Source: Spirochaetales bacterium (lineage in GTDB: Bacteria > Spirochaetota > Spirochaetia > CADAEX01). Taken from it: a stretch of DNA of 64,000 nt. Below the pieces are notes generated by a model, which ran no database searches, had not been told where the DNA came from, and was given only the letters and a program-made list of their open reading frames with translations. The translations under genes were made by a program, and so were the position numbers. The stretch spans positions 665 through 64,664 of the forward strand of contig JACKPD010000013.1 of assembly GCA_024233785.1 (NCBI GenBank), written 5' to 3'. Shown piece after piece: positions 1 through 64,000 of this stretch (positions within the stretch are counted from its first letter, which is position 1; the number at the start of each line of letters is the position of its first letter).

Positions 1-269
1 GTTGTGCTGCTGCTGAATTGAACAAGTAGCACAAGGACTCTCATGCTTCCTGACGCGATAAGGGGGGATGCCTTCATCACTGCTGAACTTCTCATCAGCG
101 ACTGGTAAAGAGGCGTATCTCCTTCTGCCGGGGCGGGCGGCCGTTCACGTCCTGAAGGGTTCAAGTTTCCCGGGTGGGGCGGCATCGCAGCTGCCTGTAA
201 AGCTGTAAATATAAAAAGCGCAATCACAAATGCTGTAAACAGCGTGTATTTTCTTAAATCACTGAACAT
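1..269 (-). CDS. Secreted protein, N-terminal part only (gene runs off the left edge)
   Basis: Reverse-strand ATG at 269-267 opens MFSDLRKYTLFTAFVIALFIFTALQAAA..., which looks like a signal peptide, and the frame stays open to position 1. It is absent from the ORF track because no stop lies in the window. The ...MRVLVLLVQFSS segment weakly resembles M6/immune-inhibitor-A peptidase N-termini. Confidence 0.45.
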   Translation of the reverse strand, partial: MFSDLRKYTLFTAFVIALFIFTALQAAAMPPHPGNLNPSGRERPPAPAEGDTPLYQSLMRSSAVMKASPLIASGSMRVLVLLVQFSSST

Positions 270-282
270 GATCCTCTAATCC

Positions 283-798
283 TTACTCTGCAATTTCGAG
301 AGATGTAACCTCAATTCTGTATCCTGCGTCAAAGGGGGCTCTCCCCTGCGATGCCGCCTCACCCGAAGGCACTCTTGAAAGACTTTTTATGTAGCCCAGT
401 TTTTCATCATAAACTGCCTTTAATACCATGGGAGAGGGCTTATCCGATTCAAGACTTCCAGTCATCTTTTCAAACATATTTTTAACGGTAAGAGACTGAA
501 TAAAACTCTCTGAAAGAGAGGCTGTATCCGTATTACCGGTTTTCCAGTCAGTTACAGTATTATCAGCAACTGTAATTTTTATTTCTTCAGGCGGAAACGT
601 ACCGCGCATATAGATAATATCAGCCTTATACGATGTAATCTTCTGCCTGTCCCACTTTTTTTCCGACTTTTCGAGCATTTTCAGCTCACTTTTTTTTACT
701 GCCGTTGTGTCTTCCCTCTTTTCAGACCTCCCTGAAGCTAAAATGGGTGAGAATGCAAGAACAGCAAAGATTATCAATAAAAATGCTTTATTGGACAA
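283..798 (-). CDS. Hypothetical secreted protein
   Basis: 171-aa ORF with TTG start preceded by GGGAG. The N-terminal hydrophobic segment (FLLIIFAVLAFSPILASG) looks like a signal peptide. No family recognised. Confidence 0.55.
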   Translation of the reverse strand: MSNKAFLLIIFAVLAFSPILASGRSEKREDTTAVKKSELKMLEKSEKKWDRQKITSYKADIIYMRGTFPPEEIKITVADNTVTDWKTGNTDTASLSESFIQSLTVKNMFEKMTGSLESDKPSPMVLKAVYDEKLGYIKSLSRVPSGEAASQGRAPFDAGYRIEVTSLEIAE

Positions 799-933
799 TT
801 AATATTCTCCCGATAGTATACCTTTATTATAAGGCAATAATATTATTTATGGTTAAAAGTTACAAATAAAGTGTATATACATCAAGGATTTAAAGCTTTA
901 AAATAGAAGTGTAAGCAGATAAGGGAAATAACA

Positions 934-1833
934 ATGGATGTTATAAAACTAAAATCATTTATAGCTGTCGCTAAACTCAGGAATTTCAGAAAAGCATCTG
1001 AAGAGCTGTTTTTCTCCCAGCCTGCAATAAGCGCCCAGATAAAAGAACTTGAAAACTATTACAACGTGATTTTATTTGAACGGACAGGAAAAAAGGTTGA
1101 ACTTACCGAGGCAGGAGAACTTCTGCTTCCCTACGCTGTTGACCTTGTGGGTAAATTTGAGGAGTCGAGGTACAGTGTCCAGAATGCTGCAAGCGCGGAC
1201 AGGGGACGGATCAAGATCGGCACAAGCATTCTTCCCGGGCTTTATTATCTGCCTGACCTTATCGCGGAATTCAAGGAAAAGAATCCAGATATTGTTTTTG
1301 ATATATCGCTATTATATTCTGCAGAGATTGAAAAACTTGTCTATGACATGAATATTCACCTGGGTGTTATCGGTACTCCGGAAGATTTCACATTTCAGGA
1401 GCACCTGTCCTATGAAAGTGTTTTCAGGGACCGTCTTGTAGGCTGTGTATATTCCGGGCACCCTTTTTTTGAACGGGAATTTGTTTCTCTCCCGGAATTT
1501 GCCGATGAAGAACTTATTCTTCCCACAAAAAACACCTTTACCCGGAAAATAGTTGAAAAAAGCATGAAAGAGAAAGGTATCCCTTTCAAGATAACTTATG
1601 AAATAGCGAATAACGAAATGATAAAGCGGATGGTTGAAAAAAAACTGGGAGTAACTATTATGTGCTCTTCAATGATACAGGATGATCACCCTGTCCTCAA
1701 GCCTGTGATTATAGATGACCTTCACTCGTACAGGCATATAAACATTGTTTTCCGGAAAGACAGGAAACTGTCCCCGCCTCTCCGGAATTTTATAGAATTC
1801 TTAACTTCGCATCCCAAGAAAAATGTTATTTAG
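934..1833 (+). CDS. LysR-family transcriptional regulator
   Basis: N-terminal wHTH typical of LysR (FIAVAKLRNFRKASEELFFSQPAISAQIKELE) followed by a substrate-binding domain of about 200 aa. Length of 299 aa is typical. Confidence 0.9.
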   Translation: MDVIKLKSFIAVAKLRNFRKASEELFFSQPAISAQIKELENYYNVILFERTGKKVELTEAGELLLPYAVDLVGKFEESRYSVQNAASADRGRIKIGTSILPGLYYLPDLIAEFKEKNPDIVFDISLLYSAEIEKLVYDMNIHLGVIGTPEDFTFQEHLSYESVFRDRLVGCVYSGHPFFEREFVSLPEFADEELILPTKNTFTRKIVEKSMKEKGIPFKITYEIANNEMIKRMVEKKLGVTIMCSSMIQDDHPVLKPVIIDDLHSYRHINIVFRKDRKLSPPLRNFIEFLTSHPKKNVI

Positions 1834-1835
1834 AA
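1720..1835. repeat. Direct repeat copy 1 (116 bp, native lysR 3' end)
   Basis: Base-for-base identical to 2521-2636 by manual alignment. Identity ends at 1719/2520 (c vs a) and 1836/2637 (t vs a). Confidence 0.95.
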
Positions 1836-1900
1836 TTTTTAAAAAAATTAGCACGACAGAATAAAATTATAAATCAACTTCATTCAATGATTCATAGCAA

Positions 1901-2152
1901 TTACGCGGTTCTGTCTCCAATTCCCAGTAAAAGACCTGAGACACTGATATCTTCGTCAAGTTTATCCCAGTGAATACCTGTTCCGCCGCCGCTTATGATA
2001 AAATCATTTCTTTGATCAACAGAAGCTTTTAACAGTCTGGGGAAATATGATAATGGCACAGACAGCTGTCTCCCGTCAGCAAGCAGTACCCAAAGGTTAT
2101 CTTCGTCTGTCCAGACTTTGGATGCAAATACTTCTTTAGTTAAAGTATTCAT
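1901..2152 (-). CDS. DUF2442-family small protein
   Basis: 83 aa. The pattern ...LWVLLADGRQLSVPLSYFPRL..A......F.I...G.GIHW..LDEDISV..LL is the DUF2442 signature as I recall it. It overlaps the 3' end of the upstream DUF4160 reading frame. Confidence 0.8.
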   Translation of the reverse strand: MNTLTKEVFASKVWTDEDNLWVLLADGRQLSVPLSYFPRLLKASVDQRNDFIISGGGTGIHWDKLDEDISVSGLLLGIGDRTA

Positions 2153-2378
2153 GCCACTTCCTCCTTATTAACTCCTGATTATCTTCTATCATTTTTTCTA
2201 TAGTATTAAGTTCTTTTGAAGTCATGCCATAATTTGAAGCAATACTTACTTCAGGATCTAACCAATATTTTGCAACTTTTATATGCTTTCTGACATGAAT
2301 ATGACATTTCTCCAGAGGCTCACCCTCATTTGAGTAAAAAAAGAATTTTTAACCGTCTATTTCAAGTATCTTCGGCAT
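2136..2378 (-). pseudogene. DUF4160-family gene interrupted by an in-frame TAA at codon 10
   Basis: Manual translation gives MPKILEIDG*KFFFYSNEGEPLEKCHIHVRKHIKVAKYWLDPEVSIASNYGMTSKELNTIEKMIEDNQELIRRKWHEYFN*. The stop TAA (2351-2349) sits where family members have Tyr/Phe (G-Y-x-F-F-F-Y-S-N-E). It is missing from the ORF track because both pieces are short. Confidence 0.75.
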
Positions 2379-2520
2379 TCATGTTCCTTAAATAATTATA
2401 CTATTAATAGATTTTTGTTGCATCACTTTTATTCTGATGATCCTGCTGTATGAAACAGTATTTACAGTTTTTCTCTGGCAGTAAAATGAAACTTTTATTG
2501 ACAGGAATTTTTTAAATAAA

Positions 2521-2636
2521 CTTCACTCGTACAGGCATATAAACATTGTTTTCCGGAAAGACAGGAAACTGTCCCCGCCTCTCCGGAATTTTATAGAATT
2601 CTTAACTTCGCATCCCAAGAAAAATGTTATTTAGAA
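2521..2636. repeat. Direct repeat copy 2 (116 bp, duplicated lysR 3' end)
   Basis: Identical to 1720-1835. It contains the stop codon (2627-2629) of the convergent DHH gene. Confidence 0.95.
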
Positions 2637-3715
2637 ATATTTGCAAAGTATTCCTGTATTACCGGCTGAAGCTTTTTCCTGGACCAGCCTATATTTCCCT
2701 GAAGATAAAATCCGGCTCTCCTGTCTACAGGCACTTTGATTTTAGGCGGAGCCAGTTCCCCTCCATTATCCTGAAGGTATGCGTATACGCTTTCAAGCAG
2801 TACAGCGTCTTTTGAAAACAGAATCAGTTCTCTTGTAAATTCTGGTTCTGTGTAGGCTATCATGATAAAGAGTATGTCAAGAGAGTTTTTTGTATAATAT
2901 TTATCTGCTGCCTCAAGCAGCTGTGGGTCTTTCTTCAGCCAGTTCTCCATTGAAATGAGGGCAGAGCTAAACCCTGTTTTTTTAGTGCCCATTACCCATT
3001 CCTTGTAGTCTTTTCTTAAAATATCATAGCTTGAAAGAGGGGCGGTATTGAACTTTTCAAACTGAAGCCTGTCGAAAACCTTGTTCCTGTCAATCTTGAA
3101 TGCTGTAGTGATGTAGTCAATAACTTTTATGTCCTTCTCTGTTGTTCTTCCCGCTTCTTTTGAAAAGTTTACTGTATCAAGCAGTATCGGTCCCGCAAGC
3201 AGCAGCGCCTCTTCCCTGTTTTCAAGTGCCCCTACCCTGTCCCTGATTTTTTCCGCAACAAGAGTAGCGCAGGAACCCACCGGTTCAATAGTTTTGTTTT
3301 TAACAGGATATGCGTTTTCATCCTTGTGATGGTCAAGGATCTCCTCGATACATCCTGAAAGATATTCCTGCCCGCCGGAAAGCTTATTGTGATCAATCAA
3401 TGTAATTTTAAGTCTTCCTGATTTGAAAATTTCTTCGATATTGATTTCATCTATGAAGAGCAGATTGGATACTTCAATTTTTGCTTCGGTAAAAAGATAT
3501 ACAGCTTCAGTCCTTAGTTTGAAATCTGCCGCCGGTATGTTTATCAGCGGAATAAAAAGTTCATCATCGTTATTAGCTGTTTTCCCCAGAAAGTTTGCAT
3601 ACACTATTGACGATGCCATGGAGTCAAGGTCTGAGGCTTCGTTCCCCATTACGACATGAATGATCTTTTTATTGTTAAGATTAAATTTAGAATTAAAAAG
3701 AAAACTGTTTAACAT
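2627..3715 (-). CDS. DHH/DHHA2-family phosphoesterase (exopolyphosphatase/pyrophosphatase-like)
   Basis: DHH-family motifs are present: HVVMGNEASDLDSMASS, LIDHN, LDHHKDE. I place the start at ATG 3715 (MLNSF...) because GGAGGA lies 5 nt upstream. The track start at 3754 has no RBS. Confidence 0.8.
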   Translation of the reverse strand: MLNSFLFNSKFNLNNKKIIHVVMGNEASDLDSMASSIVYANFLGKTANNDDELFIPLINIPAADFKLRTEAVYLFTEAKIEVSNLLFIDEINIEEIFKSGRLKITLIDHNKLSGGQEYLSGCIEEILDHHKDENAYPVKNKTIEPVGSCATLVAEKIRDRVGALENREEALLLAGPILLDTVNFSKEAGRTTEKDIKVIDYITTAFKIDRNKVFDRLQFEKFNTAPLSSYDILRKDYKEWVMGTKKTGFSSALISMENWLKKDPQLLEAADKYYTKNSLDILFIMIAYTEPEFTRELILFSKDAVLLESVYAYLQDNGGELAPPKIKVPVDRRAGFYLQGNIGWSRKKLQPVIQEYFANISK

Positions 3716-3886
3716 AATATTCCTCCATAATAACCTCTCTTCAGAATAGAACATTGTCAGTATTCGTCAATAAGATATTGATAATCTTGTGATAGAAGTT
3801 TTCTATCAGGCTGATAGATTTTTTTCATTGGAAAAATTACGCGCCGGGCAGGTATAATGTCGTAGAATTGATGGAGGAGATCAGAA

Positions 3887-4528
3887 ATGCCAGACGTGTT
3901 TGAGAAAAACAAGGCAACTTCGGCGGAAGAAGCTGCGAAAATAGTTCCAAGGGCTGAGTTCAGGGTATTCGGCCAGGGTATAATTGATATTGTAAAAAGT
4001 AAAATGTGGAATGGAAAGACAATTCTTTTTCAGGCGAGAAAAATGCCGCTTGAGACATATTTTCTTTCAGGACTTACCAATGAGGCAAATGTCAAGGTAA
4101 GGGACGGCCTTCTTGATATAAAGGTAAAAGTAGGTGAGACCCCGGAGGGATATGAGATTTTTCAGCCAAGCGGAAAATTCCAGTTCCCGGTAAAAAAAGC
4201 TGATCTTGCGACTATTGTTTCCCATCTTAAAGTTGATATGAAACTGGACAAAGAGACCTATACAATTGATGAATTTATTGAAATGGCGAGGAAGCATCCC
4301 GATCTTGCTCCTGTCAATGTTGAGAAAATGCGCTACGGATTTACAGTTGACGGAATAATCTGCGAATATGCCCAGGTCTGGTTTAACGGCGCACTGATAG
4401 AAACAGCATGCGCGGAAAGCGAGAATTACGCCGGCATGAAAGTTGTGGTAGAAGGGCTGGGCATTTCTGAAATGCCTAATACCAGTTATTTAAAAGCCGC
4501 GAAGCGTGTTATTGGAATGGCAAAATAG
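3887..4528 (+). CDS. Hypothetical protein (weak CYTH-like beta-barrel pattern, unconfirmed)
   Basis: 213-aa ORF with GGAGGAG upstream of the ATG. Alternating charged beta-strand pattern (KVRDGLLDIKVKV, EKMRYGFTVDG), but the ExExK motif is not present. Confidence 0.55.
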   Translation: MPDVFEKNKATSAEEAAKIVPRAEFRVFGQGIIDIVKSKMWNGKTILFQARKMPLETYFLSGLTNEANVKVRDGLLDIKVKVGETPEGYEIFQPSGKFQFPVKKADLATIVSHLKVDMKLDKETYTIDEFIEMARKHPDLAPVNVEKMRYGFTVDGIICEYAQVWFNGALIETACAESENYAGMKVVVEGLGISEMPNTSYLKAAKRVIGMAK

Positions 4529-4579
4529 TATTATAATTAAGTAATACTGGAAATATAAAAAATTTTTTGGAGGAAAATA

Positions 4580-5566
4580 ATGAAAAAATTGTATATTGTA
4601 CTGTTGATATTATTATTATCAGCAACAATGGTTTTCGCAGGCGGCGCAAAAGAAGCACCCGCTGCTAAAGCTGAACCGGCAAAAGCTGCGGCTCCTGCAT
4701 TTCCTGAGAAACCGATAAAACTTGTTGTTTATCTTGCACCGGGCGGAGCAGGGGACATCCTTGCGAGAAAGTTCACAGATGTTGCTTCCAAATATTCAAA
4801 AGCTACTTTTGTAGTTGAGAACAAACCCGGAGCGGGCGGAATTGTAGCTCTCGAACATATCCGCGCCCAGGCTGCAGACGGCTATAACCTGATGTATGTA
4901 ACAAAATCAATTGTCTCCAAAGTAGCTACAACGGAAACAGATATTGACCTTAACAAGGAATATGAATGGATAGCCATGCTCCAGGTTGATCCTGAATGTG
5001 TTATTACAAATGTAAAAAACAAGGCACATACCTGGGAACAGATTTTTGAAGATTCTAAAGCCAAAAACGGAAACCAGCTCTGGCTCGGCCCGGCTGCAGG
5101 CGGGCTTGACCATGTAACTGCCCAGAAAATTTGGGCTTCCGCGGGAATGCAGGCTAAATGGGTTCCTTTTGACAGCGGCGCGAAAGCCATTGCGGCTCTT
5201 CTCGGACAGCAGGGTGTTGTATACGTAGGAAACCCGGCGGAAGTTAAGGGCAACCCTGATCTTAAGGTTGCGGCAATCTGCTATTCAGAAAGACTTCCTG
5301 AATTCAAGGATGTCCCGACATTCAAGGAACTTGGTGTAAACGGAGTTGAGAATGAGGTCATGTGGAGAGGTTTTGCAGTAAAGGCCGGAACACCTGCACC
5401 GGTTATTGCCTGGTATGAAGATCTGTTTGCCAAAGTTTCCAATGACGCTGACTGGAAGAAGACATATGAGTCAGACGGTATAGCTGTTGTAAACTGGAAA
5501 AAAGACAAGTTCAACAAGCTTGTTGCTGATGACCTTGCCGAGGCAAAGGCGGCAGCAAAAAAATAG
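4580..5566 (+). CDS. tctC: Tripartite tricarboxylate transporter substrate-binding protein (TctC/Bug family)
   Basis: Signal peptide, PGGAGD motif and a length of about 325 aa. It is followed by tctB and tctA. Confidence 0.9.
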   Translation: MKKLYIVLLILLLSATMVFAGGAKEAPAAKAEPAKAAAPAFPEKPIKLVVYLAPGGAGDILARKFTDVASKYSKATFVVENKPGAGGIVALEHIRAQAADGYNLMYVTKSIVSKVATTETDIDLNKEYEWIAMLQVDPECVITNVKNKAHTWEQIFEDSKAKNGNQLWLGPAAGGLDHVTAQKIWASAGMQAKWVPFDSGAKAIAALLGQQGVVYVGNPAEVKGNPDLKVAAICYSERLPEFKDVPTFKELGVNGVENEVMWRGFAVKAGTPAPVIAWYEDLFAKVSNDADWKKTYESDGIAVVNWKKDKFNKLVADDLAEAKAAAKK

Positions 5567-5603
5567 TTTTTCAGGTAATGAAATAAAATTATTTATAAAA
5601 AAC

Positions 5604-5634
5604 AGAGGAAGGGGGTAATACGCCCTCTTCCTCT
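5604..5634 (+). promoter_or_regulatory. Intercistronic stem-loop between tctC and tctB
   Basis: agaggaaggggg (5604-5615) pairs with ccctcttcctct (5623-5634) with one G-U pair and a 7-nt loop. The position is typical for differential expression of a binding protein versus its permease. Confidence 0.45.
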
Positions 5635-5665
5635 TTAACATTCCAATTCTTGCAGGCATAAAAAT

Positions 5666-6229
5666 ATGGATACAATAAAATATTTCGGAAAAGGGCCTGG
5701 ACTATACATAATGGCATCAGTCCTTTTTTTCCTTTTTGCAGCGATTATTTTCGCAATTTACAAATCATCAAAAAAAGAATATTTCTGGAGACTTTCTATT
5801 CCTGTCTTTTTTATTATGACGGTACTCGGTTTTATGGTAATAGCCATGGGTCTTCCAGTGAAAGGTGATGAAGTCGGCCCCGCAATTGTTCCCGAACTGT
5901 GGATAACAGGTATAATATTGTTAAGCGTTTTAATAATAATAAGAACACTGTTCGGTCTGGATGAAAAAGACCCCGGCTGGGGAAGGGTAGGAGTAGTCGG
6001 CGCTTTTCTCGCTTTTACAATACTATATCTCTATATGATAATTTATATCGGTTATTATATTTCAACATTAATCTATCTTTCAGTCAGTATATATTCTCTT
6101 TCCTACCGTGATATAAAGGTTATCGCGGGGCTTTCATTAGGATGGATTCTGGTTTCATATGTGGCTTTTTACAGAATCCTTTATGTTCCCCTTCCGAAAG
6201 GAATACTGATAGAACGGATATTCGGATAA
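5666..6229 (+). CDS. tctB: Tripartite tricarboxylate transporter small membrane subunit (TctB family)
   Basis: 187 aa with 4-5 hydrophobic helices, located between tctC and tctA. Confidence 0.75.
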   Translation: MDTIKYFGKGPGLYIMASVLFFLFAAIIFAIYKSSKKEYFWRLSIPVFFIMTVLGFMVIAMGLPVKGDEVGPAIVPELWITGIILLSVLIIIRTLFGLDEKDPGWGRVGVVGAFLAFTILYLYMIIYIGYYISTLIYLSVSIYSLSYRDIKVIAGLSLGWILVSYVAFYRILYVPLPKGILIERIFG

Positions 6230-6242
6230 GGAGTACATTTTT

Positions 6243-7745
6243 ATGGATCTTTTAATTAATCTTTTCCAGGGTTTCGGATATCTTGTGGGATGGGAACCTG
6301 TTGTCGCCATGACTGTCGGTGTTATTCTGGGAATACTCGTAGGCGCTATGCCCGGGCTTTCCCCGTCAATGGGCGTTGCTCTTCTTGTTCCCTTTACCTA
6401 CAAAATGCCGCCCCAGATCGCGCTGATACTGCTTGTATCAATTTATATAGCTTCAAATTACGGCGGCTCAATTACAGCTGTTACTATAAATACCCCGGGA
6501 ACGCCGTCCGCAGTTGTTACAGCGTTTGACGGATACCCCCTTACACAGCAGGGAAGAGCTGGAGAGGCTCTCGGCATATCGCTTGTCGCGTCAACTGTGG
6601 GCGGTATAATCGGAACTATCATACTTATATTTTTCTCTGTTCCGCTTGCAAGTCTTGCTGTAAGGCTTCATCCTGCCGAATATTTCGCTCTTGCGATATT
6701 CGGGCTTACGACTGTAGCGTCGCTGGGCGGTAAAAACTGGCCAAAGGCTTTTATTGCCGCTTTACTGGGTCTCCTTATAAACACAATCGGGCTTGACCCC
6801 ATATCAGGAGTAAAAAGGTTCACATTCGGGACCTACCGCCTTTTTGACGGGTTTGCCCTTATCCCAGCCCTTATCGGGCTTTTCGCTCTGAGTGAGGTAT
6901 TTTCAAGACTTGAGGAGTTCAAATTTGATAAGGAAAAGATAGAGGCAGATATAAATAAAACAGTATGGCCCTCCTTTATTTATTACTGGAAAATGAAATT
7001 TACAATTATAAAAACCTCAATCATCGGCACTCTTATAGGGATATTCCCCGGAGCTGGCGCTACAATTGCTACCTTTATTGCATACGATTTTACAAAAAGG
7101 GGCAGTAAGGATCCTGACAGCTTCGGTAAAGGCAATCCGGAAGGGGTAGCTGCGGCCGAGGCTTCAAACTCGAGCTCAGTCGGCGGCGCGCTTGTTCCTC
7201 TTCTGGCCCTTGGTATCCCCGGAAGTGCTACTACCGCGGTCCTTGTCGGCGCGCTTATGATCCATGACCTCAATCCCGGCCCTCTCCTTTTTACGGAACG
7301 GCCTGACATTGTATATTCACTTTTCGCCTCCTGTCTTGTCGCGAACGGAATCATGCTTGCTCTCGGCCTCATGGGTTCGAGGCTCTGGATCAAGGTTACA
7401 GACATTCCCAAGACTGTTCTTTTTCCCTGTATTCTGGCGATTTCCATAATCGGCAGTTTCGCGGTAAATTATTCATTCTTTGATGTTGCTGTATGTATAG
7501 GATTCGGGGTTGCCGGCTGGATTTTGAAAAAATTTGATTATCCTGCGGCGCCTATCGTTCTGGGCATGGTGCTTGGAAATCTGGCTGAAACAAATTTCAG
7601 AAGGGCTGTAATAATGGGCGGTTATCCTGTATTTTTCGTCAGGCCGTTCAGCGTTTTACTTCTGCTTGTTTCAGCATTGTCACTGGCATATCCTTTTTAC
7701 CAGAGCTACAGAAAAAAGAAAAAATCTGCAGCTGCAGGTAAATAA
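6243..7745 (+). CDS. tctA: Tripartite tricarboxylate transporter large permease (TctA family)
   Basis: 500-aa polytopic membrane protein with N-terminal GFGYLVGWEPVVAMTVGVILGILVGAMPGLSPSMGVALLVPFTY, typical of TctA/DUF112. Confidence 0.9.
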   Translation: MDLLINLFQGFGYLVGWEPVVAMTVGVILGILVGAMPGLSPSMGVALLVPFTYKMPPQIALILLVSIYIASNYGGSITAVTINTPGTPSAVVTAFDGYPLTQQGRAGEALGISLVASTVGGIIGTIILIFFSVPLASLAVRLHPAEYFALAIFGLTTVASLGGKNWPKAFIAALLGLLINTIGLDPISGVKRFTFGTYRLFDGFALIPALIGLFALSEVFSRLEEFKFDKEKIEADINKTVWPSFIYYWKMKFTIIKTSIIGTLIGIFPGAGATIATFIAYDFTKRGSKDPDSFGKGNPEGVAAAEASNSSSVGGALVPLLALGIPGSATTAVLVGALMIHDLNPGPLLFTERPDIVYSLFASCLVANGIMLALGLMGSRLWIKVTDIPKTVLFPCILAISIIGSFAVNYSFFDVAVCIGFGVAGWILKKFDYPAAPIVLGMVLGNLAETNFRRAVIMGGYPVFFVRPFSVLLLLVSALSLAYPFYQSYRKKKKSAAAGK

Positions 7746-7775
7746 CAGGCTAGAGTATTTAAAACAATTTCCCCT

Positions 7776-7812
7776 GCCGTCCTGCGTTTATTGCAGGGCG
7801 GCTTTAATTTTT
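7776..7812 (+). terminator. Rho-independent terminator after tctA
   Basis: gccgtcctgc (7776-7785) pairs with gcagggcggc (7793-7802) with one mismatch, followed by tttaattttt. Confidence 0.7.
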
Positions 7813-7851
7813 ATGGAACTCTCCTGAAGCAGGGTCTATAATAATTTTATT

Positions 7852-8526
7852 ATGAAAATCAGTATTAAAAAAGTTATTATACCCCTTGGCGCGGCAGGGC
7901 TTATCCTGTCAGTATATTCGATCTGGCAGCTGTTTTCCTCTTCCGGTTTTGTATTAAGGCTTGTACTTAAAACTGGGTTTCTCGCACTGAAAATATGCGC
8001 GGGCCTGGTAAAACTGCTTTTTATCAGGTCGCTTCCCGTAATCTGGTTCCCTGTTCTTGCATATCTTGTTCTCTCATGGTTTGTAAGGGACAGGGTGAAA
8101 AAGAAAATATTCCTTTTTGTGATTGTATCAGCAGAGGCTGCATTACTTGTAAATATTGCTCTCCCTTCGCTGACCTCCGTAATGTTTGCGCTTACCCGCA
8201 TCCCTTTCCTCTTCTGCGTGACTCTCCAGTTTTACATGTTTCTTCTGTTCCTGCTTCCCAATGAACTCTGGAATTTCCTTGGGGGGCTTGTCCTTTTCCT
8301 GAAGGGCTCAGCCGTTATACTTCTGCCTGATTTTCCGACCTTCCTTGATGACATAGGCATACTTTCCGCCATTTTCTTTTTCCTGTTTTTATACATAAAT
8401 ACGCTGTTATCTATTGTAAAAAGAATCGGAAAAAGGGAATCTATGGAGACGGCGGAGAAGTTCCTGCACACTCTGCCTGAGCTTGCTGGAAAAATAAAGG
8501 AACGGCGGATTGAGAATAAAGGATAA
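7852..8526 (+). CDS. Hypothetical polytopic membrane protein
   Basis: 224 aa with about 6 hydrophobic segments. No family recognised. Confidence 0.5.
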   Translation: MKISIKKVIIPLGAAGLILSVYSIWQLFSSSGFVLRLVLKTGFLALKICAGLVKLLFIRSLPVIWFPVLAYLVLSWFVRDRVKKKIFLFVIVSAEAALLVNIALPSLTSVMFALTRIPFLFCVTLQFYMFLLFLLPNELWNFLGGLVLFLKGSAVILLPDFPTFLDDIGILSAIFFFLFLYINTLLSIVKRIGKRESMETAEKFLHTLPELAGKIKERRIENKG

Positions 8527-9427
8527 ATATAATCAGCATCTGACTGGAATAGTGCTGTCTTCGATCGGTATAATTCTATTGAGCTTTGATACAGTCCTCA
8601 TCCGGCTTGCTTCAGCATCTTCATGGAATACTGTATTCTGGCGGTGCATACTTATATCTGTTACATCTTCTCTTATTCTCTTTGCAAGGGAAAGAACCAC
8701 TGTTTTTCATAAAATAAAAAAAGAAGGATTTCCTCTGATTTTATCTGGTATGTTCTGGGGCTTTTCCGGCCTTCTTTTTGTAGTTTCCGTTAAAATGACA
8801 GTTGCCGCAAATGTACTGGTTATGCTCAGTCTGTCTCCTCTTTTTGCGGGCATCGCGGGATATTTTTTTCTGGGCGAACGTATAGGCCGGCGGAGTCTGT
8901 TTATGATTGCTGTTGCCGCATCAGGTGTTTATATAATATTTGCTGGTGATATTGAAGGCGGAAACCTTGCAGGAAACCTGCTTGGCCTTTTGATACCGGT
9001 CTGCCTCGGCATTAATCTTGCCTGGATGAGAAAGCACAGCGATATAAGCAGGACTGCAGCTGTTATAACAGGCGGTCTGGTTTCTGCCTTTATCGCGTCA
9101 TTTTTTGCCGCACCTTTTTCTGTAAGCAGTATTTCGTTCTTTTATCTGGTCCTTCTCGGACTTATCGCGATACCCCTTGCACAGCTTTTGCTTTCAACCG
9201 GGACAAGGTATCTGCCCGCTTCCCGGGTTGCCCTTATTATGATGTCTGAGACATTTCTCGGACCGCTGTGGGTCTGGGCTTTTATTGGGGAAATACCTCC
9301 GGTACGGACTTTTGCAGGCGGCGCCCTGATTCTCGCAGGTGTGTTTGCAGATTCCTTTATTTCAATAATATATGATAAAAAAAATGAAAGTCCCTTACAG
9401 TTTAACAATAAAATACTGAAACAATAA
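8510..9427 (+). CDS. DMT-superfamily transporter (EamA-like)
   Basis: 305 aa with 10 predicted TM helices and a two-fold EamA-like repeat. TTG start. Confidence 0.8.
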   Translation: MRIKDKYNQHLTGIVLSSIGIILLSFDTVLIRLASASSWNTVFWRCILISVTSSLILFARERTTVFHKIKKEGFPLILSGMFWGFSGLLFVVSVKMTVAANVLVMLSLSPLFAGIAGYFFLGERIGRRSLFMIAVAASGVYIIFAGDIEGGNLAGNLLGLLIPVCLGINLAWMRKHSDISRTAAVITGGLVSAFIASFFAAPFSVSSISFFYLVLLGLIAIPLAQLLLSTGTRYLPASRVALIMMSETFLGPLWVWAFIGEIPPVRTFAGGALILAGVFADSFISIIYDKKNESPLQFNNKILKQ

Positions 9428-9506
9428 AAGCCTGGAAAATTAAATAATTTTTTATTCAAGTATCCGGTCAATCATCGTATAATTGAAATGCTTTAAGGAG
9501 GAAAAT

Positions 9507-10565
9507 ATGTCTGAATCTACAGAAAACTACCGCCGGGATCTTGTCGAAAAGCTTTTCCCTGCAGGTATCCCTAAGCTGTGGTGTCCTCCCCTGACTCATT
9601 ATTCATCTGATGGTTCTATTGATAAAACTCACATCAAATTACATCTGACCCATATGGCGCCTTATGTTAAAACCCATCTTATTCCCGGTTCAACCGGCGA
9701 TGGATGGGAGCTGTCAGAAGCTGAAATAAAGGAACTGCTTGAATTTATTGTCAGTGAAGGAAGTACTCAAGGAATCCGTTTTCTGGTAGGTGTTCTGCGG
9801 CCTGATGCAGACACTGCAAGGCGCGATATTATTAAAACAGCAGAATGGCTTACTGATTTTACCGGAACATATGATTTTGAAAAAGCGATGGCTGCTTCGG
9901 GAGTATGCGGTTTTAATGTCTGCGCTTCCGGGGGAAAGTATTTATCACAGAAACAAATAAAGGAACAACTTGCTGCAATTCTTGCCCTTGGATATCCTAC
10001 AGCACTCTATCAGATACCGCAGTTCACAGATAATGAAATTGCTCCTGAGACATTTTCAGAACTTGCCGATGAATTCGGGAATTTATATATGTGGAAGGAT
10101 ACAAGCGGAAATGATACTGTTTCCCTTTCCAGGGTTGATACAGGCGGAATCTTCATGGTAAGAGGAATGGAAAAGGATTACAGCAGATGGTATAAATCAA
10201 CACCGGGAGGTTTATATGACGGATTTCTGCTTGGATCGGCAAACTGCTTTGCACATGTGTACAGAAAAATAATTGATTTGTCAGACAGAGGTATGCATGA
10301 AGAGGCTCAGTTTATGTCTGACCGTGTAACGCGGGCTGTGGCAGCTGCTCTGGAAAAAGCATCAGGTATTTCTTTTGGTAATGCTTTTGCCAACTCCAAC
10401 AAGGCTTTCGATCACTTTTTTGCATATGGCTGTGATGCATTGAAAACCCCTTTACCAATGACACATTCAGGAAACAGACTTCCGGAATGGATGATTAAGT
10501 CAGCGGGTATGCTTCTTGAAAATGAAAAACTCATGCCTGATCATGGGTATATGCAGCAGGAATAA
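9507..10565 (+). CDS. Dihydrodipicolinate synthase-family (class I aldolase) protein
   Basis: GSTGDGWELSEAE and WKDTSGN (Schiff-base Lys context) resemble DHDPS/NAL-family motifs. Start moved to ATG 9507, which is preceded by AAGGAGG. Confidence 0.7.
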   Translation: MSESTENYRRDLVEKLFPAGIPKLWCPPLTHYSSDGSIDKTHIKLHLTHMAPYVKTHLIPGSTGDGWELSEAEIKELLEFIVSEGSTQGIRFLVGVLRPDADTARRDIIKTAEWLTDFTGTYDFEKAMAASGVCGFNVCASGGKYLSQKQIKEQLAAILALGYPTALYQIPQFTDNEIAPETFSELADEFGNLYMWKDTSGNDTVSLSRVDTGGIFMVRGMEKDYSRWYKSTPGGLYDGFLLGSANCFAHVYRKIIDLSDRGMHEEAQFMSDRVTRAVAAALEKASGISFGNAFANSNKAFDHFFAYGCDALKTPLPMTHSGNRLPEWMIKSAGMLLENEKLMPDHGYMQQE

Positions 10566-10589
10566 GACTAAATTATCCGGAGATACTAT

Positions 10590-11195
10590 ATGCACGAAAC
10601 ACGGCTTTACCTTGTGCGGCACGGCGAGACAGAATGGAACAGGGAAGATAAAATGCAGGGAGTAAAGGACAGCCCTCTTACTGATAAGGGAGTTGAACAT
10701 GCCCGGCTTTTAGGGTCACGGCTTAAGGGGCTGACGGGAGGAATAGATAAAATCTATTCAAGCGACCTCGGAAGGGCTTTTGATACGGCTGTGCTGATCG
10801 GAGGATATCTTTCTCTTTCTGTTAACAGGGATGAGCGGCTGCGGGAAAGGAATATGGGTATCTTTGAAGGGTACAGCTGGGATTATGTAAGGGAGAATTT
10901 TCCGCAGGAATTCAAAAAAACTGTATCTGATGATAACAGCTACAGGATCCCGGAAGGGGAATCAAAGAATGAGTATATTGAAAAAGTGCGGTCCTTCCTT
11001 GATTTCGCGTCCCGTGAACATGAGGGAGACAGGGTGCTTGCTGTTACCCACAGGGGATTCATAAATTTCGCGCTCAGGATAATTCTTTCTGTACCGTTTC
11101 ATGAGCGGATGGGAATTATTGTACAAAATACAAGTCTTGCCGGGTTTACACTTCACAAGGGAAGATGGATGCTTGAGAGGTTCGGGGACCTATAA
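10590..11195 (+). CDS. Histidine phosphatase family protein (phosphoglycerate-mutase-like)
   Basis: N-terminal LVRHGETEWN (RHGE catalytic motif); 201 aa. Confidence 0.85.
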   Translation: MHETRLYLVRHGETEWNREDKMQGVKDSPLTDKGVEHARLLGSRLKGLTGGIDKIYSSDLGRAFDTAVLIGGYLSLSVNRDERLRERNMGIFEGYSWDYVRENFPQEFKKTVSDDNSYRIPEGESKNEYIEKVRSFLDFASREHEGDRVLAVTHRGFINFALRIILSVPFHERMGIIVQNTSLAGFTLHKGRWMLERFGDL

Positions 11196-11557
11196 TGTTT
11201 TTTATTGGAATATTCGGCATTGGCTCCAAAGAATACCCGGCAGAAGATAAAGGCGGTTCACCAGGCTTCAGATGCAGTATCTGCGGAGGGGAAAACACTC
11301 TCAGAAGGTATGTGAGAAGGAAATACTTTCATATTTTCTTTATTCCCCTTTTTTTCTGGGGTGATGTGTTTTTCTACAGGTGCGCAAGCTGCGGCGCTGC
11401 GTCGGGGGGAATTGGTTCAGCTTCAGGCAGTTACAGGGGAGGTACCGGCACCGGCGGACCAGGCGCGGACAGTCACGAGATCTGCGGACACTGCGGAAAG
11501 GAACTTGATTACAACGGCAGATACAGGTTCTGCCCTTATTGCGGAAATCCTCTTTAA
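11195..11557 (+). CDS. Zinc-ribbon domain protein
   Basis: Three CxxC pairs (CSICGG, CASCG, CGHCG...CPYCG) separated by a hydrophobic segment and a Gly-rich linker. The start overlaps the upstream stop (TAATG). Confidence 0.6.
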   Translation: MFFIGIFGIGSKEYPAEDKGGSPGFRCSICGGENTLRRYVRRKYFHIFFIPLFFWGDVFFYRCASCGAASGGIGSASGSYRGGTGTGGPGADSHEICGHCGKELDYNGRYRFCPYCGNPL

Positions 11558-11646
11558 CTCAGTCCCTGAACTCAGTCCCGGGCGTTTAATCATCAGCGAT
11601 GAAATCCTGTACACTTTTTTTTAATTCGGTTAATATGTAATCAATT

Positions 11647-13446
11647 ATGGCATCAAATAAAACTCAGGAATACGACGAAAGCAAAATAAAAACCTTAAGC
11701 TCCCTTGAGCATATAAGACTCAGGAGCGGCATGTATATCGGTCGTCTCGGAGACGGAAACAACCAGGATGACGGCATTTATATCCTTTTAAAGGAAGTTA
11801 TTGATAACAGTATTGATGAGTTTATCATGGGATTCGGAAAATCAATTGTTATCGATATAAGTGAAAATGTTGTAAAAGTCAGGGACTACGGCCGGGGCAT
11901 TCCTCTTGGAAAGGTAGTTGAGTGCGTCTCCCTTATAAACACGGGAGCCAAGTATAATGACGATGTTTTCCAGTTCAGCGTGGGCCTTAACGGTGTAGGG
12001 ACAAAGGCTGTGAATGCTCTTTCCTCCAGGTTCAGGGTAGTATCCATAAGGGACGAAAAATACTCTGAAGCTGTCTTTGAGAAAGGAATTCTTAAATCTC
12101 AGAAAAGCGGTACAAAAAAAGGGGAGAAAAACGGGACCTATGTCGAGTTTACACCGGACAGGGATATCTTTGCCGAATACCAGTACAACACCGAATTCCT
12201 TGAGCAGCGGCTGTGGAATTACGCATACCTTAACAGGGGCCTTACGCTTCAGCTCGGAAAACAGAAATTCTACTCGGACAAAGGACTTTACGATCTTTTA
12301 AACGCTGAAGTCGGAGATGATATTTATTACGATATAGCATACTACCGCGGGGAGAAAATAGAGTTTGCCTTTACCCATACCAAAACATACGGGGAAACAT
12401 TTTTCTCGTTTGTAAACGGGCAATTTACAAGCGACGGAGGCACTCACCTTACAGCTTTCAGGGAAGGCCTTCTTAAAGGGGTGAACGAGTTTTACAGGAA
12501 AAATTACTCGGGGCAGGATGTAAGGGAAGGTATCGCAGGGACTATTGCAATCAAGCTCAAGGACCCTGTTTTTGAAAGCCAGACAAAAAACAAGCTCGGC
12601 AATACAGATATCAGGAGCTGGATAGTAAATGAGGTAAAATCAGGCGTCAGCGATTTTCTCCATAAAAACAGGGAAGCGGCAAAGACCCTTGAAGACAGGA
12701 TAGTCTATAACGAAAAGCTCAGAAAGGAGCTCAATGTTGTAAGAAAGGAAGCCAAGGAAGCGGCGAAGAAAATCGCGATAAAAATCCCCAACCTGAAGGA
12801 CTGCAAATACCATCTCGAGGACGCCAAAAAGGGCGAACTTACAACGCTTTTCATAACTGAGGGACAGTCGGCAACCGGATCAATGGTTGCCTCCCGCGAT
12901 GTGTATACACAGGCTATTTTTTCCCTCAGGGGCAAACCCCAGAATATGTACGGGAAGAAAAAAACCGAAATATATAAAAATGAAGAGCTCTATAACATGA
13001 TGATGGCCCTTGGAATTGAAAATGATGTTGAAGAGCTGCGCTATGCGAGGATTGTAATTGCAACAGACGCGGATAACGACGGATTTCATATCCGGAACCT
13101 TATGCTCACCTTTTTTCTGAATTATTTTGAGGAACTGGTTGTAGCCGAAAGGGTTTTTATTCTTGAAACACCTCTTTTCCGCGTAAGGAATAAAAAAGAG
13201 ACCCGCTACTGCTACAGCATAGCGGAAAGGGATACAGCCGTAAGCGCGCTTTCGGGGCCGGAAGTTACAAGATTCAAGGGCCTCGGGGAAATATCCCCGA
13301 ATGAGTTCGGGCAGTTCATAGGGGCGGACATGCGGCTTGTAAAGGTGAATGTCAAATCGCTCAAGACAGTTCCTGAAACACTTGAATTCTATATGGGAAA
13401 AAACACGCCTGAAAGAAGGCACTACATTATGGAGAACCTTATCTGA
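11647..13446 (+). CDS. parE: DNA topoisomerase IV subunit B
   Basis: GHKL ATPase and Toprim motifs (EVIDNSIDE, GLNGVG, FITEGQSA, TDADNDG). The short 599-aa form is paired with a 645-aa A subunit, which argues for topo IV rather than gyrase. Confidence 0.9.
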   Translation: MASNKTQEYDESKIKTLSSLEHIRLRSGMYIGRLGDGNNQDDGIYILLKEVIDNSIDEFIMGFGKSIVIDISENVVKVRDYGRGIPLGKVVECVSLINTGAKYNDDVFQFSVGLNGVGTKAVNALSSRFRVVSIRDEKYSEAVFEKGILKSQKSGTKKGEKNGTYVEFTPDRDIFAEYQYNTEFLEQRLWNYAYLNRGLTLQLGKQKFYSDKGLYDLLNAEVGDDIYYDIAYYRGEKIEFAFTHTKTYGETFFSFVNGQFTSDGGTHLTAFREGLLKGVNEFYRKNYSGQDVREGIAGTIAIKLKDPVFESQTKNKLGNTDIRSWIVNEVKSGVSDFLHKNREAAKTLEDRIVYNEKLRKELNVVRKEAKEAAKKIAIKIPNLKDCKYHLEDAKKGELTTLFITEGQSATGSMVASRDVYTQAIFSLRGKPQNMYGKKKTEIYKNEELYNMMMALGIENDVEELRYARIVIATDADNDGFHIRNLMLTFFLNYFEELVVAERVFILETPLFRVRNKKETRYCYSIAERDTAVSALSGPEVTRFKGLGEISPNEFGQFIGADMRLVKVNVKSLKTVPETLEFYMGKNTPERRHYIMENLI

Positions 13447-15383
13447 TGGCATATGTAAAAAATGTTTTTGATATTAATTTTCTTGAATACGCCTCCTATG
13501 TAATCAAGGACAGGGCAATACCCGACATTGCTGACGGGCTTAAGCCGGTACAGAGAAGAATACTCCATTCGCTGTTTGAAATGGATGACGGCAAGTTCCA
13601 TAAGGTTGCCAACGTTGTCGGGCACTGCATGAAGTACCATCCCCACGGCGATATGTCAATCTACTCGGCGCTTGTTGTCCTTGCCGAGAAAAACTTCTTT
13701 ATCGACAAACAGGGCAACTTCGGCAATATTTTTACAGGCGATTCAGCTTCTGCTGCAAGGTACATAGAATGCCGGCTCCTTCCTCTTGCGAAAGAGGTCC
13801 TCTTAAATCCTGATATAACAGTATATGAGGATTCATACGACGGCAGGAACAGGGAACCTGTAGCTTACCCCGCAAAGATACCTGTAGTTCTTCTGCTCGG
13901 GACGGAGGGGATTGCGGTCGGTATGTCGACCAAAATTCTTCCCCACAATTTTAACGAAGTACTCGATGCCCTGTCAGATGCCTTAAATGGAAAAAAGAGG
14001 CTTTTATATCCGGACTTTCCTACCGGAGGAATCCTCGATGTGTCAGGCTATGATGACGGCAACGGAAAAGTCCTTGTAAGGGCGAAGCTTGATACAAAGG
14101 ACCCGAAGAGGGTTGTTATCAGGGAGCTTCCGTTCGGTCAGACAAGTGAAAGCATTATCGCATCCATAGAGGCGGCGGTAAGGAAAAACAAGCTTAAAGT
14201 AGCATCGATAAGCGATTTTACAACTGACAAGGTTGAAATTGAGATCAAGCTACCCCGCGGCATAATGACGGAAGATGTTGTCGATGCCCTTTATGCGTTT
14301 ACAGACTGCGAGACCTCAATATCTGTTAATCTCCTTGTCATAAAGGATAAAAAACCTGTCCAGATGACAGTAACCGAAGTTATTAACTATTATGCGCTCC
14401 AGCTTGTTGATGTCCTGACCCGGGAGCTTAAGCTTGAAGAGAAAAACCTGAAGGCAAGGCTTCACGCCAAAACGCTTGAGCAGATTTTTATTGAAGAACG
14501 TATTTATAAAAAAATTGAACAGATGAAAACCTCTGAAAGTGTAATAAAGGCTGTTATCACCGGATTCGAGCCCTTCCTTCACCTGATAAAAAACGAAGTG
14601 ACGGAAGAGGATGTTGAGAGGCTCCTTAAGATACCTATCAGGAGAATTTCCCTTTATGATATCAACAGGGCAAAAAAAGAGATGGAGGAAATACTCGCGA
14701 GGCTCAAGGAGATCAAATACCATCTTGCCCATATTAAAGAATACGCGCTTTCTTTTATATCCGGAGTAAAGGCAAAATACGGCGCCGCGTTTAACCGTAA
14801 TACACAGATCACATCATTTCAGAAGGTTGACATGAGGGAAGCGGCGATAAGAAGCCTTAAACTGCGCTATGACAAGGATACAGGATATCTTGGCTATGAA
14901 GTTGCTTCCGGTACTGCGTTATTTGATGTATCTATTTATGACAGGGTGCTTATTATAAAGAAGAACGGCACTTATCTAGTCATGAATGTGCCTGACAGGG
15001 TTTTTATTGACAAGGGGATGCTGCATTGCGCAATCGCGGAAAAAGAGCAGATGCCGGACACTGTTTTTACTATCCTGTATAAAACTACAGATAACAAAGC
15101 TTTTTATATAAAAAGGTGCAGGATAGAAAAATATATTCTTGACAAGGCTTACGATCTTGTACCGGATAACGCAAAACTGATTTATCTTACAACACGGGAA
15201 GAGGGCAGCATAAACCTTGTATATGCGCCGAAAGCCAGGGTAAAGATACTTGAAGAAAGTTTTGATATTTCTTCCTACCTTATAAAAGGGGTTAAAGCAG
15301 GGGGAGTTAGGCTTACAACACGCGAAGTTAAATCTTGTAAATTTGTTTCCTCAAAAAAGAAAACGCAGAAAAACGGGAAATAG
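13446..15383 (+). CDS. parC: DNA topoisomerase IV subunit A
   Basis: IPDIADGLKPVQRRIL, AARYIECRL (catalytic Tyr context). At 645 aa it is too short for GyrA. Its start overlaps the parE stop. Confidence 0.9.
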   Translation: MAYVKNVFDINFLEYASYVIKDRAIPDIADGLKPVQRRILHSLFEMDDGKFHKVANVVGHCMKYHPHGDMSIYSALVVLAEKNFFIDKQGNFGNIFTGDSASAARYIECRLLPLAKEVLLNPDITVYEDSYDGRNREPVAYPAKIPVVLLLGTEGIAVGMSTKILPHNFNEVLDALSDALNGKKRLLYPDFPTGGILDVSGYDDGNGKVLVRAKLDTKDPKRVVIRELPFGQTSESIIASIEAAVRKNKLKVASISDFTTDKVEIEIKLPRGIMTEDVVDALYAFTDCETSISVNLLVIKDKKPVQMTVTEVINYYALQLVDVLTRELKLEEKNLKARLHAKTLEQIFIEERIYKKIEQMKTSESVIKAVITGFEPFLHLIKNEVTEEDVERLLKIPIRRISLYDINRAKKEMEEILARLKEIKYHLAHIKEYALSFISGVKAKYGAAFNRNTQITSFQKVDMREAAIRSLKLRYDKDTGYLGYEVASGTALFDVSIYDRVLIIKKNGTYLVMNVPDRVFIDKGMLHCAIAEKEQMPDTVFTILYKTTDNKAFYIKRCRIEKYILDKAYDLVPDNAKLIYLTTREEGSINLVYAPKARVKILEESFDISSYLIKGVKAGGVRLTTREVKSCKFVSSKKKTQKNGK

Positions 15384-15523
15384 TTTTTATTGGACAAAGA
15401 AATCATACCGACCGATTAGCCGCAGAATGAGACTGAAGAAATCAGGAAATACCTATACCTATGATGATAACGGGAACACTGCGGCGGCATCAGAACCATT
15501 TACACAAGACTTATGACAGCGCC

Positions 15524-15937
15524 TTATTTTCCTTCCCAATTTTCTAATATTAAATCCGGTATTCTGCTGAAATGATTTTTATTATTTGTTACCAAAGACA
15601 AATTCATATATAATGAAGTTGATGCAATCAATAAGTCCATGTCGTCAATACGATTTCCGGATATTTCCAGCTTTGCCTTTAATTCTCCGAATATTTCAAT
15701 AATTCCCTGATTAATATCTATGATTTGAAATAATTCTGCTATTCGGTTTACTGTGGCTGTATTTTTTTCAGGATGCCCTGATTTCCTCGCGCCATATGTT
15801 AATTCTCCATATGTAATAACAGAAATATATTTTGGAATATTCTGATTCTCAATCATCCAGTTATTTACTTCTTCATTTCCTTTTAAACTATAGATGATTA
15901 TATCTGTATCAATCAAAAAGGCCATTTTTTTCTCCAA
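15524..15937 (-). CDS. vapC: PIN-domain toxin (VapC family)
   Basis: N-terminal FLIDTDIIIY and a conserved acidic residue (NRIDDMDLLIAST). 137 aa. Overlaps the upstream antitoxin gene. Confidence 0.85.
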   Translation of the reverse strand: MEKKMAFLIDTDIIIYSLKGNEEVNNWMIENQNIPKYISVITYGELTYGARKSGHPEKNTATVNRIAELFQIIDINQGIIEIFGELKAKLEISGNRIDDMDLLIASTSLYMNLSLVTNNKNHFSRIPDLILENWEGK

Positions 15938-16196
15938 ATCTATTTGACTGATTACGCCCTTTTTTTATTTCAGTGATTATTTCTTCTGCCTCTTTATCAT
16001 CAACCCAGGCCCCTCTTAATGATAAAAATTCCAAAGTTGAGTTTTTCATTTGTTTTTGATTACTGTTCAGGTAATTTTGTATTATTGTAATTACTTCCTG
16101 GCTGATCGACCGGTTCTGCAGTTTTGCAGACGTTTTGAGGAAATTATATAACCTGTCATCTATATCACGAACCTGCAGTGTTGCCATAATATTCAC
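15909..16196 (-). CDS. vapB: Ribbon-helix-helix antitoxin (VapB/FitA-like)
   Basis: MATLQVRDIDDRLYNFLKTSAKLQNRSISQEV matches the FitA-like RHH pattern. The true start may be the second ATG (16187). Confidence 0.75.
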   Translation of the reverse strand: MNIMATLQVRDIDDRLYNFLKTSAKLQNRSISQEVITIIQNYLNSNQKQMKNSTLEFLSLRGAWVDDKEAEEIITEIKKGRNQSNRFGEKNGLFD

Positions 16197-16522
16197 CTCT
16201 ATATTTATTATAGCAGTTTTTCATGAAAATACAAGCATTTTGCATGCAGCTGTGTGTTTAATCGGGAGAAATGATTCTTTGCTTTATAAGGTTTTAATAT
16301 TTATGCTGTAAAAAGACTTTCTTCCAAAAAGGGATGCGAAGGGCGCCGAAGGCGGACCCCGCAGCGAACGGAAAGTAAGCGAGGAGGCCGGAGCCCCCTT
16401 TGGGGCGCAGCCCGGAGCAGGCCCGGCCCCGCAATGCCCTGATTTACACTTTCAGTTTAAGAAACAGAGTTATATGTATTTAATAAACATTGCGGGGATT
16501 TTGCCGATCCTCTGCGGGTCTG

Positions 16523-16900
16523 TTAAATTTCCGCTATAGCCTCTACTTCAACCAGGCAGTCTTTCGGAAGCCTTAAAACACCTACTGTCGATCTTGCGGG
16601 AAAATCAGATTTAAAAAATGACTTATATACTTCATTGAATTCAGCAAAATCATTCATGTCCTTGAGGAAGCACGTTGTCTTGACAATTTTGTCCATCGAG
16701 CTTCCCGCCGCTTCCGCCACAGCCTTAACATTTTTAAGCGTTGCTTCCGCCTGTTCCCTGATTGTTGTGCCGGTTATTGCCCCGGTAGCAGGGTCTGAAG
16801 GAGTCTGTCCCGATATGAAAATCAGGCCGCCCAGCTGTACCGCCTGGGAATAAGGGCCTATCGCCGCAGGAGCATTTTTTGTGGAAATAATTTTCTTCAT
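16523..16900 (-). CDS. ridA: RidA family reactive-intermediate deaminase (YjgF/TdcF)
   Basis: APAAIGPYSQAV...GQ...P.TG, PARS..V..LP and a length of 125 aa are all typical. Confidence 0.9.
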   Translation of the reverse strand: MKKIISTKNAPAAIGPYSQAVQLGGLIFISGQTPSDPATGAITGTTIREQAEATLKNVKAVAEAAGSSMDKIVKTTCFLKDMNDFAEFNEVYKSFFKSDFPARSTVGVLRLPKDCLVEVEAIAEI

Positions 16901-16912
16901 TTTAACCTCCGT

Positions 16913-18184
16913 TTACTTTTTCAATAACCTGGCTTCAAGGTAATACCGTTTTTCAATTGACTCCCCGATGGAAAAAGTCTTTCTGGGGTATACCCCTTTG
17001 GCGGTTATTCTTTTAAAAAAAGTCTTCTTGCTTATTACCGGCAGTATAAACCCTATGTTTCCCTCTTTTTCAGCTATTTCAAGCGTGTCTGCTTCCCCGT
17101 GAATATAATCAATCTCATCCCCTGTTTCAGAGAGGTATTTGTCAAGAAATGTCTGAAGTTTTTCAGCCGCAAGAAGATTATCCTCATACGGCAGGATTAT
17201 TTCCCCGTATCTGCTGCCGGCGGCAAAGATTATTGTGCCCGGCATTTCCGGCGTTTTTACTTCCCGCCTCGTGCACTTTCTGATTTCACAGCCTGTTTCC
17301 GCCTTGAAAGCATCAAGCATTTTTGCGCTGTCTGTGCCAAATACAACCCTGTGAATCGGTTCAAAGTTAAGCCCTGTGCTGTTGATGTTGATTATTTCAA
17401 CAAGGGCATATCTTGCGGGATGGTCTTCGCCTGTGCCTGGCTGATTTTTGATTTTATTCCATACCTCTTTTGCCGCGGCAAGCGAGTGATTGCCGTCGCC
17501 GACCGCGAAAAGTGTTCTGTTGACCTTAAGGAGTTTATCAAACGCTTCTTCAATATGAGAGAGGTCTTCATCACTGTTTACAAGCCATCCCCTGATCTTT
17601 CCCCCGTTTTTCATAAGCTTGAAATCATACAGTTTTTTGAGTTTGTCTTTTTTTGCGTAAAGGTGTTCGACTACACTTCCGTCAGCATCATCGATAAGAA
17701 ATAGTATATGGGGAAGGTCAAGCGATGCTTTTTCCCTTATTCTGATCCGGGGAGGAAGACGGTCTACAACCGTTTTTTCCGTGGGGCGGATAAGTGAATC
17801 AGCCTTTTCGCTGTAATCATATTTTTCAAGGTCAACAGCAATCAGCAGCCCCTGTCTTGACTTTGTATACGGGGTTTCACGGTCTATAAGCACAAATCCG
17901 GGTTCTGTTGTTTTAAGTACACCGTCCGAAAGATAATCTTCCATTGTTTTGTTTATTGATTTGATTTTATCATCAAGATTCACCTCTTTCAGATAACATT
18001 CGGGGAGGATCAGGTTCAGGGTTGAGGGTTTTCCTTCAGTAGTTTTTTTTACATCCTCCCAGTAATCCCTGTTGGAAGTGAACTGGTCGCACGCAATAAC
18101 CGACCATTTTTCAAAATCTGTTTTACCTGTGTCCGGAAGCAGAATTTCAGGTAATCTGACTCCGTATTTTTCGAAGCTGCTCAT
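16913..18184 (-). CDS. DUF1015 domain protein
   Basis: 423 aa. The N-terminal pattern ...PE.LLP.......EKWSVIACDQFTS and the internal AVGDGNHS are the DUF1015 signature as I recall it. Confidence 0.8.
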   Translation of the reverse strand: MSSFEKYGVRLPEILLPDTGKTDFEKWSVIACDQFTSNRDYWEDVKKTTEGKPSTLNLILPECYLKEVNLDDKIKSINKTMEDYLSDGVLKTTEPGFVLIDRETPYTKSRQGLLIAVDLEKYDYSEKADSLIRPTEKTVVDRLPPRIRIREKASLDLPHILFLIDDADGSVVEHLYAKKDKLKKLYDFKLMKNGGKIRGWLVNSDEDLSHIEEAFDKLLKVNRTLFAVGDGNHSLAAAKEVWNKIKNQPGTGEDHPARYALVEIININSTGLNFEPIHRVVFGTDSAKMLDAFKAETGCEIRKCTRREVKTPEMPGTIIFAAGSRYGEIILPYEDNLLAAEKLQTFLDKYLSETGDEIDYIHGEADTLEIAEKEGNIGFILPVISKKTFFKRITAKGVYPRKTFSIGESIEKRYYLEARLLKK

Positions 18185-18187
18185 ATT

Positions 18188-18676
18188 TTACTCCTTTGAG
18201 ATGTCAGTTTCATCAAGTTCAATTACGTCAAACTGGTGAGGTATTTTAAGGTTGAAGCTCTTAAAGACTATAAAGGTTTCCGTTACTGTAATACCTTTGA
18301 TAGTGGAAAGCTCCCGGCTCAGGAAATCAAGAAGACTGTAGTCAGGTTCAAGATGCACAGTTATAAAAAGATCATATCTTCCGGTAACAACGCTTGATGA
18401 TATGACTCCTTTAAGCCTGCTTATATTTTCCGCGGTTTCTTCAAGCTGAAGGTGGTTCAGCTGTATTCCCATGTATACAATAGTGTGCCCTTTCGCTACT
18501 TCAGGGTTTACAAGTGTTGTAATATCAATTATTCCGGTTTCCCTGAGTTTCTGTATTCTTGCCTTTACCGTATTTTCAGCAATCGAAAGCTCTTTGGCGA
18601 TTTTTTTGTATGAAATCCTGCCGTCTCTAAGGCGGTTGATTATCTTTTTATTGATGTCATCAAGAATAAGCCCCAT
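18188..18676 (-). CDS. Lrp/AsnC-family transcriptional regulator
   Basis: LDDINKKIINRLRDGRISYKKIAKELSIAENTVKARIQKL is the AsnC HTH. Start moved to ATG 18676 (MGLILDD), which is preceded by AAGGGG. Confidence 0.85.
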   Translation of the reverse strand: MGLILDDINKKIINRLRDGRISYKKIAKELSIAENTVKARIQKLRETGIIDITTLVNPEVAKGHTIVYMGIQLNHLQLEETAENISRLKGVISSSVVTGRYDLFITVHLEPDYSLLDFLSRELSTIKGITVTETFIVFKSFNLKIPHQFDVIELDETDISKE

Positions 18677-18816
18677 TCTTTGCCCCTTTTGTCTAATTTT
18701 TACATGTTTTTGCCCAGATTTCAACTGAAGTTTTTTTTTAACCGGAAAAAGATCCTTAAACTCCCGCTTGATGCTCCCTTTTTTGCCTTAATATATTTTT
18801 TTCTATATGAAAAAAG

Positions 18817-18860
18817 CTACATTATTGTAGTCTGACATATAATTTCCTACAATAATGTAG
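18817..18860. promoter_or_regulatory. Paired 14-bp palindromic boxes upstream of the AsnC-family gene (candidate operators)
   Basis: ctacattattgtag (18817-18830) and its exact reverse complement ctacaataatgtag (18847-18860). Centres are 30 bp apart, and each box is itself a CTACA-N4-TGTAG dyad. Confidence 0.4.
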
Positions 18861-19129
18861 TAAAAAAAACAGCAGTAGAATAGTGTCCGGGCCGAAATAG
18901 TAATATTATTTTAATAATAATACATAAATCGGTAAAAATATATTTCAAAACTGCATTTACAGCAATATCTATTTTTAAAAAGCGGGTTGGCACTATTATT
19001 GCATAATGTTTATAACTGCTGTGGTGCATACCTTTACAGTATGTATGTGCAGAAGTTATTTGATTATCAGGGTTTATACTTTGAGATCAAACCTTTTTTA
19101 TTGTTCTGAACAGTCTCCTTAAGTTCTCA

Positions 19130-19156
19130 GGCTCTTTACTTGTCAAGTAAAGAGCC
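19130..19156 (+). terminator. Orphan perfect stem-loop upstream of gatC
   Basis: ggctctttactt / gtc / aagtaaagagcc is a 12-bp perfect stem followed by tgctttatc. No annotated plus-strand gene ends here. Confidence 0.35.
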
Positions 19157-19214
19157 TGCTTTATCTCCCCTTATCATTATTGACACTTGAAAGTATAATT
19201 TATAGAGTAATTCC

Positions 19215-19493
19215 ATGCAGAAAGAGGAATTATTTGTTACCGCAAGCCTTGCGAGGCTTGAACTTGATGAGAAGGAAGCTGAAAAGCTTAATGAAGCTGT
19301 TACAGGGATGATTGAATATTTTTCACTGATGGACAAAATTGATGTTGACGACCTGCCTCCGACAACTCACGCGGCAGCAAAAGTGAACAGAACAAGAAAG
19401 GATCTCCCTTCAGACATCTCTCTTGCGGATAAAATGGTTGAAAATGCACCTGAGAAAGAGGGCAGATTCATAACAGTACCGAATGTTTTATAA
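19215..19493 (+). CDS. gatC: Asp/Glu-tRNA amidotransferase subunit C
   Basis: 92 aa with a LARLELDEKEAEKL pattern, followed by gatA and gatB. Confidence 0.9.
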   Translation: MQKEELFVTASLARLELDEKEAEKLNEAVTGMIEYFSLMDKIDVDDLPPTTHAAAKVNRTRKDLPSDISLADKMVENAPEKEGRFITVPNVL

Positions 19494-19521
19494 TGTTCTA
19501 AATTAAAAACCGGAAAAATCA

Positions 19522-20937
19522 ATGATGTGGAAAGATGTTTTAAATAACTCTGATAAAAAGAAAAAATATATAAATTATGTAAATGACTGGGAACAGAAAA
19601 TACATTCATTTCTTGAATTTGACCCTGAAAGAACCTCTGCGGAATCTTTATCCGGGGGCGGCCGGTTTTCCGGAGTACCCTATGCCGTAAAGGATAATAT
19701 CGCTGTAAAGGATTACCGCCTTACATGCGGGTCAAAAATACTCGAGAATTTTGTTTCTCCGTATGACGCGGACGTTATCGGAAAATTACACTCATCCGGC
19801 GCTGTCCCGGTCGCGAAGTGCAATATGGATGAGTTCGGGATGGGCTCTTCCACTGATAATTCAGCCCTTGCTGTTACCAATAACCCGTGGGATACCGGGC
19901 GTGTCTCCGGCGGCTCAAGCGGCGGCGCTGCGGCGGCTGTAGCTGCGGGACTTGTCCCTTTTTCACTTGGTTCAGACACCGGCGGTTCTGTCCGCCAGCC
20001 GGCTTCCTTCTGCGGAGTTTACGGGCTTAAGCCTACCTACGGCGCGGTTTCCCGCTACGGCCTTGTCGCTTACGCGTCCTCCCTTGACGTTATCGGAGTT
20101 CTTTCAAGAGACCTGAACCTGCTGGGGGATGTTTTTGACATGATCAAAGGACAGGATGAGAAAGACCAGACTACTGTTAAACTTGACCCTGACCTTCCAT
20201 CAGATTTACAGATAGATGACGGGAAACCGGTATTCGGTTATCTCGGCGGCGACCTTGGACTTGATAAGTCAGTTGAAGCAGGATACAGAAACTGCATAGA
20301 TATGCTCATTAAACAGGGATACAGCGTAAAAGAGATTTCAATACCGGCACTTGATTATGTTATCCCCGCCTATTATACGATTGCGACGGCAGAGGCAAGC
20401 GCGAACCTTGCAAGGTTCAACGGCGTTAGATACGGTTACAGAAGCAAAGGGGCGGAAACGCCTCTTGACCTGATGAAAAAAACAAGACATGAGGGCTTCG
20501 GCGACGAGGTGAAACTCAGGATACTGCTTGGCACATATGTTTTAAGGAGCGGCTTCCAGGACAGGTACTATATAAAGGCACAGAAGATAAGGACAAAAAT
20601 CATAAACGATCTTGCCTCGCTTTTTAAGACAATTGAACTGCTTATCCTCCCTGCTTTCCCGACTCCGGCTTTCAGGCACGGAGAGGCAGAACTTACCCAG
20701 TATCAGCAGAAAGTGGCAGACAAGTTTACAGCTACAGCAAATCTCGCAGGTATTCCCGCTTTAAGTTTTCCTGCCGGAGTATACGGGGGACTTCCCGTAG
20801 GCTTGCAGCTTTTTGCTCCCCACTCAAGGGAAAAGCTTCTTCTTAAAGGGGCTGCGATTATAGGAAGGGAAATCCCTGTTCCCGAGGTTCCCGGCTACAG
20901 GAGCATTGAAGATATCTGCGGCGGACAGGGGCGGTAA
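19522..20937 (+). CDS. gatA: Asp/Glu-tRNA amidotransferase subunit A
   Basis: Amidase signature GGSSGGAAAAVA...GSDTGGSVRQPA. Confidence 0.95.
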   Translation: MMWKDVLNNSDKKKKYINYVNDWEQKIHSFLEFDPERTSAESLSGGGRFSGVPYAVKDNIAVKDYRLTCGSKILENFVSPYDADVIGKLHSSGAVPVAKCNMDEFGMGSSTDNSALAVTNNPWDTGRVSGGSSGGAAAAVAAGLVPFSLGSDTGGSVRQPASFCGVYGLKPTYGAVSRYGLVAYASSLDVIGVLSRDLNLLGDVFDMIKGQDEKDQTTVKLDPDLPSDLQIDDGKPVFGYLGGDLGLDKSVEAGYRNCIDMLIKQGYSVKEISIPALDYVIPAYYTIATAEASANLARFNGVRYGYRSKGAETPLDLMKKTRHEGFGDEVKLRILLGTYVLRSGFQDRYYIKAQKIRTKIINDLASLFKTIELLILPAFPTPAFRHGEAELTQYQQKVADKFTATANLAGIPALSFPAGVYGGLPVGLQLFAPHSREKLLLKGAAIIGREIPVPEVPGYRSIEDICGGQGR

Positions 20938-20939
20938 TT

Positions 20940-22403
20940 ATGGATAAACAAGATAAAACAGATAAAAAAGATAAAACAGTGTTTGAGACATTTATCGGTC
21001 TTGAAATACATATTCAGCTTATTACTCAGACCAAGATATTCTGCGGCTGCAGGAACTCTTTCGGGGATCCTCCAAACACGAATGTATGCCCGGTCTGCAT
21101 GGGTTATCCCGGTGTTCTTCCTGTATTGAACGAAGAGGCGGTCCGCAAGTCATATCTCATGTGCCTTGCTTTAAACTGCACCTTGAGTGAAAAAGCGGTC
21201 TTTGACAGGAAAAACTATTTTTATCCGGACCTTCCAAAGAACTACCAGATATCGCAGTTTGAACATCCCTTCGGTATAAACGGATATGTTGAAACAACCC
21301 TGCCGGACGGGCAGGCCAAGCGTATAAGAATTCACGAAGCCCACCTTGAAGAGGACGCGGGAAAGATGATTCATGAAGGGGCGGTATCGCTGTGCGATTT
21401 TAACAGAACTGGAACGCCGCTGCTGGAGATTGTAACTGAGCCTGATTTCAAGTCAGGGGAAGAGGTTGAATCCTTCCTTCAGGATTTCAGGAGGATGATA
21501 AGATATTTAGGAGTCTCCGACGGCAACATGGAAGAAGGCTCGATGAGATGCGACGCGAACATTTCAATCAACTACCCGGGAAAAGGGCTCGGCCGGAAGG
21601 TAGAGATAAAAAACCTCAACTCCTCCCGCCATGTCAAGCTTGCAATCCAGCATGAAGAGATAAGACAGGCAAAGATGATCCGGTCTGGAGAGACAATAAT
21701 CCAGGAAACCCGGCTCTGGAACGAGGAGAAAAAAAGAACAGAAAGCATGAGGTCAAAGGAAGATGCCAACGACTACAGGTATTTTCCTGAACCTGATCTG
21801 CCTCCTTTTATTCCGACAGCCTCCTTTATCGATGAAATAAGGGAAAATCTTGTCGAACTTCCACATTTGAGAAGGAAAAGGTTTATTACTGAATATAACC
21901 TGCCGTCAGAAACCGCGGAATTCCTTACTGACGAAAAAGGGCGGGCGGATTTTTATGAAAGTGTATGCAAAGAAGGGACTGATCCGCAGACAGCCGCATC
22001 CTGGGTAAAAGGGGATGTCGCAAAAGTACTTAACAGGGAGAAGATGGATATAACATCAAGCCCTCTTACCGCGGAGCGCCTTGTATCGCTTCTTAAAATA
22101 CTTGATGAGGGGAAAATTAACGGACAGACAGCCAAGAAAGTCCTTGATATGATAATCACTGAAAACAGGGACCCGGTTTCTATAATCACCGAGCACAGCC
22201 TTGAGCAGCTTGATAATTCTGATGAGCTTTCTTCCATTATTGACAGTGTCCTTGCGCAGAGCAGCGCGGCTCTGGAGCAGATAAAGTCAGGCGACATGAA
22301 ACCGGTAGGGTTCCTGATCGGACAGGTGATGAAACTCTCAGGCGGAAAAGCTGATCCCAAAAAGACAAAAGAAATGATAATGGAAAAAATATCGGCATTG
22401 TAA
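20940..22403 (+). CDS. gatB: Asp/Glu-tRNA amidotransferase subunit B
   Basis: FETFIGLEIHIQL, PVCMGYPGVLP and a C-terminal GatB/YqeY domain. It has a short Asp/Lys-rich N-terminal extension. Confidence 0.95.
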   Translation: MDKQDKTDKKDKTVFETFIGLEIHIQLITQTKIFCGCRNSFGDPPNTNVCPVCMGYPGVLPVLNEEAVRKSYLMCLALNCTLSEKAVFDRKNYFYPDLPKNYQISQFEHPFGINGYVETTLPDGQAKRIRIHEAHLEEDAGKMIHEGAVSLCDFNRTGTPLLEIVTEPDFKSGEEVESFLQDFRRMIRYLGVSDGNMEEGSMRCDANISINYPGKGLGRKVEIKNLNSSRHVKLAIQHEEIRQAKMIRSGETIIQETRLWNEEKKRTESMRSKEDANDYRYFPEPDLPPFIPTASFIDEIRENLVELPHLRRKRFITEYNLPSETAEFLTDEKGRADFYESVCKEGTDPQTAASWVKGDVAKVLNREKMDITSSPLTAERLVSLLKILDEGKINGQTAKKVLDMIITENRDPVSIITEHSLEQLDNSDELSSIIDSVLAQSSAALEQIKSGDMKPVGFLIGQVMKLSGGKADPKKTKEMIMEKISAL

Positions 22404-22478
22404 TTCAGGTAATGCCGGAAATATACGGCATGAAAAAATAGTTTAAAAAGATATACAGACTAAAACAGGACAGACAGA

Positions 22479-24257
22479 ATGAAAATAAAAAGAAACAGTA
22501 CTTGCGGAAGCCTTGAAATAAAGGATACGGGTAAAGAAGTTATATTAAGCGGCTGGGTTGAAAACTACCGCGACCACGGCGGAATTATCTTTATAGATCT
22601 TTATGACAGATGGGGAATGACCCAGGTCGTCTTTGATCCGGAGGTTTCCGGAAAAGATGCCCACGCGACGGCAGGTATCCTGAGAAGCCAGTTTGTCGTA
22701 TCAGTGCGGGGAGAAGTGAGAAAACGCCCTGAAGGTTCTGAAAATACAAAACTCGCGACAGGCTATATCGAAGTTTACGCCAAAGAGATTGAGGTATTAA
22801 ACGAATCAAAAACACCACCCTTTGATGTGTATCACGCATCAGCTGTTAACGAAGAGTCGAGACTTAAATACAGGTATCTTGATCTAAAAAATTCAAAACT
22901 CCAGAAATCAATGATTTTCAGGAGCAGCCTTACAAATACAATAAGAAATTATTTTTTTGAAAATGATTTCATTGATGTTGAAACGCCTATTCTCACCAAA
23001 TCCACCCCCGAAGGGGCGCGTGATTACCTTGTCCCCAGCCGTGTAAACCCGGGGAAATTCTTCGCGCTTCCGCAGAGTCCCCAGCTTTTCAAACAGATGC
23101 TGATGACAGCGGGCTATGACAAATATATACAGATCGCAAGGTGCTTCAGGGATGAGGACTTAAGGGCGGACAGGCAGCCCGAGTTTACCCAGGTTGACCT
23201 TGAGATGTCTTTTGTCGACAGGGAAGATGTAATAAAAATAGTGGAAGGGCTGTTTAAGGAAATTTACAGCAAACATCTCGGCCGGCAGCTGGATCTTCCT
23301 CTGAAGAGGATAACATACGACGAGGCTATGCTCAAATACGGGTGCGACGCGCCTGACCTCAGGTTCGGCCTTGAGATAACTGAACTTTCCGATATTTTTG
23401 AGAAGACAGAGTTTGCTGTCTTTAAAGGGGCCCTGGCGCAAAAGGGAAAGATAAGGGGAATTAACCTTAAGGGCTTAAGCAGTCAGCTCACAAGAAAAGA
23501 CCTTGATTATATGACCGAGTTTGTAAAACCCCTGCGTGGGAAAGGGGTTGCATGGATAAGGATGAACGATGACGGCCCCCAGTCCCCCATAATTAAATTC
23601 TTTACCGATGATGAGGCTGAGGCGCTTTATAAAAGGATGAACGCCGAGACAGGCGATGTTCTTATCTTCCTTGCTGACAGGGAAAAAATTGTCTGCAGCT
23701 GCCTTTCGGAACTCAGAAAATTTTTCGCTAAAAAATGCTCCCTTTACAGTGAAGGCGATATGAGTCTTATATGGGTAATTGATTTCCCGATGTTCGGCCC
23801 CGGTGAAAAAGGGAAGCCTGAAGTCCTTCATCACCCGTTTACTTCACCCAAGCCTGAAGATATCTCCAAACTTGACAGCGATATTTATGCGGTAAAGACA
23901 AATGCCTATGACATTGTTTTAAACGGCCATGAGGTAGGGGGAGGAAGCATCAGAATGCACAGCTCATCCCTTCAGAGAAAGATCCTTGAGATAATCGGCA
24001 TAGGCAATGAGGACGCGGAGAGGCAGTTCGGCTACCTTCTCGAAGCCCTTGATTACGGAACGCCTCCCCACGGCGGGCTTGCGCTCGGCCTCGACAGGAT
24101 GGTAATGCTGCTGCTCGGGCTTGATTCGATCAGGGATGTCATAGCTTTTCCCAAGACACAGAAGGCAACATGTCTTCTCACAAACGCTCCTTCATCTGTA
24201 GCGGATGAACAGCTGGAAGAGCTTTCAATTGAAACAGTTCTGCCTGAGAATGAATAA
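22479..24257 (+). CDS. aspS: Aspartate--tRNA ligase
   Basis: Class IIb motifs ([28 protein letters not shown]). Bacterial type, 592 aa. Confidence 0.95.
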
Positions 24258-24362
24258 ACGGAACTGATCCGTCAACTACCCCCGGCTGTCAAGGCAGCCG
24301 GGCGGCTTAACAGGCTGATTTTAGTTGTCACACAGCCTGGAACGCAATATACTCAAGGTATT

Positions 24363-24767
24363 ATGGACAATGAAAAAGTCAGCAGAATATTTTCAAAAGA
24401 TAAATTTGCCCTTGCTTCCGGCATAACACTTATTTCCATAGGTGACGGAGAAGCATCAGCTTCTGTTAATGTTGAGGAAAAACATTACAACGGGGTCGGG
24501 ATTGTCCAGGGCGGACTTATATTTACACTGGCGGATTTTGCATTTGCCGCAGCCTCAAATTCGCGGGGCAGAACAGCGGTAGCGGTAAGGTGCGATATTA
24601 GCTACATAAAGCCAGTCAAGGGCGGCACTCTGACTGCAAGTGCAAAAGAGGTCTCCTGCGGGAATAAAATATCAAACTACCGCGTCAAGATAAATGACGG
24701 TACCGGTGACCTTGTAGCTGTTTTTAACGGCACAGCATACCGTAAGGATGATAATAACGGCAATTGA
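24363..24767 (+). CDS. PaaI-family hotdog-fold thioesterase
   Basis: 134 aa with the GIVQGGLIFTLADFAFAAA motif. Confidence 0.8.
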   Translation: MDNEKVSRIFSKDKFALASGITLISIGDGEASASVNVEEKHYNGVGIVQGGLIFTLADFAFAAASNSRGRTAVAVRCDISYIKPVKGGTLTASAKEVSCGNKISNYRVKINDGTGDLVAVFNGTAYRKDDNNGN

Positions 24768-24837
24768 AAATACTTCCGCCGGCACACGCAATATAATCTG
24801 AATCACGTTTATCCGCATACCGGCAGAAGAATATCTG

Positions 24838-27800
24838 CTAAGCCTTGATTTTACCTGTAAAAATACCTTTTATATCCCTGACAATAAGGAACAGTGACGG
24901 TATAAGAAAGAGCGTAACTATTGTTGCGAAAATAAGTCCGTATGCGATAGCAGTAACTACCGGAACAAGGCTTTTGACATCGCCGCCGATTCCGTAAACA
25001 GACGGAAGCAGACCTGCAACTGTAGTTATCGTGGTGAGTATTATCGGCCTCAGCCTCTGTTTTGCCCCTTCCGCTATCCATTCCTTAAGCTGAGCTATAC
25101 CAGCGTTACTTTCACTCATCAGCTTGTTTATAAAAGAAACCATTACTACGCTGTCATTTACCACAACACCGCTTAAGCCTATCATACCGATCAGCCCCAT
25201 GAATGAAAGAGGCATGTTGTGAAAAACAAACGCCAGAAGCGCCCCGATAATACCGAAAGGTATTGTAAGCAATACAATAAGGGGCTGTTCTATCTTCCCG
25301 AAAAGAAGGACCAGCAGGAAATATATTAGTACAAGCGCTATTAAAAACGCGAAACTCAGGTCTGAAACTGATTCCGCTGTTTCCTCTGCCTCTCCCTTGA
25401 TTATGAGTCTTGTTCCGCTGTATCTGTCTGAGATATTGCTGAAATTTTCTTTTACTTCTTTTGTTACCATATTGGCTGTTGTAACGTTTTTATCTACCCG
25501 TGAAGTAAGTGTAATAACCCTGTCCCCGTTAAAGTGATTAATAATTGAGGGGCTGTTCCCTGTTTTGATGGATGCTATCTGGCCAAGCCTGATAAGCCTC
25601 CCTTTCGCGTTAGGGATAAGAAGGCCTTCAAGGAATTTTACGTCCCTTTTGAAGTTCTCATCTATCTGTACACGGAAATCTAGTTTTTCCTTTTCTGTCT
25701 GGATTGATGTCGCGACTGTTCCGTCATACGCTGTTTTAACAGCCCTGGCGACCGAAGCCACATCAAGCTCCAGTTTGGCAAGCTCTGAATAGTTGAAATT
25801 AATTATGAGCTCCTGCTTGCCCGGCTTCTGGTCTGTCTCGAGGTCAAGCACGCCCGGCAGCTCTTTCATGAAAGATTCAATCTCCCCTGCCGCCCCGGCC
25901 CTTGCGACTGAATCGCCTCCCGCGATTTTTATTTCAACAAGTCCGCTTGCTGACGGGCCGATGGACTGCTTCGCGAACAGTATTTTCTCAAACCCCTTTA
26001 TCTGCTGCTGTTTTATTTCCTTGTTTACCGCCTTCATGATGTCCTCAACGCTTCTGGAGCGTTCTGCCTGGGGAACCAGATAAACAGTAATCTGCGACCA
26101 GTTGACATGGTTGCCCTGTGAGCTTGTTCTCTTGACCGTGTGGTGGCCGATGTTTGTCTTAAGGGAGTAAAGCTCGTCCTTTTTAATTGTTTTTAATGTA
26201 ACCTCTTCAATGAGCGCGGTCCTTTGTGAAGTTGTCTCAAGTGATGTCCCTTCCGGTGTCTCAAGATTAATAAAAAAGGCATCTGCCGTGTTGTCCCACA
26301 TTAACACAAAGTTCTTTATGTTGTCCCTGGACAGGTAAAGGGTAAAACCCAGAGTCGCTATAAAAAACAGCAGAATAAGGTACCTGAATTTCAGGAGAAC
26401 AAGAAGAAGTTTTTTATACAGTTCCGCAAAGCTGTCAAATCTTGAGATTTTCTCTGCAGAGGATGTATCCCCGGCAGCGGTATCCTTGTGCTTCCTGCGC
26501 CCGTTATGGGAGAGGTGCCCGGGGAGAATAAACACAGCTTCAAGAAATGAGAGGAGCAAAGCAGCCGAGATTATTACCGGATAAACCCTGATGAATTTTC
26601 CCATTGTCCCGCCGATGTAGAGCAGAGGCAGGAATGCCGCAATTGTTGTCAGGATAGTTATTACTACGGGAGATAAAACCTCTTTTACACCGGCAAGCGT
26701 TGCTTCAACCGGAGGCAGCCCTTTTTTCCTGTATAAAAAAATACTCTCGGCAATTACTATCCCGTGGTCAACAAGCATCCCAAGAACAGTAATTACAGCG
26801 CCGAGTGTAATCAGGTCAAGTGAATAATCCATTATGTTGAAAAAGACAAACAGCATCATAAGCGTTGTAGGAATTCCGAATGCTGTCCAGAAGGCTGTCC
26901 TGAAATCAAGAAAAATAAGCATAATGATAAAAACAAGTACAAACCCCATTACAGCGTTGGAAGCCACAACACTTAAAAGGCTTCTTATTGAAAGCGACCT
27001 GTCATCGATGTTATTAATGACTATCCCTTCAGGAACCGCAGTTTTTTCCTTTTCAAGGAATTGTTTTATATTGTCAACTGTTGTTACTACACCGGCATCC
27101 TCTTTTTTCACTATGCTGAATGTAATTCCCCTCTCGTTGTTGACCCTTACAAGTACGGCCTGTTTTTTAAAGCTGTCTGTGACCTCAGCCACATCCTCGA
27201 TCCTGAGAGCCGGCCTTTCAAAAGTTGAGCGTATTATTACACGGCCTGCATCCATCGGATCATCAAACTGGCCTATCGTTACAATACTCTGTTCCTTCTG
27301 TACAGACTGTAGTGTTCCGCCTGTCGCCCTTATGTTTCTGTTTTCAATACTTTTAATTATTTCATTCAGGGATACATATTTTTCCTTAAGGCTGTACGGA
27401 TTGACATTGATTTTAATTTCCCTCTCGCTGACTCCACCTGTCTTGACCTCTCCTACACCCTGTATGTCCTTGATTTTTTCTTCAAGCAGGAGAGCGTAAT
27501 CAAGAAACTCTCTTTCTGTTATGCCGCTCCCCTCCTTTACTGTTATTCCGAATGAATAAACTGACATCATTTTCGGATTGACATCAGTAATGGTTATTTC
27601 CTCGACCTCAGGGGTCACCCCTTTTGTCGACGTTCCGATTTCCCTGTAAATCTGGTCCTTTACGCTTTTTACATCGCTTAAATCCTGGTCGAGGTAAACA
27701 TATACTGTTCCCCCGTTTTCAACTGAAAGAGATACTGTATCCGCAATACCCGGGATCAGGGAGAGCTGGTCTTCTATGGGGATAACCGCATTTATCTCTG

Positions 27801-27990
27801 AATCCTTTGGGCTTGCTCCCGGATAATTAATATCAATAATCATTGTATTCATGTCTGTGGAAGGGAATATGTCCTGGTTAAGGTTCAGAAAACTGAATAC
27901 CCCAATCAGAAGGATAAGTATAAGTATAAAGCCGGTAACTGCCCTGTTTTCTATAAAATATTTTAATGCCTTTTCCATGTTCATCTCCAT
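24838..27990 (-). CDS. RND-superfamily efflux transporter permease (AcrB/AcrD/AcrF family)
   Basis: 1050 aa with 12 TM helices and two large periplasmic loops. The start could be any of three ATGs (27990, 27984, 27978). It overlaps the TolC-like gene stop. Confidence 0.9.
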   Translation of the reverse strand: MEMNMEKALKYFIENRAVTGFILILILLIGVFSFLNLNQDIFPSTDMNTMIIDINYPGASPKDSEINAVIPIEDQLSLIPGIADTVSLSVENGGTVYVYLDQDLSDVKSVKDQIYREIGTSTKGVTPEVEEITITDVNPKMMSVYSFGITVKEGSGITEREFLDYALLLEEKIKDIQGVGEVKTGGVSEREIKINVNPYSLKEKYVSLNEIIKSIENRNIRATGGTLQSVQKEQSIVTIGQFDDPMDAGRVIIRSTFERPALRIEDVAEVTDSFKKQAVLVRVNNERGITFSIVKKEDAGVVTTVDNIKQFLEKEKTAVPEGIVINNIDDRSLSIRSLLSVVASNAVMGFVLVFIIMLIFLDFRTAFWTAFGIPTTLMMLFVFFNIMDYSLDLITLGAVITVLGMLVDHGIVIAESIFLYRKKGLPPVEATLAGVKEVLSPVVITILTTIAAFLPLLYIGGTMGKFIRVYPVIISAALLLSFLEAVFILPGHLSHNGRRKHKDTAAGDTSSAEKISRFDSFAELYKKLLLVLLKFRYLILLFFIATLGFTLYLSRDNIKNFVLMWDNTADAFFINLETPEGTSLETTSQRTALIEEVTLKTIKKDELYSLKTNIGHHTVKRTSSQGNHVNWSQITVYLVPQAERSRSVEDIMKAVNKEIKQQQIKGFEKILFAKQSIGPSASGLVEIKIAGGDSVARAGAAGEIESFMKELPGVLDLETDQKPGKQELIINFNYSELAKLELDVASVARAVKTAYDGTVATSIQTEKEKLDFRVQIDENFKRDVKFLEGLLIPNAKGRLIRLGQIASIKTGNSPSIINHFNGDRVITLTSRVDKNVTTANMVTKEVKENFSNISDRYSGTRLIIKGEAEETAESVSDLSFAFLIALVLIYFLLVLLFGKIEQPLIVLLTIPFGIIGALLAFVFHNMPLSFMGLIGMIGLSGVVVNDSVVMVSFINKLMSESNAGIAQLKEWIAEGAKQRLRPIILTTITTVAGLLPSVYGIGGDVKSLVPVVTAIAYGLIFATIVTLFLIPSLFLIVRDIKGIFTGKIKA

Positions 27991-29417
27991 GCCTTTTTAT
28001 CAATACTGCTGAAACTGTCTGTAAGTTCCATCGCCTGAAATCTTGTTTTATGATAACTGAAAAGTTTTTCAAGTATTTTAATCTGCTGAAGCGTCTCATT
28101 ATCAAGACTCTGTGTTATATAAATAAGCTGGCCCCTTCCCTGGTTGTAGTATTTCCTCTCTTCCTCTGTTTTCTGTTTTGCTATAGCTGCAAGCTCATTC
28201 TGATTGATTATATAATTTCTGTCCTGGTTAAGCTGGGTAACAAGTGAATTCCTGAGTGAATCAAGCCTGAACAGCAGGTTCTCCCTGTCTGCCGAATTCT
28301 TTTCCTCAAGCAGGGAATTTTCTTCTATCTGCAGATCAACAGTTTTTTTATTTAATGCGCCTGAAAAAGCAAGGCTTACTGACGCGGTCGGAGTCATTCC
28401 TGAAAGGGAATCCGGCCAGGTTATTTCTTTACTTGATGCTCCTATGCTTACATTCAGGTCAAGCGCCGGGTCTTTTAAATAAGAGAGTCTGCGGCGCAGT
28501 AATGCAAGCTTTTCCTTTTCAAGTTCAATAATATTAAAAGCCCTGGTTGAGAGAAGGCTTTCACCTGTTATCTTGTTTTCGATTTCAGGATCGATTGCGT
28601 AAAAATCGAAAACCGGTTTTGAACTGCTGTCAAGGCCCAGATCCAGTCTGTCCTCAAGGCTGTTTCTCAGCCTTTCAAGCTGATATTCGGCCTGCGACAG
28701 CGCCTGTCTGCTGTTTAAGAGTGATTCCCTGCTCCGCAGTACGTCTATCTCATCCACAAGATTGTTTTTAAATCTCAGTTCAACCTGCTTCAGGAGATCG
28801 CCTGAAAAAGCAACCCTTTCCCTGAGAAGGGCAGTCACTTCATCGAGGTAAACCCATTCAACAAAATCAAGTGAAAATTCAAGCAGTATCTTTTCCACAA
28901 GTTCAGTGTTGCCCAGATACGCAATCTCCAGGTCCCTGCCTGATGCTTCATAAAGCAGCTTCTGTTCTTTCATTCCCCTGTTTCTCAGAAGAGACTGTCT
29001 GTAAAAGGCTGATACCCCCTGCCTGTATAATTCCTCCTGCTGTTCCATTGAAATCGGATTGTGAAATTCCGCGGATGTAGAGGCGGTTATACCGCTTTCC
29101 CCCCCGCTTAATCCCAAAGGGGTGCTGAATGTGAAATCAGTACCGTAGATTGTGCTTGAATCGCTTTTATATTGGGAAGCCGCGGTTTCACCGAAATAAT
29201 TCGCAAAAGGTTTTATACTGTAAAGCCATTTATCCTGGGCTATAATCCCTTCAGTTCTGGCTTTGGAGGCTTCTTCCGCGAGGGTATATACCTTCAGCTG
29301 GGGATGTTTTTCTATAACCCTTTCAATGAAATCATTTAGAGTGATGTTTTCCGCAGTCAGCTGAAACAATGACGATGAATAAAAAAATATAAAAAACAGA
29401 ATTTTGAAATTCTTCAT
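27981..29417 (-). CDS. TolC-family outer-membrane efflux protein
   Basis: Signal peptide followed by a long coiled-coil repeat structure. Start moved to ATG 29417 (MKNFKILFF), preceded by GGGGGG. Confidence 0.8.
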   Translation of the reverse strand: MKNFKILFFIFFYSSSLFQLTAENITLNDFIERVIEKHPQLKVYTLAEEASKARTEGIIAQDKWLYSIKPFANYFGETAASQYKSDSSTIYGTDFTFSTPLGLSGGESGITASTSAEFHNPISMEQQEELYRQGVSAFYRQSLLRNRGMKEQKLLYEASGRDLEIAYLGNTELVEKILLEFSLDFVEWVYLDEVTALLRERVAFSGDLLKQVELRFKNNLVDEIDVLRSRESLLNSRQALSQAEYQLERLRNSLEDRLDLGLDSSSKPVFDFYAIDPEIENKITGESLLSTRAFNIIELEKEKLALLRRRLSYLKDPALDLNVSIGASSKEITWPDSLSGMTPTASVSLAFSGALNKKTVDLQIEENSLLEEKNSADRENLLFRLDSLRNSLVTQLNQDRNYIINQNELAAIAKQKTEEERKYYNQGRGQLIYITQSLDNETLQQIKILEKLFSYHKTRFQAMELTDSFSSIDKKAWR

Positions 29418-29584
29418 TTCCAATCCCCCCTTTTTTAAATTATAATATATATAAAAAAACATATATTGCCAAATTAATTAACCGTATTATAATATGATTA
29501 TAGATTATTTTTTTCCCGGCTGTTAAATTAATTATGGGATTTCGGGTTTTTATCGGGAATAACGTGATAAGTGAGGAAATGGGG

Positions 29585-30307
29585 ATGAAAAACAATTATA
29601 ACAGGCTGATTGCGGTCATGGTTCTGTCGGCATCAATTATTATCTCATCCATGGTTCTGGGTATATTTTTTTACAAGGCAAGGGCGGAAAAACCCTCCCT
29701 CATCGTAAAAGGGCTTGCCGAGAGAGAGGTCAAGGCAGACCTCGCGCTTTGGGAGATCAATTTCTCGGCAGGGGGCGATGACCCGGCAACGATACAGGGC
29801 AAGCTTGACCGCGACCGTGATGCGGTAGTCTCATTTATAAAGAAGCAGGGCTTTACAGAGGCGGAGATAATACCCGGCCGTCTTTTAATGATTGACAAAC
29901 TGGCTTACGGCTATTACCAGGAAGGGCAGAAGGGAGAAAGGTATCAGGTGCGGACCTCTGTAATACTCCGTTCTGAAAATGTTGACCTGATCGACAGGGT
30001 AAGCAGAATGACAGGCGACCTTGTGAAACTCGGGGTGGTCTTAAGCGAGAATTATACAGGACCATCATTTTTATTTACAAGACTCAATGAAATCAAGGGG
30101 GAGATGCTTGATGAGGCTGTAGTCAATGCGAGAAAAGCTGCTGATACTTTTGCCGCGAAAACCGGTTCTTCTATCGGGGGGATAAAAAATGCCAACCAGG
30201 GAGTTTTTTCAATTCTCCCCCGTGACATGACAGCCGGCGCGATGGAAGAGCATCAGATCTATAAAACAGTCAGGGTAGTATCGACTATTGATTATTATAT
30301 TAATTAA
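29585..30307 (+). CDS. SIMPL-domain (DUF541) protein
   Basis: N-terminal TM anchor, then GLAEREVKADLALWEINFSA and C-terminal VRVVSTIDYYI, typical of SIMPL/YggE. Start chosen at the ATG 7 nt after GTGAGGA. Confidence 0.7.
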   Translation: MKNNYNRLIAVMVLSASIIISSMVLGIFFYKARAEKPSLIVKGLAEREVKADLALWEINFSAGGDDPATIQGKLDRDRDAVVSFIKKQGFTEAEIIPGRLLMIDKLAYGYYQEGQKGERYQVRTSVILRSENVDLIDRVSRMTGDLVKLGVVLSENYTGPSFLFTRLNEIKGEMLDEAVVNARKAADTFAAKTGSSIGGIKNANQGVFSILPRDMTAGAMEEHQIYKTVRVVSTIDYYIN

Positions 30308-30465
30308 TAACTCAGAATTGCGAGTTTATGCGGATAAGGGTGAAAATAATAATAATCATTGCGTTATATTATTAATCTTATGGCATTTTAAGAATTTCCT
30401 TGCAGTTTTTGAGTTTATCTCTGATAATTAAATGTATCAAAGCAATAAAAAAACAGGAGTTCGAT

Positions 30466-30954
30466 ATGGATATGTATGAATATTCAATTCAGATGGAGAA
30501 AGATGCTGAACAGCTATATCTGGACCTTGCAGATAAAAGCAAGGTGGGCGGAATAAAAAAGGTATTTAAAATGCTTGCTGAGGATGAAGCATGGCACCAG
30601 AAAACAATTAAAAGCCTTCAGAAAAAAGCTGATGTAGATTCCAAAAAAGGATCTGCCAAAGCAATAGCTACTGTTTTTGAAGATATCAAGCATAATTTCA
30701 GAAATATCAAGCTTGAGGATTCTGCCGTAAAAGATTATGAAAGGGCTCTTGAGATTGAGAAAAAGGGAATTGAGCACTATAAAAAACAGTTCGCGGAAAC
30801 AAAAGATCAGAAAACAAAGGATTTATACGATCTTCTGATAAAGCAGGAATCCTATCACCTTAAAACAGTTGAAAATATTCTGGATATGGTCAGAAAGCCT
30901 GAATGGTGGGTGGAAAATGCTGAATTTACTCCTAAAGGCGATGACTATTACTGA
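30466..30954 (+). CDS. Ferritin-like/rubrerythrin-family di-iron protein
   Basis: Two E...ExxH-type motifs (EKDAEQLY...EDEAWH; EIEKKGIEHY...QESYH). Start at ATG 30466 after AGGAG. Confidence 0.7.
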   Translation: MDMYEYSIQMEKDAEQLYLDLADKSKVGGIKKVFKMLAEDEAWHQKTIKSLQKKADVDSKKGSAKAIATVFEDIKHNFRNIKLEDSAVKDYERALEIEKKGIEHYKKQFAETKDQKTKDLYDLLIKQESYHLKTVENILDMVRKPEWWVENAEFTPKGDDYY

Positions 30955-31039
30955 TAAGATCTTCAGTAATAATGTTATGCGCAATAGCGTGAGGCATTTT
31001 GATTTAACTTCATGCGGGTCTTTCTCCGGAAACATCTGC

Positions 31040-31843
31040 ATGAAGTGTTTTTTTTCATTAATATTTCTATTTTACCTGTCAATTTTTTCCTGCGCGACGT
31101 CTGTCCCACTGAAAATCGGTGAAGATAATTCCCCAGAAGGCAGGGCAGTGTATCCTGAAGGTAATACTTACCGGACATTAGCTGAACTCTCTAAACCGCT
31201 CTCTCCGGATGAGCAGAAATTGCTGGTTTCGGCCGATTCACTTTTGGGCCGTCCCCCCGGCTCAAAAGTTACAGTAAACGGCCGGGTTTTTACCCTTGAC
31301 TGCATTGGCACGGTATGTGCTGTTTATTATGGAGTGGATTTTGATCTTACAAAGGATTTTTCAAGGTATCCGGGCAACGGAGTAAAAAGGCTCCATGCCA
31401 GCCTCGGAGAAAGGGGAGTACTTCACCGTGATAAATATCCCAGAACAGGCGATGTTGTTTTCTGGGACAATACATGGGACGCCAATGAAGACAACGATAA
31501 AAACAATGACCCGCTGACCCATGCCGGAGTTGTAATAAAGGTAGAAGATGATGGAACTGTTTATTACATGCATTCACATATAAAGAGGGGTATTATTGTA
31601 GAAGTAATGAATCTCAGACGCCCCACCGAATATTACGGGGATAACAGGAAAATCATAAATAACGCGCTTGCCATGGGTTCAGGAATTTCAAGGCCTGTTA
31701 ATCCTGAACACTGGCTTTCCGGTGATCTATGGAATACATTCGGTGATGTTATGAAAACAGGAGAATACTATTCCATTTCTACTGCTTTAAATAACTGTGA
31801 AACACTACAGGAACCTGCGGAAACAAGGATTTCATTGAAATAA
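31040..31843 (+). CDS. NlpC/P60 (C40)-like peptidase lipoprotein
   Basis: Lipoprotein signal MKCFFSLIFLFYLSIFSC. Cys (LDCIGTVCAVY) and His (THAGVV...MHSH) are arranged as in C40/CHAP hydrolases. The longer track ORF overlaps the upstream gene and lacks support. Confidence 0.6.
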   Translation: MKCFFSLIFLFYLSIFSCATSVPLKIGEDNSPEGRAVYPEGNTYRTLAELSKPLSPDEQKLLVSADSLLGRPPGSKVTVNGRVFTLDCIGTVCAVYYGVDFDLTKDFSRYPGNGVKRLHASLGERGVLHRDKYPRTGDVVFWDNTWDANEDNDKNNDPLTHAGVVIKVEDDGTVYYMHSHIKRGIIVEVMNLRRPTEYYGDNRKIINNALAMGSGISRPVNPEHWLSGDLWNTFGDVMKTGEYYSISTALNNCETLQEPAETRISLK

Positions 31844-31954
31844 TTGAGCACTTCCTGATGAAAATACGGCTTTATTGCTGATTACCTGCGGATTAAAAAT
31901 CGGCAGAACATTTTTTTTGTTTGATAGCTCTATAAGCGGGGAGGAAAATTAATT

Positions 31955-34612
31955 ATGCAGAAAATTTACAATGATCCCGATCCTGAAGAAACCAGGGACT
32001 GGATTGATTCATTAAAAGGGGTGATTGACAACGAAGGAGGGGAAAAAGGGGATTACCTGCTGTGTTCCCTTACCGACACTGCCCGCTCAAAAGGGGTGTC
32101 AACTTCACCCGGAATAATTTCTCCCTATGTGAATACGGTATTTCCACCGGATGCGGCAAAAATACCTGAAGACTCCCTTACTGCCAGAAATGTCGCCGCT
32201 TTTGTCCGCTGGAACGCGATGGCGATGGTTGTCCGCGCAAACAGGGGAGATATGCATCTCGGCGGGCATATCGCGAGTTTTTCTTCCTCATCAACGTTAT
32301 ATGAAGTGGGATTTGACTGGTTTTTCAGGGGGCCCGAGTCTGAATCGGGCGCTGATCTTATTTTTTTCCAGGGACATTCATCTCCGGGGATATATGCCCG
32401 CGCTTATGTCGAAGGACTGCTGACTGAGGAAAATCTTGAGAATTTCCGCCAGGAAATCGGAGGAAAGGGTCTTTCCTCATATCCGCATCCTTATCTTATG
32501 CCGGGGTTCTGGCAGTTCCCGACAGTTTCAATGGGACTCGGCCCCATGATGGCGATCTACCAGGCGAAATTTATGAAATATCTTGAAGCAAGGGAGATTA
32601 TTCCGGCGACTGGACGGAAAATCTGGGTTTTCATGGGGGATGGTGAATCTGATGAACCGGAATCCCGCGGAGCCTTATCCCTTGCCGCCAGGGAAAAACT
32701 GGACAACCTTATATTTGTTGTTAACTGCAACCTGCAGAGACTTGACGGCCCTGTAAGGGGAAACGGAAAAATAGTACAGGAACTGGAAGGGGTCTTCAGG
32801 GGAGCCGGCTGGAATGTCATAAAACTGATATGGGGATCTGAGTGGGATGAAATTATGGCCCGTGATAAAAAAGGGCTTCTTTATAAAAAATTCAACTCCA
32901 TGGTTGACGGTGATTTTCAGACAATAAGATCAAAAGGGCCTGAATATCTGCGTGAAAAGGTCTTCGGAGATGACCCCGGGCTGCTTGAGCTTGTAAAGGA
33001 TAAAACCGACAGGGAACTCTGGCAGATGTCGAGGGGCGGTCATGACCCGAGAAAGGTCTATACCGCTTATTCCGAAGCTGTAAAACATACTGGTGAACCT
33101 ACCGTAATACTCGCCAAGACAATAAAGGGGTTCGGGCTGGGGAAAGACGGCGAATCAGCGATGGGAGCGCACAACGTAAAAGTCCTTGATGTTGAGGCTC
33201 TTAAGCAGTTCCGCGACCGTTTTCATGTACCGGTTGCTGATGACGACCTTGCGGGCCTCCCGTACATAAAGCCGAAAGAGGGAAGCAGCGAGGCGGAATT
33301 CATAAAGCGGCAGAGACAAATACTGGGCGGCTTTGTACCGTCAAGAAAATATAAAAAAGAAAAGCTTGAACTCCCCCCATTAAAAATATTTCAGAGCCTT
33401 CTTGAATCTTCCGGTGAAAGGGAGATTTCCACAACTATGGCTTTTGTCAGGCTTCTCGGGGTGCTCTTAAAGGATAAATCAATCGGAAAGAGAATTGTAC
33501 CGATAGTCCCGGATGAGGCGCGTACTTTCGGTATGGAAGGCCTTTTCCGGCAGCTCGGGATTTATTCATCCGCCGGCCAGCAGTATGAGCCCCAGGATTC
33601 TGAATCCCTGATGTGGTACAGGGAAGATACAAAGGGCCAGATTTTTGAGGAGGGGATAACCGAAGCTGGCTCCTTTTCCTCCTGGATAGCGGCGGCAACA
33701 TCATACGCAAATTACGGCAAGGTTATGATACCTTTCTATATCTACTATTCCATGTTCGGTTTCCAGAGAATTGGGGACCTTGCCTGGGCAGCGGGGGACA
33801 GCCGGGCGAGGGGATTCCTCCTTGGTGCTACCGCCGGAAGGACAACCCTTAACGGAGAGGGGCTGCAGCATCAGGACGGGCACGGCCTTCTGCTTGCCTC
33901 GACACTTCCTAACTGCGTTTCCTACGATCCTGCCTTTTCCTATGAGCTTGCCGTTATTATCCATGACGGACTTAAGAGGATGTATGAAAACGAAGAGGAT
34001 GTCTATTACTACATAACGCTGATGAACGAGAATTACATACAGCCGGAAATGCCTGCAGGAGCGGCTGAAGGTATTATTAAAGGGGCATATCTTTTCAGAA
34101 AAGGGGAAGAGGGCAAGACAAGGGTGCAGCTTATGGGAAGCGGAACAATCCTCAGGGAGGTTATCGCCGCCTCAGATCTTCTTAAAAAGGACTTTGGAAT
34201 TGAATCAGATATCTGGAGTGTCCCGGGGATAAATCAGCTGCACAGGGAAGGTATAGAAGCTGAAAGATGGAACATGACCCACCCGGGCGAGAAGAAAAAA
34301 GTGCCGTACCTCACAAAGATTCTGAAAGGGTACAGCGGCCCGTTTGTAATCAGCACTGATTATGTTAAAGCCTATCAGGAGCAGATACGCCGTTTTATCC
34401 CTGGGCAGCTCACTGTTCTGGGAACTGACGGATACGGGAGGAGCGATTCAAGGGAAAACCTGCGCCGGTTTTTTGAGGTTGACAGGCATTATATTGTTGT
34501 CGCCTCTCTTGCGGCCCTCCTTGAAGATGGAAAGGTAAAGGCGGAAGTCGTTCAGAAAGCAATAAAGAAATACAAGATTGATCCTGAAAAACTCAATCCA
34601 GCGGTCAGCTAG
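31955..34612 (+). CDS. aceE: Pyruvate dehydrogenase E1 component (homodimeric type)
   Basis: 885 aa. N-terminal DPEETRDWIDSL, the TPP motif region and the GDGESDEPES motif are characteristic of AceE. Confidence 0.95.
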   Translation: MQKIYNDPDPEETRDWIDSLKGVIDNEGGEKGDYLLCSLTDTARSKGVSTSPGIISPYVNTVFPPDAAKIPEDSLTARNVAAFVRWNAMAMVVRANRGDMHLGGHIASFSSSSTLYEVGFDWFFRGPESESGADLIFFQGHSSPGIYARAYVEGLLTEENLENFRQEIGGKGLSSYPHPYLMPGFWQFPTVSMGLGPMMAIYQAKFMKYLEAREIIPATGRKIWVFMGDGESDEPESRGALSLAAREKLDNLIFVVNCNLQRLDGPVRGNGKIVQELEGVFRGAGWNVIKLIWGSEWDEIMARDKKGLLYKKFNSMVDGDFQTIRSKGPEYLREKVFGDDPGLLELVKDKTDRELWQMSRGGHDPRKVYTAYSEAVKHTGEPTVILAKTIKGFGLGKDGESAMGAHNVKVLDVEALKQFRDRFHVPVADDDLAGLPYIKPKEGSSEAEFIKRQRQILGGFVPSRKYKKEKLELPPLKIFQSLLESSGEREISTTMAFVRLLGVLLKDKSIGKRIVPIVPDEARTFGMEGLFRQLGIYSSAGQQYEPQDSESLMWYREDTKGQIFEEGITEAGSFSSWIAAATSYANYGKVMIPFYIYYSMFGFQRIGDLAWAAGDSRARGFLLGATAGRTTLNGEGLQHQDGHGLLLASTLPNCVSYDPAFSYELAVIIHDGLKRMYENEEDVYYYITLMNENYIQPEMPAGAAEGIIKGAYLFRKGEEGKTRVQLMGSGTILREVIAASDLLKKDFGIESDIWSVPGINQLHREGIEAERWNMTHPGEKKKVPYLTKILKGYSGPFVISTDYVKAYQEQIRRFIPGQLTVLGTDGYGRSDSRENLRRFFEVDRHYIVVASLAALLEDGKVKAEVVQKAIKKYKIDPEKLNPAVS

Positions 34613-34658
34613 CCCTGTGCTCTCACAAAGGCGTGCGGCCCATTAGGAGAAAAACGAT

Positions 34659-36035
34659 ATGGCAAAAAAGGAAATTGCGGTTCCTGATATTGGTAAATTC
34701 GAAAATGTAAATATTGTTGAAGTATATGTTTCAGCAGGCGATGTAATCGCCCCTGAAGACCCTGTCCTTTCACTTGAAAGCGACAAGGCTGTAATGGATA
34801 TACCATCACCATTCGCCGGAAAGATTGCCGAGGTTAAGGTAAAAGCGGGCGGAGCAGTCTCTGAAGGTGATATTATCGCTTTGATTGAAACGGATGATGC
34901 GGGAGCAGAGAGTAAAAAAGAGGAGCAGAAGGAAACAGCTCCGGCTGCCGCGGGCGGAGATAAGACAGTCGAGAAGAAGAGTGAAAAGAAACAGCCGGAA
35001 GTAAAAAAGCCTGAGGAAAAGCTGCCGGAAGTAATATCATCTGCAGCTGAAAACGCTGCTGATAAAGGTCAGACAGGTATTGTCCGGGGAAATGAGCCGG
35101 CATCTGTTTATCATGCGACCCCATCTGTCAGGATTCTTGCAAGAGAACTTGGCGTTGATCTCGGATTGATCAGGGCTACCGGTCCGAAAGGGAGGATCCT
35201 AAAGGAAGATCTCTATAAAACAGTATCATCAGCGATGAAAGGCTATAGCGCATCTTCTTCAGATAAAACCGGCGCGCCGGGACTGCCCCCTCTGCCTGTT
35301 GTTTCACTTGAGGATTTTAAGGAATTCGGCCCGCTTGAAGAGGCGCCTCTCAGCAGGATAAAAAAACTCTCAGGGACAAAAGTCCACCAGAACTGGGCCG
35401 GCATTCCGCAGGTCACCCATTTCGAAGAGGCTGATGTAACTATACTTGAGGATTTCAGGAAAGAGCTTAATAATGAAAAAAGCAATACCGGAGTAAAGTA
35501 TACAATGCTGCCGTTTGTCCTCAAGGCGCTTGTGTCTGCGCTGATGGAATATCCTGACTTTAATTCCTCAATTGATACTGCCGGTGGCATAATTATAAGG
35601 AAAAAATACTATAATATCGGGGTAGCGGTTGATACCCCCGCGGGACTTGTTTTCCCTGTTGTCAAAAACGCTGACAGAAAAGGGGTAACTGAAATAGCTG
35701 AAGAGCTTTCATCTTTAAGCAGTAAGGCACGCGAGGGAAAGCTTAAGCTTGATGAAATTCAGGGCAGTTCCTTCAGCATCTCAAGCCTTGGGGGAATCGG
35801 AGGAACCGGTTTTACACCGATAGTTAACCATCCCGAGGCGGCCATCCTCGGCATCTCAAGGATGTCTGTAAAACCGGTTTGGAACAGGGATAAATTTGAG
35901 CCCAGAAAAGTGCTGCCGTTCTGTGTTACCTATGATCACAGGATAATCGACGGTGCTCAGGCCGCCTATTTCTCAAAGCATCTTTCCGGGCTTATCGGAG
36001 ATATAAGAAGGATAATACTGGGAAGCCCTGTCTAG
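34659..36035 (+). CDS. aceF: Dihydrolipoamide acetyltransferase E2 (single lipoyl domain)
   Basis: Lipoyl-lysine motif LESDKAVMDIPS, an Ala/Lys/Glu-rich linker, subunit-binding ATPSVRILARELGVDL and catalytic DHRIIDGA. Confidence 0.9.
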   Translation: MAKKEIAVPDIGKFENVNIVEVYVSAGDVIAPEDPVLSLESDKAVMDIPSPFAGKIAEVKVKAGGAVSEGDIIALIETDDAGAESKKEEQKETAPAAAGGDKTVEKKSEKKQPEVKKPEEKLPEVISSAAENAADKGQTGIVRGNEPASVYHATPSVRILARELGVDLGLIRATGPKGRILKEDLYKTVSSAMKGYSASSSDKTGAPGLPPLPVVSLEDFKEFGPLEEAPLSRIKKLSGTKVHQNWAGIPQVTHFEEADVTILEDFRKELNNEKSNTGVKYTMLPFVLKALVSALMEYPDFNSSIDTAGGIIIRKKYYNIGVAVDTPAGLVFPVVKNADRKGVTEIAEELSSLSSKAREGKLKLDEIQGSSFSISSLGGIGGTGFTPIVNHPEAAILGISRMSVKPVWNRDKFEPRKVLPFCVTYDHRIIDGAQAAYFSKHLSGLIGDIRRIILGSPV

Positions 36036-36113
36036 CTTAAAAATATATTTTTAAAGCTGATAAAGGCAGCTTTTCCTGATAAATTTACAGTAAACAGAAA
36101 AGGGGTAGATATT

Positions 36114-37526
36114 ATGGCAGAAAAAATAAACGCGGATCTTCTTGTTGTCGGAGGAGGCCCCGGCGGATATACAGCGGCTTTCAGGGCAGCAGACCTGGGC
36201 CTTTCGGTAACACTGCTTGAAAAACAGGAGAGGCTTGGGGGCGTCTGCCTTAATGTCGGCTGCATTCCGTCGAAAACGTTACTCCATGCCGCTTCCGTTA
36301 TTGAGGATGCGGAAAAAATATCGTCATACGGTGTTAAGTACGGAAAGCCTGAAATAGATCTCGATGCGATGAGGCAGAACAAGGACACAGTAGTGAAAAA
36401 ACTCACCGACGGCCTTGAGCTGCTGTGCAATGCAAGGAAGATAAAGATTGTAAAGGGCGCCGGAAAATTCAAGGACAGCAGAACAGTTTCTGTTGAAGGA
36501 AACAGCGAAGTCGCCGAGATCGGTTTTAAAAACTGCATAATTGCCGCCGGCTCACGGCCTGTAAAGCTTCCGATATTCCCTGAAGATCCCGGGATATGGG
36601 ATTCCACAGACGCGCTTGAGGTAAAAGAGGTGCCGGGGAAGCTTCTTGTTGTAGGAGGGGGTATCATCGGCCTTGAAATGGCGACAGTCTACCACTCCCT
36701 CGGCTCTTCCGTTACTGTTGTCGAGATGCTTGACCAGATCATTCCCCCTGCAGACGCGGATGTCGTAAAGCCCCTTTTCAGGAAGCTTAAAAAATCCCTT
36801 GAGGCAATTCTTCTTGAAACAGAAATTGTCAAGGCTGAGAAGACCGGAAACTCTTTCACAGTTACAATGAAGGACAAAAAGGGAACTGAAAAAACAGCTG
36901 TTTACGACAGGATCCTTGTCGCTGTGGGAAGAAGGCCGAACACTGCCTCTGTCGAACCTGAAAAGGCAGGAATAGAAACTGAAAAAGGGTTTATCAAAGT
37001 CAATGACAGGATGCAGACCAGCGTAGATGGGATATACGCTATCGGCGACATCACGGGCAACCCGATGCTTGCACACAGGGCGTCTCACCAGGGCAAAATA
37101 GCGGCCGAAGTAATTTCAGGGTTAAAGTCCGCCTTTACGCCGATGACAATCCCGTCTGTAGCCTACACAAGCCCCGAGGTAGCGTGGATGGGCATAACTG
37201 AAAAGGATGCCGTGCGCGACAACATACCGTTTAAGAAAGGCGTTTTCCCATGGGCGGCCAGCGGCAGGGCCCTGAGTGCGGATAACGCTCTCGGCAGCAC
37301 AAAGGTACTCTTCGACCCTGAAACAGGAAGGATAATCGGCGCCGGCATTGCAGGCTATAACGCTGGCGAACTTATATCGGAGGCTGTCCTTGCCATGGAG
37401 ATGGGATGCGACGCCGAGGACATCGGCAGCACTGTTCATCCTCACCCGACACTGGCAGAAACCATAGCCTTCGCATCGGAAGCTGCTGCCGGCACTGTCA
37501 CGGATATCCTGCCCCCCAAAGCCTGA
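36114..37526 (+). CDS. lpdA: Dihydrolipoyl dehydrogenase E3
   Basis: GGGPGGY FAD motif, redox-active CLNVGCIPSK and C-terminal HPHPTLAE. Confidence 0.95.
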   Translation: MAEKINADLLVVGGGPGGYTAAFRAADLGLSVTLLEKQERLGGVCLNVGCIPSKTLLHAASVIEDAEKISSYGVKYGKPEIDLDAMRQNKDTVVKKLTDGLELLCNARKIKIVKGAGKFKDSRTVSVEGNSEVAEIGFKNCIIAAGSRPVKLPIFPEDPGIWDSTDALEVKEVPGKLLVVGGGIIGLEMATVYHSLGSSVTVVEMLDQIIPPADADVVKPLFRKLKKSLEAILLETEIVKAEKTGNSFTVTMKDKKGTEKTAVYDRILVAVGRRPNTASVEPEKAGIETEKGFIKVNDRMQTSVDGIYAIGDITGNPMLAHRASHQGKIAAEVISGLKSAFTPMTIPSVAYTSPEVAWMGITEKDAVRDNIPFKKGVFPWAASGRALSADNALGSTKVLFDPETGRIIGAGIAGYNAGELISEAVLAMEMGCDAEDIGSTVHPHPTLAETIAFASEAAAGTVTDILPPKA

Positions 37527-37644
37527 AAGAGCCCTGTAAGAAGGCCGTCTGACGGAAGCCCGGTTTTTCCTGCCGGGCGGCTTCAGGGATATTATTCACA
37601 AAACCATCCTTAAAATGCAGAAACAATAATACTGCGTTTTATAC

Positions 37645-37673
37645 TTGACTTCTCCTATCTTTTGATTTACAAT
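37645..37673 (+). promoter_or_regulatory. Sigma-70-type promoter of the Type I R-M operon
   Basis: TTGACT (37645-37650), a 17-nt spacer, then TACAAT (37668-37673). Confidence 0.55.
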
Positions 37674-37700
37674 ATACAGTAATAACATTTCTGTATATTG
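37670..37700. promoter_or_regulatory. 10-bp perfect inverted repeat overlapping the -10 box and the first start codon
   Basis: caatatacag (37670-37679) and ctgtatattg (37691-37700) with an 11-nt spacer. The left arm overlaps TACAAT and the right arm ends in the GTG start of the half-size hsdS. Confidence 0.4.
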
Positions 37701-38290
37701 TGGGGATTTGTTTGCATACAAAACTTAAAAACATTGCAACGGTGCAGATGGGATACTCATTCAGGTCCCGTCTCGAAGCCTCAGGAAGTGGGGCAATTGC
37801 GGTTATTCAGATGAAGGATCTGCTGGGTGACAACACGGTCGGCTGTGATGATTTGGTCAGGATTGATTTGGATGCCGTGAAAGAGCATCACCTCGCGCAA
37901 AGAGGCGATCTTGTATTCAGGTCCCGTGGGGCTCTGACTACGGCAGCGATTCTTCTTGAAGATCCGGGCAGGGCAGTTGTCGCCGCTCCTTTATTAAGAA
38001 TAAGAGTGAAAAAGCCGGACAAGGTTTTACCAGAGTATCTGAACTGGTACATCAGCCAGCGCGATGCCCAGATTTTTCTTACCAGCAGGGCCAAAGGCAC
38101 GGTTCAGAAAATGATCAGCAAGCAGGCGATAGAAGATCTGGAAGTGGTGCTGCCAGGTCTGGAAAAGCAAAAAAACATCCTGGATCTGGCATCACTGCTT
38201 GCACGGGAAAAAAAATTGCTTCAACAGATTTCAGATAAACGGGAACAATACATTTCATCAGTACTCATGCATTTTGCAAAAGGAGAATAA
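37700..38290 (+). CDS. hsdS: Type I R-M specificity subunit, half-size (single target-recognition domain)
   Basis: 196 aa with one TRD (KLKNIATVQMGYSFRS...) plus the conserved helical region LPGLEKQKNILDLASLLAREKKLLQQI. GTG start without an obvious SD. Confidence 0.75.
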   Translation: MGICLHTKLKNIATVQMGYSFRSRLEASGSGAIAVIQMKDLLGDNTVGCDDLVRIDLDAVKEHHLAQRGDLVFRSRGALTTAAILLEDPGRAVVAAPLLRIRVKKPDKVLPEYLNWYISQRDAQIFLTSRAKGTVQKMISKQAIEDLEVVLPGLEKQKNILDLASLLAREKKLLQQISDKREQYISSVLMHFAKGE

Positions 38291-38293
38291 AAC

Positions 38294-39858
<1,565 letters not shown>

Positions 39859-39862
<4 letters not shown>

Positions 39863-40710
39863 GTAACAAAGATATCGAAAGACAGTATCACCAGACATTT
39901 GAGGAACTTAAGAAAATTGGAGATAGCAATGCCGAATTTTGGTATGCGAGGGATATGCAGGTTACATTGGATTATTCCAGTTGGGACAAATTCAAGCGGG
40001 TAATACTAAAAGCAATCGCGGCTTGCGAAAACTCCGGTCAGACAGCCAGTAGCCATTTTTCCCAAGTGGGAAAAATGGTTCAGCTTGGATCCGGTAGTCA
40101 ACGTGAAATTGAGGATTACCGGCTCTCCCGCTACGCCTGCTATTTGATTGTACAGAATGGTGATCCCTCAAAGCCGGTTATAGCCAACGGACAGACCTAT
40201 TTTGCCATTCAGACCCGTCGACAGGAATTGGCCGACGACGAAGCCTTTCAGCGTTTGAAGGAAGATGAAAAACGCCTGTTTCTGCGTAATGAAATGAAGG
40301 AGCATAACAAGAAGCTCGTTGAAGCGGCCCAGCAGGCTGGAGTGGAGTCCAATCTGGATTTCGCCATCTTCCAGAACCACGGCTACAAAGGGCTTTACGG
40401 AGGACTTGATGCCAAGGGGATTCATGCCCGCAAAGGGTTGAAAAAGAGCCAGCAGATTCTGGATAACATGGGTAGCACTGAGATGGCCGCCAATCTCTTC
40501 CGAGCCACACAGACCGAAGAAAAACTCCGTCGGGAAAATATTCAGGGCAAAACCAGGGCCAATACAACCCATTTTGAAGTCGGAAAGAAAGTTCGAAAAA
40601 CCATTGAAGAACTGGGCGGCACCATGCCGGAAGACCTTCCAACACCGGATGAAGATTTGAAGAAGCTGGAAAAACGGACGCAAAAAAAGCTGGGATACTA
40701 CCACGAATGA
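39859..40710 (+). CDS. dinD: DNA-damage-inducible protein D homologue
   Basis: Long identical stretches to E. coli DinD as I remember it (LSRYACYL.VQNGDP.KPVIA.GQTYFAIQTRRQELADDEAF...EDEKRLFLRNE.KEHNK.LVEAAQQAGV...FAIFQNHGY.GLYGGLD). ATGA overlap with the hsdM stop. Confidence 0.85.
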
Positions 40711-40802
40711 ATATGGATAAACTCATATATTTTATAGGACCGCATAAACAAAATTCGCTGAAGCAATTATGGGCCGAGAAGCTCAGGGAGATTGAGAGGT
40801 GA
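40707..40802 (+). other. 31-codon mini-ORF carrying an hsdM C-terminal relic
   Basis: Encodes MNMDKLIYFIGPHKQNSLKQLWAEKLREIER*. Its ATG overlaps the dinD stop (ATGA) and its TGA overlaps the GTG start of the ORF6N gene (GTGA). The tail ...AEKLREIER resembles the HsdM tail ...MAGKLREIQR. Confidence 0.45.
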
Positions 40803-40806
40803 GTAA
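40778..40806 (+). repeat. Junction repeat J2
   Basis: gaagctcagggagattgagagGTGAgtaa. The first 16 nt are identical to J1, followed by 3 substitutions. Confidence 0.9.
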
Positions 40807-41695
40807 GGATAACGAAATCGTTTTATCAGATACCCTTCAAAAAATGATCTTTACCATTAGGGGGATCCAGGTGATGATCGATCGGGATTTGGCAGAGCTG
40901 TATCAAGTTGAAAATAAACGTCTCAATGAACAGGCCAAACGCAATATTACCCGATTTCCGGAATCTTTCAGATTTCAGCTTACGGATCAGGAAAAAAATG
41001 AACTGGTCGCAATTTGCGACCGGTTCGAGTCCTTGAAACATTCGACTGCAAATCCCTATGCATTCTCCGAACAGGGTGTATCCATGCTTTCTGCTGTTCT
41101 GCGTAGTGAAACTGCCATCAAGGTCAGTATTCAGATCATCAACGCCTTTGTTGATATGCGGCGATTCATTCAGAATAATGCCAATATTTTTACCAGACTG
41201 GATTCTGTGGAACGCCGTCAAATAGCTTTTGAATCAGAGACAGAAAAGAAGTTTGAAAAGGTGTTTCAAGCTCTCGGAGCAGGTGAGCCGCCTAAACAGG
41301 GCGTTTTTTATGATGGTCAGGTCTATGATGCCTATGCTTTTGTTGCTGACCTTATTCGCAAAGCAAAGAGCAGCCTCATTCTCATTGATAATTATGTTGA
41401 TGATTCGGTTCTGACTCTCCTCAGCAAGCGTAAAAATGGGGTCTCGGCAACCATCTACACAAAAGCTGTTTCCAGACAACTTGCACTGGACATCAAAAAA
41501 TATAATGAGCAATACTCACCCATCAAACTCGAAACGTTAGAAAAAGTTCACGACCGCTTTCTGATTATCGACGAAAAAGAGATTTACCACATTGGCGCTT
41601 CACTGAAAGACCTTGGTAAAAAATGGTTCGCCTTCTCTAAGTTTGAATCCGGGACTGTCGAAATGCTCAAAAAACTTGGAGGAACCCACGGATGA
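40799..41695 (+). CDS. ORF6N-domain protein with PLD-like (HxR-x4-D) C-terminal domain
   Basis: N-terminal IRGIQVMIDRDLAELYQVENKRLNEQAKRNITRFPESFRFQLT is the ORF6N/KilA-N-like DNA-binding domain. The C-terminal VHDRFLIIDEKEIYHIGASLKD resembles a PLD HKD motif with Lys replaced by Arg. Confidence 0.8.
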   Translation: MSKDNEIVLSDTLQKMIFTIRGIQVMIDRDLAELYQVENKRLNEQAKRNITRFPESFRFQLTDQEKNELVAICDRFESLKHSTANPYAFSEQGVSMLSAVLRSETAIKVSIQIINAFVDMRRFIQNNANIFTRLDSVERRQIAFESETEKKFEKVFQALGAGEPPKQGVFYDGQVYDAYAFVADLIRKAKSSLILIDNYVDDSVLTLLSKRKNGVSATIYTKAVSRQLALDIKKYNEQYSPIKLETLEKVHDRFLIIDEKEIYHIGASLKDLGKKWFAFSKFESGTVEMLKKLGGTHG

Positions 41696-41793
41696 ACACG
41701 AAAGTTAATGATGAATGTTCAGTGATGAGTGATGAATTAAAAAACAACTCAGCACTTCTCGCAGGTGCATGGCTCCAGGAGATTCAGCGATGA
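41692..41793 (+). other. 33-codon mini-ORF carrying an hsdM C-terminal relic
   Basis: Encodes MNTKVNDECSVMSDELKNNSALLAGAWLQEIQR*. Its ATG overlaps the ORF6N stop (ATGA) and its TGA overlaps the hsdS ATG (ATGA). Confidence 0.45.
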
Positions 41794-41795
41794 GT
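41773..41795 (+). repeat. Junction repeat J3
   Basis: ctccaggagattcagcgATGAgt. The 18 nt ggagattcagcgatgagt are identical to J1. Confidence 0.9.
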
Positions 41796-43025
41796 TTGAA
41801 GACAATAGACACTGCCTTTGAAGGTAATGCCATGCCAGTATTCAAAGAAGTCAAGTTGAAGGAGATTGTTACTGATAATTGTCTCGGGGGCAATTATCAG
41901 TGCGTTGAGTATGTTACACCACTTCCTGTAATAAAAATGGGCAACCTGGGTAGAGGAACAATAACTCTTGAAAAAATGGAGTATGTATCAGACGGAAAGA
42001 TCCTTTCTAATAGAGATGTACTCAAAAAAAAGGACATCCTCTTAAACACAAGAAATACACTCGATTTGGTCGGGAAAGTAGCTATGTGGCGAGGAGAACT
42101 CGAATATTCAGTGTTCAATTCAAACATAATGCGCATTACGTTCAGCACAAATGTTTTGAATGAATATATGAATTACTATTTCAATTCATATAGTGCATTG
42201 AAACAACTTAGATCGAGGGCGACAGGTACAACAAGCGTTGCTGCAATATATTGGAGGGATTGCCAAAATATAAGAATACCGCTCCCCTCACTGTCAGAGC
42301 AAAAAGCCATTGTCGCTCTTTTGTCTACTTGGGATATCGTCATAGAGAAAACCGAACGACTGGTTCAGACGAAGGAGCGGCAAAAGTTAGGTGAGCTTCA
42401 CTCTCGAATAAGCAGGAAAAAAGCTAACTCGACAATTGGCACTTTCGCCAAGCCTGTAGTTAGAAAGGTAGATAAACCAGAGGAATCCTACATTGCTTTA
42501 GGCATTAGAAGCCATTTCAAGGGAACATTCAAGAGACTCGTTGAAGATCCAAAAACCGTAAATATGGATTCGCTATTCAGGGTTAAAGAAAACGACTTGA
42601 TCGTTAATATAACCTTTGCATGGGAAGGTGCCATTGCGCTTGTGAAGAAAGAAGATGAGGAATGCTATGTCTCTCATCGTTTTCCGACATATGAAATAAA
42701 GAGGTCTAAGGCAGAGCCTTGTTTCATTAGGCAACTGATCATGTCGAGTCGGATGAAATACGACCTTTCAAATATTTCTCCCGGTGGTGCCGGACGCAAC
42801 AGAGTTCTTAACAAGAAAGATTTCTTGAAGATGCCAATATGGCTCCCAGATCTTGAGACCCAGAAAAATATCGGAGAATACCTTGGGGCAATTGATAATG
42901 AAATCGACCTTCTTAAACAGCTTGCAGAAAAATACAAAACCCAGAAACACGGCTTGATGCAGAAAATGCTTACCGGCGAATGGCGGATAAAACCGGAAAT
43001 CGTTAACCAATACATGGAGGCGTAA
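41790..43025 (+). CDS. hsdS: Type I R-M specificity subunit, full length (two TRDs)
   Basis: Two TRDs, each followed by the conserved motif LPSLSEQKAIVALL... / LPDLETQKNIGEYL.... Start set at ATG 41790 (ATGA coupling) rather than the track start 41769, which lies inside the hsdM-tail relic. Confidence 0.9.
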   Translation: MSLKTIDTAFEGNAMPVFKEVKLKEIVTDNCLGGNYQCVEYVTPLPVIKMGNLGRGTITLEKMEYVSDGKILSNRDVLKKKDILLNTRNTLDLVGKVAMWRGELEYSVFNSNIMRITFSTNVLNEYMNYYFNSYSALKQLRSRATGTTSVAAIYWRDCQNIRIPLPSLSEQKAIVALLSTWDIVIEKTERLVQTKERQKLGELHSRISRKKANSTIGTFAKPVVRKVDKPEESYIALGIRSHFKGTFKRLVEDPKTVNMDSLFRVKENDLIVNITFAWEGAIALVKKEDEECYVSHRFPTYEIKRSKAEPCFIRQLIMSSRMKYDLSNISPGGAGRNRVLNKKDFLKMPIWLPDLETQKNIGEYLGAIDNEIDLLKQLAEKYKTQKHGLMQKMLTGEWRIKPEIVNQYMEA

Positions 43026-43027
43026 TT

Positions 43028-43261
43028 ATGGCTAAAGGAAAAAATCAACACGTTGTAAAACATCCCGATGGATGGGCGGTAAAGGGCGAAGGTAACAGCA
43101 AAGCGACCAAAGTTACCCGCACACAGACGCAGGCCATTGAAAAGGCGGAGAACATCGCCAGAAACCAGAAGGCGGACACGAAAATTCATGGTGTGGATGG
43201 AAAGATCCGGGCAGGCAACAGCTACGGAAACGACCCGTGCCCACCTAAGGATAATAAGTAA
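43028..43261 (+). CDS. DUF2188-family small protein
   Basis: 77 aa. HVVKHPDGWAVKGEGNSKATKVTRTQTQAIEKAENIARNQKADTKIHGVDGKIR matches my memory of DUF2188. It starts 2 nt after the hsdS stop. Confidence 0.7.
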   Translation: MAKGKNQHVVKHPDGWAVKGEGNSKATKVTRTQTQAIEKAENIARNQKADTKIHGVDGKIRAGNSYGNDPCPPKDNK

Positions 43262-43268
43262 GGAGAAA

Positions 43269-44255
43269 ATGCCAATGAGTATGCGAAGCAGACGAATTGG
43301 TTCAATAAAAAACGAACTACTTAAAAAGTCTCGGGAAGCAGCTCTTGCGGCTGTCCAGATATTCAATAACCCAAATATCAGCTTTAAATCGGAATCCTAT
43401 GTAGTTCTGATGATTATTGCCTGGACTTACTTATTGCATGCTTACTACCGTAGTAAGAAAATCGAATACAGATACTTCGAAAAACTGGGTCAACGACGGA
43501 AGTTCGATACCACTAAAAATGGTGCATATAAGTACTGGGAACTCGAACGAAGTTTAAATGATTCAAAATCGCCTATCGACAAAGATACATCAAACAATCT
43601 GCGGTTTCTGATTGGTTTGCGCCATGAAATCGAACACCAGATGACCAGCAGGATCGATGATATTCTGAGCGCCCGCTTTCAAGCTTGTTGCCTAAACTAT
43701 AACGAATACATAAAGAAACTTTTCGGTGAAGATCTTGGAATTGAAAAGCACCTCTCTTTCAGCCTGCAATTTTCAACAATCTCAACAGAACAAAAAGAAT
43801 TGCTGGAGGATCATCCTGAGTTGCCTGCTAATATTCAGGGCTACATTCAAAGTTTTGATGCTAAATTATCTGATGAAGAATTCTCCAATCCTCATTATGC
43901 CTATCGAATACTCTTTATTCCAAAGACGGCCAATCGTATAGGCCAAGCAGACCGTGTGATCGAATTTGTGAAGAGTGATTCTCCTTTAGCTGAAGTTGTA
44001 AATAAAGAATATGCGGTAATCAAAGAGACCGAGAAAAGGAAGTTTCGGCCAAAACAGGTTGTGGATTTAATGAAGAAGGAGGGTTATCCCGGTTTTTCAA
44101 TCCACTACCATACACAGCTTTGGAAATCTTTGGATGCAAAGAAAACTGATAAAGGTTACGGTACGGTTGTAGCTGGAAAGGATTGGCTCTGGTATGAGTG
44201 TTGGATTGATGCGGTACGTGAGTATTGTCTTAAAAACAAGGAGCAATACTCATGA
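43269..44255 (+). CDS. DUF3644-like protein with R-x4-H (HEPN-like) motif
   Basis: 328 aa from ATG 43269, preceded by AAGGAG. N-terminal KKSREAALAAVQIFNNPNISFKSESYVVLMIIAWTYLLHAY is DUF3644-like as I recall it. RHEIEH is at codons 118-123 (43620-43637). The longer track ORF (43137) overlaps DUF2188 and is rejected. Confidence 0.7.
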   Translation: MPMSMRSRRIGSIKNELLKKSREAALAAVQIFNNPNISFKSESYVVLMIIAWTYLLHAYYRSKKIEYRYFEKLGQRRKFDTTKNGAYKYWELERSLNDSKSPIDKDTSNNLRFLIGLRHEIEHQMTSRIDDILSARFQACCLNYNEYIKKLFGEDLGIEKHLSFSLQFSTISTEQKELLEDHPELPANIQGYIQSFDAKLSDEEFSNPHYAYRILFIPKTANRIGQADRVIEFVKSDSPLAEVVNKEYAVIKETEKRKFRPKQVVDLMKKEGYPGFSIHYHTQLWKSLDAKKTDKGYGTVVAGKDWLWYECWIDAVREYCLKNKEQYS

Positions 44256-45586
44256 CCTCCGAATCCCAAAACATCGAGTGGAAACAATCCTGGCATGATG
44301 ACTACCTGAAATGGATCTGCGGGTTTGCCAATTCGCAGGGCGGACGAATTTTTATAGGTAAGGATAATGCTGGCAACGTCACCGGAGTGAAGAATGCCAG
44401 GAAGCTGCTGCAAGATTTACCGAACAAGATTCGCGACCAGTTGGGGTTGATGCCGCATATCAATCTGCAGATAGAAAACGGCAAAGCCTATCTGGAAATT
44501 ATTGTGGAGCCGTCGACGGTGCCGATTTCATTGCGTGGTTCCTATTACTGGCGGTCAGGTTCGGTAAAGCAGGAACTGAAAGGGCATGCTCTGACAGAAT
44601 TCCTTCTCAACAAGATGGGCAGGACCTGGGATAGGGTGATTGAGGAGAAAGCGACGCTGGATGACATCGACGATGCGACCATTGAACTATTTAAAAAAGA
44701 AGCGGTTACAGCCGGACGTCTGCCGGATATTTCAGGACTTTCTTCAGAAGAATTATTGAGAAAGTTGCACCTGCTTACTGAGAAAGGTCTGACCAATGCG
44801 GCAATCGTTCTTTTTGGTAAAGATCCAGGAGAATTTTATCCCAACCTGTTTGTGAAAATTGGCCGGTTTGGACTCAATATGGTGGATATGCGCTTTCAGG
44901 AGGTATGCGAGGGCAATGTATTTCAGCTCCTTCGTGGTGTGATGGAGCAGCTGGAAAAGAAATTCCTTATCAAACCAGTACGATTTGAAGGTTTTCGTCG
45001 AATTGAAGAACTGGAATATCCGGTTCCGGCATTGCGTGAAATGCTGCTCAATGCGCTGGTGCACCGCAACTACATGGGCAGCATGACTCAACTCCGGGTC
45101 ATGGATGATCGGCTTTCGTTGTGGAATGCCGGCACCCTGCCGCTCGAATTAACTGTTGAAAAACTATTTCAGACGCATAAGTCAATCCCCCGTAACCCGC
45201 TCATAGCAGAGGTTTGCTATCGGGTCGGCTATATTGATTCCTGGGGACGGGGAATTGAAAAAATCACCGATGCATGCAGGCATGCAGGACTGCCTGAACC
45301 TGTAATTGAAGAAAATTCAGGAGGTGTGGCGGTTGAGCTTCTGAAAAATGAGGTGAAAACGCCGGTCGAAACGCGGGTGAAAACGCCGGTCGAAACACGG
45401 GTGAAAACGCCAGAGGCCATTCTTCAGGTATTAAAAAATGATGCTTCGTTAACACTGGCAGAGGTAGGTTATCATATTGGAAAATCAGTCAGTGCGGTAG
45501 AACGTGCCGCCAAAAAATTGAGAGATCAGGGAAGATTGAAATATGTTGGCCCTCAAAAAGGCGGTCACTGGGAGGTGCGGGAATAA
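44252..45586 (+). CDS. AlbA_2 (Schlafen-like) + HATPase_c_4 + C-terminal wHTH protein (often mis-annotated as RecG-like)
   Basis: N-terminal ESQNIEWKQSWHDDYLKWICGFANSQGGRIFIGKDNAGNVTGV is the AlbA_2/divergent AAA_4 pattern. Central LREMLLNALVHRNY is HATPase_c_4-like. The C-terminal LTLAEVGYHIGKSVSAVERAAKKLRDQGRL is a wHTH. ATGA overlap with the upstream gene. Confidence 0.8.
   Translation: MTSESQNIEWKQSWHDDYLKWICGFANSQGGRIFIGKDNAGNVTGVKNARKLLQDLPNKIRDQLGLMPHINLQIENGKAYLEIIVEPSTVPISLRGSYYWRSGSVKQELKGHALTEFLLNKMGRTWDRVIEEKATLDDIDDATIELFKKEAVTAGRLPDISGLSSEELLRKLHLLTEKGLTNAAIVLFGKDPGEFYPNLFVKIGRFGLNMVDMRFQEVCEGNVFQLLRGVMEQLEKKFLIKPVRFEGFRRIEELEYPVPALREMLLNALVHRNYMGSMTQLRVMDDRLSLWNAGTLPLELTVEKLFQTHKSIPRNPLIAEVCYRVGYIDSWGRGIEKITDACRHAGLPEPVIEENSGGVAVELLKNEVKTPVETRVKTPVETRVKTPEAILQVLKNDASLTLAEVGYHIGKSVSAVERAAKKLRDQGRLKYVGPQKGGHWEVRE
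45353..45411 (+). repeat. In-frame 24-bp tandem repeat (about 2.5 copies) inside the AlbA_2 gene
   Basis: gtgaaaacgccggtcgaaacgcgg / gtgaaaacgccggtcgaaacacgg / gtgaaaacgcc, encoding VKTPVETR VKTPVETR VKTP. Confidence 0.95.
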
Positions 45587-45588
45587 TT

Positions 45589-48500
45589 ATGTATGATTTT
45601 GCAACTAACGAAAAACTGACAAGCCAGATACCGGCCCTGCAATTACTGATTACGATGGGCTATGAATACATCTCTCCGGAAGAAGCACTTGCAGAGCGTC
45701 AGGGGCGCTGTTCCAATGTCCTGCTGGAAAATATTCTGCGGACTCAGCTTAAAGAAATAAACAGCATTCGCTACAAAGGAAGTGAGTATCTCTTCAGCGA
45801 GGAGAATATTCAGTCGGCAATCCAGAAGCTGAAAAACATCAAATACGATGGACTGCTTAAGACCAACGAAGCCATTTACGATCTGATCACACTTGGGACG
45901 GCCATGGAGCAGACCATTGAAGGTGACTCGAAAAGCTTCAATATGAACTATGTCGACTGGAAGAATCCCGGCCGCAATAGATTTCATGTAACAGTAGAAT
46001 ACAGTGTTGAGAGGGCACGGAGTACAGAAACAGTCCGTCCTGACATTGTCCTGTTTGTCAATGGTATTCCATTTTGTGTGATGGAATGTAAAGCGCCGCA
46101 GATAGAGGTTGAACAGGCTGTTTCGCAATCGATCAGAAACCAGAGTGATGACTATATTCCCAAATTGTTCATTTATAGTCAAATGGTTTTGGCTTTGAAT
46201 AAAAACAGCGCCATATATGCTACAACCGGAACATCTGCAAAATTCTGGAGTGTTTGGAAAGAGCCTCTGATGGATAACGGGCAGCGTGAGTTTGAAAAAC
46301 TTGCAGCCGTGGTTAACAAACCGCTTGATGAGGCTGAAATTGCCTGTATTTCAAAAACACTTAATGTTAAACCTGAAATCTTTGGCTACAGCAGACTTGT
46401 AACCGCGCAGGACAAGGCTCTGTTCTGTCTCTGCCGCCCCGAAAGGCTTCTGGAGTTGGCATGGAAATTTACTGTATTTGATGGGGGTGTGAAAAAGATT
46501 GCCCGATATCAGCAGTATTTCGTCATCAAGTCCACACTGAAAAGGGTAAAACATTTTGACGTAACAGGTTCACGTAAAGGGGGCGTGATCTGGCATACTC
46601 AAGGTTCGGGGAAGTCCCTGACCATGGTGATGCTGGCCAGAAACCTGGCTTTGGATACTGAAATCCTGAATCCGCGAATCGTTCTTGTAACAGACCGTGA
46701 TGATCTGGATAAACAGTTGGGGAACACTTTTACCGCTTGCGGTCTTGAGGCGAATCGGGCAACATCGGGGAGAAACCTGCTGGAGCTGGTCGCTGAGAAG
46801 AAATCAGGTATTATCACAACCCTCATTCATAAGTTTGACAAGATGTATGCGATTGAGAAATATCGGGATGAGTCGCCAGATATCTTTATTTTAGTTGATG
46901 AGAGTCACCGGACCCAATTTGGTTCTTTTTCTGCAAGGATGAGACAGGTGTTTCCACATGCCTGTTATTTGGGATTTACCGGTACTCCCCTTTTGAAGAA
47001 GGAAAAGAATAACTTCGCCAAATTTGGTGAATTGGTTGAACCTCATTATTCCATTACTCAGGCTGTTGAAGACGGAGCTGTTGTGCCGCTCTTGTATGAG
47101 GGCAGGCATGTAGAGATGACTCAAAACAAAGAAGCTGTTGATCTATGGTTTGAACGGCATACGCAAGGGTTGAGCAGGGAACAGCAGGCGGACCTGAAAC
47201 GGAAATACGCACGGGCTGAAATGCTAAACAAGGCAGAACAGGTTATATACATGAGAGCCTTTGATATAAGTGAGCATTTCCAGTCCAACTGGCAGGGAAC
47301 AGGCTTCAAGGCCCAACTGGTGGCTCCGAATAAAGCTTCTGCCATTAAATATAACGCGTTCCTGAATGAAATTGGTAAGGTAAGTTCCGATGTTGTTATT
47401 TCACCTCCGGATGTACGTGAAGGTTATGAAGAAACCGATGATGAGCCAACCGATGAGGTTGTGAAATTCTGGCAAAAGATGATGAAGCGCTATGGAAGTG
47501 AAGAGGAATACACAAAGCAGCTGATCAATCAATTTAAACATGGGAATACACCGGATATCCTCATTGTCGTCAGTAAATTGTTGACAGGTTTCGATGCACC
47601 CCGAAATGCGGTTCTTTACTTATGCAGATTGCTTAAAGAGCATACACTGCTCCAGGCAATTGCGCGGGTCAATCGCATTTATGAAAACAAGGAGTTCGGT
47701 TTTATTGTCGATTATTCAAATGTTCTTGGTGAACTTGACAGGGCGCTCACCATGTACAGTGCGTTTGAAGGATTTGATGAATCCGACCTTGTCGGAACCC
47801 TTGCGTCCATTGACAGTGAAATTGAAAAGCTGCCCATCCGGTATTCCAGTCTTTGGGATTTATTTAAAACAGTTAAGTATTTATACGACGAAGAAGCCTA
47901 TGAACTATTTCTTGCCGATGATGAAATCAGGGAGGAATTCTATTACCGTCTTTCAGAGTTTGGGAAAAATCTCGCTATTGCTCTATCTTCTGAAAAATTC
48001 CTGAACCAAACCGATGTGAAAACGTTGTCCGGATACAAGGCAGACCTTCTGAAGTTTCAATCACTTAAAGCATCTGTCAAGTTAAGATATGCAGAAGCAA
48101 TTGATTACCGGGATTACGAGCCAAAGATTAAAAAGCTGCTGGATACCCACATACAAGCCAGTGAAGTTATTCAATTGAATGAACCGGTCAATATCTTTGA
48201 TGATAAATCGTTTATGTTAATCAAAGAAGAACGTGGAGTTTACGGAACCGGTAAAACTACCGGATCGAAAGCTGATACGATAGCTCATGCTACAAAGAAA
48301 GTTATCACCGAAAGGATAGATGAAGACCCTGCGTTCTACGAGAAGTTTTCCAAACTGATTCAGCAGGCGATCGAAGATTTCAGGGCAAAAAGGATATCCG
48401 ATCTGGATTATCTGAACAAGGTTGTGGACATTCGCAATAGGGTTGTTGGCAAGGTCCATGATGATATACCGGATAAACTTTCCGGTAATGAAGATGCGAT

Positions 48501-48789
48501 GGCCTATTTTGGAGTACTTAAACCTTTCCTGGAAGAACATGAACTTGGTGAAAACGATCTTTTATCCGCCTCGGCAGATACCGCAATAGCTATTCATGGT
48601 ATCCTGAAAAAATACAGGAAAGTTCATTTCTGGGATGATTATGACGCTCAAAAGCAAGCGGTTAACGAGATTGATGATTATTTTTATGATGAACTCAAGA
48701 CAGTAAGAGGCATTGAATTATCACTTGATCAGATGGATAAAATCATCGAAAAGGTACTGCAGGTTGCAAAACACAGGAGTTATAATTGA
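45589..48789 (+). CDS. hsdR: Type I restriction enzyme R subunit
   Basis: 1066 aa. PD-(D/E)xK nuclease (RPDIVLFVNG...MECK), SF2 helicase motifs (TQGSGKS, VDESHRTQ, GFTGTP, QAIARVNR) and a C-terminal helical domain. Confidence 0.95.
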   Translation: MYDFATNEKLTSQIPALQLLITMGYEYISPEEALAERQGRCSNVLLENILRTQLKEINSIRYKGSEYLFSEENIQSAIQKLKNIKYDGLLKTNEAIYDLITLGTAMEQTIEGDSKSFNMNYVDWKNPGRNRFHVTVEYSVERARSTETVRPDIVLFVNGIPFCVMECKAPQIEVEQAVSQSIRNQSDDYIPKLFIYSQMVLALNKNSAIYATTGTSAKFWSVWKEPLMDNGQREFEKLAAVVNKPLDEAEIACISKTLNVKPEIFGYSRLVTAQDKALFCLCRPERLLELAWKFTVFDGGVKKIARYQQYFVIKSTLKRVKHFDVTGSRKGGVIWHTQGSGKSLTMVMLARNLALDTEILNPRIVLVTDRDDLDKQLGNTFTACGLEANRATSGRNLLELVAEKKSGIITTLIHKFDKMYAIEKYRDESPDIFILVDESHRTQFGSFSARMRQVFPHACYLGFTGTPLLKKEKNNFAKFGELVEPHYSITQAVEDGAVVPLLYEGRHVEMTQNKEAVDLWFERHTQGLSREQQADLKRKYARAEMLNKAEQVIYMRAFDISEHFQSNWQGTGFKAQLVAPNKASAIKYNAFLNEIGKVSSDVVISPPDVREGYEETDDEPTDEVVKFWQKMMKRYGSEEEYTKQLINQFKHGNTPDILIVVSKLLTGFDAPRNAVLYLCRLLKEHTLLQAIARVNRIYENKEFGFIVDYSNVLGELDRALTMYSAFEGFDESDLVGTLASIDSEIEKLPIRYSSLWDLFKTVKYLYDEEAYELFLADDEIREEFYYRLSEFGKNLAIALSSEKFLNQTDVKTLSGYKADLLKFQSLKASVKLRYAEAIDYRDYEPKIKKLLDTHIQASEVIQLNEPVNIFDDKSFMLIKEERGVYGTGKTTGSKADTIAHATKKVITERIDEDPAFYEKFSKLIQQAIEDFRAKRISDLDYLNKVVDIRNRVVGKVHDDIPDKLSGNEDAMAYFGVLKPFLEEHELGENDLLSASADTAIAIHGILKKYRKVHFWDDYDAQKQAVNEIDDYFYDELKTVRGIELSLDQMDKIIEKVLQVAKHRSYN

Positions 48790-49514
48790 TGGCGGGATTA
48801 ATCCATATCATTAAACACTCTGTTATTTATGGGCAAAAAAGGATTGAATTCAGTTTGCTGTATTGTGATAGAAAAATGATCGAAATTGCAGTTCATCCTG
48901 ATAGTGCTGTTATTGTCAAAGTTCCTTTGCAAACAGATATCCTGCTAATAGAGAAAAAGATTATTAAAAAAGCCCGGTGGATTCTCAGTCAATTGAATTA
49001 TTTCAGGCAGTTTAATCCAAAGACACCTGATCGTTGTTATGTGAATGGTGAGACACATTTATATCTTGGGAAACAATACCGCTTAAAGTTAATCAAGGGA
49101 TCAGAAAATTCCGTCAAATTATCCCGCGGCTTTTTCCATATCACCAGCCAAAGCGAGCCGACTCCCGATACAGCCAAAAATCTTTTAAATCAATGGTACC
49201 TGGAAAAGGCACAGCTGCAATTTTCAGAAAGTATTGATCGCTGCTGGAAGGATTTCAATGATTTCGGAATTTGTAAGCCAAAATTATTGATTATGCGTAT
49301 GCAAAAAAGATGGGGAAGCCTTTCGGATAAAGGAACTGTCACCCTCAATACAGACCTTGTCAGGGCACCTAAAGCATGTATTGACTATGTTGTTACGCAT
49401 GAGCTGTGTCACCTGAAATATCATAATCATGGCACTGAATTTTATAAACTCCTCGAATCTGTCCTCCCGGGATGGGAAAAGGTAAAACACAAACTTGAGC
49501 TTAGTATGGCGTGA
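48789..49514 (+). CDS. DUF45/YgjP-like M48-type zinc metallopeptidase
   Basis: HELCHLKYHNH (HExxH) near the C-terminus. RWGS...G.V.LN..L motif. The start overlaps the hsdR stop (TGATG). Confidence 0.85.
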   Translation: MAGLIHIIKHSVIYGQKRIEFSLLYCDRKMIEIAVHPDSAVIVKVPLQTDILLIEKKIIKKARWILSQLNYFRQFNPKTPDRCYVNGETHLYLGKQYRLKLIKGSENSVKLSRGFFHITSQSEPTPDTAKNLLNQWYLEKAQLQFSESIDRCWKDFNDFGICKPKLLIMRMQKRWGSLSDKGTVTLNTDLVRAPKACIDYVVTHELCHLKYHNHGTEFYKLLESVLPGWEKVKHKLELSMA

Positions 49515-49678
49515 TCTTGATTAAATCCTGGGAGGAGTTCAGTATTTAGTATATTAGCTCTTAAAAACCCTATATATTTTTCTAAGAAAAAAGTCCCGAA
49601 AATAAAGCACAAATAAAGAGAAAGAAATATTTGGTTTTTATCCTTTAAATATATATTTTTATATAGAAGGAGTTTGAC

Positions 49679-50410
49679 ATGAAAGTTTTAATTCTGGGCG
49701 CAAGCGGCGCGACCGGCAAACAGGTTGTCATGCAGATGATAAAAAGAGGAATCAGTACACGGATAGTTGTCAGGGAAAGCGCGTATCTTCCGCGGGAAAT
49801 AATTGATGCTTCAAATGTTGAAATCATCAAAGGCAGTATTACGGAATTCAGCAGTGAAAAACTTAAGGAGCTTGTGAAAGACTGCACGGCTGTGGTATCC
49901 TGCCTCGGGCACAATATTACATTTAATGGAATGTTCGGAAAACCCCGTTTGCTTGTCTATTCAACCGTAAAAAGAATATGCGAAGCAATAGAAGAAAAAG
50001 GCGGGGGAAAAGTAAAGCTGGTCCTGATGAGCACTACAGCTTTTACCAACACTCATATCGGTGAAAAAAACACAACAGGGGAAAAAATAATTTTTTCACT
50101 GCTTAAGGTGCTGCTGCCTCCGCATCTTGACAACATGAGGGTCGCAAGTTTTCTTATAGAAAAAATCGGGAAGGACAATCCTGAAATCGAATGGGCAGCG
50201 GTACGCCCTGACGGGCTGATAAACGAGGATGAGGTAAGCAGATACAATGTTTCTGAATTCATCCTGAGAAGCCCGATTTCAAACCCTGGGCAGACAAGCA
50301 GAATTAATGTGGGGCATTTCATGGCTGAGCTTTTGACTGATAACAAGCTGTGGGATAAATGGAAGTATAAAACTCCGGTTATTTATAACGAAAAGCAGAA
50401 AGAAAAATAA
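49679..50410 (+). CDS. NAD(P)-binding Rossmann-fold protein (atypical SDR / NmrA-like)
   Basis: MKVLILGASGATGKQVV dinucleotide-binding motif; 243 aa. Confidence 0.8.
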   Translation: MKVLILGASGATGKQVVMQMIKRGISTRIVVRESAYLPREIIDASNVEIIKGSITEFSSEKLKELVKDCTAVVSCLGHNITFNGMFGKPRLLVYSTVKRICEAIEEKGGGKVKLVLMSTTAFTNTHIGEKNTTGEKIIFSLLKVLLPPHLDNMRVASFLIEKIGKDNPEIEWAAVRPDGLINEDEVSRYNVSEFILRSPISNPGQTSRINVGHFMAELLTDNKLWDKWKYKTPVIYNEKQKEK

Positions 50411-50448
50411 TAAACCCTGGGAACCCGGAGTCATAAGAAGGAGGTAAA

Positions 50449-50874
50449 ATGATTTTCGCCAATTTTCTTGTGGTATTGTTCATCCTTTTGATATCAGCGC
50501 ACTTTTGCGGGGATGTTGGTTCATTCATAAATATTGACAGTGCAGTTATCGTGGCGGCAGGTTTTATATTTTCATCAATTGCGCTTTCAGCAGGAAGGTT
50601 TAAGCTGTTTTTAAGGGGACTGGGTGAGGTATTCAGCTTCTCATCAAACAGGGATCCAAGCAGGGAGATAAAAAACCTGTTTTTCGGTATATCGGTCATG
50701 ACAATGGGTGTCGGCCTGTGTTCAACCGCGCAGGGCTTTTTTTCCGGAACTTTGATAAAATCAGCGTATTCAATTTCAGAAATAATTGTATTTTCCTCTT
50801 TCACTACAATCTATAGTTTTATCCTTGTTGTTTTTTTATTGCTGCCTGTTTCATTCAGGAATATGATAAAGTGA
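50449..50874 (+). CDS. Small membrane protein resembling the N-terminal part of MotA/PomA-type stator proteins
   Basis: Strong RBS (AAGGAGG). CGDVGSFINIDSAVIVAAGF resembles the GGDLGSFIDxPSxLIVxGGT segment of MotA. At 141 aa it lacks the C-terminal channel domain. Preferred over the antisense ORF 50379-50804. Confidence 0.5.
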   Translation: MIFANFLVVLFILLISAHFCGDVGSFINIDSAVIVAAGFIFSSIALSAGRFKLFLRGLGEVFSFSSNRDPSREIKNLFFGISVMTMGVGLCSTAQGFFSGTLIKSAYSISEIIVFSSFTTIYSFILVVFLLLPVSFRNMIK

Positions 50875-51037
50875 AATATATTGTGGAAACTTATATTTCC
50901 GCTCTTCCCTGCTTGTTTTTAATTGACTGATGCAATATCACTTATATGTTGTTTTCATCCCCTTTTCCCGCTTTAAATGATTTCCGGGGATTTAAACAAT
51001 AATCTGCAGGCGGACAATAATTAAGGAGCTTCATCCC

Positions 51038-52258
51038 ATGAGCAGCATTAAAAACATCTTTGGTAAACTTAACCTGCTCTCTTTCAGTATTGCCGGTTTT
51101 GTAATGGCTGCGAGAACAAGCGCTTTTTCATCAATCCAGGAAGAGTTTTCCTTAAATTATACAAGTATTTCATTCCTTGTTCTTGTCTCAGGGGTCATAA
51201 TGCAGGTTTCCACGTTTCTGACAGGTTATAGTTTAAGGAGATTCGGCTACAGGCTTAATATAGCATTCTCGCTCCTGATATTCGGTTCCTCCTTTCTCCT
51301 GATTTTTTTATCTTCCGGCTATCCGATGGTATTTGCCTCATTCTGCATTATGCTTTTCGGGTTCGGAGCTGTAGTTCTTTCGCTTAACATGCATACAGGT
51401 GTACTTGCGGGAAAAAACAACGGGCCGGCGTTAATGAAACTTCATCTGGGGTTTTCAATAGGAGCCCTTTTGGGGCCCAAGGCAATAAGCTTTTTTATAA
51501 TTAACGGGATGGACTGGCGGTTTGTATATATCCCTGCCGCATGTCTTGTTTTTGCATTATCTGTTATTTATTTTATTCTTCCTGAAAAAAAGATAGAACA
51601 GGAAGATGAAAAGGATTTACCTGGATCAGGTCCTCAGGAGAAGATTAAAGATACTTCAGCCGGTTTCAGTACAATTGATGGGAAAACCCTGAAAAAGGCC
51701 GTTTTCCTGTTTGTAGTTATCTTTATCGCGGGGCAGCTCTGGGAATACGGTTTCGGGACATGGTTTGTAATATTCTGCAGGCAGCACTTCAGCCTTACCG
51801 AGATCACCTCCTCCACATATCTTACAATATTCTGGGTCTGCTTTCCCGTAAGCAGAATTGCCGCAGGGTATATAGTTAAAAAAACAGGAGCTGTTTCACT
51901 TCTTGTGATTTCATTTCTCTCAATATTTTTATTTGTTCTCGCCGGATTTGGTTTTTCTGCTCCGCTGTTGTTCAGCCTGACAGGGTTGTTTACAGCCCTT
52001 ATTTACCCTCTTACCATGACGCTGATGCAGCAGACTCTGGGGAGGGAGAGATCCGACCTTATCGGAATAATCAGCATGGCCGGCGGTTTTATCAACTATC
52101 TCCTTATCGCGTCAGCCGGCAGCATTGCAGATATATATGGTATTGCCGCGGGGTTCGGAAGCACAGCTCTCTACCTGCTTGCCGGGGCTGCCGCCTCGGT
52201 TTTTCTGGGCCTGCTGATCTCAGGGAAAAAACAGGGCACAGCTTATGAAGTTAAATGA
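51038..52258 (+). CDS. MFS transporter
   Basis: 406 aa with about 12 TM helices and a central hydrophilic loop. Confidence 0.85.
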   Translation: MSSIKNIFGKLNLLSFSIAGFVMAARTSAFSSIQEEFSLNYTSISFLVLVSGVIMQVSTFLTGYSLRRFGYRLNIAFSLLIFGSSFLLIFLSSGYPMVFASFCIMLFGFGAVVLSLNMHTGVLAGKNNGPALMKLHLGFSIGALLGPKAISFFIINGMDWRFVYIPAACLVFALSVIYFILPEKKIEQEDEKDLPGSGPQEKIKDTSAGFSTIDGKTLKKAVFLFVVIFIAGQLWEYGFGTWFVIFCRQHFSLTEITSSTYLTIFWVCFPVSRIAAGYIVKKTGAVSLLVISFLSIFLFVLAGFGFSAPLLFSLTGLFTALIYPLTMTLMQQTLGRERSDLIGIISMAGGFINYLLIASAGSIADIYGIAAGFGSTALYLLAGAAASVFLGLLISGKKQGTAYEVK

Positions 52259-53204
52259 TGTTATTCAGGAAAGCCGCCGCTTCGCGGTAATTCATTCCTT
52301 TGGTAAATTCAAAGATTGTGTTCTCAAGGTTCCCTTCCGCAAGAGAGGCTTTCACTATCGGGTTTTTTATATAATAGAGTATGTCCTTTATGCTGATCCC
52401 GTTTTCAGCTGCATAGGCGATAAATGAAATTTCCAGCGGGTCTTTTTTCCCGGCATTATAGAGATATTCAATACCGTCCTGCACCTGCTCAAACGGGCTT
52501 TTAGTATAGTGAAAAACCCTTGCAACAGGTTTTTTTTCAGCTATTATGCCGTTCTCCTTAAGTGTTTTTTCCATGTCAGATATCATTTCTGTAATTTTTT
52601 CCCATGGAAAATAAATCCTGAAAAGCATAACCGCTATGTCTGTAAGGTAATTGTTTTTATGAAGGAGGGCGGGGATATCATAATTTATAATATAATACCC
52701 TTTGTACTTTTTGATTGAATTACCGTAAATTGTTATAAAATCTTCCGGGTCAACCCAGATGTTAAAAAGCCCTTCTTCACCAAGGCCGAATTTCTTCATC
52801 GCGTCATAGGGGTTTATTATTTTTGCTTTTTTAAAACTGCAGCTGTAGTGATCTTCAAACATCCTGATCATGCTTTCAGTGAAATATTTCTTCCCTTTTT
52901 CCGCTGCCTTTATTTTATTTGCGTAATGGTGCTCAATAATATGTTTTGAGTTTATGTAATCACCGGGGTAATTTGCGAGGTATACAAGCCTGACATTTTC
53001 CGCATATTCCCTGTTTCCCTTTATTACCTTTAAAAGCGCGCTTTCAACCTCAACCCCGTTTGTCTCGGGCCGCAGATAAATAAAAATATCATTGGTTTCC
53101 CCTGTCGGATCAGGCCCCGGGTAAGGGAGCAGTACCGACGGGTTATGCACAATTCTTTTTTTACGCGGCTTTTTTATCAAAACTTTTTCCCGTACTGTTT
53201 CCAT
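52251..53204 (-). CDS. Hypothetical protein (weak nucleoside-diphosphate-kinase-like pattern)
   Basis: 317-aa ORF overlapping the upstream synthetase gene. IFIYLRPETNG...ARVFHYTKSPFEQVQDGIEYL loosely parallels NDK F.IKPD...HGSDS.E.A..EI. Unconfirmed. Confidence 0.55.
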   Translation of the reverse strand: METVREKVLIKKPRKKRIVHNPSVLLPYPGPDPTGETNDIFIYLRPETNGVEVESALLKVIKGNREYAENVRLVYLANYPGDYINSKHIIEHHYANKIKAAEKGKKYFTESMIRMFEDHYSCSFKKAKIINPYDAMKKFGLGEEGLFNIWVDPEDFITIYGNSIKKYKGYYIINYDIPALLHKNNYLTDIAVMLFRIYFPWEKITEMISDMEKTLKENGIIAEKKPVARVFHYTKSPFEQVQDGIEYLYNAGKKDPLEISFIAYAAENGISIKDILYYIKNPIVKASLAEGNLENTIFEFTKGMNYREAAAFLNNII

Positions 53205-55249
53205 ATCTTGAAAGCTATATTCATAGGTTCAATCATAGGTACTGTATATGTGTGAAAGTCCTTTTTATAAAGATAATCCCTGATGCCGAATACATATTGT
53301 GAAAACCCTCTGGGAGAAACTATCATCGGTTTTGTCATTGAATGCTTAAGGTCAACAAGCCTGTCGGCAAGGTATTCGGAAAGGTATGGGACCTGAAGAT
53401 ATACAGCCGTTATTATTCCGTCTACATTCGGGTCCCTGTCTATGATTTTTATTGCCTCAAGAAGCCTGTCGTCGTCGCAGTCTCCGAGCAGATCTATCGG
53501 GTTTGCGCCGAATATATGCTTTGCCTTTATCAGGTCACGGAGGGCTGCCCTTGTCTCGTCGCTGAAAACAGCAAGTTTCATTCCGTAGGCGGTAATCTGG
53601 TCAGCTATAAGTATTCCGGCCCCTCCGCCGACGCTTACAACCGCAATTCTGTCGTTGTGCGCCATGGGATTTGTTGTAAGAAGCGACAGTATGTTTACCA
53701 GGATCTTGGGATCTTCGGTGAGGTCCTCGATCATGTAGAAACCGGCCTGTCTGCAGCATGCCCTGAATGCCTCCACGTTTCCGGCAAGGGATGCTGTATG
53801 GGAAAGGGTCGCCTCAGCGCCCCCGCCGACGCCCCCCTTGATTACAAGAACAGGTTTTTTCCTTGTGACCTTTTTTCCAATCTCAAGGAAATGCTTGCCG
53901 TTCTTTATCCCCTCAAGGTATATCGCGATTACAGAAATATTGGGATCATCTCCCATGCTGTCGAGAATTTCAGGGAGGCCGACGCCGCTCGCGTTTCCAA
54001 TTGAGACAAGCTTGCCGAGTTTCATATTATCAGCTTTCATCATTTCTATGATTTCAAGGCCCAGACCTCCGCTTTGCGAGATAATCCCTATGCCGTTAGG
54101 CTCCTCAATTATACTGGTCCTGTGCTCGGGGATAAAGAAAGTGTTCATTCCAGAGAAGTTGTTTATAGCGCCAAGACAGTTGGGCCCTACATAAGCCACC
54201 CCGTACCGGCGGCTTGTTTCAACAAGCTTGTCCTCAAGGTCTTTTCTTCCTACTTCCGCGAATCCGTCGCTGAGGATTATCGCCCCCTTTCCCCCTTTTT
54301 TGCAGAACTCCTCAAATTCCCTTACAGTCCCTTCCGCGTTGATTATAAACACCCCTACGTCCGGCGCTTCGGGAAGGTCCCCGACGCTCTTGTAGCATTT
54401 AAGCCCCATGATATAATCCCGTTTAGGGTTAATTGGATAAAGCCTTTTTATCCTCAAGCAGTTTTTAAGAATAATACCGCCCATTGTCCCGGGGCGGGAA
54501 GCTCCTAAAACCGCCATTGACTCCGGGTTAAGCAGAGAGTTAAGGCTTCGCCTGATCTTGTCCGGAATTTCCGGTTCCACTTCAATAAAGACAGGATCTC
54601 CTTTTATAACCCTCGCGTCGACAAGCGAATACCCGTCTTCATAAAGGACTACCGGGTTAAGGTCTATTTCAAGTATGTCCCTGTTTTCAGCCATGAGGGC
54701 TGATATATTAACGGCAATGGAAACTATTGCCTTTTTATCAAGAGGCTTTCCCCTGAATCCGTCAATTATCTGTCCGGCCCGGGTAAGAGAGAGCATCTCT
54801 TCAACATCTTTTTCAGACAGAAGTCCTATACCGGGGGCTGTGTCTTTTAAAAGCTCTACATATTTTCCTCCGCTGCCCGCGATTATCAGCGGCCCGAAAA
54901 CAGGGTCCTGGTGCGCGCCGACAAGCACCTCAAAACCGCCGGGAGCCATTTTCTGCAGGAGCAGCTCCTCCTGTTTCCTGTAGCCTGCATTTGCTATGTT
55001 TCTGTTTATATCCGAGAGAGCTTTTTCAAGTTCATCCCTGTTTCTGATTCCGAGAATAACTGCTCCGATATCCGACTTATGTACGATTTCTTCAGAATTG
55101 GTTTTAAGTACAACAGGATACCCGAGCTTTTCAGCCGCCGTATCAAGAGAGGTTATATCTGCTTTACAGACTTCCCCCGAAACAGTGATGCTGTATTTTT
55201 CAAGTAACTTTTTTGCTTCTGAAAAGCTGATTTGTTTTCTCTCGGACAT
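53177..55249 (-). CDS. ADP-forming acyl-CoA synthetase (acetate--CoA ligase family), ATP-grasp domain N-terminal
   Basis: 690 aa. The ATP-grasp-like region comes first (KLLEKYSITVSGE...VVLKTNSEEIVHKSDIGAV), followed by CoA-binding (SMAVLGASRPG) and succinyl-CoA-ligase-like flavodoxin domains. Confidence 0.85.
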   Translation of the reverse strand: MSERKQISFSEAKKLLEKYSITVSGEVCKADITSLDTAAEKLGYPVVLKTNSEEIVHKSDIGAVILGIRNRDELEKALSDINRNIANAGYRKQEELLLQKMAPGGFEVLVGAHQDPVFGPLIIAGSGGKYVELLKDTAPGIGLLSEKDVEEMLSLTRAGQIIDGFRGKPLDKKAIVSIAVNISALMAENRDILEIDLNPVVLYEDGYSLVDARVIKGDPVFIEVEPEIPDKIRRSLNSLLNPESMAVLGASRPGTMGGIILKNCLRIKRLYPINPKRDYIMGLKCYKSVGDLPEAPDVGVFIINAEGTVREFEEFCKKGGKGAIILSDGFAEVGRKDLEDKLVETSRRYGVAYVGPNCLGAINNFSGMNTFFIPEHRTSIIEEPNGIGIISQSGGLGLEIIEMMKADNMKLGKLVSIGNASGVGLPEILDSMGDDPNISVIAIYLEGIKNGKHFLEIGKKVTRKKPVLVIKGGVGGGAEATLSHTASLAGNVEAFRACCRQAGFYMIEDLTEDPKILVNILSLLTTNPMAHNDRIAVVSVGGGAGILIADQITAYGMKLAVFSDETRAALRDLIKAKHIFGANPIDLLGDCDDDRLLEAIKIIDRDPNVDGIITAVYLQVPYLSEYLADRLVDLKHSMTKPMIVSPRGFSQYVFGIRDYLYKKDFHTYTVPMIEPMNIAFKIWKQYGKKF

Positions 55250-55361
55250 TTTCTGGCTCCTTGCATACGGTGGAATATAATATTGCGATCTATGGTTATT
55301 ATGCCCTTTTAGCTGAATAATTTCAAATATAATTTTTAAGGATAATGGACTCTTAAAAGAC

Positions 55362-55390
55362 TTGAAATAATTGTAAACGTTTACTATTAT
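55362..55390 (+). promoter_or_regulatory. Candidate promoter of the LacI-family gene
   Basis: TTGAAA (55362-55367), a 17-nt spacer, then TATTAT (55385-55390). The spacer contains operator 1. Confidence 0.45.
55372..55385. promoter_or_regulatory. LacI-family operator 1 (cre-like palindrome)
   Basis: TGTAAACGTTTACT is a near-perfect dyad around CG. Confidence 0.6.
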
Positions 55391-55394
55391 TTGT

Positions 55395-55409
55395 TGGTAA
55401 ACGTTTGCA
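55395..55409. promoter_or_regulatory. LacI-family operator 2
   Basis: TGGTAAACGTTTGCA shares the AAACGTTT core. Its centre is 24 bp from operator 1. Confidence 0.5.
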
Positions 55410-55447
55410 AAAAGGAAGAGAGCTTTGTAACAGGCTCAAACCGGAAA

Positions 55448-56449
55448 ATGACCGTAACCATAAAAGATATTGCAGAAAAGGCAGGCGTCTCATACGCCAC
55501 AGTCTCAAGAGCGTTAAATTATAAATACGGTGTAAACCCTTCTACACGCCGGCAGATCCTTGAAATAGCGTCCAGTATGAATTACAGCCCCAATGCAATA
55601 GCGCGCGGTCTTGTCAAAAAGCAGACACATACAATCGGCCTTATTATTCCTGATATAACAAACCCTTTTTTCCCGGAAGTTGCCCGCGGTGTTGAAGATA
55701 TGTCTGAAAAAATGGGATACAGCATTTTTCTGTGCAATTCAAACTGGGATAAAACCAAGGAAAACCGTTACGTAAAACTACTGATTGAAAAAAGGGTTGA
55801 CGGACTGATTCTTGCCCCGTCCGCAAGTGTTATAACTGAGGAGGACAGGCAGATTTATTCCCGTCTTCCGGTAGTCCTTATGAGCGGCGTACAGAGCGGA
55901 TCCGGGACGTCTTCTGTTGTAGTTGACAATGTTAAAGGCGGGTATATCGCAGGAAAATATCTTATTGAAAAGGGGAGGAAAAAACTCTGCTATATAGGGG
56001 GAGCTGAAGATTCATTTTCAGTTAAGGAGAGGTTTGAAGGGTTTTTTCAGGCAGCGGAAAGCAGTATTTCAGTCAGCCTTTCGCCCGACCTGGTGAAGTT
56101 TGGTGATTACAGGCAGAAAAGCGGTTACAGGATAATGAAAGAGCTTCTTGAAAACAGGAATATCCCTGATGCTGTTTTTGCGTCAAACGACCTTCTTGCG
56201 ATCGGAGTTATTCAGGCAATAAGGGCATCGGGGCTTAAAGTTCCTGAGGATATTTCCGTGATTGGTTTTGATAATATTGCAGCGGCAGGATTCGGAGAGG
56301 TTGAGCTTACAACCATTGAGCACCCCAAGTACAGAATGGGTGAACTCGCCGCCGGAATTCTTCTTGAAAAAATTGACCTGAAGCCTGAAATGCAGGAAAA
56401 TAAAAGAGTGGTCCTTGAACCTGAACTTATTATAAGGAGGACAGCCTGA
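55448..56449 (+). CDS. LacI-family transcriptional regulator
   Basis: MTVTIKDIAEKAGVSYATVSRALN HTH followed by a periplasmic-binding-protein-like sugar-binding domain. Start at ATG 55448. Confidence 0.9.
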   Translation: MTVTIKDIAEKAGVSYATVSRALNYKYGVNPSTRRQILEIASSMNYSPNAIARGLVKKQTHTIGLIIPDITNPFFPEVARGVEDMSEKMGYSIFLCNSNWDKTKENRYVKLLIEKRVDGLILAPSASVITEEDRQIYSRLPVVLMSGVQSGSGTSSVVVDNVKGGYIAGKYLIEKGRKKLCYIGGAEDSFSVKERFEGFFQAAESSISVSLSPDLVKFGDYRQKSGYRIMKELLENRNIPDAVFASNDLLAIGVIQAIRASGLKVPEDISVIGFDNIAAAGFGEVELTTIEHPKYRMGELAAGILLEKIDLKPEMQENKRVVLEPELIIRRTA

Positions 56450-56573
56450 ATAGGGGGTATATATTGCTACATTTCCGGAATGGAAGTGTCCTAAGCGGTG
56501 CTGCCGTGAATAGAAAATATCCCTGAAGCTGATTCTCTTTTTTTAAAACTAAATTAATAAACTGGAGGAAAAG

Positions 56574-57368
56574 ATGGTTATCAGACAGAACGCGGATTTC
56601 CCTGAAGGGTATACAGCTGTAACTGAACTAGACGGAAAGTTCAGTGAAATGAAAATGGATTTTGGCATTCTTAAAATCAGGAAAGGGAAGAGCGAAACCT
56701 TTAAAGAGAAAAAGGAGAGGGCATATCTCCTTATGACAGGAAAAATTGTTTTTGAATGGGAAGGGAAAAAACAGGAGGCATCCAGAAAGGATTTTTTCAG
56801 TGAAAGTCCATATGTCCTTCATGTCCCCGAAGGTGTTGAAGTGAAAATTACCGCTCTTGAAGATAGCGAGATTGCAATCCAGAAAGTTAAAAATACAAAT
56901 ATTTTTGAGAGCCGGCTTTACACCCCTGAGGATTGCACTTCAGCGGAATTCGGTAAAGGGACTCTGGGTGAAACATCAACCAGGATTGTAAGAACAGTTT
57001 TTGACGCCTCTACCTCGCCGAAGTCCGGAATGGTAATGGGCGAGGTAATAAACTTTCCGGGGAAATGGTCAAGCTATCCGCCCCATGCCCATGCGCAGCC
57101 TGAAATTTACCACTACAGGTTTTATCCGAAGCAGGGCTTTGGTTTTTCAATGCTTGATGACGATGCGTATGTAGTTAAAAACGGATATACATGTACGCTG
57201 GACCCTGATAAGGTCCACTCCCAGGCTTCGGGCCCGGGATACGCGATGTATTATATATGGATGATTCCCCATATCCCGGAGCAGAAGTGGTCAAGGGAAA
57301 CTACATATTTTCACAAAGACCACAAATGGCTGCTTGACAGCGGCGCCAGAATATGGCCGGAGGTCTGA
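56574..57368 (+). CDS. iolB: 5-deoxy-glucuronate isomerase
   Basis: Cupin protein of 264 aa with KWSSYPPHAH, located next to iolD/E/G. Confidence 0.85.
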   Translation: MVIRQNADFPEGYTAVTELDGKFSEMKMDFGILKIRKGKSETFKEKKERAYLLMTGKIVFEWEGKKQEASRKDFFSESPYVLHVPEGVEVKITALEDSEIAIQKVKNTNIFESRLYTPEDCTSAEFGKGTLGETSTRIVRTVFDASTSPKSGMVMGEVINFPGKWSSYPPHAHAQPEIYHYRFYPKQGFGFSMLDDDAYVVKNGYTCTLDPDKVHSQASGPGYAMYYIWMIPHIPEQKWSRETTYFHKDHKWLLDSGARIWPEV

Positions 57369-57482
57369 CTATGCTGCCATGCCGCAGGTATGATCCGGCC
57401 GCAGAAAATCAATGGATGATGAAATTGCGCGTTTTTTTAATAACGCGTATAACGCTAAAACAATAATGAATGGAGGGAATAA

Positions 57483-59417
57483 ATGGAAACTATCCGCCTT
57501 ACAACAGCGCAGGCAATAGTAAAATTTCTTGATAAACAGTTTGTTGAATTAAACGGAAAGGAAGAAAAATTCGTTAAAGGCTTTTTTATAATCCCCGGGC
57601 ACGGAAATGTTCTAGGCCTTGGACAGGCGCTTGAGGAATCCCCCGGAGACCTTGTTGTGCATCAGGGGAGAAACGAGCAGGGGATGGCCCACGCCGCAAT
57701 AGGTTTTGCCAAACAGAAGCACAGAAGGCAGATTTATGCCTGCACATCCTCAATCGGCCCGGGTGCGGCCAATATGGTCACAGCGGCGGGGACAGCTTCC
57801 GCCAACAGGATACCGGTGCTTTTTTTCCCCGGTGATACCTACGCCTCGAGGCAGCCTGATCCTGTGCTTCAGCAGGTAGAGCATTTTCACGACCTTAATA
57901 TTACGACTAACGATGCTTTCAAGGGTGTCTGCAGGTTCTGGGACAGGATTAACAGGCCCGAGCAGGCAATGACGTCGCTAATCAATGCCATGAGGGTGCT
58001 TACAGACCCGGCTGACACAGGAGCTGTGGCGATAGCGCTTCCCCAGGACGTGGAGGGGGAAGCCTACGATTACCCTGTCGATTTCTTCAAAAAAAGGGTC
58101 CACAGGATTGAAAGAAAGGCACCGACCGCTGAGATGCTTAAAGACGCTGTAGCTGTTTTCAAGGGAAAAAAGAAACCGCTTCTGATCTGCGGCGGCGGAG
58201 TGCGTTATTCGGAAGCACATGATGTATTTAAAAAGTTCGCGGAAAAACACAACATTCCATTCGCGGAAACTCAGGCCGGGAAAAGCGCGGTACCCTGGGA
58301 CCACTATCTTAACCTCGGCGGAATAGGCACGACCGGCGGGCTTGCGGCAAACCTGATCGCTAAAGAGGCAGACCTTGTTATCGGTGTAGGCACCAGGATG
58401 GGTGACTTTACAACCGCGTCCAAATGGCTTTTTCAAAACAGCGGGGTAGAGTTTTTGAATATCAATATCGCATCCTTTGACGCATACAAGATGGATGCCG
58501 TGCGGATAACAGCGGACGCAAAGGCCTCACTTGCCGCTCTTTCTAAGGAACTTGTAAAGGCAGGCTATAAATCCTCATGGAAAAATGAAATCAAGGACGC
58601 GCGGGACAAATGGTTTGCTGAACTTGACAGGCTTTTCAGTGTCGAGTACAACAGGAAAGGTTTTACTCCAGAAGTAGCCGGGCACAGGGACAGTATGCTT
58701 AAGGAATTCGCTGATGATTTCGGCTGCTGCCTGACTCAGACAAGGGTACTTGGAATCCTTGATGAGATGCTTGATGACAGCGCTATTGTCGTAGGTTCCT
58801 CAGGAAGCCTTCCCGGCGATATGCAGAGGGTGTGGAAACCCAAAAAGCCCAACACTTACCACATGGAATACGGCTACTCATGCATGGGATATGAAGTGTG
58901 CGCGTCACTCGGGGTAAAACTTGCAGAACCTTCAAGGGAAGTCTACTCATTTGTCGGAGACGGGTCATACATGATGCTCCATTCAGAACTTGTAACATCA
59001 GTACAGGAAGGGAAAAAAATCAATATCCTTCTTTTTGACAATACCTCTTTCGGTTGTATAAACAACCTGCAGATGGAAAACGGACAGGGAAGCTTCATGA
59101 CAGAGTTCAGGTACAGGGATTCGAAGTCAGGCAAACTTGACGGAAAGATTGTCCCTGTTGATTTCGCGATGAACGCCGCTGCCTATGGATGCAAGACCTA
59201 CACAGTGAAAAATGAAGAAGAACTAAGGGAAGCGATAAAGGATTCAAAGAAACAGAAGGTTTCTACCCTTATCGACATCAAGGTATTCCCGAAGACCATG
59301 ACACACGGATATGAGGGATTCTGGAGAGTCGGAAGTTCTGAAGCTGCCGTGAACAAGAAGATTGTAAGAAAAAATACAGAGATGAAAAAAGAGCTTGATA
59401 AAGCCAGAAGATATTAA
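57483..59417 (+). CDS. iolD: 3D-(3,5/4)-trihydroxycyclohexane-1,2-dione acylhydrolase (TPP-dependent)
   Basis: N-terminal [17 protein letters not shown] resembles B. subtilis IolD. TPP-binding GDGSYMM...N motif. 644 aa. Confidence 0.9.
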
Positions 59418-59433
59418 ATATAAGGAAAAAAAT

Positions 59434-60327
59434 ATGGATAAAAAGAAAGTCAAACTTGCCATGGCCCCGATCGGCTGGACAAACGACGACATGCCTGACC
59501 TTGGAAGTGAAAACACATTCGAGCAGTGCGTAAGTGAAATGGCGCTTTCAGGATTTACAGGAAGCGAAGTGGGAAATAAATATCCCAAAAACCCGAAAGT
59601 ACTGAAACAGTATCTTGATCCGAGGGGAATCCAGATCTGCAACCAGTGGTTCAGTTCATTTCTTACAACTGAAAGCCTTCCTGTTGTTAAGAAAGCGTTC
59701 AACGCTCAGCTTAAATTCCTTGAAGCGATGGGAGCTTCGGTAATAGGCCCTGCTGAACAGGGGAAAAGCATTCAGGGCAAACTTGATGTTCCTATTTTCG
59801 CGGGCAAACCTGTTTTCACTGATGATGAGTGGAAAAAACTCACAAACGGACTTAACGAACTGGGTAAAATCGCGAAGGAAAAGGGTTTCAAGCTCTGCTA
59901 TCACCATCACATGGGAACCGGTGTTCAGACCCTCGCAGAGACAGACAGGCTGATGGAAAATACAGACCCCGCTTATGTCTACCTTCTTTTTGATTCAGGG
60001 CATTTTACATTTTCAGGAGAGGACCCGGTAGCGGCACTTAAAAAACATATCAAACGTGTAGGCCATGTCCATCTTAAGGATGTAAGGCCCAATGTTCTTA
60101 AAGCTGTAAAATCCAAAAAAATGAGTTTTCTTGACGCGGTCAGGGCCGGAGCTTTTACCGTTCCAGGCGACGGCTGCATTGATTTTCCTTCAATTTTCAA
60201 AGTACTTGAAGAGGGTAAATACAAGGGCTGGATGGTAGTTGAAGCTGAACAGGACCCTGCAAAGGCAAACCCGTTTGAATATGCTCTAAAAGCAAGGAAA
60301 TACATAAAGGAAAATGCGGGTATATAA
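59434..60327 (+). CDS. iolE: Inosose dehydratase (xylose-isomerase-like TIM barrel)
   Basis: [19 protein letters not shown]-terminus is typical of IolE. Start at ATG 59434 after AAGGA. Confidence 0.85.
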
Positions 60328-60414
60328 TTATCAGGCTGTTTAAAGCCGGATGAAAACGCTGCCCCGGTACAGGGGCGGCATCCTGCCTGAGCGGGATAAT
60401 AAAAAGGAGAATAT

Positions 60415-61437
60415 ATGGCAGATAAAATAAGAGTCGGAATAATCGGAGCGGGAAGGATTGGAAAAGTTCATGCTGAAAGCATTGCGTATCACATCCCTGA
60501 AGCGGAAGTTGTTACAGTTTCTGATCCGTTTGTAAACGCGGATATCGAGAAATTCATGAAGAATCTCGGTGTTAAAAAAGTGACAAAAGACTATAAAGAG
60601 ATAATAAATGACAAGGATATTGATGTTGTCCTTATCTGCTCGCCTACAAACACGCATTCCCAGTACAGCATTGAAGCGGCCAACGCAGGAAAGCACATCT
60701 TCTGTGAAAAACCGATAGATATGGATATTGATAAAATAAAGGAAACAATAAAAGCCGTAGAAAAAGCCGGGGTAAAATTCCAGGTCGGTTTTAACAGAAG
60801 GTTTGACCATAATTTCCTGAAAGTAAAAGGCCTTGTGAAGGAAGGCAAAGTCGGTGATATCCATGTTGTAAGAATTACATCAAGGGACCCGGCAGCGCCT
60901 CCGGCCGAGTATGTTAAAGGCTCCGGCGGTATGTTTATGGATATGACCATTCATGATTTTGATATGGCAAGATATCTTTCCGGCAGTGAAGTAGAGGAAG
61001 TTTTCGCATACGGTACTGTTCTGGTCGATCCCGCGATTGGCGCGGCAGGCGATATTGATACAGCTGTTGTAACCCTTAAATTCGCAAACGGGGCGCTGGG
61101 AATAATTGAAAACTCAAGGCAGGCCGTATACGGCTATGACCAGCGGGTTGAGGTTTTCGGAAACAAGGGAGCTGTAGAGGTGTCCAATGATAGACAGTCC
61201 TCCGCTGTTTTAAGCACAAAGGAAGGGGTAGCAAGTGAAAAGCCGCTTTATTTCTTTCTCGAAAGATATATGGAATCATTTACTGAGGAAAAGAAGCAGT
61301 TTTTTGCGGCGATAAAAAACAATACTGCCCCTCCTGTAGGAGCGTTAGACGGTCTTAAACCCGTGCTGATAGCCAAAGCGGCGCTTAAATCTGTCAAGGA
61401 AGGAAGGCCTGTCAAAATATCAGAAATAGACAAATAA
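60415..61437 (+). CDS. iolG: Inositol 2-dehydrogenase (Gfo/Idh/MocA family)
   Basis: IRVGIIGAGRIGKVHA Rossmann motif, EKP motif (FCEKPI), 340 aa, in iol context. Confidence 0.8.
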   Translation: MADKIRVGIIGAGRIGKVHAESIAYHIPEAEVVTVSDPFVNADIEKFMKNLGVKKVTKDYKEIINDKDIDVVLICSPTNTHSQYSIEAANAGKHIFCEKPIDMDIDKIKETIKAVEKAGVKFQVGFNRRFDHNFLKVKGLVKEGKVGDIHVVRITSRDPAAPPAEYVKGSGGMFMDMTIHDFDMARYLSGSEVEEVFAYGTVLVDPAIGAAGDIDTAVVTLKFANGALGIIENSRQAVYGYDQRVEVFGNKGAVEVSNDRQSSAVLSTKEGVASEKPLYFFLERYMESFTEEKKQFFAAIKNNTAPPVGALDGLKPVLIAKAALKSVKEGRPVKISEIDK

Positions 61438-61456
61438 AAATACAGGGAGAAGAATA

Positions 61457-62836
61457 ATGGAAGCGAAAGAAATGGTAGCTGCTCTGATAAAAAGAGCAAG
61501 AGCAGCGCAGAAAATAGCGGACGGATACAGCCAGGAGAAGGTTGACGAACTTGTAAAGGCGATATCCTGGGCTATAGTAAAGAAGGAAAACTCGGAAAAA
61601 ATAGCGCGCCTTGCGGTGGATGAATCGCAGCTGGGACACTATGAAGGAAAATACGGAAAGCTGCAGAAAAAAATCCGGGGTGTTGTGCGTGATGTGGCCG
61701 GGGTAAAATCTGTAGGGATTATTGAACGGGATGAGAAAAAAGGGCTCCTTAAAATTGCGAAGCCTGTAGGCGTGATAGGGGCGCTTGTCCCATGCACAAA
61801 CCCTGAGGCGACCCCGGTAATCAAGGCAATAAACTCAGTCAAGGGAAGGAACGCGATAATCTTCGCGCCGCATCCGAGAACAAAGAAAACCAATACGCTT
61901 ATTATGAACATTATGAGGGACGCGCTTAAAAGACACGGAGCGCCGGAAGACCTTATAATCGGGATTGAAGAGCCTTCGATGGACGCAAGCGGAGAGCTGA
62001 TGGCCCAGTGCGACCTTGTTGTCGCAACAGGCGGTGCGGGGATGGTAAAAGCTGCATATTCTTCCGGTACTCCCGCATACGGGGTCGGGGCCGGAAACGT
62101 TGTAGTCGTGGTTGATGAGACAGCGGACTTTAAAGACAGCGCAAAGAAGATAATGCTGAGCAAGACATTTGATCTTGCTACCAGCTGCAGCGCTGACAAT
62201 AACATCGTTCTTGTCGATTCGGTTTACTCAAAAATGCTTGATGAGCTTAAGGCAGTTGGCGGCTACATGTGCTCTGCCGACGAGAAGGCGAAGCTTCAGA
62301 AGGCAGTCTTTCCTGATAATCATCTCGGGAGGGACCATGTCGCTCAGACTGCGCAGAAGATAGCTTCCCTTGCCGGGTTTAAAATTCCTGAAAGTGTAAC
62401 CTTCCTGCTTGTTGAGGAGGAAGGCGTCGGGCCTGCCCATCCGTTCAGCGGAGAGAAGATGAGCGTAATCGCGGCTGTCCACAAAGTGAAGGATTTTAAA
62501 GATGCGATTGACAAGGTAAACGAGATAACATCCTATCAGGGAGCCGGGCACTCCTGCGGACTTTACTCAACTGATATGAAGAGGATAGAAGAATACGGGC
62601 TTAAAACAAAGACAAGCCGCGTAATGATAAGGCAGCCTCAGGTGTTCGGAAACAGCGGAAACTGGGACAACGGTCTTCCCTTTACCCTTACCCTCGGGTG
62701 CGGGACATGGGGAGGCAACATCTCAAGTGAAAACATTACCTGGAAGCATTTTATCAACATTACATGGCTTTCGATGCCGATCCCTGAGGTAATTCCCAAA
62801 GATGAGGACCTTTTCGGCGATATAATGAAGGAATAG
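61457..62836 (+). CDS. CoA-acylating aldehyde dehydrogenase (SucD/EutE/PduP-like)
   Basis: 459 aa. The N-terminal AQ..A..YSQE.VDELV pattern, lack of the long ALDH N-terminal arm and a catalytic-Cys context (ATSCSADNN) resemble acylating aldehyde dehydrogenases. Confidence 0.7.
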   Translation: MEAKEMVAALIKRARAAQKIADGYSQEKVDELVKAISWAIVKKENSEKIARLAVDESQLGHYEGKYGKLQKKIRGVVRDVAGVKSVGIIERDEKKGLLKIAKPVGVIGALVPCTNPEATPVIKAINSVKGRNAIIFAPHPRTKKTNTLIMNIMRDALKRHGAPEDLIIGIEEPSMDASGELMAQCDLVVATGGAGMVKAAYSSGTPAYGVGAGNVVVVVDETADFKDSAKKIMLSKTFDLATSCSADNNIVLVDSVYSKMLDELKAVGGYMCSADEKAKLQKAVFPDNHLGRDHVAQTAQKIASLAGFKIPESVTFLLVEEEGVGPAHPFSGEKMSVIAAVHKVKDFKDAIDKVNEITSYQGAGHSCGLYSTDMKRIEEYGLKTKTSRVMIRQPQVFGNSGNWDNGLPFTLTLGCGTWGGNISSENITWKHFINITWLSMPIPEVIPKDEDLFGDIMKE

Positions 62837-62951
62837 TCTTTTCCAAAAAAATAATAAGATATCAAAGCTGCCTCTTTCCCGGGGGCAGCTTTTTTTGATA
62901 CTATCCGGAAATATATAATTGCGTTTTTATTTTTATCTGTCAGGAGAAACA

Positions 62952-63395
62952 ATGAAATACTTATTAATTCTTGCGGCGTTTATTGCCGGTACTTCAATGC
63001 CGCTCCAGAGCGCGGTCAATTCCAGATTAAGCCAGTATCTTCACGGGCCGCTTTATTCCGCCTTTATCTCTTTTGCCGGAGGCCTTATCCTGCTGGCTTT
63101 TCTGATAATTGCATCAGGGTCCGGTCTTCCCCCTTTAAGCAGTTTCTCCGGCATAAAGTGGTATTATTATACCGGGGGAATATACGGTGTAATGGTTATT
63201 ACATCCATAATTTTCGCGGCGCCTGTTATTGGAATCGGAAGCACTCTGGTTATGATTGTAACTGGCCAGCTTTTAATGTCTGTTGTTTTTGACTATTTCG
63301 GGTTTTTCGGTATGCCGGTCATAGCATTGAGCCCTGCAAGGATTGCAGGAGTGGTACTTATTATCGCGGGAGTTGCTCTTGTTCAGACAAGGTGA
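62952..63395 (+). CDS. DUF606/YdcZ-like DMT-superfamily membrane protein
   Basis: 147 aa with 5 TM helices. MPLQSAVNSRL motif. Start at ATG 62952 after AGGAGA. Confidence 0.7.
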   Translation: MKYLLILAAFIAGTSMPLQSAVNSRLSQYLHGPLYSAFISFAGGLILLAFLIIASGSGLPPLSSFSGIKWYYYTGGIYGVMVITSIIFAAPVIGIGSTLVMIVTGQLLMSVVFDYFGFFGMPVIALSPARIAGVVLIIAGVALVQTR

Positions 63396-64000
63396 TTCCG
63401 TAAAGAAAGGATTCAAATTCGCGCTTCTTTTACCCCTGCTGTTTTTGAGCGGCTTTTCCCTGCCTGTTTCACTTTACGCAGACGGGGGAGTTGTTATCGA
63501 TTATTACGGTGAAACCGGGTGCAGCCACTGCGATACCTTTATTGAAAAAACAGTCCCTCAGCTTGAAAAAGATTATGGACTTTCTATCAGCGTGAATTCT
63601 TTTGATATCCTTGACCCTGATATATATGAGGAATGCGAAAGAATTCTATCAGAGAAGGGGTATGATTTTATTTATTTCCCGGTTGTCATAATAGGAAACA
63701 ATGTGTATCAGGGGGAAACAGAGATAAAAACATATCTCGGCATGGAGCTTGACTACTTCAGGATGAACTCTGAATATCAGCCCCGGAAACCTGTGCCTTC
63801 CGGCGGGGGAGATATTAAAAACAGCCCCCTTTCTTCTGCAGGTATATTAAAATCGGCATCCGTGGTTTTTACAGCAGGACTTGCTGACGGAATAAACCCC
63901 TGCGCCTTTACAGTTTTGCTTTTCTTCTTTTCATACCTTACTTTAAGAAAAAAGCTTTATTCCGACTTTCTCAAGGCGGGTGCTGTTTTTATATTTGCGG
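63379..64000 (+). CDS. Thioredoxin-like (CxxC) domain fused to a CcdA/DsbD-type membrane domain, 5' part (runs off the right edge)
   Basis: Manual translation gives ...KKGFKFALLLPLLFLSGFSLPVSLYADGGVVIDYYGETGCSHCDTFIEK...GLADGINPCAFTVLLFFFSYL. The frame is open to position 64000 and is absent from the track because there is no stop. The start is uncertain (TTG 63379 or 63373). Confidence 0.6.
   Translation, partial: MFRQGDSVKKGFKFALLLPLLFLSGFSLPVSLYADGGVVIDYYGETGCSHCDTFIEKTVPQLEKDYGLSISVNSFDILDPDIYEECERILSEKGYDFIYFPVVIIGNNVYQGETEIKTYLGMELDYFRMNSEYQPRKPVPSGGGDIKNSPLSSAGILKSASVVFTAGLADGINPCAFTVLLFFFSYLTLRKKLYSDFLKAGAVFIFA

Follow-up and report, generated by a model that had tools for sequence, protein, structure and literature searches.

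Type I restriction-modification (RM), BREX, DISARM and Hma systems carry embedded genes that have been collected under the heading 'guilt by embedding' (bioRxiv 10.1101/2024.01.29.577857), and further cases include TgvAB in Vibrio cholerae (PMC11411939); PrrC is grouped with the genes embedded in Type I RM systems. The main text of the preprint offers only a 'genomic sink' idea for the origin of embedding, and the words 'recombination', 'hotspot' and 'translational' are absent from it (bioRxiv 10.1101/2024.01.29.577857). At the hsdM/hsdS boundary of the Type I system EcoKI, the two genes overlap by one nucleotide and are translationally coupled (PMC3510504). Nested defense genes in restriction and related systems now serve the discovery of new immune genes, and the mechanism by which such genes enter without breaking the host operon has so far not been worked out.

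Islands that integrate into the 3' ends of tRNA, tmRNA and protein-coding genes are bounded by attL/attR direct repeats and give rise to displaced 3' ends and tandem accretion; the integrated island restores the 3' end of its target gene and leaves the old end downstream as a partial direct repeat. A different kind of portable boundary is provided by the PeSL mobile regulatory cassettes, which take part in the modular shuffling of T4-type phages (PMC2839356, PMC4122927).

Within a 64,000-nucleotide stretch of DNA from a Spirochaetales bacterium (the window), we find a complete set of HsdM, HsdS and HsdR genes in one orientation, as judged by Pfam and NCBIfam matches (Table 1). The identities that a preliminary description had given to hsdM, dinD, ORF6N and hsdS were confirmed by the profile matches listed there. 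dinD and ORF6N lie as passengers between hsdM and hsdS on the same strand, and a second passenger block follows hsdS. As in the embedded-gene catalogue, the window passengers belong to listed candidate families (PADLOC PDC-S13, PDC-S05, PDC-S16 and PDC-S19; E-values between 1e-35 and 1e-167) and share the orientation of the host operon; however, studies of embedded genes catalogue the genes and test defense, and neither tail relics nor bridging open reading frames (ORFs) are described in the preprint. Among the papers searched, none combines hsdM with ORF6N. The half-size specificity gene is kept across the HsdM family, being found in most of the loci L081-L160. As in EcoKI (PMC3510504), the 3' end of hsdM overlaps the next start codon (ATGA) and carries the ribosome-binding site of the next gene, and it is this EcoKI-type junction that is copied in the window; whereas EcoKI has one junction and no passengers, the window has three, two of them detached from hsdM and reached through mini-ORFs.

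Table 1. Features of the Type I operon in the window (positions are those of the window).
Feature	Coordinates	Strand	Evidence or remarks
Half-size specificity gene (196 aa)	37700..38290	+	PF01420; PADLOC Specificity_I; just 5' of hsdM
hsdM, Type I methyltransferase subunit	38294..39862	+	PF02384, PF12161; TIGR00497, 297 bits
Copy 1, live hsdM tail (..MAGKLREIQR, stop)	39832..39866	+	AGGGAG and ATGA overlap onto dinD; tail matrix 42 bits
dinD passenger, Bro-N N-terminus	39859..40710	+	NF008573, 470 bits; PF02498; PADLOC PDC-S13
Solo 22-nt cassette terminal repeat (actaCCACGAATGAATatggat)	40697..40718	+	Motif census; aligned with GxxExxY cassette ends of L092 and L102
Mini-ORF1, 31 codons	40707..40802	+	Bridges dinD stop to ORF6N start; shuffle expectation 1.8%
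Copy 2, displaced hsdM tail relic (WAEKLREIER, stop)	40772..40806	+	AGGGAG and GTGA predicted to serve ORF6N; 35.8 bits
ORF6N-domain passenger	40799..41695	+	PF10543; PADLOC PDC-S05
Second solo 22-nt terminal repeat (gaacCCACGGATGAACacgaaa)	41682..41703	+	Contains ORF6N stop and mini-ORF2 ATG
Mini-ORF2, 33 codons	41692..41793	+	Bridges ORF6N stop to hsdS start; shuffle expectation 1.6%
23S-rRNA-IVP (four-helix-bundle) cassette remnant: 5' inverted-repeat end and first codons	41705..41756	+	PF05635
Copy 3, displaced hsdM tail relic (..AWLQEIQR, stop)	41763..41797	+	AGGAG and ATGA predicted to serve hsdS; 30.1 bits
hsdS, full-length specificity subunit	41790..43025	+	PF01420 twice
Second passenger block, hsdS-hsdR interval	43028..45586	+	Tightly packed; PADLOC PDC-S16 and PDC-S19
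DUF2188 gene, second passenger block	43028-43261	+	
DUF3644 gene, second passenger block	43269-44255	+	
Schlafen AlbA_2/ATPase-like gene, second passenger block	44252-45586	+	
hsdR	45589..48789	+	TIGR00348

The three copies of the hsdM 3' end were recovered with the positions and sequences that had been reported for them. In copy 1 the hsdM stop/dinD start junction reads ...gaagctcagggagattcagcgATGAgt (39838-39866), and within it cagggagattcagcgATGAgt (39845-39864) places the Shine-Dalgarno sequence inside the hsdM 3' end and overlaps the hsdM stop with the next start. Copy 2 reads gaagctcagggagattgagagGTGAgt (40778-40806) and aligns with the family hsdM consensus over 31 nt, 27 of them matching; copy 3 reads ctccaggagattcagcgATGAgt (41773-41795) and aligns over 22 nt, with 21 matches. 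A repeat search groups all three as one 35-nt family in which copies 2 and 3 are 89% and 69% identical to copy 1. A 23-nt tail pattern allowing up to 3 mismatches has exactly three sites on the two strands of the 64-kb window, against none expected (0 of 100 shuffled sequences match), a count that also rules out, within these 64 kb, the idea of the tail as a genome-wide repeat. In this Type I family the terminal 20-30 nt of hsdM contain a predicted ribosome-binding site (AAGGAG) and, by way of the ATGA overlap, the start codon for whichever gene comes next. Copies 2 and 3 are therefore displaced hsdM ends that have been kept with ORF6N and hsdS as their predicted translation-initiation regions.

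Copy 3 is, by alignment, an old tail variant and not a local copy, the same shortened form being common to L115 and L129; the first relic of the window matches the window's own tail at 27 of 33 positions, as near as to any other tail, and may have arisen by local duplication. An '8-nt deletion' initially considered for copy 3 was rejected: in an alignment with five homologous linkers the relic region of the window comes out 9 nt shorter, net, than that of L094 and L098, which preserves the reading frame. The hsdS frame can also be entered at 41769, the in-frame Met codon (ATG) of the copy 3 tail; of the two starts, the one at 41790 has the properly spaced AGGAG.

Whether hsdM-tail relics are a general feature, as the preliminary description had asked, was addressed by scanning 83 loci of the window's HsdM family (0.95 Mb) with a tail matrix; most of the comparison loci come from metagenomes or metagenome-assembled genomes, in which gene starts are inferred. 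The scan returned 35 true hsdM ends and 13 further copies, all on the + strand and each ending in an ATGA or GTGA at which an ORF of 188-424 aa begins. Eight of these ORFs are hsdS; the others comprise ORF6N, dinD, a gene for a KilA-N protein and an unknown gene. On the - strand there are just four matches, all weak (<=15.5 bits). Before KilA-N/Bro-N genes there are a further two relics, which close with a TAATG overlap. Three other HsdM families contain four tail duplications of 33-144 nt around ORF6N (33 nt in L001; 94 nt in L003, about 84% identical; 127 nt in L047; 144 nt in L050, about 95% identical), and together with the 13 family copies they show the feature to be a general one. A search of PLSDB with ORF6N found one Type I context, the finished Treponema pTS1, in which a 22/25 repeat of the ribosome-binding-site/start junction flanks ORF6N and no hsdM relic was found.

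When relics located before hsdS are compared with the tails of passenger-free loci, 23-30 of 33 positions agree, against only 10-24 of 33 with the present hsdM tail of their own locus, which supports the reading of relic tails as displaced and ancestral. In at least 20 family loci, hsdS directly follows hsdM with the same stop/start overlap and Shine-Dalgarno arrangement. In L008 and L136 the hsdM ATGA leads straight into ORF6N, whose homologues have an MS(K/E)N start in common, and in L005, L097 and L125 ORF6N begins 7-46 nt past the hsdM stop; dinD directly follows hsdM in L109 and L135, and apparently also in L091, where the contig ends 89 nt past the hsdM stop. The proposal that each module once directly followed an hsdM gene is thus supported at other loci, in the arrangement of ORF6N and dinD and in the resemblance of hsdS relics to passenger-free tails. 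Particular tail variants moreover accompany particular downstream genes, whether the tail is live or a relic: tails ending ..QINRGDA, ..QIQRGDS or ..QIQRKDS before the stop, joined through TAATGG/TGATGG, are invariably followed by Bro-N or KilA-N genes, as live tails in L087, L092, L100, L111, L115 and L129 and as relics in L094 and L115. A RhuM-like identity considered for the passengers behind these extended tails was discarded, Pfam assigning them as KilA-N and Bro-N proteins.

From these comparisons we infer a mobile unit consisting of the hsdM 3' end together with its downstream gene. Such a unit would enter a resident locus by one exchange within the conserved hsdM body or tail, with the other joint lying 5' of the resident tail; the incoming piece would give hsdM a new end, and the old end would be pushed downstream with the gene that it served. 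Repeated events would stack passengers and leave one relic per event. Any two tail copies would then act as direct repeats between which ordinary homologous recombination could add, swap or delete passengers, and homology-anchored illegitimate joining, unequal exchange and circle integration are candidate recombination routes. PeSL elements offer a parallel, in that short repeated expression signals between unrelated genes provide portable homology for the gain, loss and swapping of modules, but these are promoter/terminator stem-loops in phage hyperplastic regions, whereas the repeated element in the window is the end of a coding gene, complete with ribosome-binding site and start, and belongs to a cellular defense operon.

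Both relics in the window close short ORFs, of 31 and 33 codons, whose stop/start overlaps at either end, already proposed in the preliminary description, are evident from the coordinates. The mini-ORF1 ATG overlaps the dinD TGA (40707-40710) and its own TGA overlaps the ORF6N GTG (40799), giving the translation MNMDKLIYFIGPHKQNSLKQLWAEKLREIER and a stop; the mini-ORF2 ATG overlaps the ORF6N TGA (41692-41695) and its TGA the hsdS ATG (41790), giving MNTKVNDECSVMSDELKNNSALLAGAWLQEIQR and a stop. Across the family, an ATG-started ORF runs from the upstream stop to the downstream start in 12 of 14 relic linkers; many of these are homologous, and the independent events are therefore fewer than 14. 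Within the same operons, bridging ORFs occupy 11 of 13 relic gaps as against 5 of 36 other gaps (P=9e-6). Shuffled relic linkers are bridged in only 0.2-7% of cases each, a null that ignores constraints from the overlapping upstream coding end, and when relic linkers are grouped, as a matter of judgement, into nine conservative lineages, seven are bridged (P about 4e-11). The AGGAG and overlapping start are kept in all 11 relics tested; among live tails uncoupled to the next gene, 11 of 27 have a Shine-Dalgarno sequence (P=6e-4 for the comparison with 11/11 relics). Taken together, the retained initiation signals and the excess of bridged gaps indirectly support the suggestion that tails were retained because they preserve coupled translation, and the mini-ORFs would then be putative translation relays, not proteins. 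An untranslated gap of 85-180 nt would uncouple translation of the downstream gene, and this may be the reason why the cassette remnants have stayed within a single open frame; such a gap might also expose the mRNA to polarity. On the available sequence evidence, displaced hsdM tails that moved with their genes, with the mini-ORFs as putative relays, are probably the right reading.

The chief alternative is that the relics record real rearrangements and that the mini-ORFs have no role, being open simply as stitched former coding pieces, with each downstream gene initiating independently from its own Shine-Dalgarno sequence. Several observations fit such neutral scarring: the well-spaced AGGAG in each relic could support independent initiation; the four relics in other HsdM families (L001, L003, L047 and L050) and two within the family (L115 11414 and L147) lack a bridging ORF; and relics precede hsdS in only 8-9 of 29 passenger-bearing family loci, the remaining 20 of 29 managing without, hsdS there being directly coupled to the end of the passenger itself (as in dinD ..QKKLxGx, stop, ATGA). 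It would not, however, account for the difference between relic gaps and other gaps of the same operons or for the rarity of bridging among shuffles, nor for mini-ORFs whose starts fall precisely on the upstream stop. Chimeric linkers that combine three unrelated remnants, moreover, keep one frame despite length differences of tens of nt, and in six homologous linkers the bridging frame is open over lengths ranging widely from 30 to 59 codons. We therefore consider neutral scarring unlikely.

The chimeric nature of the linkers refines the earlier account: hsdM contributes just the final 31 nt of mini-ORF1 and the final 22 nt of mini-ORF2, and their 5' parts derive from other small cassettes. 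Alignment shows the portions outside the relic to be of non-hsdM origin, both mini-ORFs starting in a solo copy of the 22-nt GxxExxY cassette terminal repeat and mini-ORF2 continuing through the IVP remnant. The repeat at 40697..40718 encodes the last dinD codons and stop as well as the mini-ORF1 ATG, and the motif has only its two sites in the 64 kb plus one weak reverse match at about 58266. The IVP remnant is 91% identical over 47 nt to L098 11557-11603 and 89% identical to L098 14116-14150, the start of an intact IVP gene. Small GxxExxY/PDDEXK_3 and 23S_rRNA_IVP genes occur, in related loci only, as single genes with terminal inverted repeats (30 nt at 90% in L092, 29 nt at 79% in L102, 39 nt at 79% in L094 and 24 nt at 83% in L098), those around IVP genes included; just solo or partial cassette ends are left in the window. 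The flanks of the L092 cassette suggest a short duplication of the end of the half-size specificity gene, with ambiguous boundaries. The GxxExxY cassette had no match among PLSDB plasmids, and a literature search on the mobility of GxxExxY or IVP cassettes returned nothing. The mini-ORF1 linker is homologous to the L090 linker from dinD to hsdS.

Repeated boundaries of this kind could also be taken for attachment sites of a dedicated site-specific system, an integron or integrase island acting on the tail copies or the 22-nt motif. The operon does resemble an integron array in its co-oriented, promoterless cassettes with repeated boundaries and dependence on upstream expression signals, and it resembles integrase islands in that inserts are flanked by partial direct repeats of a displaced gene end, here that of hsdM, and in that successive events leave a series of relics; some small passengers, in addition, have flanking inverted repeats of 30-39 nt. 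The cassette boundaries in the window are, in contrast to those of integrons, gene-end relics and solo terminal repeats, and unlike in integrase islands the retained piece also provides the following gene with its ribosome-binding site and start. Relic left ends vary such that 16 to 85 nt align with the hsdM consensus, the right end always being identical, and this misfits a fixed crossover point or core. The operon and about 8 kb of flanking DNA on each side contain no integrase, transposase or other recombinase, and no IntI-type tyrosine recombinase occurs among the operon or flanking ORFs between 34.6 and 56.4 kb; recombinase-driven cassettes were rejected on this basis. Both window linkers fold like shuffles (z = 0.39 and 0.05), and their boundaries show no attC-like imperfect palindromes. 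A site-specific system is accordingly very improbable. The same folding result disposes of an RNA-element reading of the linkers, and an Rfam search at E<=1 over 37.4-49 kb found nothing relevant; of the linkers folded, only that of L094 gave a hairpin, a modest one (z = -1.6) arising from inverted repeats of a cassette, which the window has lost by deletion.

Convergence, in which each gene separately evolved the same Shine-Dalgarno sequence, spacer and ATGA so that copies 2 and 3 were never part of hsdM, gains some appeal from the invariant core, AGGAGATT-N6-ATGA, which is exactly a ribosome-binding site plus start codon. It is already contradicted, as far as alignments can tell, by the long relics: similarity extends over 31 nt in copy 2 and over 61-85 nt in three loci (61 nt in L087, 62 nt in L111 and, encoding EKELAEVRVKMSEKMKEIPR and a stop, about 82 nt in L098), it tracks the HsdM C-terminal coding sequence codon by codon, three-extra-codon tail variants recur as relics, and other HsdM families have duplications of 94-144 nt. 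Convergence is therefore scarcely tenable. Even less can be said for mini-ORFs as functional micro-proteins, such as HsdM C-terminal mimics modulating assembly with HsdS, for although the peptides end in the HsdM C-terminal motif (..KLxEIxR) and mini-ORF2 is annotated as a gene in two independent read-set assemblies, their lengths span 16 to 59 codons and outside the relic their sequences are unrelated between linker types and built from cassette remnants.

Displaced hsdM tails would show how extra defense genes come to nest in restriction systems with the operon kept intact. The relics can be read as a footprint of insertion events, recording the old end, the new end and the order of passenger arrival, and looking for a duplicated hsdM 3' end on the coding strand offers an easy way to find embedded cassettes and to place their boundaries. 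Operon integrity would be maintained by a ribosome-binding gene end carried with each module and by scars bridged with short, putatively translated frames, so that mini-ORFs holding leftovers apparently keep ribosomes moving along the operon. More tentatively, operons of this HsdM family might carry a recombinase-free cassette system whose left joint is the portable hsdM tail and whose right joint is the motif derived from the 22-nt terminal repeat, the joints serving both as homology arms and as translational couplers and the mini-ORFs as selected relays. If so, the tail would supply a ribosome-binding site and ATGA, the 22-nt-derived motif would supply a stop/start overlap, and ordinary recombination would stack, swap and delete defense genes between loci of different phyla. 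Tail copies are predicted to be population-level hotspots of defense gene gain and loss. The earlier account, which proposed the hsdM/hsdS junction as an insertion hotspot, needs correction in that variability is equally high in the hsdS-hsdR interval. The C-terminal half of the window's hsdS is 90% identical to that of the L085 hsdS, which lies directly 3' of hsdM.

The studied stretch lies in an eleven-gene operon, encoded entirely on a single strand, as delineated by Pfam, NCBIfam and PADLOC profiles (see table); housekeeping genes flank it, and inspection of the flanking genes revealed no integrase or transposase near the operon. The half-size hsdS encodes 196 aa with one target-recognition domain, and it lies ahead of hsdM both in the window and in the majority of 80 related loci, indicating that such systems have a half-size as well as a full-length hsdS. 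Defence genes embedded in Type I systems are established, and the window's passengers (non-hsd genes inside the operon) belong to the listed embedded candidates (PADLOC; bioRxiv 10.1101/2024.01.29.577857; PMC11411939). On the origin of embedding, the main text of bioRxiv 10.1101/2024.01.29.577857 offers only a 'genomic sink' idea; recombination, hotspots and translation are not treated there. The first 269 of the 717 positions of PADLOC profile PDLC03083, labelled a Type I specificity subunit, align to DinD (E=3.5e-120), indicating that DinD-HsdS fusion proteins exist elsewhere, and in several related loci the end of dinD sits straight on the hsdS ATGA. A tandem array of about five 12-nt units (GGTGAAAACGCC/GGTCGAAACGCG) occupies 45352-45411, within the 3′ part of the Schlafen/AlbA_2-like gene.

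Genes, hsdM-tail copies and mini-ORFs of the Type I operon in the window
Feature	Window positions	Profile or description
half-size hsdS	37700-38290	PF01420
hsdM	38294-39862	TIGR00497
hsdM tail, copy 1	39832-39866	live hsdM end
dinD	39859-40710	NF008573, PADLOC PDC-S13
mini-ORF1	40707-40802	31 codons, between dinD and ORF6N
hsdM tail, copy 2	40772-40806	
ORF6N protein	40799-41695	PF10543, PDC-S05
mini-ORF2	41692-41793	33 codons, between ORF6N and hsdS
hsdM tail, copy 3	41763-41797	
hsdS	41790-43025	PF01420
DUF2188	43028-43261	PDC-S16
DUF3644	43269-44255	PDC-S19
Schlafen/AlbA_2-like gene	44252-45586	PF04326, PF13749
hsdR	45589-48789	TIGR00348
YgjP-like peptidase	48786-49514	PF01863

The preliminary description had reported three copies of the hsdM tail and two mini-ORFs, all of which we located as claimed. 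The copies form one 35-nt repeat family, in which a repeat search gives copies 2 and 3 an identity of 89% and 69% to copy 1; a 23-nt pattern allowing up to three mismatches matches only these three sites in the 64 kb, and nothing in shuffled sequence. As also reported, each mini-ORF's ATG overlaps the TGA of the preceding gene, and its own TGA overlaps the GTG or ATG of the following one; in EcoKI, an hsdM/hsdS overlap with coupled translation is already known (PMC3510504). Shortening of copy 3 has brought its hsdM-derived Met codon (ATG 41769) into the hsdS frame, where it might add seven N-terminal codons to HsdS (41769-41792); this ATG lacks a good Shine-Dalgarno sequence and is not kept in comparison loci L115 and L129.

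For the comparison, 80 loci were fetched via the ORF6N protein and 80 via HsdM (62-92% identity), nearly all of the latter being laid out as half-size hsdS-hsdM-[variable genes]-hsdS-[variable genes]-hsdR. In this family hsdM ends in ..VRVKMAEKLKEIQR*, with AAGGAG and an ATGA overlap. A weight matrix built from the last 21 nt of hsdM, scanned over both strands of 83 family loci (0.95 Mb), recovered 35 true hsdM ends and 13 further coding-strand sites 940-2750 nt downstream of hsdM, each ending in an ATGA or GTGA that opens an ORF of 188-424 aa: hsdS in eight cases, and otherwise ORF6N, dinD, a KilA-N gene or one unknown gene. The opposite strand gave only four matches, none above 15.5 bits, and above 20 bits 11 coding-strand sites outside hsdM stand against none on the opposite strand (P=5e-4). 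Two additional displaced ends, or relics, are closed by a TAATG overlap before KilA-N and Bro-N genes. Relics alignable to the family consensus span 16, 22, 22, 22, 31, 33, 33, 37, 44, 61, 62 and about 82 nt, share a right end at the stop, and, where long, reproduce the HsdM C-terminus codon for codon (EKELAEVRVKMSEKMKEIPR* in L098, for instance). This extent and coding content exclude convergent ribosome-binding sites and identify the tail copies as remnants of hsdM gene ends. An RNA element was rejected, as the window's linkers and operon yielded no significant fold and no Rfam family, as was site-specific recombination, since no recombinase lies in the operon or its flanks and relic ends vary.

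The ORF6N loci also include unrelated HsdM families with duplicated hsdM ends, measuring 33 nt in L001, 94 nt (about 84% identity) in L003, 127 nt in L047 and 144 nt (about 95% identity) in L050; in all four the copy ends at the stop/start junction. Within L050 (5008-7804), the last 144 nt of hsdM (end 5011) are repeated directly before an intact ORF6N (6956-7804), upstream of which lies a decayed ORF6N fragment (6093-6377), an arrangement that may have arisen by tandem duplication, one of the copies then decaying. On plasmid pTS1 of Treponema saccharophilum, a finished sequence from a cultured organism, the neighbours of ORF6N are a small HTH gene and hsdS, and the gene is flanked by a 22/25 direct repeat, GGAGAATTGAGAA(T)GGAAAAC (4930-4965 and 5865-5900), that comprises ribosome-binding site and start; the principle is the same as for the hsdM relics, but the source is the end of another upstream gene.

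Relics before hsdS match the tails of loci in which hsdS directly follows hsdM (L095, L088, L086, L089) at 23-30 of 33 positions, versus only 10-24 of 33 for the hsdM tail now found in their own locus. Tail type likewise follows the next gene. The ..KLKEIQR*/ATGA variant precedes hsdS, and tails three codons longer (..QINRGDA*, ..QIQRGDS*, ..QIQRKDS*), with a TAATGG or TGATGG junction, always precede Bro-N or KilA-N, whether as live ends (L087, L092, L100, L111, L115, L129) or as relics behind another passenger (L094, L115). A live hsdM ATGA directly carries ORF6N in L008 and dinD in L109 and L135. Read most simply, these patterns make the hsdM 3′ end plus the next gene the transferable unit: an incoming unit would supply hsdM's new end and displace the old end downstream together with its gene. 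The varied left ends of relics point to joining there by illegitimate recombination or microhomology, and the common right end would follow from the need to keep ribosome-binding site and start. The window's dinD-linker-relic module has a homologue in L090, where hsdS is the gene served by the relic, and its linker-short relic-hsdS module is shared with L115 and L129 and occurs in L132 before dinD; given these homologies, a single exchange, in which a relic tail recombined with a live one carrying ORF6N, would suffice to yield the window's order. The earlier proposal, that each module once followed an hsdM gene and was recruited by recombination within the conserved hsdM 3′ end, is supported by the comparative check suggested with it, with these refinements.

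The mini-ORFs had been described as surviving hsdM tails, which holds for the 3′-terminal 31 nt of mini-ORF1 and 22 nt of mini-ORF2, the remainder not being alignable to hsdM. Both start at the ATG within a 22-nt motif, GGAACCACGAATGAACACGAAT (40697-40718 and 41682-41703), of which 1.76 Mb of loci contain 22 copies (two in the window, 20 in related loci), those on the coding strand lying mostly at gene ends or directly behind the stop of hsdM or half-size hsdS. In L092 and L102 a small PDDEXK_3/GxxExxY gene cassette has the motif as its terminal inverted repeat (30 nt at 90% and 29 nt at 79%, respectively), and the motif's ATG is that gene's start codon; solo, the motif forms the last codons (..GNHE*) and stop of unrelated passengers and supplies the ATGA overlap. 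Within mini-ORF2, the central part (41705-41756) shares 91% identity with linkers of L098 and L094, and 89% with the beginning of an intact 23S_rRNA_IVP gene that lies between 24-39 nt inverted repeats. The mini-ORFs are therefore composites, an hsdM relic joined to remnants of cassette ends, rather than conserved proteins, and their length and sequence are too variable for a micro-protein. Single small genes between 24-39 nt terminal inverted repeats (L092 280-706, L102 1368-1830, L094 3681-4102, L098 14107-14559), encoding PDDEXK_3/GxxExxY or 23S-rRNA-intervening-sequence proteins, resemble very small mobile cassettes that lack a transposase; PLSDB plasmids contain no match to the L092 element.

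The main rival, that the linkers are neutral scars, is an alternative to the relay part only. Of 14 family relic linkers, 12 contain a frame of 16-59 codons that starts at an ATG located -10 to +4 nt from the upstream stop and ends on the downstream start; homologous linkers in these counts are not independent, and gene starts are inferred. Shuffled linkers bridge in 0.2-7% of trials. By conservatively defined lineages, seven of nine are bridged (P about 4e-11). Within the same operons, 11/13 relic gaps are bridged versus 5/36 other gaps of 40-220 nt (P=9e-6), and in six homologous linkers the frame is open throughout despite large length differences (30 to 59 codons). AGGAG is kept in 11/11 relics tested versus 11/27 live tails with an uncoupled next gene (P=6e-4). 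Bridging together with AGGAG retention supports selection for uninterrupted translation, which might help ribosomes to re-initiate at the following start, prevent Rho polarity or protect the mRNA. The four relics of other HsdM families are unbridged, and in 20/29 passenger-bearing loci hsdS is coupled directly to the passenger's own end, without a relic. The 5/36 relic-free gaps (among them L088 5956-6006, L099 1947-2048, L139 1746-1829 and L098 16927-17022, each with a stop-to-start short ORF) exceed the roughly 2% in shuffles, a hint that these operons may be under general pressure to be translated without a break. On these statistics, a translational relay through the mini-ORFs is supported as a prediction from sequence.

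Two mechanistic analogues come closest to the hsdM relics. Integrases leave displaced 3′ gene ends. In T4-type phages, PeSL regulatory cassettes mediate modular shuffling (PMC2839356, PMC4122927). Three features set the window's locus apart: no recombinase lies in the operon or its flanks, what is repeated is the end of a coding gene that is also the next gene's initiation region, and the scars are bridged by short frames predicted to be translated.

Follow-up and report, generated by a model that had tools for sequence, protein, structure and literature searches.

The three genes lying between hsdS and hsdR in the window (the whole stretch of 64,000 nucleotides of Spirochaetales DNA that was analysed) are probably a stack of separate defence genes housed in a swap-prone slot of a Type I restriction-modification (R-M) operon, rather than a new three-part system. 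They encode a DUF2188 protein, a DUF3644 protein and a Schlafen protein. The initial annotation had described the trio as defence-type genes embedded in the operon, which was supported by matches to catalogued candidates, and its ORFs, spacings, Pfam domains and RHEIEH motif were all recovered by ORF calling, inspection of the junctions and a profile search. Its HEPN and Schlafen assignments were also upheld, whereas its claims of novelty, of a three-gene system, of a DUF2188 antitoxin and of a Schlafen sensor were not.

The operon is located on the + strand and opens with a half-size hsdS of 196 aa with one TRD (37700-38290; Pfam Methylase_S and PADLOC Specificity_I, 1.9e-22). This gene is followed by hsdM, the Type I methyltransferase (38294-39862; N6_Mtase 3.1e-101, HsdM_N, TIGR00497). 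The hsdM-hsdS interval, slot 1, carries a DinD / Bro-N protein (39859-40710; NF008573 DinD 2.1e-141, PADLOC PDC-S13 5.8e-123) and an ORF6N-domain protein (40799-41695; ORF6N 5.6e-29, PADLOC PDC-S05 1.2e-124). The second interval, slot 2, is bordered on the left by a full-length hsdS of 418 aa with two TRDs (41769-43025; two Methylase_S stretches, Specificity_I 4.6e-47) and on the right by hsdR, the restriction subunit (45589-48789; HSDR_N, SWI2_SNF2, T1R_D3-like, TIGR00348 3.1e-143). At its head stands the DUF2188 gene (77 aa, 43028-43261; Pfam 3.1e-21, PDC-S16 2.7e-35), followed by the DUF3644 HEPN gene (326 aa, 43275-44255; Pfam DUF3644 7.4e-61, PDC-S19 6.5e-167) and the Schlafen gene (444 aa, 44252-45586; SLFN_AlbA_2 5.3e-13, HATPase_c_4 6.5e-21). 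The hsdR stop is overlapped by a gene for a YgjP-like metallopeptidase (48786-49514; PF01863 7.3e-53), a conserved accessory of the backbone that comes after hsdR in 19 of the 22 related loci that could be judged.

The junctions within slot 2 are very short. As read from the sequence, hsdS and DUF2188 are separated by a 2-nt gap and DUF2188 and a 328-aa ORF by a 7-nt gap; the DUF3644 and Schlafen genes overlap by ATGA (44252-44255), and hsdR begins after a 2-nt gap (TAA-tt-ATG). The true start of the DUF3644 gene is probably at 43275, because this ATG is preceded at 9 nt by the GGAG of 43262-43265, which stands only 3 nt before the ATG at 43269, and because most homologues have 326 aa, not 328. 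The annotated 7-nt gap and 328-aa length are thus correct as read, but the gap would then be 13 nt and the protein 326 aa. Judging by the spacing and overlaps, a single transcript for the trio and the R-M genes is plausible. That it must exist, as had been stated, was not proven by the promoter and terminator scans, whose yields were at chance level (22 found against 20.6 expected, and 15 against 12). The best promoter-like site of the + strand lies at 37645-37673, just 5' of the half-size hsdS, and constitutes weak evidence.

Comparison with related loci suggests one conserved Type I lineage with the order half-hsdS, hsdM, slot 1, hsdS, slot 2, hsdR and YgjP-like peptidase. Among loci with the same backbone, hsdM was 87-90 % and hsdR 82-88 % identical, and the half-size hsdS, part of the backbone kept in related loci, was 71-82 % identical in seven of them (L081, L082, L085, L092, L133, L163 and L170). 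The full-length hsdS was only 30-38 % identical between backbone loci, as variable TRDs predict. The two internal gaps of the operon probably serve as slots for interchangeable defence genes. The DinD / Bro-N gene was missing from L081, L085 and L092 in the locus comparison, and slot 2 was elsewhere found empty or occupied by CBASS, a Thoeris TIR, PDC-S06, PDC-S39, a GmrSD-like protein, Fic or an unknown 1180-aa protein.

The 326-aa protein can be assigned by profile and motif to the HEPN superfamily, within the DUF3644 / EC042_2821 family. Its match to Pfam PF12358 scored 205.4 bits (cut-off 27.6; profile 1-182 of 183, residues 16-199), and the 328-aa form matched the PADLOC model PDLC04948 (PDC-S19) at 6.5e-167 (residues 3-327, profile 1-324 of 325). 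This family was published in 2013 as a HEPN family that "occurs in R-M system operons" (Anantharaman et al. 2013, PMC3710099). The translated R-x4-H active-site motif, RHEIEH (residues 118-123, 43620-43637, + strand), has its R and H invariant in 40 orthologues of 60-91 % identity, and the QMT that follows is invariant or nearly so across the same set, in agreement with the HEPN-like character initially proposed. An AF2 model of moderate quality (pLDDT 64.8) suggested an N-terminal HEPN helical bundle, which may be of the four-helix up-down type, and a C-terminal alpha/beta domain of about 125 residues, which looks winged-helix-like and gave no Pfam match in the profile search. Foldseek matches with TM >0.5 were all HEPN proteins (2hsb, HepT 6m6w/7bxo, SO_3166 5yep and 8xdj; TMt 0.54-0.64, rmsd 4-5 Å), although none reached an E-value <0.001 and the E-values are not significant.

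The 444-aa protein contains a Schlafen/AlbA_2 RNase domain (PF04326, 50 bits against a cut-off of 25.3), which corroborates the Schlafen assignment of the initial annotation, then a GHKL-like HATPase_c_4 domain (74.6 bits against 26), a repeat linker and a probable wHTH. The linker carries a 24-nt x 2.5 tandem repeat encoding VKTPVETR repeats (45352-45411, + strand; TRF, 97 % matches). The match to HTH_24 (3e-4, 20.7 bits) falls just under the gathering cut-off of 21.9, and most orthologues have precomputed PF13412/PF08279 matches. E263, N267 and H271 are invariant and may form the GHKL N-box; the sole PDB relative was 3lmm (2.4e-9). The catalytic E-x4-E-x-K motif was found in the translation as ESQNIEWK (44261-44284, + strand), and conservation of its residues E4, E9 and K11 reaches at least 90 % across 31 sequences, some of them paralogues of just 26-30 % identity. 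With this motif intact, a role as second RNase effector is more likely for the protein than the role of sensor or regulator that had been suggested. It is rather unlikely that it acts mainly as a DNA-binding regulator (controller protein) of hsdR or the operon: this would fit with the C-terminal wHTH, with the database names "transcriptional regulator" and "putative DNA binding domain-containing protein", and with an orthologue abutting hsdR in 32 of 60 judgeable loci, but a pure regulator is hard to square with such motif conservation, 18 of the 60 loci have no hsdR downstream and the same architecture, Schlafen with a minimal His kinase and wHTH, is widespread in BREX loci (PMC12839542). A further point in favour of regulation is that defence and phage-triggered tRNA cleavage were reported for other pSlfn architectures (DUF262-Slfn, Ig-like Slfn5), not for HisKinase-HTH (bioRxiv 10.1101/2025.07.24.666596).

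It was observed that the three families assort independently and form no conserved three-gene system. DUF2188 was found in 0/80 genome loci with DUF3644 orthologues of 61-87 % identity, while a Schlafen paralogue was present in 16 of the 80, in varying position; ten were plain, tight hsdS-DUF3644-hsdR arrangements with no further gene between. Among the 49 Schlafen-orthologue loci that had 1.5 kb or more of upstream sequence, DUF2188 occurred in 12 and DUF3644 in 2. Five DUF2188 architectures lack both other genes, and each family also occurs without the other two. The exact trio, with its order kept, was seen in the window and in L081 only. DUF3644 and a Schlafen paralogue also lie next to each other in L009, L036, L045 and the BREX locus L176, which, as a raw count, speaks against fully independent assortment.

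These counts make it very unlikely that the trio is one integrated abortive-infection system, restrained by or monitoring the Type I enzyme as PrrC is, with DUF2188 as small partner or antitoxin, the HEPN protein as effector and the Schlafen/ATPase protein as sensor. The tight packing and overlap of the genes, their recurrence in the same order in L081 and the hsdS-hsdR position, which matches that of prrC, would agree with such a system, but the ten loci with DUF3644 alone and the Schlafen protein's own catalytic motif speak against it. The flanks give evidence in both directions. In the census of 48 DUF3644 loci with flanks of at least 5 kb, 19 were embedded in R-M operons and 18 lay beside R-M-like genes (37/48 in or beside), but 11 had no R-M gene nearby, whereas PrrC is almost exclusively R-M-embedded. 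These 11 loci weaken the case for a PrrC-like restraint, and since many orthologues lie outside R-M operons, control of the DUF3644 protein by the R-M complex would not be obligatory.

The DUF2188 protein matched PADLOC PDLC04941 (PDC-S16) at 2.7e-35 (profile 1-74 of 75). It is a small basic protein whose core is modelled as beta-beta-beta-alpha-beta and whose GNDPCPPKD tail is conserved. Orthologues across phyla are 79-95 % identical. The suggestion that it serves the HEPN protein as a dedicated partner or antitoxin is not supported, given its absence from the 80 DUF3644 loci and the finding that the same orthologue heads unrelated cargo. Elsewhere orthologues precede TIR/ThsB (Thoeris) arrays, patatin+SMODS CBASS, HAD plus a kinase or helicase, and PDC-S06 ATPases.

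On the other hand, the window, L081 and L172-L174 all have DUF2188 immediately followed by DUF3644. In L172-L174 the pair lies downstream of the Schlafen gene and follows a Lactamase_B gene rather than hsdS; part of the arrangement has therefore been passed on as a unit, and in the window's sublineage the HEPN protein could still be modulated by DUF2188. A two-gene cassette in this sublineage, with DUF2188 as regulator, chaperone or antidote of the effector that follows, is a possibility to be entertained tentatively, though an improbable one. It would be consistent with DUF2188 lying always immediately 5' of its cargo, with its 86 % identity in L168 despite 54 % for hsdM and 38 % for hsdR, and with literature linking DUF2188 to defence operons. 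The distant DUF3644 orthologues that lack DUF2188 indicate, however, that the HEPN protein is viable in its absence; L135 has DUF2188 without a called cargo, fold searches gave no clue to function, and a specific antitoxin is disfavoured by the same orthologue (at least 80 % identical) preceding TIR, patatin/CBASS and ABC-ATPase genes.

Somewhat less probable still is that DUF2188, small and very strongly conserved, is a shared cassette-head regulator or adaptor, not a stand-alone defence gene, for unrelated abortive-infection effectors embedded after hsdS, among them HEPN, ABC-ATPase, TIR/Thoeris and patatin-CBASS proteins. DUF2188 might then, for instance, make expression or activation of the effector depend on what state the R-M complex is in or on a shared phage cue. 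Effectors inside Type I operons would have a generic plug-in interface, of which the window would be an example.

That the trio consists of relics without function, or of housekeeping genes found in the operon by chance, is extremely improbable. The reading frames are intact and have ribosome-binding sites, a protein identity of 75-95 % across phyla together with invariant catalytic motifs shows purifying selection, and the families recur among defence genes. Under the preferred reading, that of separate defence genes, slot 2 would hold three separately assorting single-gene modules, namely DUF2188 (PDC-S16), the DUF3644 HEPN protein (PDC-S19) and the Schlafen protein. The HEPN protein would be an RNase acting through R118/H123, silent until its C-terminal domain reads an invader-derived cue; once activated it would cut RNA and halt phage growth or plasmid maintenance. 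The Schlafen protein may be a second, tRNA-directed RNase acting through E4/E9/K11 and regulated by its GHKL-like ATP-binding domain and wHTH. Presumably expressed from the transcript of the R-M operon, the three modules would ride with restriction and back it up, without need of each other.

All three families, their defence association and their habit of embedding in R-M operons are already published. The locus matters little as a discovery, as PADLOC and similar standard tools would already flag it. It is nevertheless a useful example of one conserved Type I lineage whose swap-prone slot is filled, from genome to genome, with HEPN, Schlafen, CBASS, Thoeris, GmrSD-like, Fic or ABC-ATPase genes, and this lineage offers a convenient natural scaffold to compare embedded defences.

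The statement that no described defence system has this composition must be revised, since each gene is catalogued (PDC-S16, PDC-S19, EC042_2821 HEPN, HEC-08 and pSlfn HisKinase-HTH). PDC-S19 and PDC-S16 are "guilt-by-embedding" phage-defence candidates, a logic that picks out genes sitting within Type I R-M, BREX or DISARM operons (Payne et al. 2024, bioRxiv 10.1101/2024.01.29.577857). The window proteins match these PADLOC candidates at near full length, and DinD (PDC-S13) and ORF6N (PDC-S05) are catalogued too; PADLOC lists PDC-S19 and PDC-S16 as separate single-gene candidates, whereas the window has both side by side. The EC042_2821 family shares with the DUF3644 protein the Pfam domain, the conserved Rx4-6H and the R-M operon setting, but its prototype is fused to an REase domain, wHTH or Zn-ribbons, in place of which the window protein has the Pfam-less alpha/beta domain (PMC3710099).

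HEC-08, a DUF3644 protein whose anti-phage defence depends on the Rx4-6H histidine, resembles the window protein in its N-terminal DUF3644 HEPN domain, in its structural neighbour SO_3166 (5yep) and in being a single-gene defence embedded in another system (Hma, against Type I R-M here), defence by the window copy being predicted. Membership was rejected: the C-terminal zinc-finger or zinc-ribbon is absent, an alpha/beta domain being modelled instead, residues 200-326 have no Cys/His cluster, and the C-terminal domain is not cysteine-rich, no invariant Cys but C318 being found beyond C138; PADLOC gave PDC-S19 models only. Ishtar (ist1/ist2), which confers anti-RP4 plasmid immunity with a HEPN DUF4145 or DUF3644 and a beta/alpha C-domain (bioRxiv 10.64898/2026.07.06.735840), is likewise a monogenic HEPN with a C-terminal alpha/beta domain, near defence genes. 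Its proteins have about 165-260 aa against 326 aa, and it was discarded because the invariant motifs of the window orthogroup, RHEIEH and QIFNNP, had zero occurrences in the Ishtar homologue Table S3 and hhalign of this orthogroup against an A. baumannii Ishtar gave a probability of 0.2. A HEPN-MNT type II toxin-antitoxin identity was also dismissed, as the Pfam search revealed no minimal nucleotidyltransferase (MNT) domain in the genes adjoining DUF3644.

PrrC of EcoprrI, an anticodon nuclease that a Type I R-M complex keeps latent through binding to HsdMS until an anti-restriction factor activates it, has an N-terminal ABC-ATPase and a C-terminal HEPN ACNase domain. Like its gene, that of the putative HEPN-type RNase is flanked by hsdS and hsdR within a Type I operon; unlike PrrC, the 328-aa protein showed no ABC-ATPase domain in the Pfam search, a further argument against an integrated trio, and its orthogroup is not confined to Type I operons, so that a PrrC-type ACNase identity was rejected. 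The Schlafen protein finds its closest counterpart in the pSlfn HisKinase-HTH class, the most abundant Schlafen architecture, which accounts for 19.2 % of 5,930 pSlfns and has the catalytic motif Ex4(E/D)xK (Taboada et al. 2025, bioRxiv 10.1101/2025.07.24.666596). Domain order, this motif and the position beside restriction-type core genes are common to both; descriptions of the class come chiefly from BREX and defence islands, whereas the window copy abuts a Type I hsdR.

ORF calling on the window revealed one densely packed + strand gene array that spans 37.7 to 49.5 kb. It opens with a half-size hsdS (37700-38290) and hsdM (38294-39862), followed by a DinD/Bro-N gene (39859-40710; NF008573, 2.1e-141) and an ORF6N gene (40799-41695), which match PDC-S13 and PDC-S05 of PADLOC-DB, respectively, and by the full hsdS (41769-43025). 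Three ORFs separate hsdS from hsdR (45589-48789). The first, of 77 aa (43028-43261), was assigned to DUF2188 by Pfam and to PDC-S16 by PADLOC-DB (2.7e-35), and the second, of 328 aa (43269-44255), to DUF3644 and PDC-S19 (6.5e-167). The third, of 444 aa (44252-45586), carries SLFN_AlbA_2 and HATPase_c_4 domains. The array closes with a YgjP-like metallopeptidase gene (48786-49514) that overlaps the hsdR stop codon. The domains named in the initial annotation agreed with Pfam, with the wHTH scoring below threshold. The junctions from hsdS to hsdR, read directly from the sequence, were also as described: a 2-nt gap, a 7-nt gap, an ATGA overlap and a 2-nt gap. Promoter and terminator scans of the window stayed at chance level, neither backing nor countering the proposed co-transcription. 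The DUF3644 protein has 326 aa in most homologues, and its gene probably starts two codons past the called start, at the ATG at 43275, which is better spaced from the GGAG at 43262-43265 than the ATG at 43269 is. The operon begins 174 nt past a pyruvate-dehydrogenase E3 gene (36114-37526). The GC content was 0.49-0.52 over its start (37000-40000) and about 0.39-0.43 from 41 kb on (except 0.45-0.47 at 44-47 kb), as in much of the window. This pattern and position are consistent with a horizontally acquired island with parts of differing origin.

The three genes had been proposed to form a single defence system. In order to evaluate this, 80 bacterial and archaeal genome loci carrying DUF3644 orthologues (61-87% identity) were searched with iterated profiles over all ORFs, together with 82 loci carrying Schlafen orthologues (47-90% identity). 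DUF2188 was found in none of the 80 DUF3644 loci. A Schlafen paralogue occurred in 16 of the 80, either 5' of hsdM, in the hsdM-hsdS gap, or downstream; it lay directly downstream of DUF3644 in three only (L009, L036 and L045). The plain tight order hsdS-DUF3644-hsdR was seen in ten. Among the 48 loci with flanks of 5 kb or more on either side, DUF3644 stood between the M/S genes and R in 19, beside R-M-type genes in 18, and had none nearby in 11. From the Schlafen side, hsdR abutted the gene in 32 of the 60 judgeable loci, lay further downstream in 10 and was absent from 18; where at least 1.5 kb upstream was present, DUF2188 occurred in 12/49 loci and DUF3644 in only 2/49. Each of the three is therefore found apart from both others, and they do not make up a conserved multi-gene system.

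A smaller association was observed within the window's sublineage. One locus (L081) has the three genes in the same order, its DUF3644 and Schlafen proteins being 89% and 72% identical, respectively, to those of the window. In three others (L172-L174), DUF2188 (83% identical to that of the window) lies immediately 5' of the DUF3644 gene (89%), and the pair is found downstream of a Schlafen gene and a Lactamase_B gene. The PDC-S06 gene of these loci is headed by another, divergent DUF2188, which has 36% identity and the same tail at its C-terminus. Since the pair is kept adjacent in these loci, DUF2188-DUF3644 probably moves as a two-gene unit. DUF3644 was also found near a Schlafen paralogue in a BREX locus (L176). 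In ten loci (L001-L004, L010, L011, L015-L017 and L023) a fused methyltransferase gene of about 3.4 kb precedes the DUF3644 orthologue, in most cases with a gap of about 1.2 kb between the two, and five of these have a Schlafen-family gene just upstream of the methyltransferase gene. This is a different R-M-type context for DUF3644.

The surrounding operon was compared with seven related loci (L081, L082, L085, L092, L133, L163 and L170). In all seven, hsdM (87-90%), hsdR (82-88%) and the half-hsdS (71-82%) were well conserved, and the full hsdS was only 30-38% identical, which is expected of variable TRDs. The YgjP-like protein matched at full length in L081, L085, L092 and L133 (76-79%); the match in L170 was 68% over just 29% of the protein. 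In the Schlafen-orthologue sample, YgjP followed hsdR in 19 of the 22 judgeable related loci. This YgjP-like (DUF45) metallopeptidase, for which PADLOC has no model, is by this distribution a conserved accessory of this Type I lineage.

The hsdS-hsdR gap is empty in some of these and other related loci. Elsewhere it is filled with CBASS genes (SMODS/AGS_C with a SLATT 2TM protein, or SAVED-HNH with a cyclase), a Thoeris-type TIR, PDC-S06, PDC-S39 (DUF7380 and DUF4209), a GmrSD-like protein, Fic or an unannotated 1180-aa protein. Since the fillings differ on a common backbone, the gap is a cargo slot of this lineage. The hsdM-hsdS gap, occupied in the window by DinD and ORF6N (39859-41695), is by the same comparison a second one: in related backbones it is empty or holds other Bro-N genes or ORF6N and Fic (L082, L163 and L170). 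The PDC-S models are single-gene phage-defence candidates, derived from genes that sit inside BREX, DISARM and Type I R-M operons (Payne et al., bioRxiv 10.1101/2024.01.29.577857), and the window is one filling of this 'embedded defence' phenomenon. The protein of about 1180 aa immediately precedes the Schlafen gene in the slot of four loci (L094:2792-6334, L104, L131 and L175:394-3939), its stop overlapping the Schlafen start in L175. It had no Pfam or PADLOC match and is possibly an uncatalogued embedded defence gene.

DUF2188 orthologues with 79-95% identity were found directly 5' of widely differing cargo. This comprised TIR_2, two ThsB, TIR/LD_cluster2 and Fic (L163-L167), patatin and a SMODS cyclase (L168, L169), HAD with a kinase or with a SNF2 helicase (L170, L171), and the 703-aa AAA_13 ATPase PDC-S06 (L090, L092, L105, L112, L127-L129) or deleted versions of it (L095, L096, L098). 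In the latter three, the 252-aa ORF after DUF2188 is an in-frame fusion of the first ~100 and last ~150 PDC-S06 residues; this cargo is therefore in decay, in the company of a DUF2188 and a Schlafen gene that are both intact. L172 carries two DUF2188 genes in one operon (789-1022 and 5916-6167; 36% mutual identity), which head different effectors, the PDC-S06 ATPase and the DUF3644 HEPN protein, and both keep the C-terminal HGNDPCPPK(D/N)KK tail. In the L168 locus, from Vibrio parahaemolyticus, DUF2188, patatin and SMODS (CBASS) are embedded in a Type I R-M operon; since TniB/TniQ-TnsD genes directly precede this operon, a Tn7-like transposon apparently carries it as cargo. DUF2188 of L168 is 86% identical to that of the window, against 54% for hsdM and 38% for hsdR, so that by these figures it is more conserved than the operons around it.

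This occurrence in a different Type I family speaks against DUF2188 as a part of the R-M backbone, as do its position away from hsdS in L170-L174 and the many backbone loci that have no DUF2188. A role of the flanking DNA as a recombination site found no support either, as DNA conservation is limited to the ORF. The DUF2188 model showed a beta-beta-beta-alpha-beta fold with the conserved GNDPCPPKD tail. No matches to PDB sequences, and hence no solved relative, and nothing meaningful among PDB folds were obtained; viral folds gave no functional lead, matching only small uncharacterised proteins of phages, a single phage protein that contains DUF2188 and, weakly, DUF1508. In the literature, one paper describes CapH/CapP-regulated operons with DUF2188, citing Burroughs and Aravind (2020); another terms DUF2188 a 'putative effector' in a Thoeris island, and in a third it adjoins the Pa011 CBASS operon.

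The 444-aa protein had been suggested as a sensor or regulator. Its translation contains ESQNIEWK at residues 4-11, which corresponds to the Schlafen catalytic motif Ex4(E/D)xK and is at least 90% conserved, including in paralogues at merely 26-30% identity. The presence and conservation of this motif make a second RNase effector more likely than a passive sensor or regulator. The architecture of Schlafen, minimal His kinase and wHTH is common beside BREX core genes (PMC12839542). As HisKinase-HTH, it is the second commonest of 55 prokaryotic Schlafen architectures, with 19.2% of 5,930 proteins, and to date defence and tRNA cleavage are demonstrated for other architectures only (bioRxiv 10.1101/2025.07.24.666596). 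The linker that precedes the wHTH contains VKTPVETR repeats, encoded by a 24-nt tandem repeat (2.5 copies, 45352-45411); the varying lengths of the orthologues, mostly 433-472 aa, suggest that this linker expands and contracts.

The HEPN character proposed for the DUF3644 protein was well founded. RHEIEH lies at residues 118-123, its R and H are invariant in 40 orthologues (60-91% identity), and the family was placed in the HEPN superfamily in 2013 as EC042_2821, which 'occurs in R-M system operons' (Anantharaman et al., PMC3710099). The AlphaFold model was of moderate quality (pLDDT 64.8; about 70-85 in the helical N-domain). Against PDB folds it gave no statistically significant match, the structurally sensible ones all being HEPN (TM 0.54-0.64, rmsd 4-5 Å), and the DUF3644 profile found chance-level matches only among PDB sequences. 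The C-terminal domain of about 125 residues has no Pfam match and, in the model, looks like a winged-helix-like helix-helix-hairpin-helix.

The initial annotation knew of no described system of this composition. The 77-aa and 328-aa genes are already PDC-S16 and PDC-S19 in PADLOC, and the Schlafen protein has a known architecture; the three genes are new members of kinds described before rather than a novel system, and the locus would be picked up by the tools now in use. Its remaining interest lies in the tight Schlafen-hsdR juxtaposition, in one DUF2188 orthologue recurring at the head of unrelated effector cassettes, and in PDC-S16, PDC-S19 and the HisKinase-HTH Schlafen class as candidate defence families.

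In the mechanism inferred here, R-M and two latent RNases would be expressed from the operon transcript, and no activity is assigned to DUF2188. On sensing of an invader cue by its C-terminal domain, the HEPN protein would use R118/H123 to cut RNA; HEC-08 and Ishtar suggest by analogy that this would end in abortive infection by phage or in the loss of a plasmid. The Schlafen protein would cut tRNA via E4/E9/K11, controlled by its ATP-binding and wHTH domains. HEC-08 is a DUF3644 protein whose phage protection is lost on mutating the histidine of its Rx4-6H motif, and Ishtar comprises HEPN (DUF4145 or DUF3644) proteins clearing plasmid RP4 (bioRxiv 10.64898/2026.07.06.735840). SO_3166 (5yep), a fold neighbour of the window's model, is also a reported neighbour of HEC-08. 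The C-terminus of HEC-08 is a zinc-finger domain and that of the window's protein is not. Orthology to Ishtar was considered because several orthologue loci come from Acinetobacter, and was rejected since the homologue table and profile comparison place the protein outside the Ishtar homologue set. In contrast to PrrC, the DUF3644 protein has no ATPase domain, and its orthologues often lie outside Type I operons. Nothing requires that the R-M complex hold either RNase as EcoprrI holds PrrC, although for embedded copies such a PrrC-like hold may operate.
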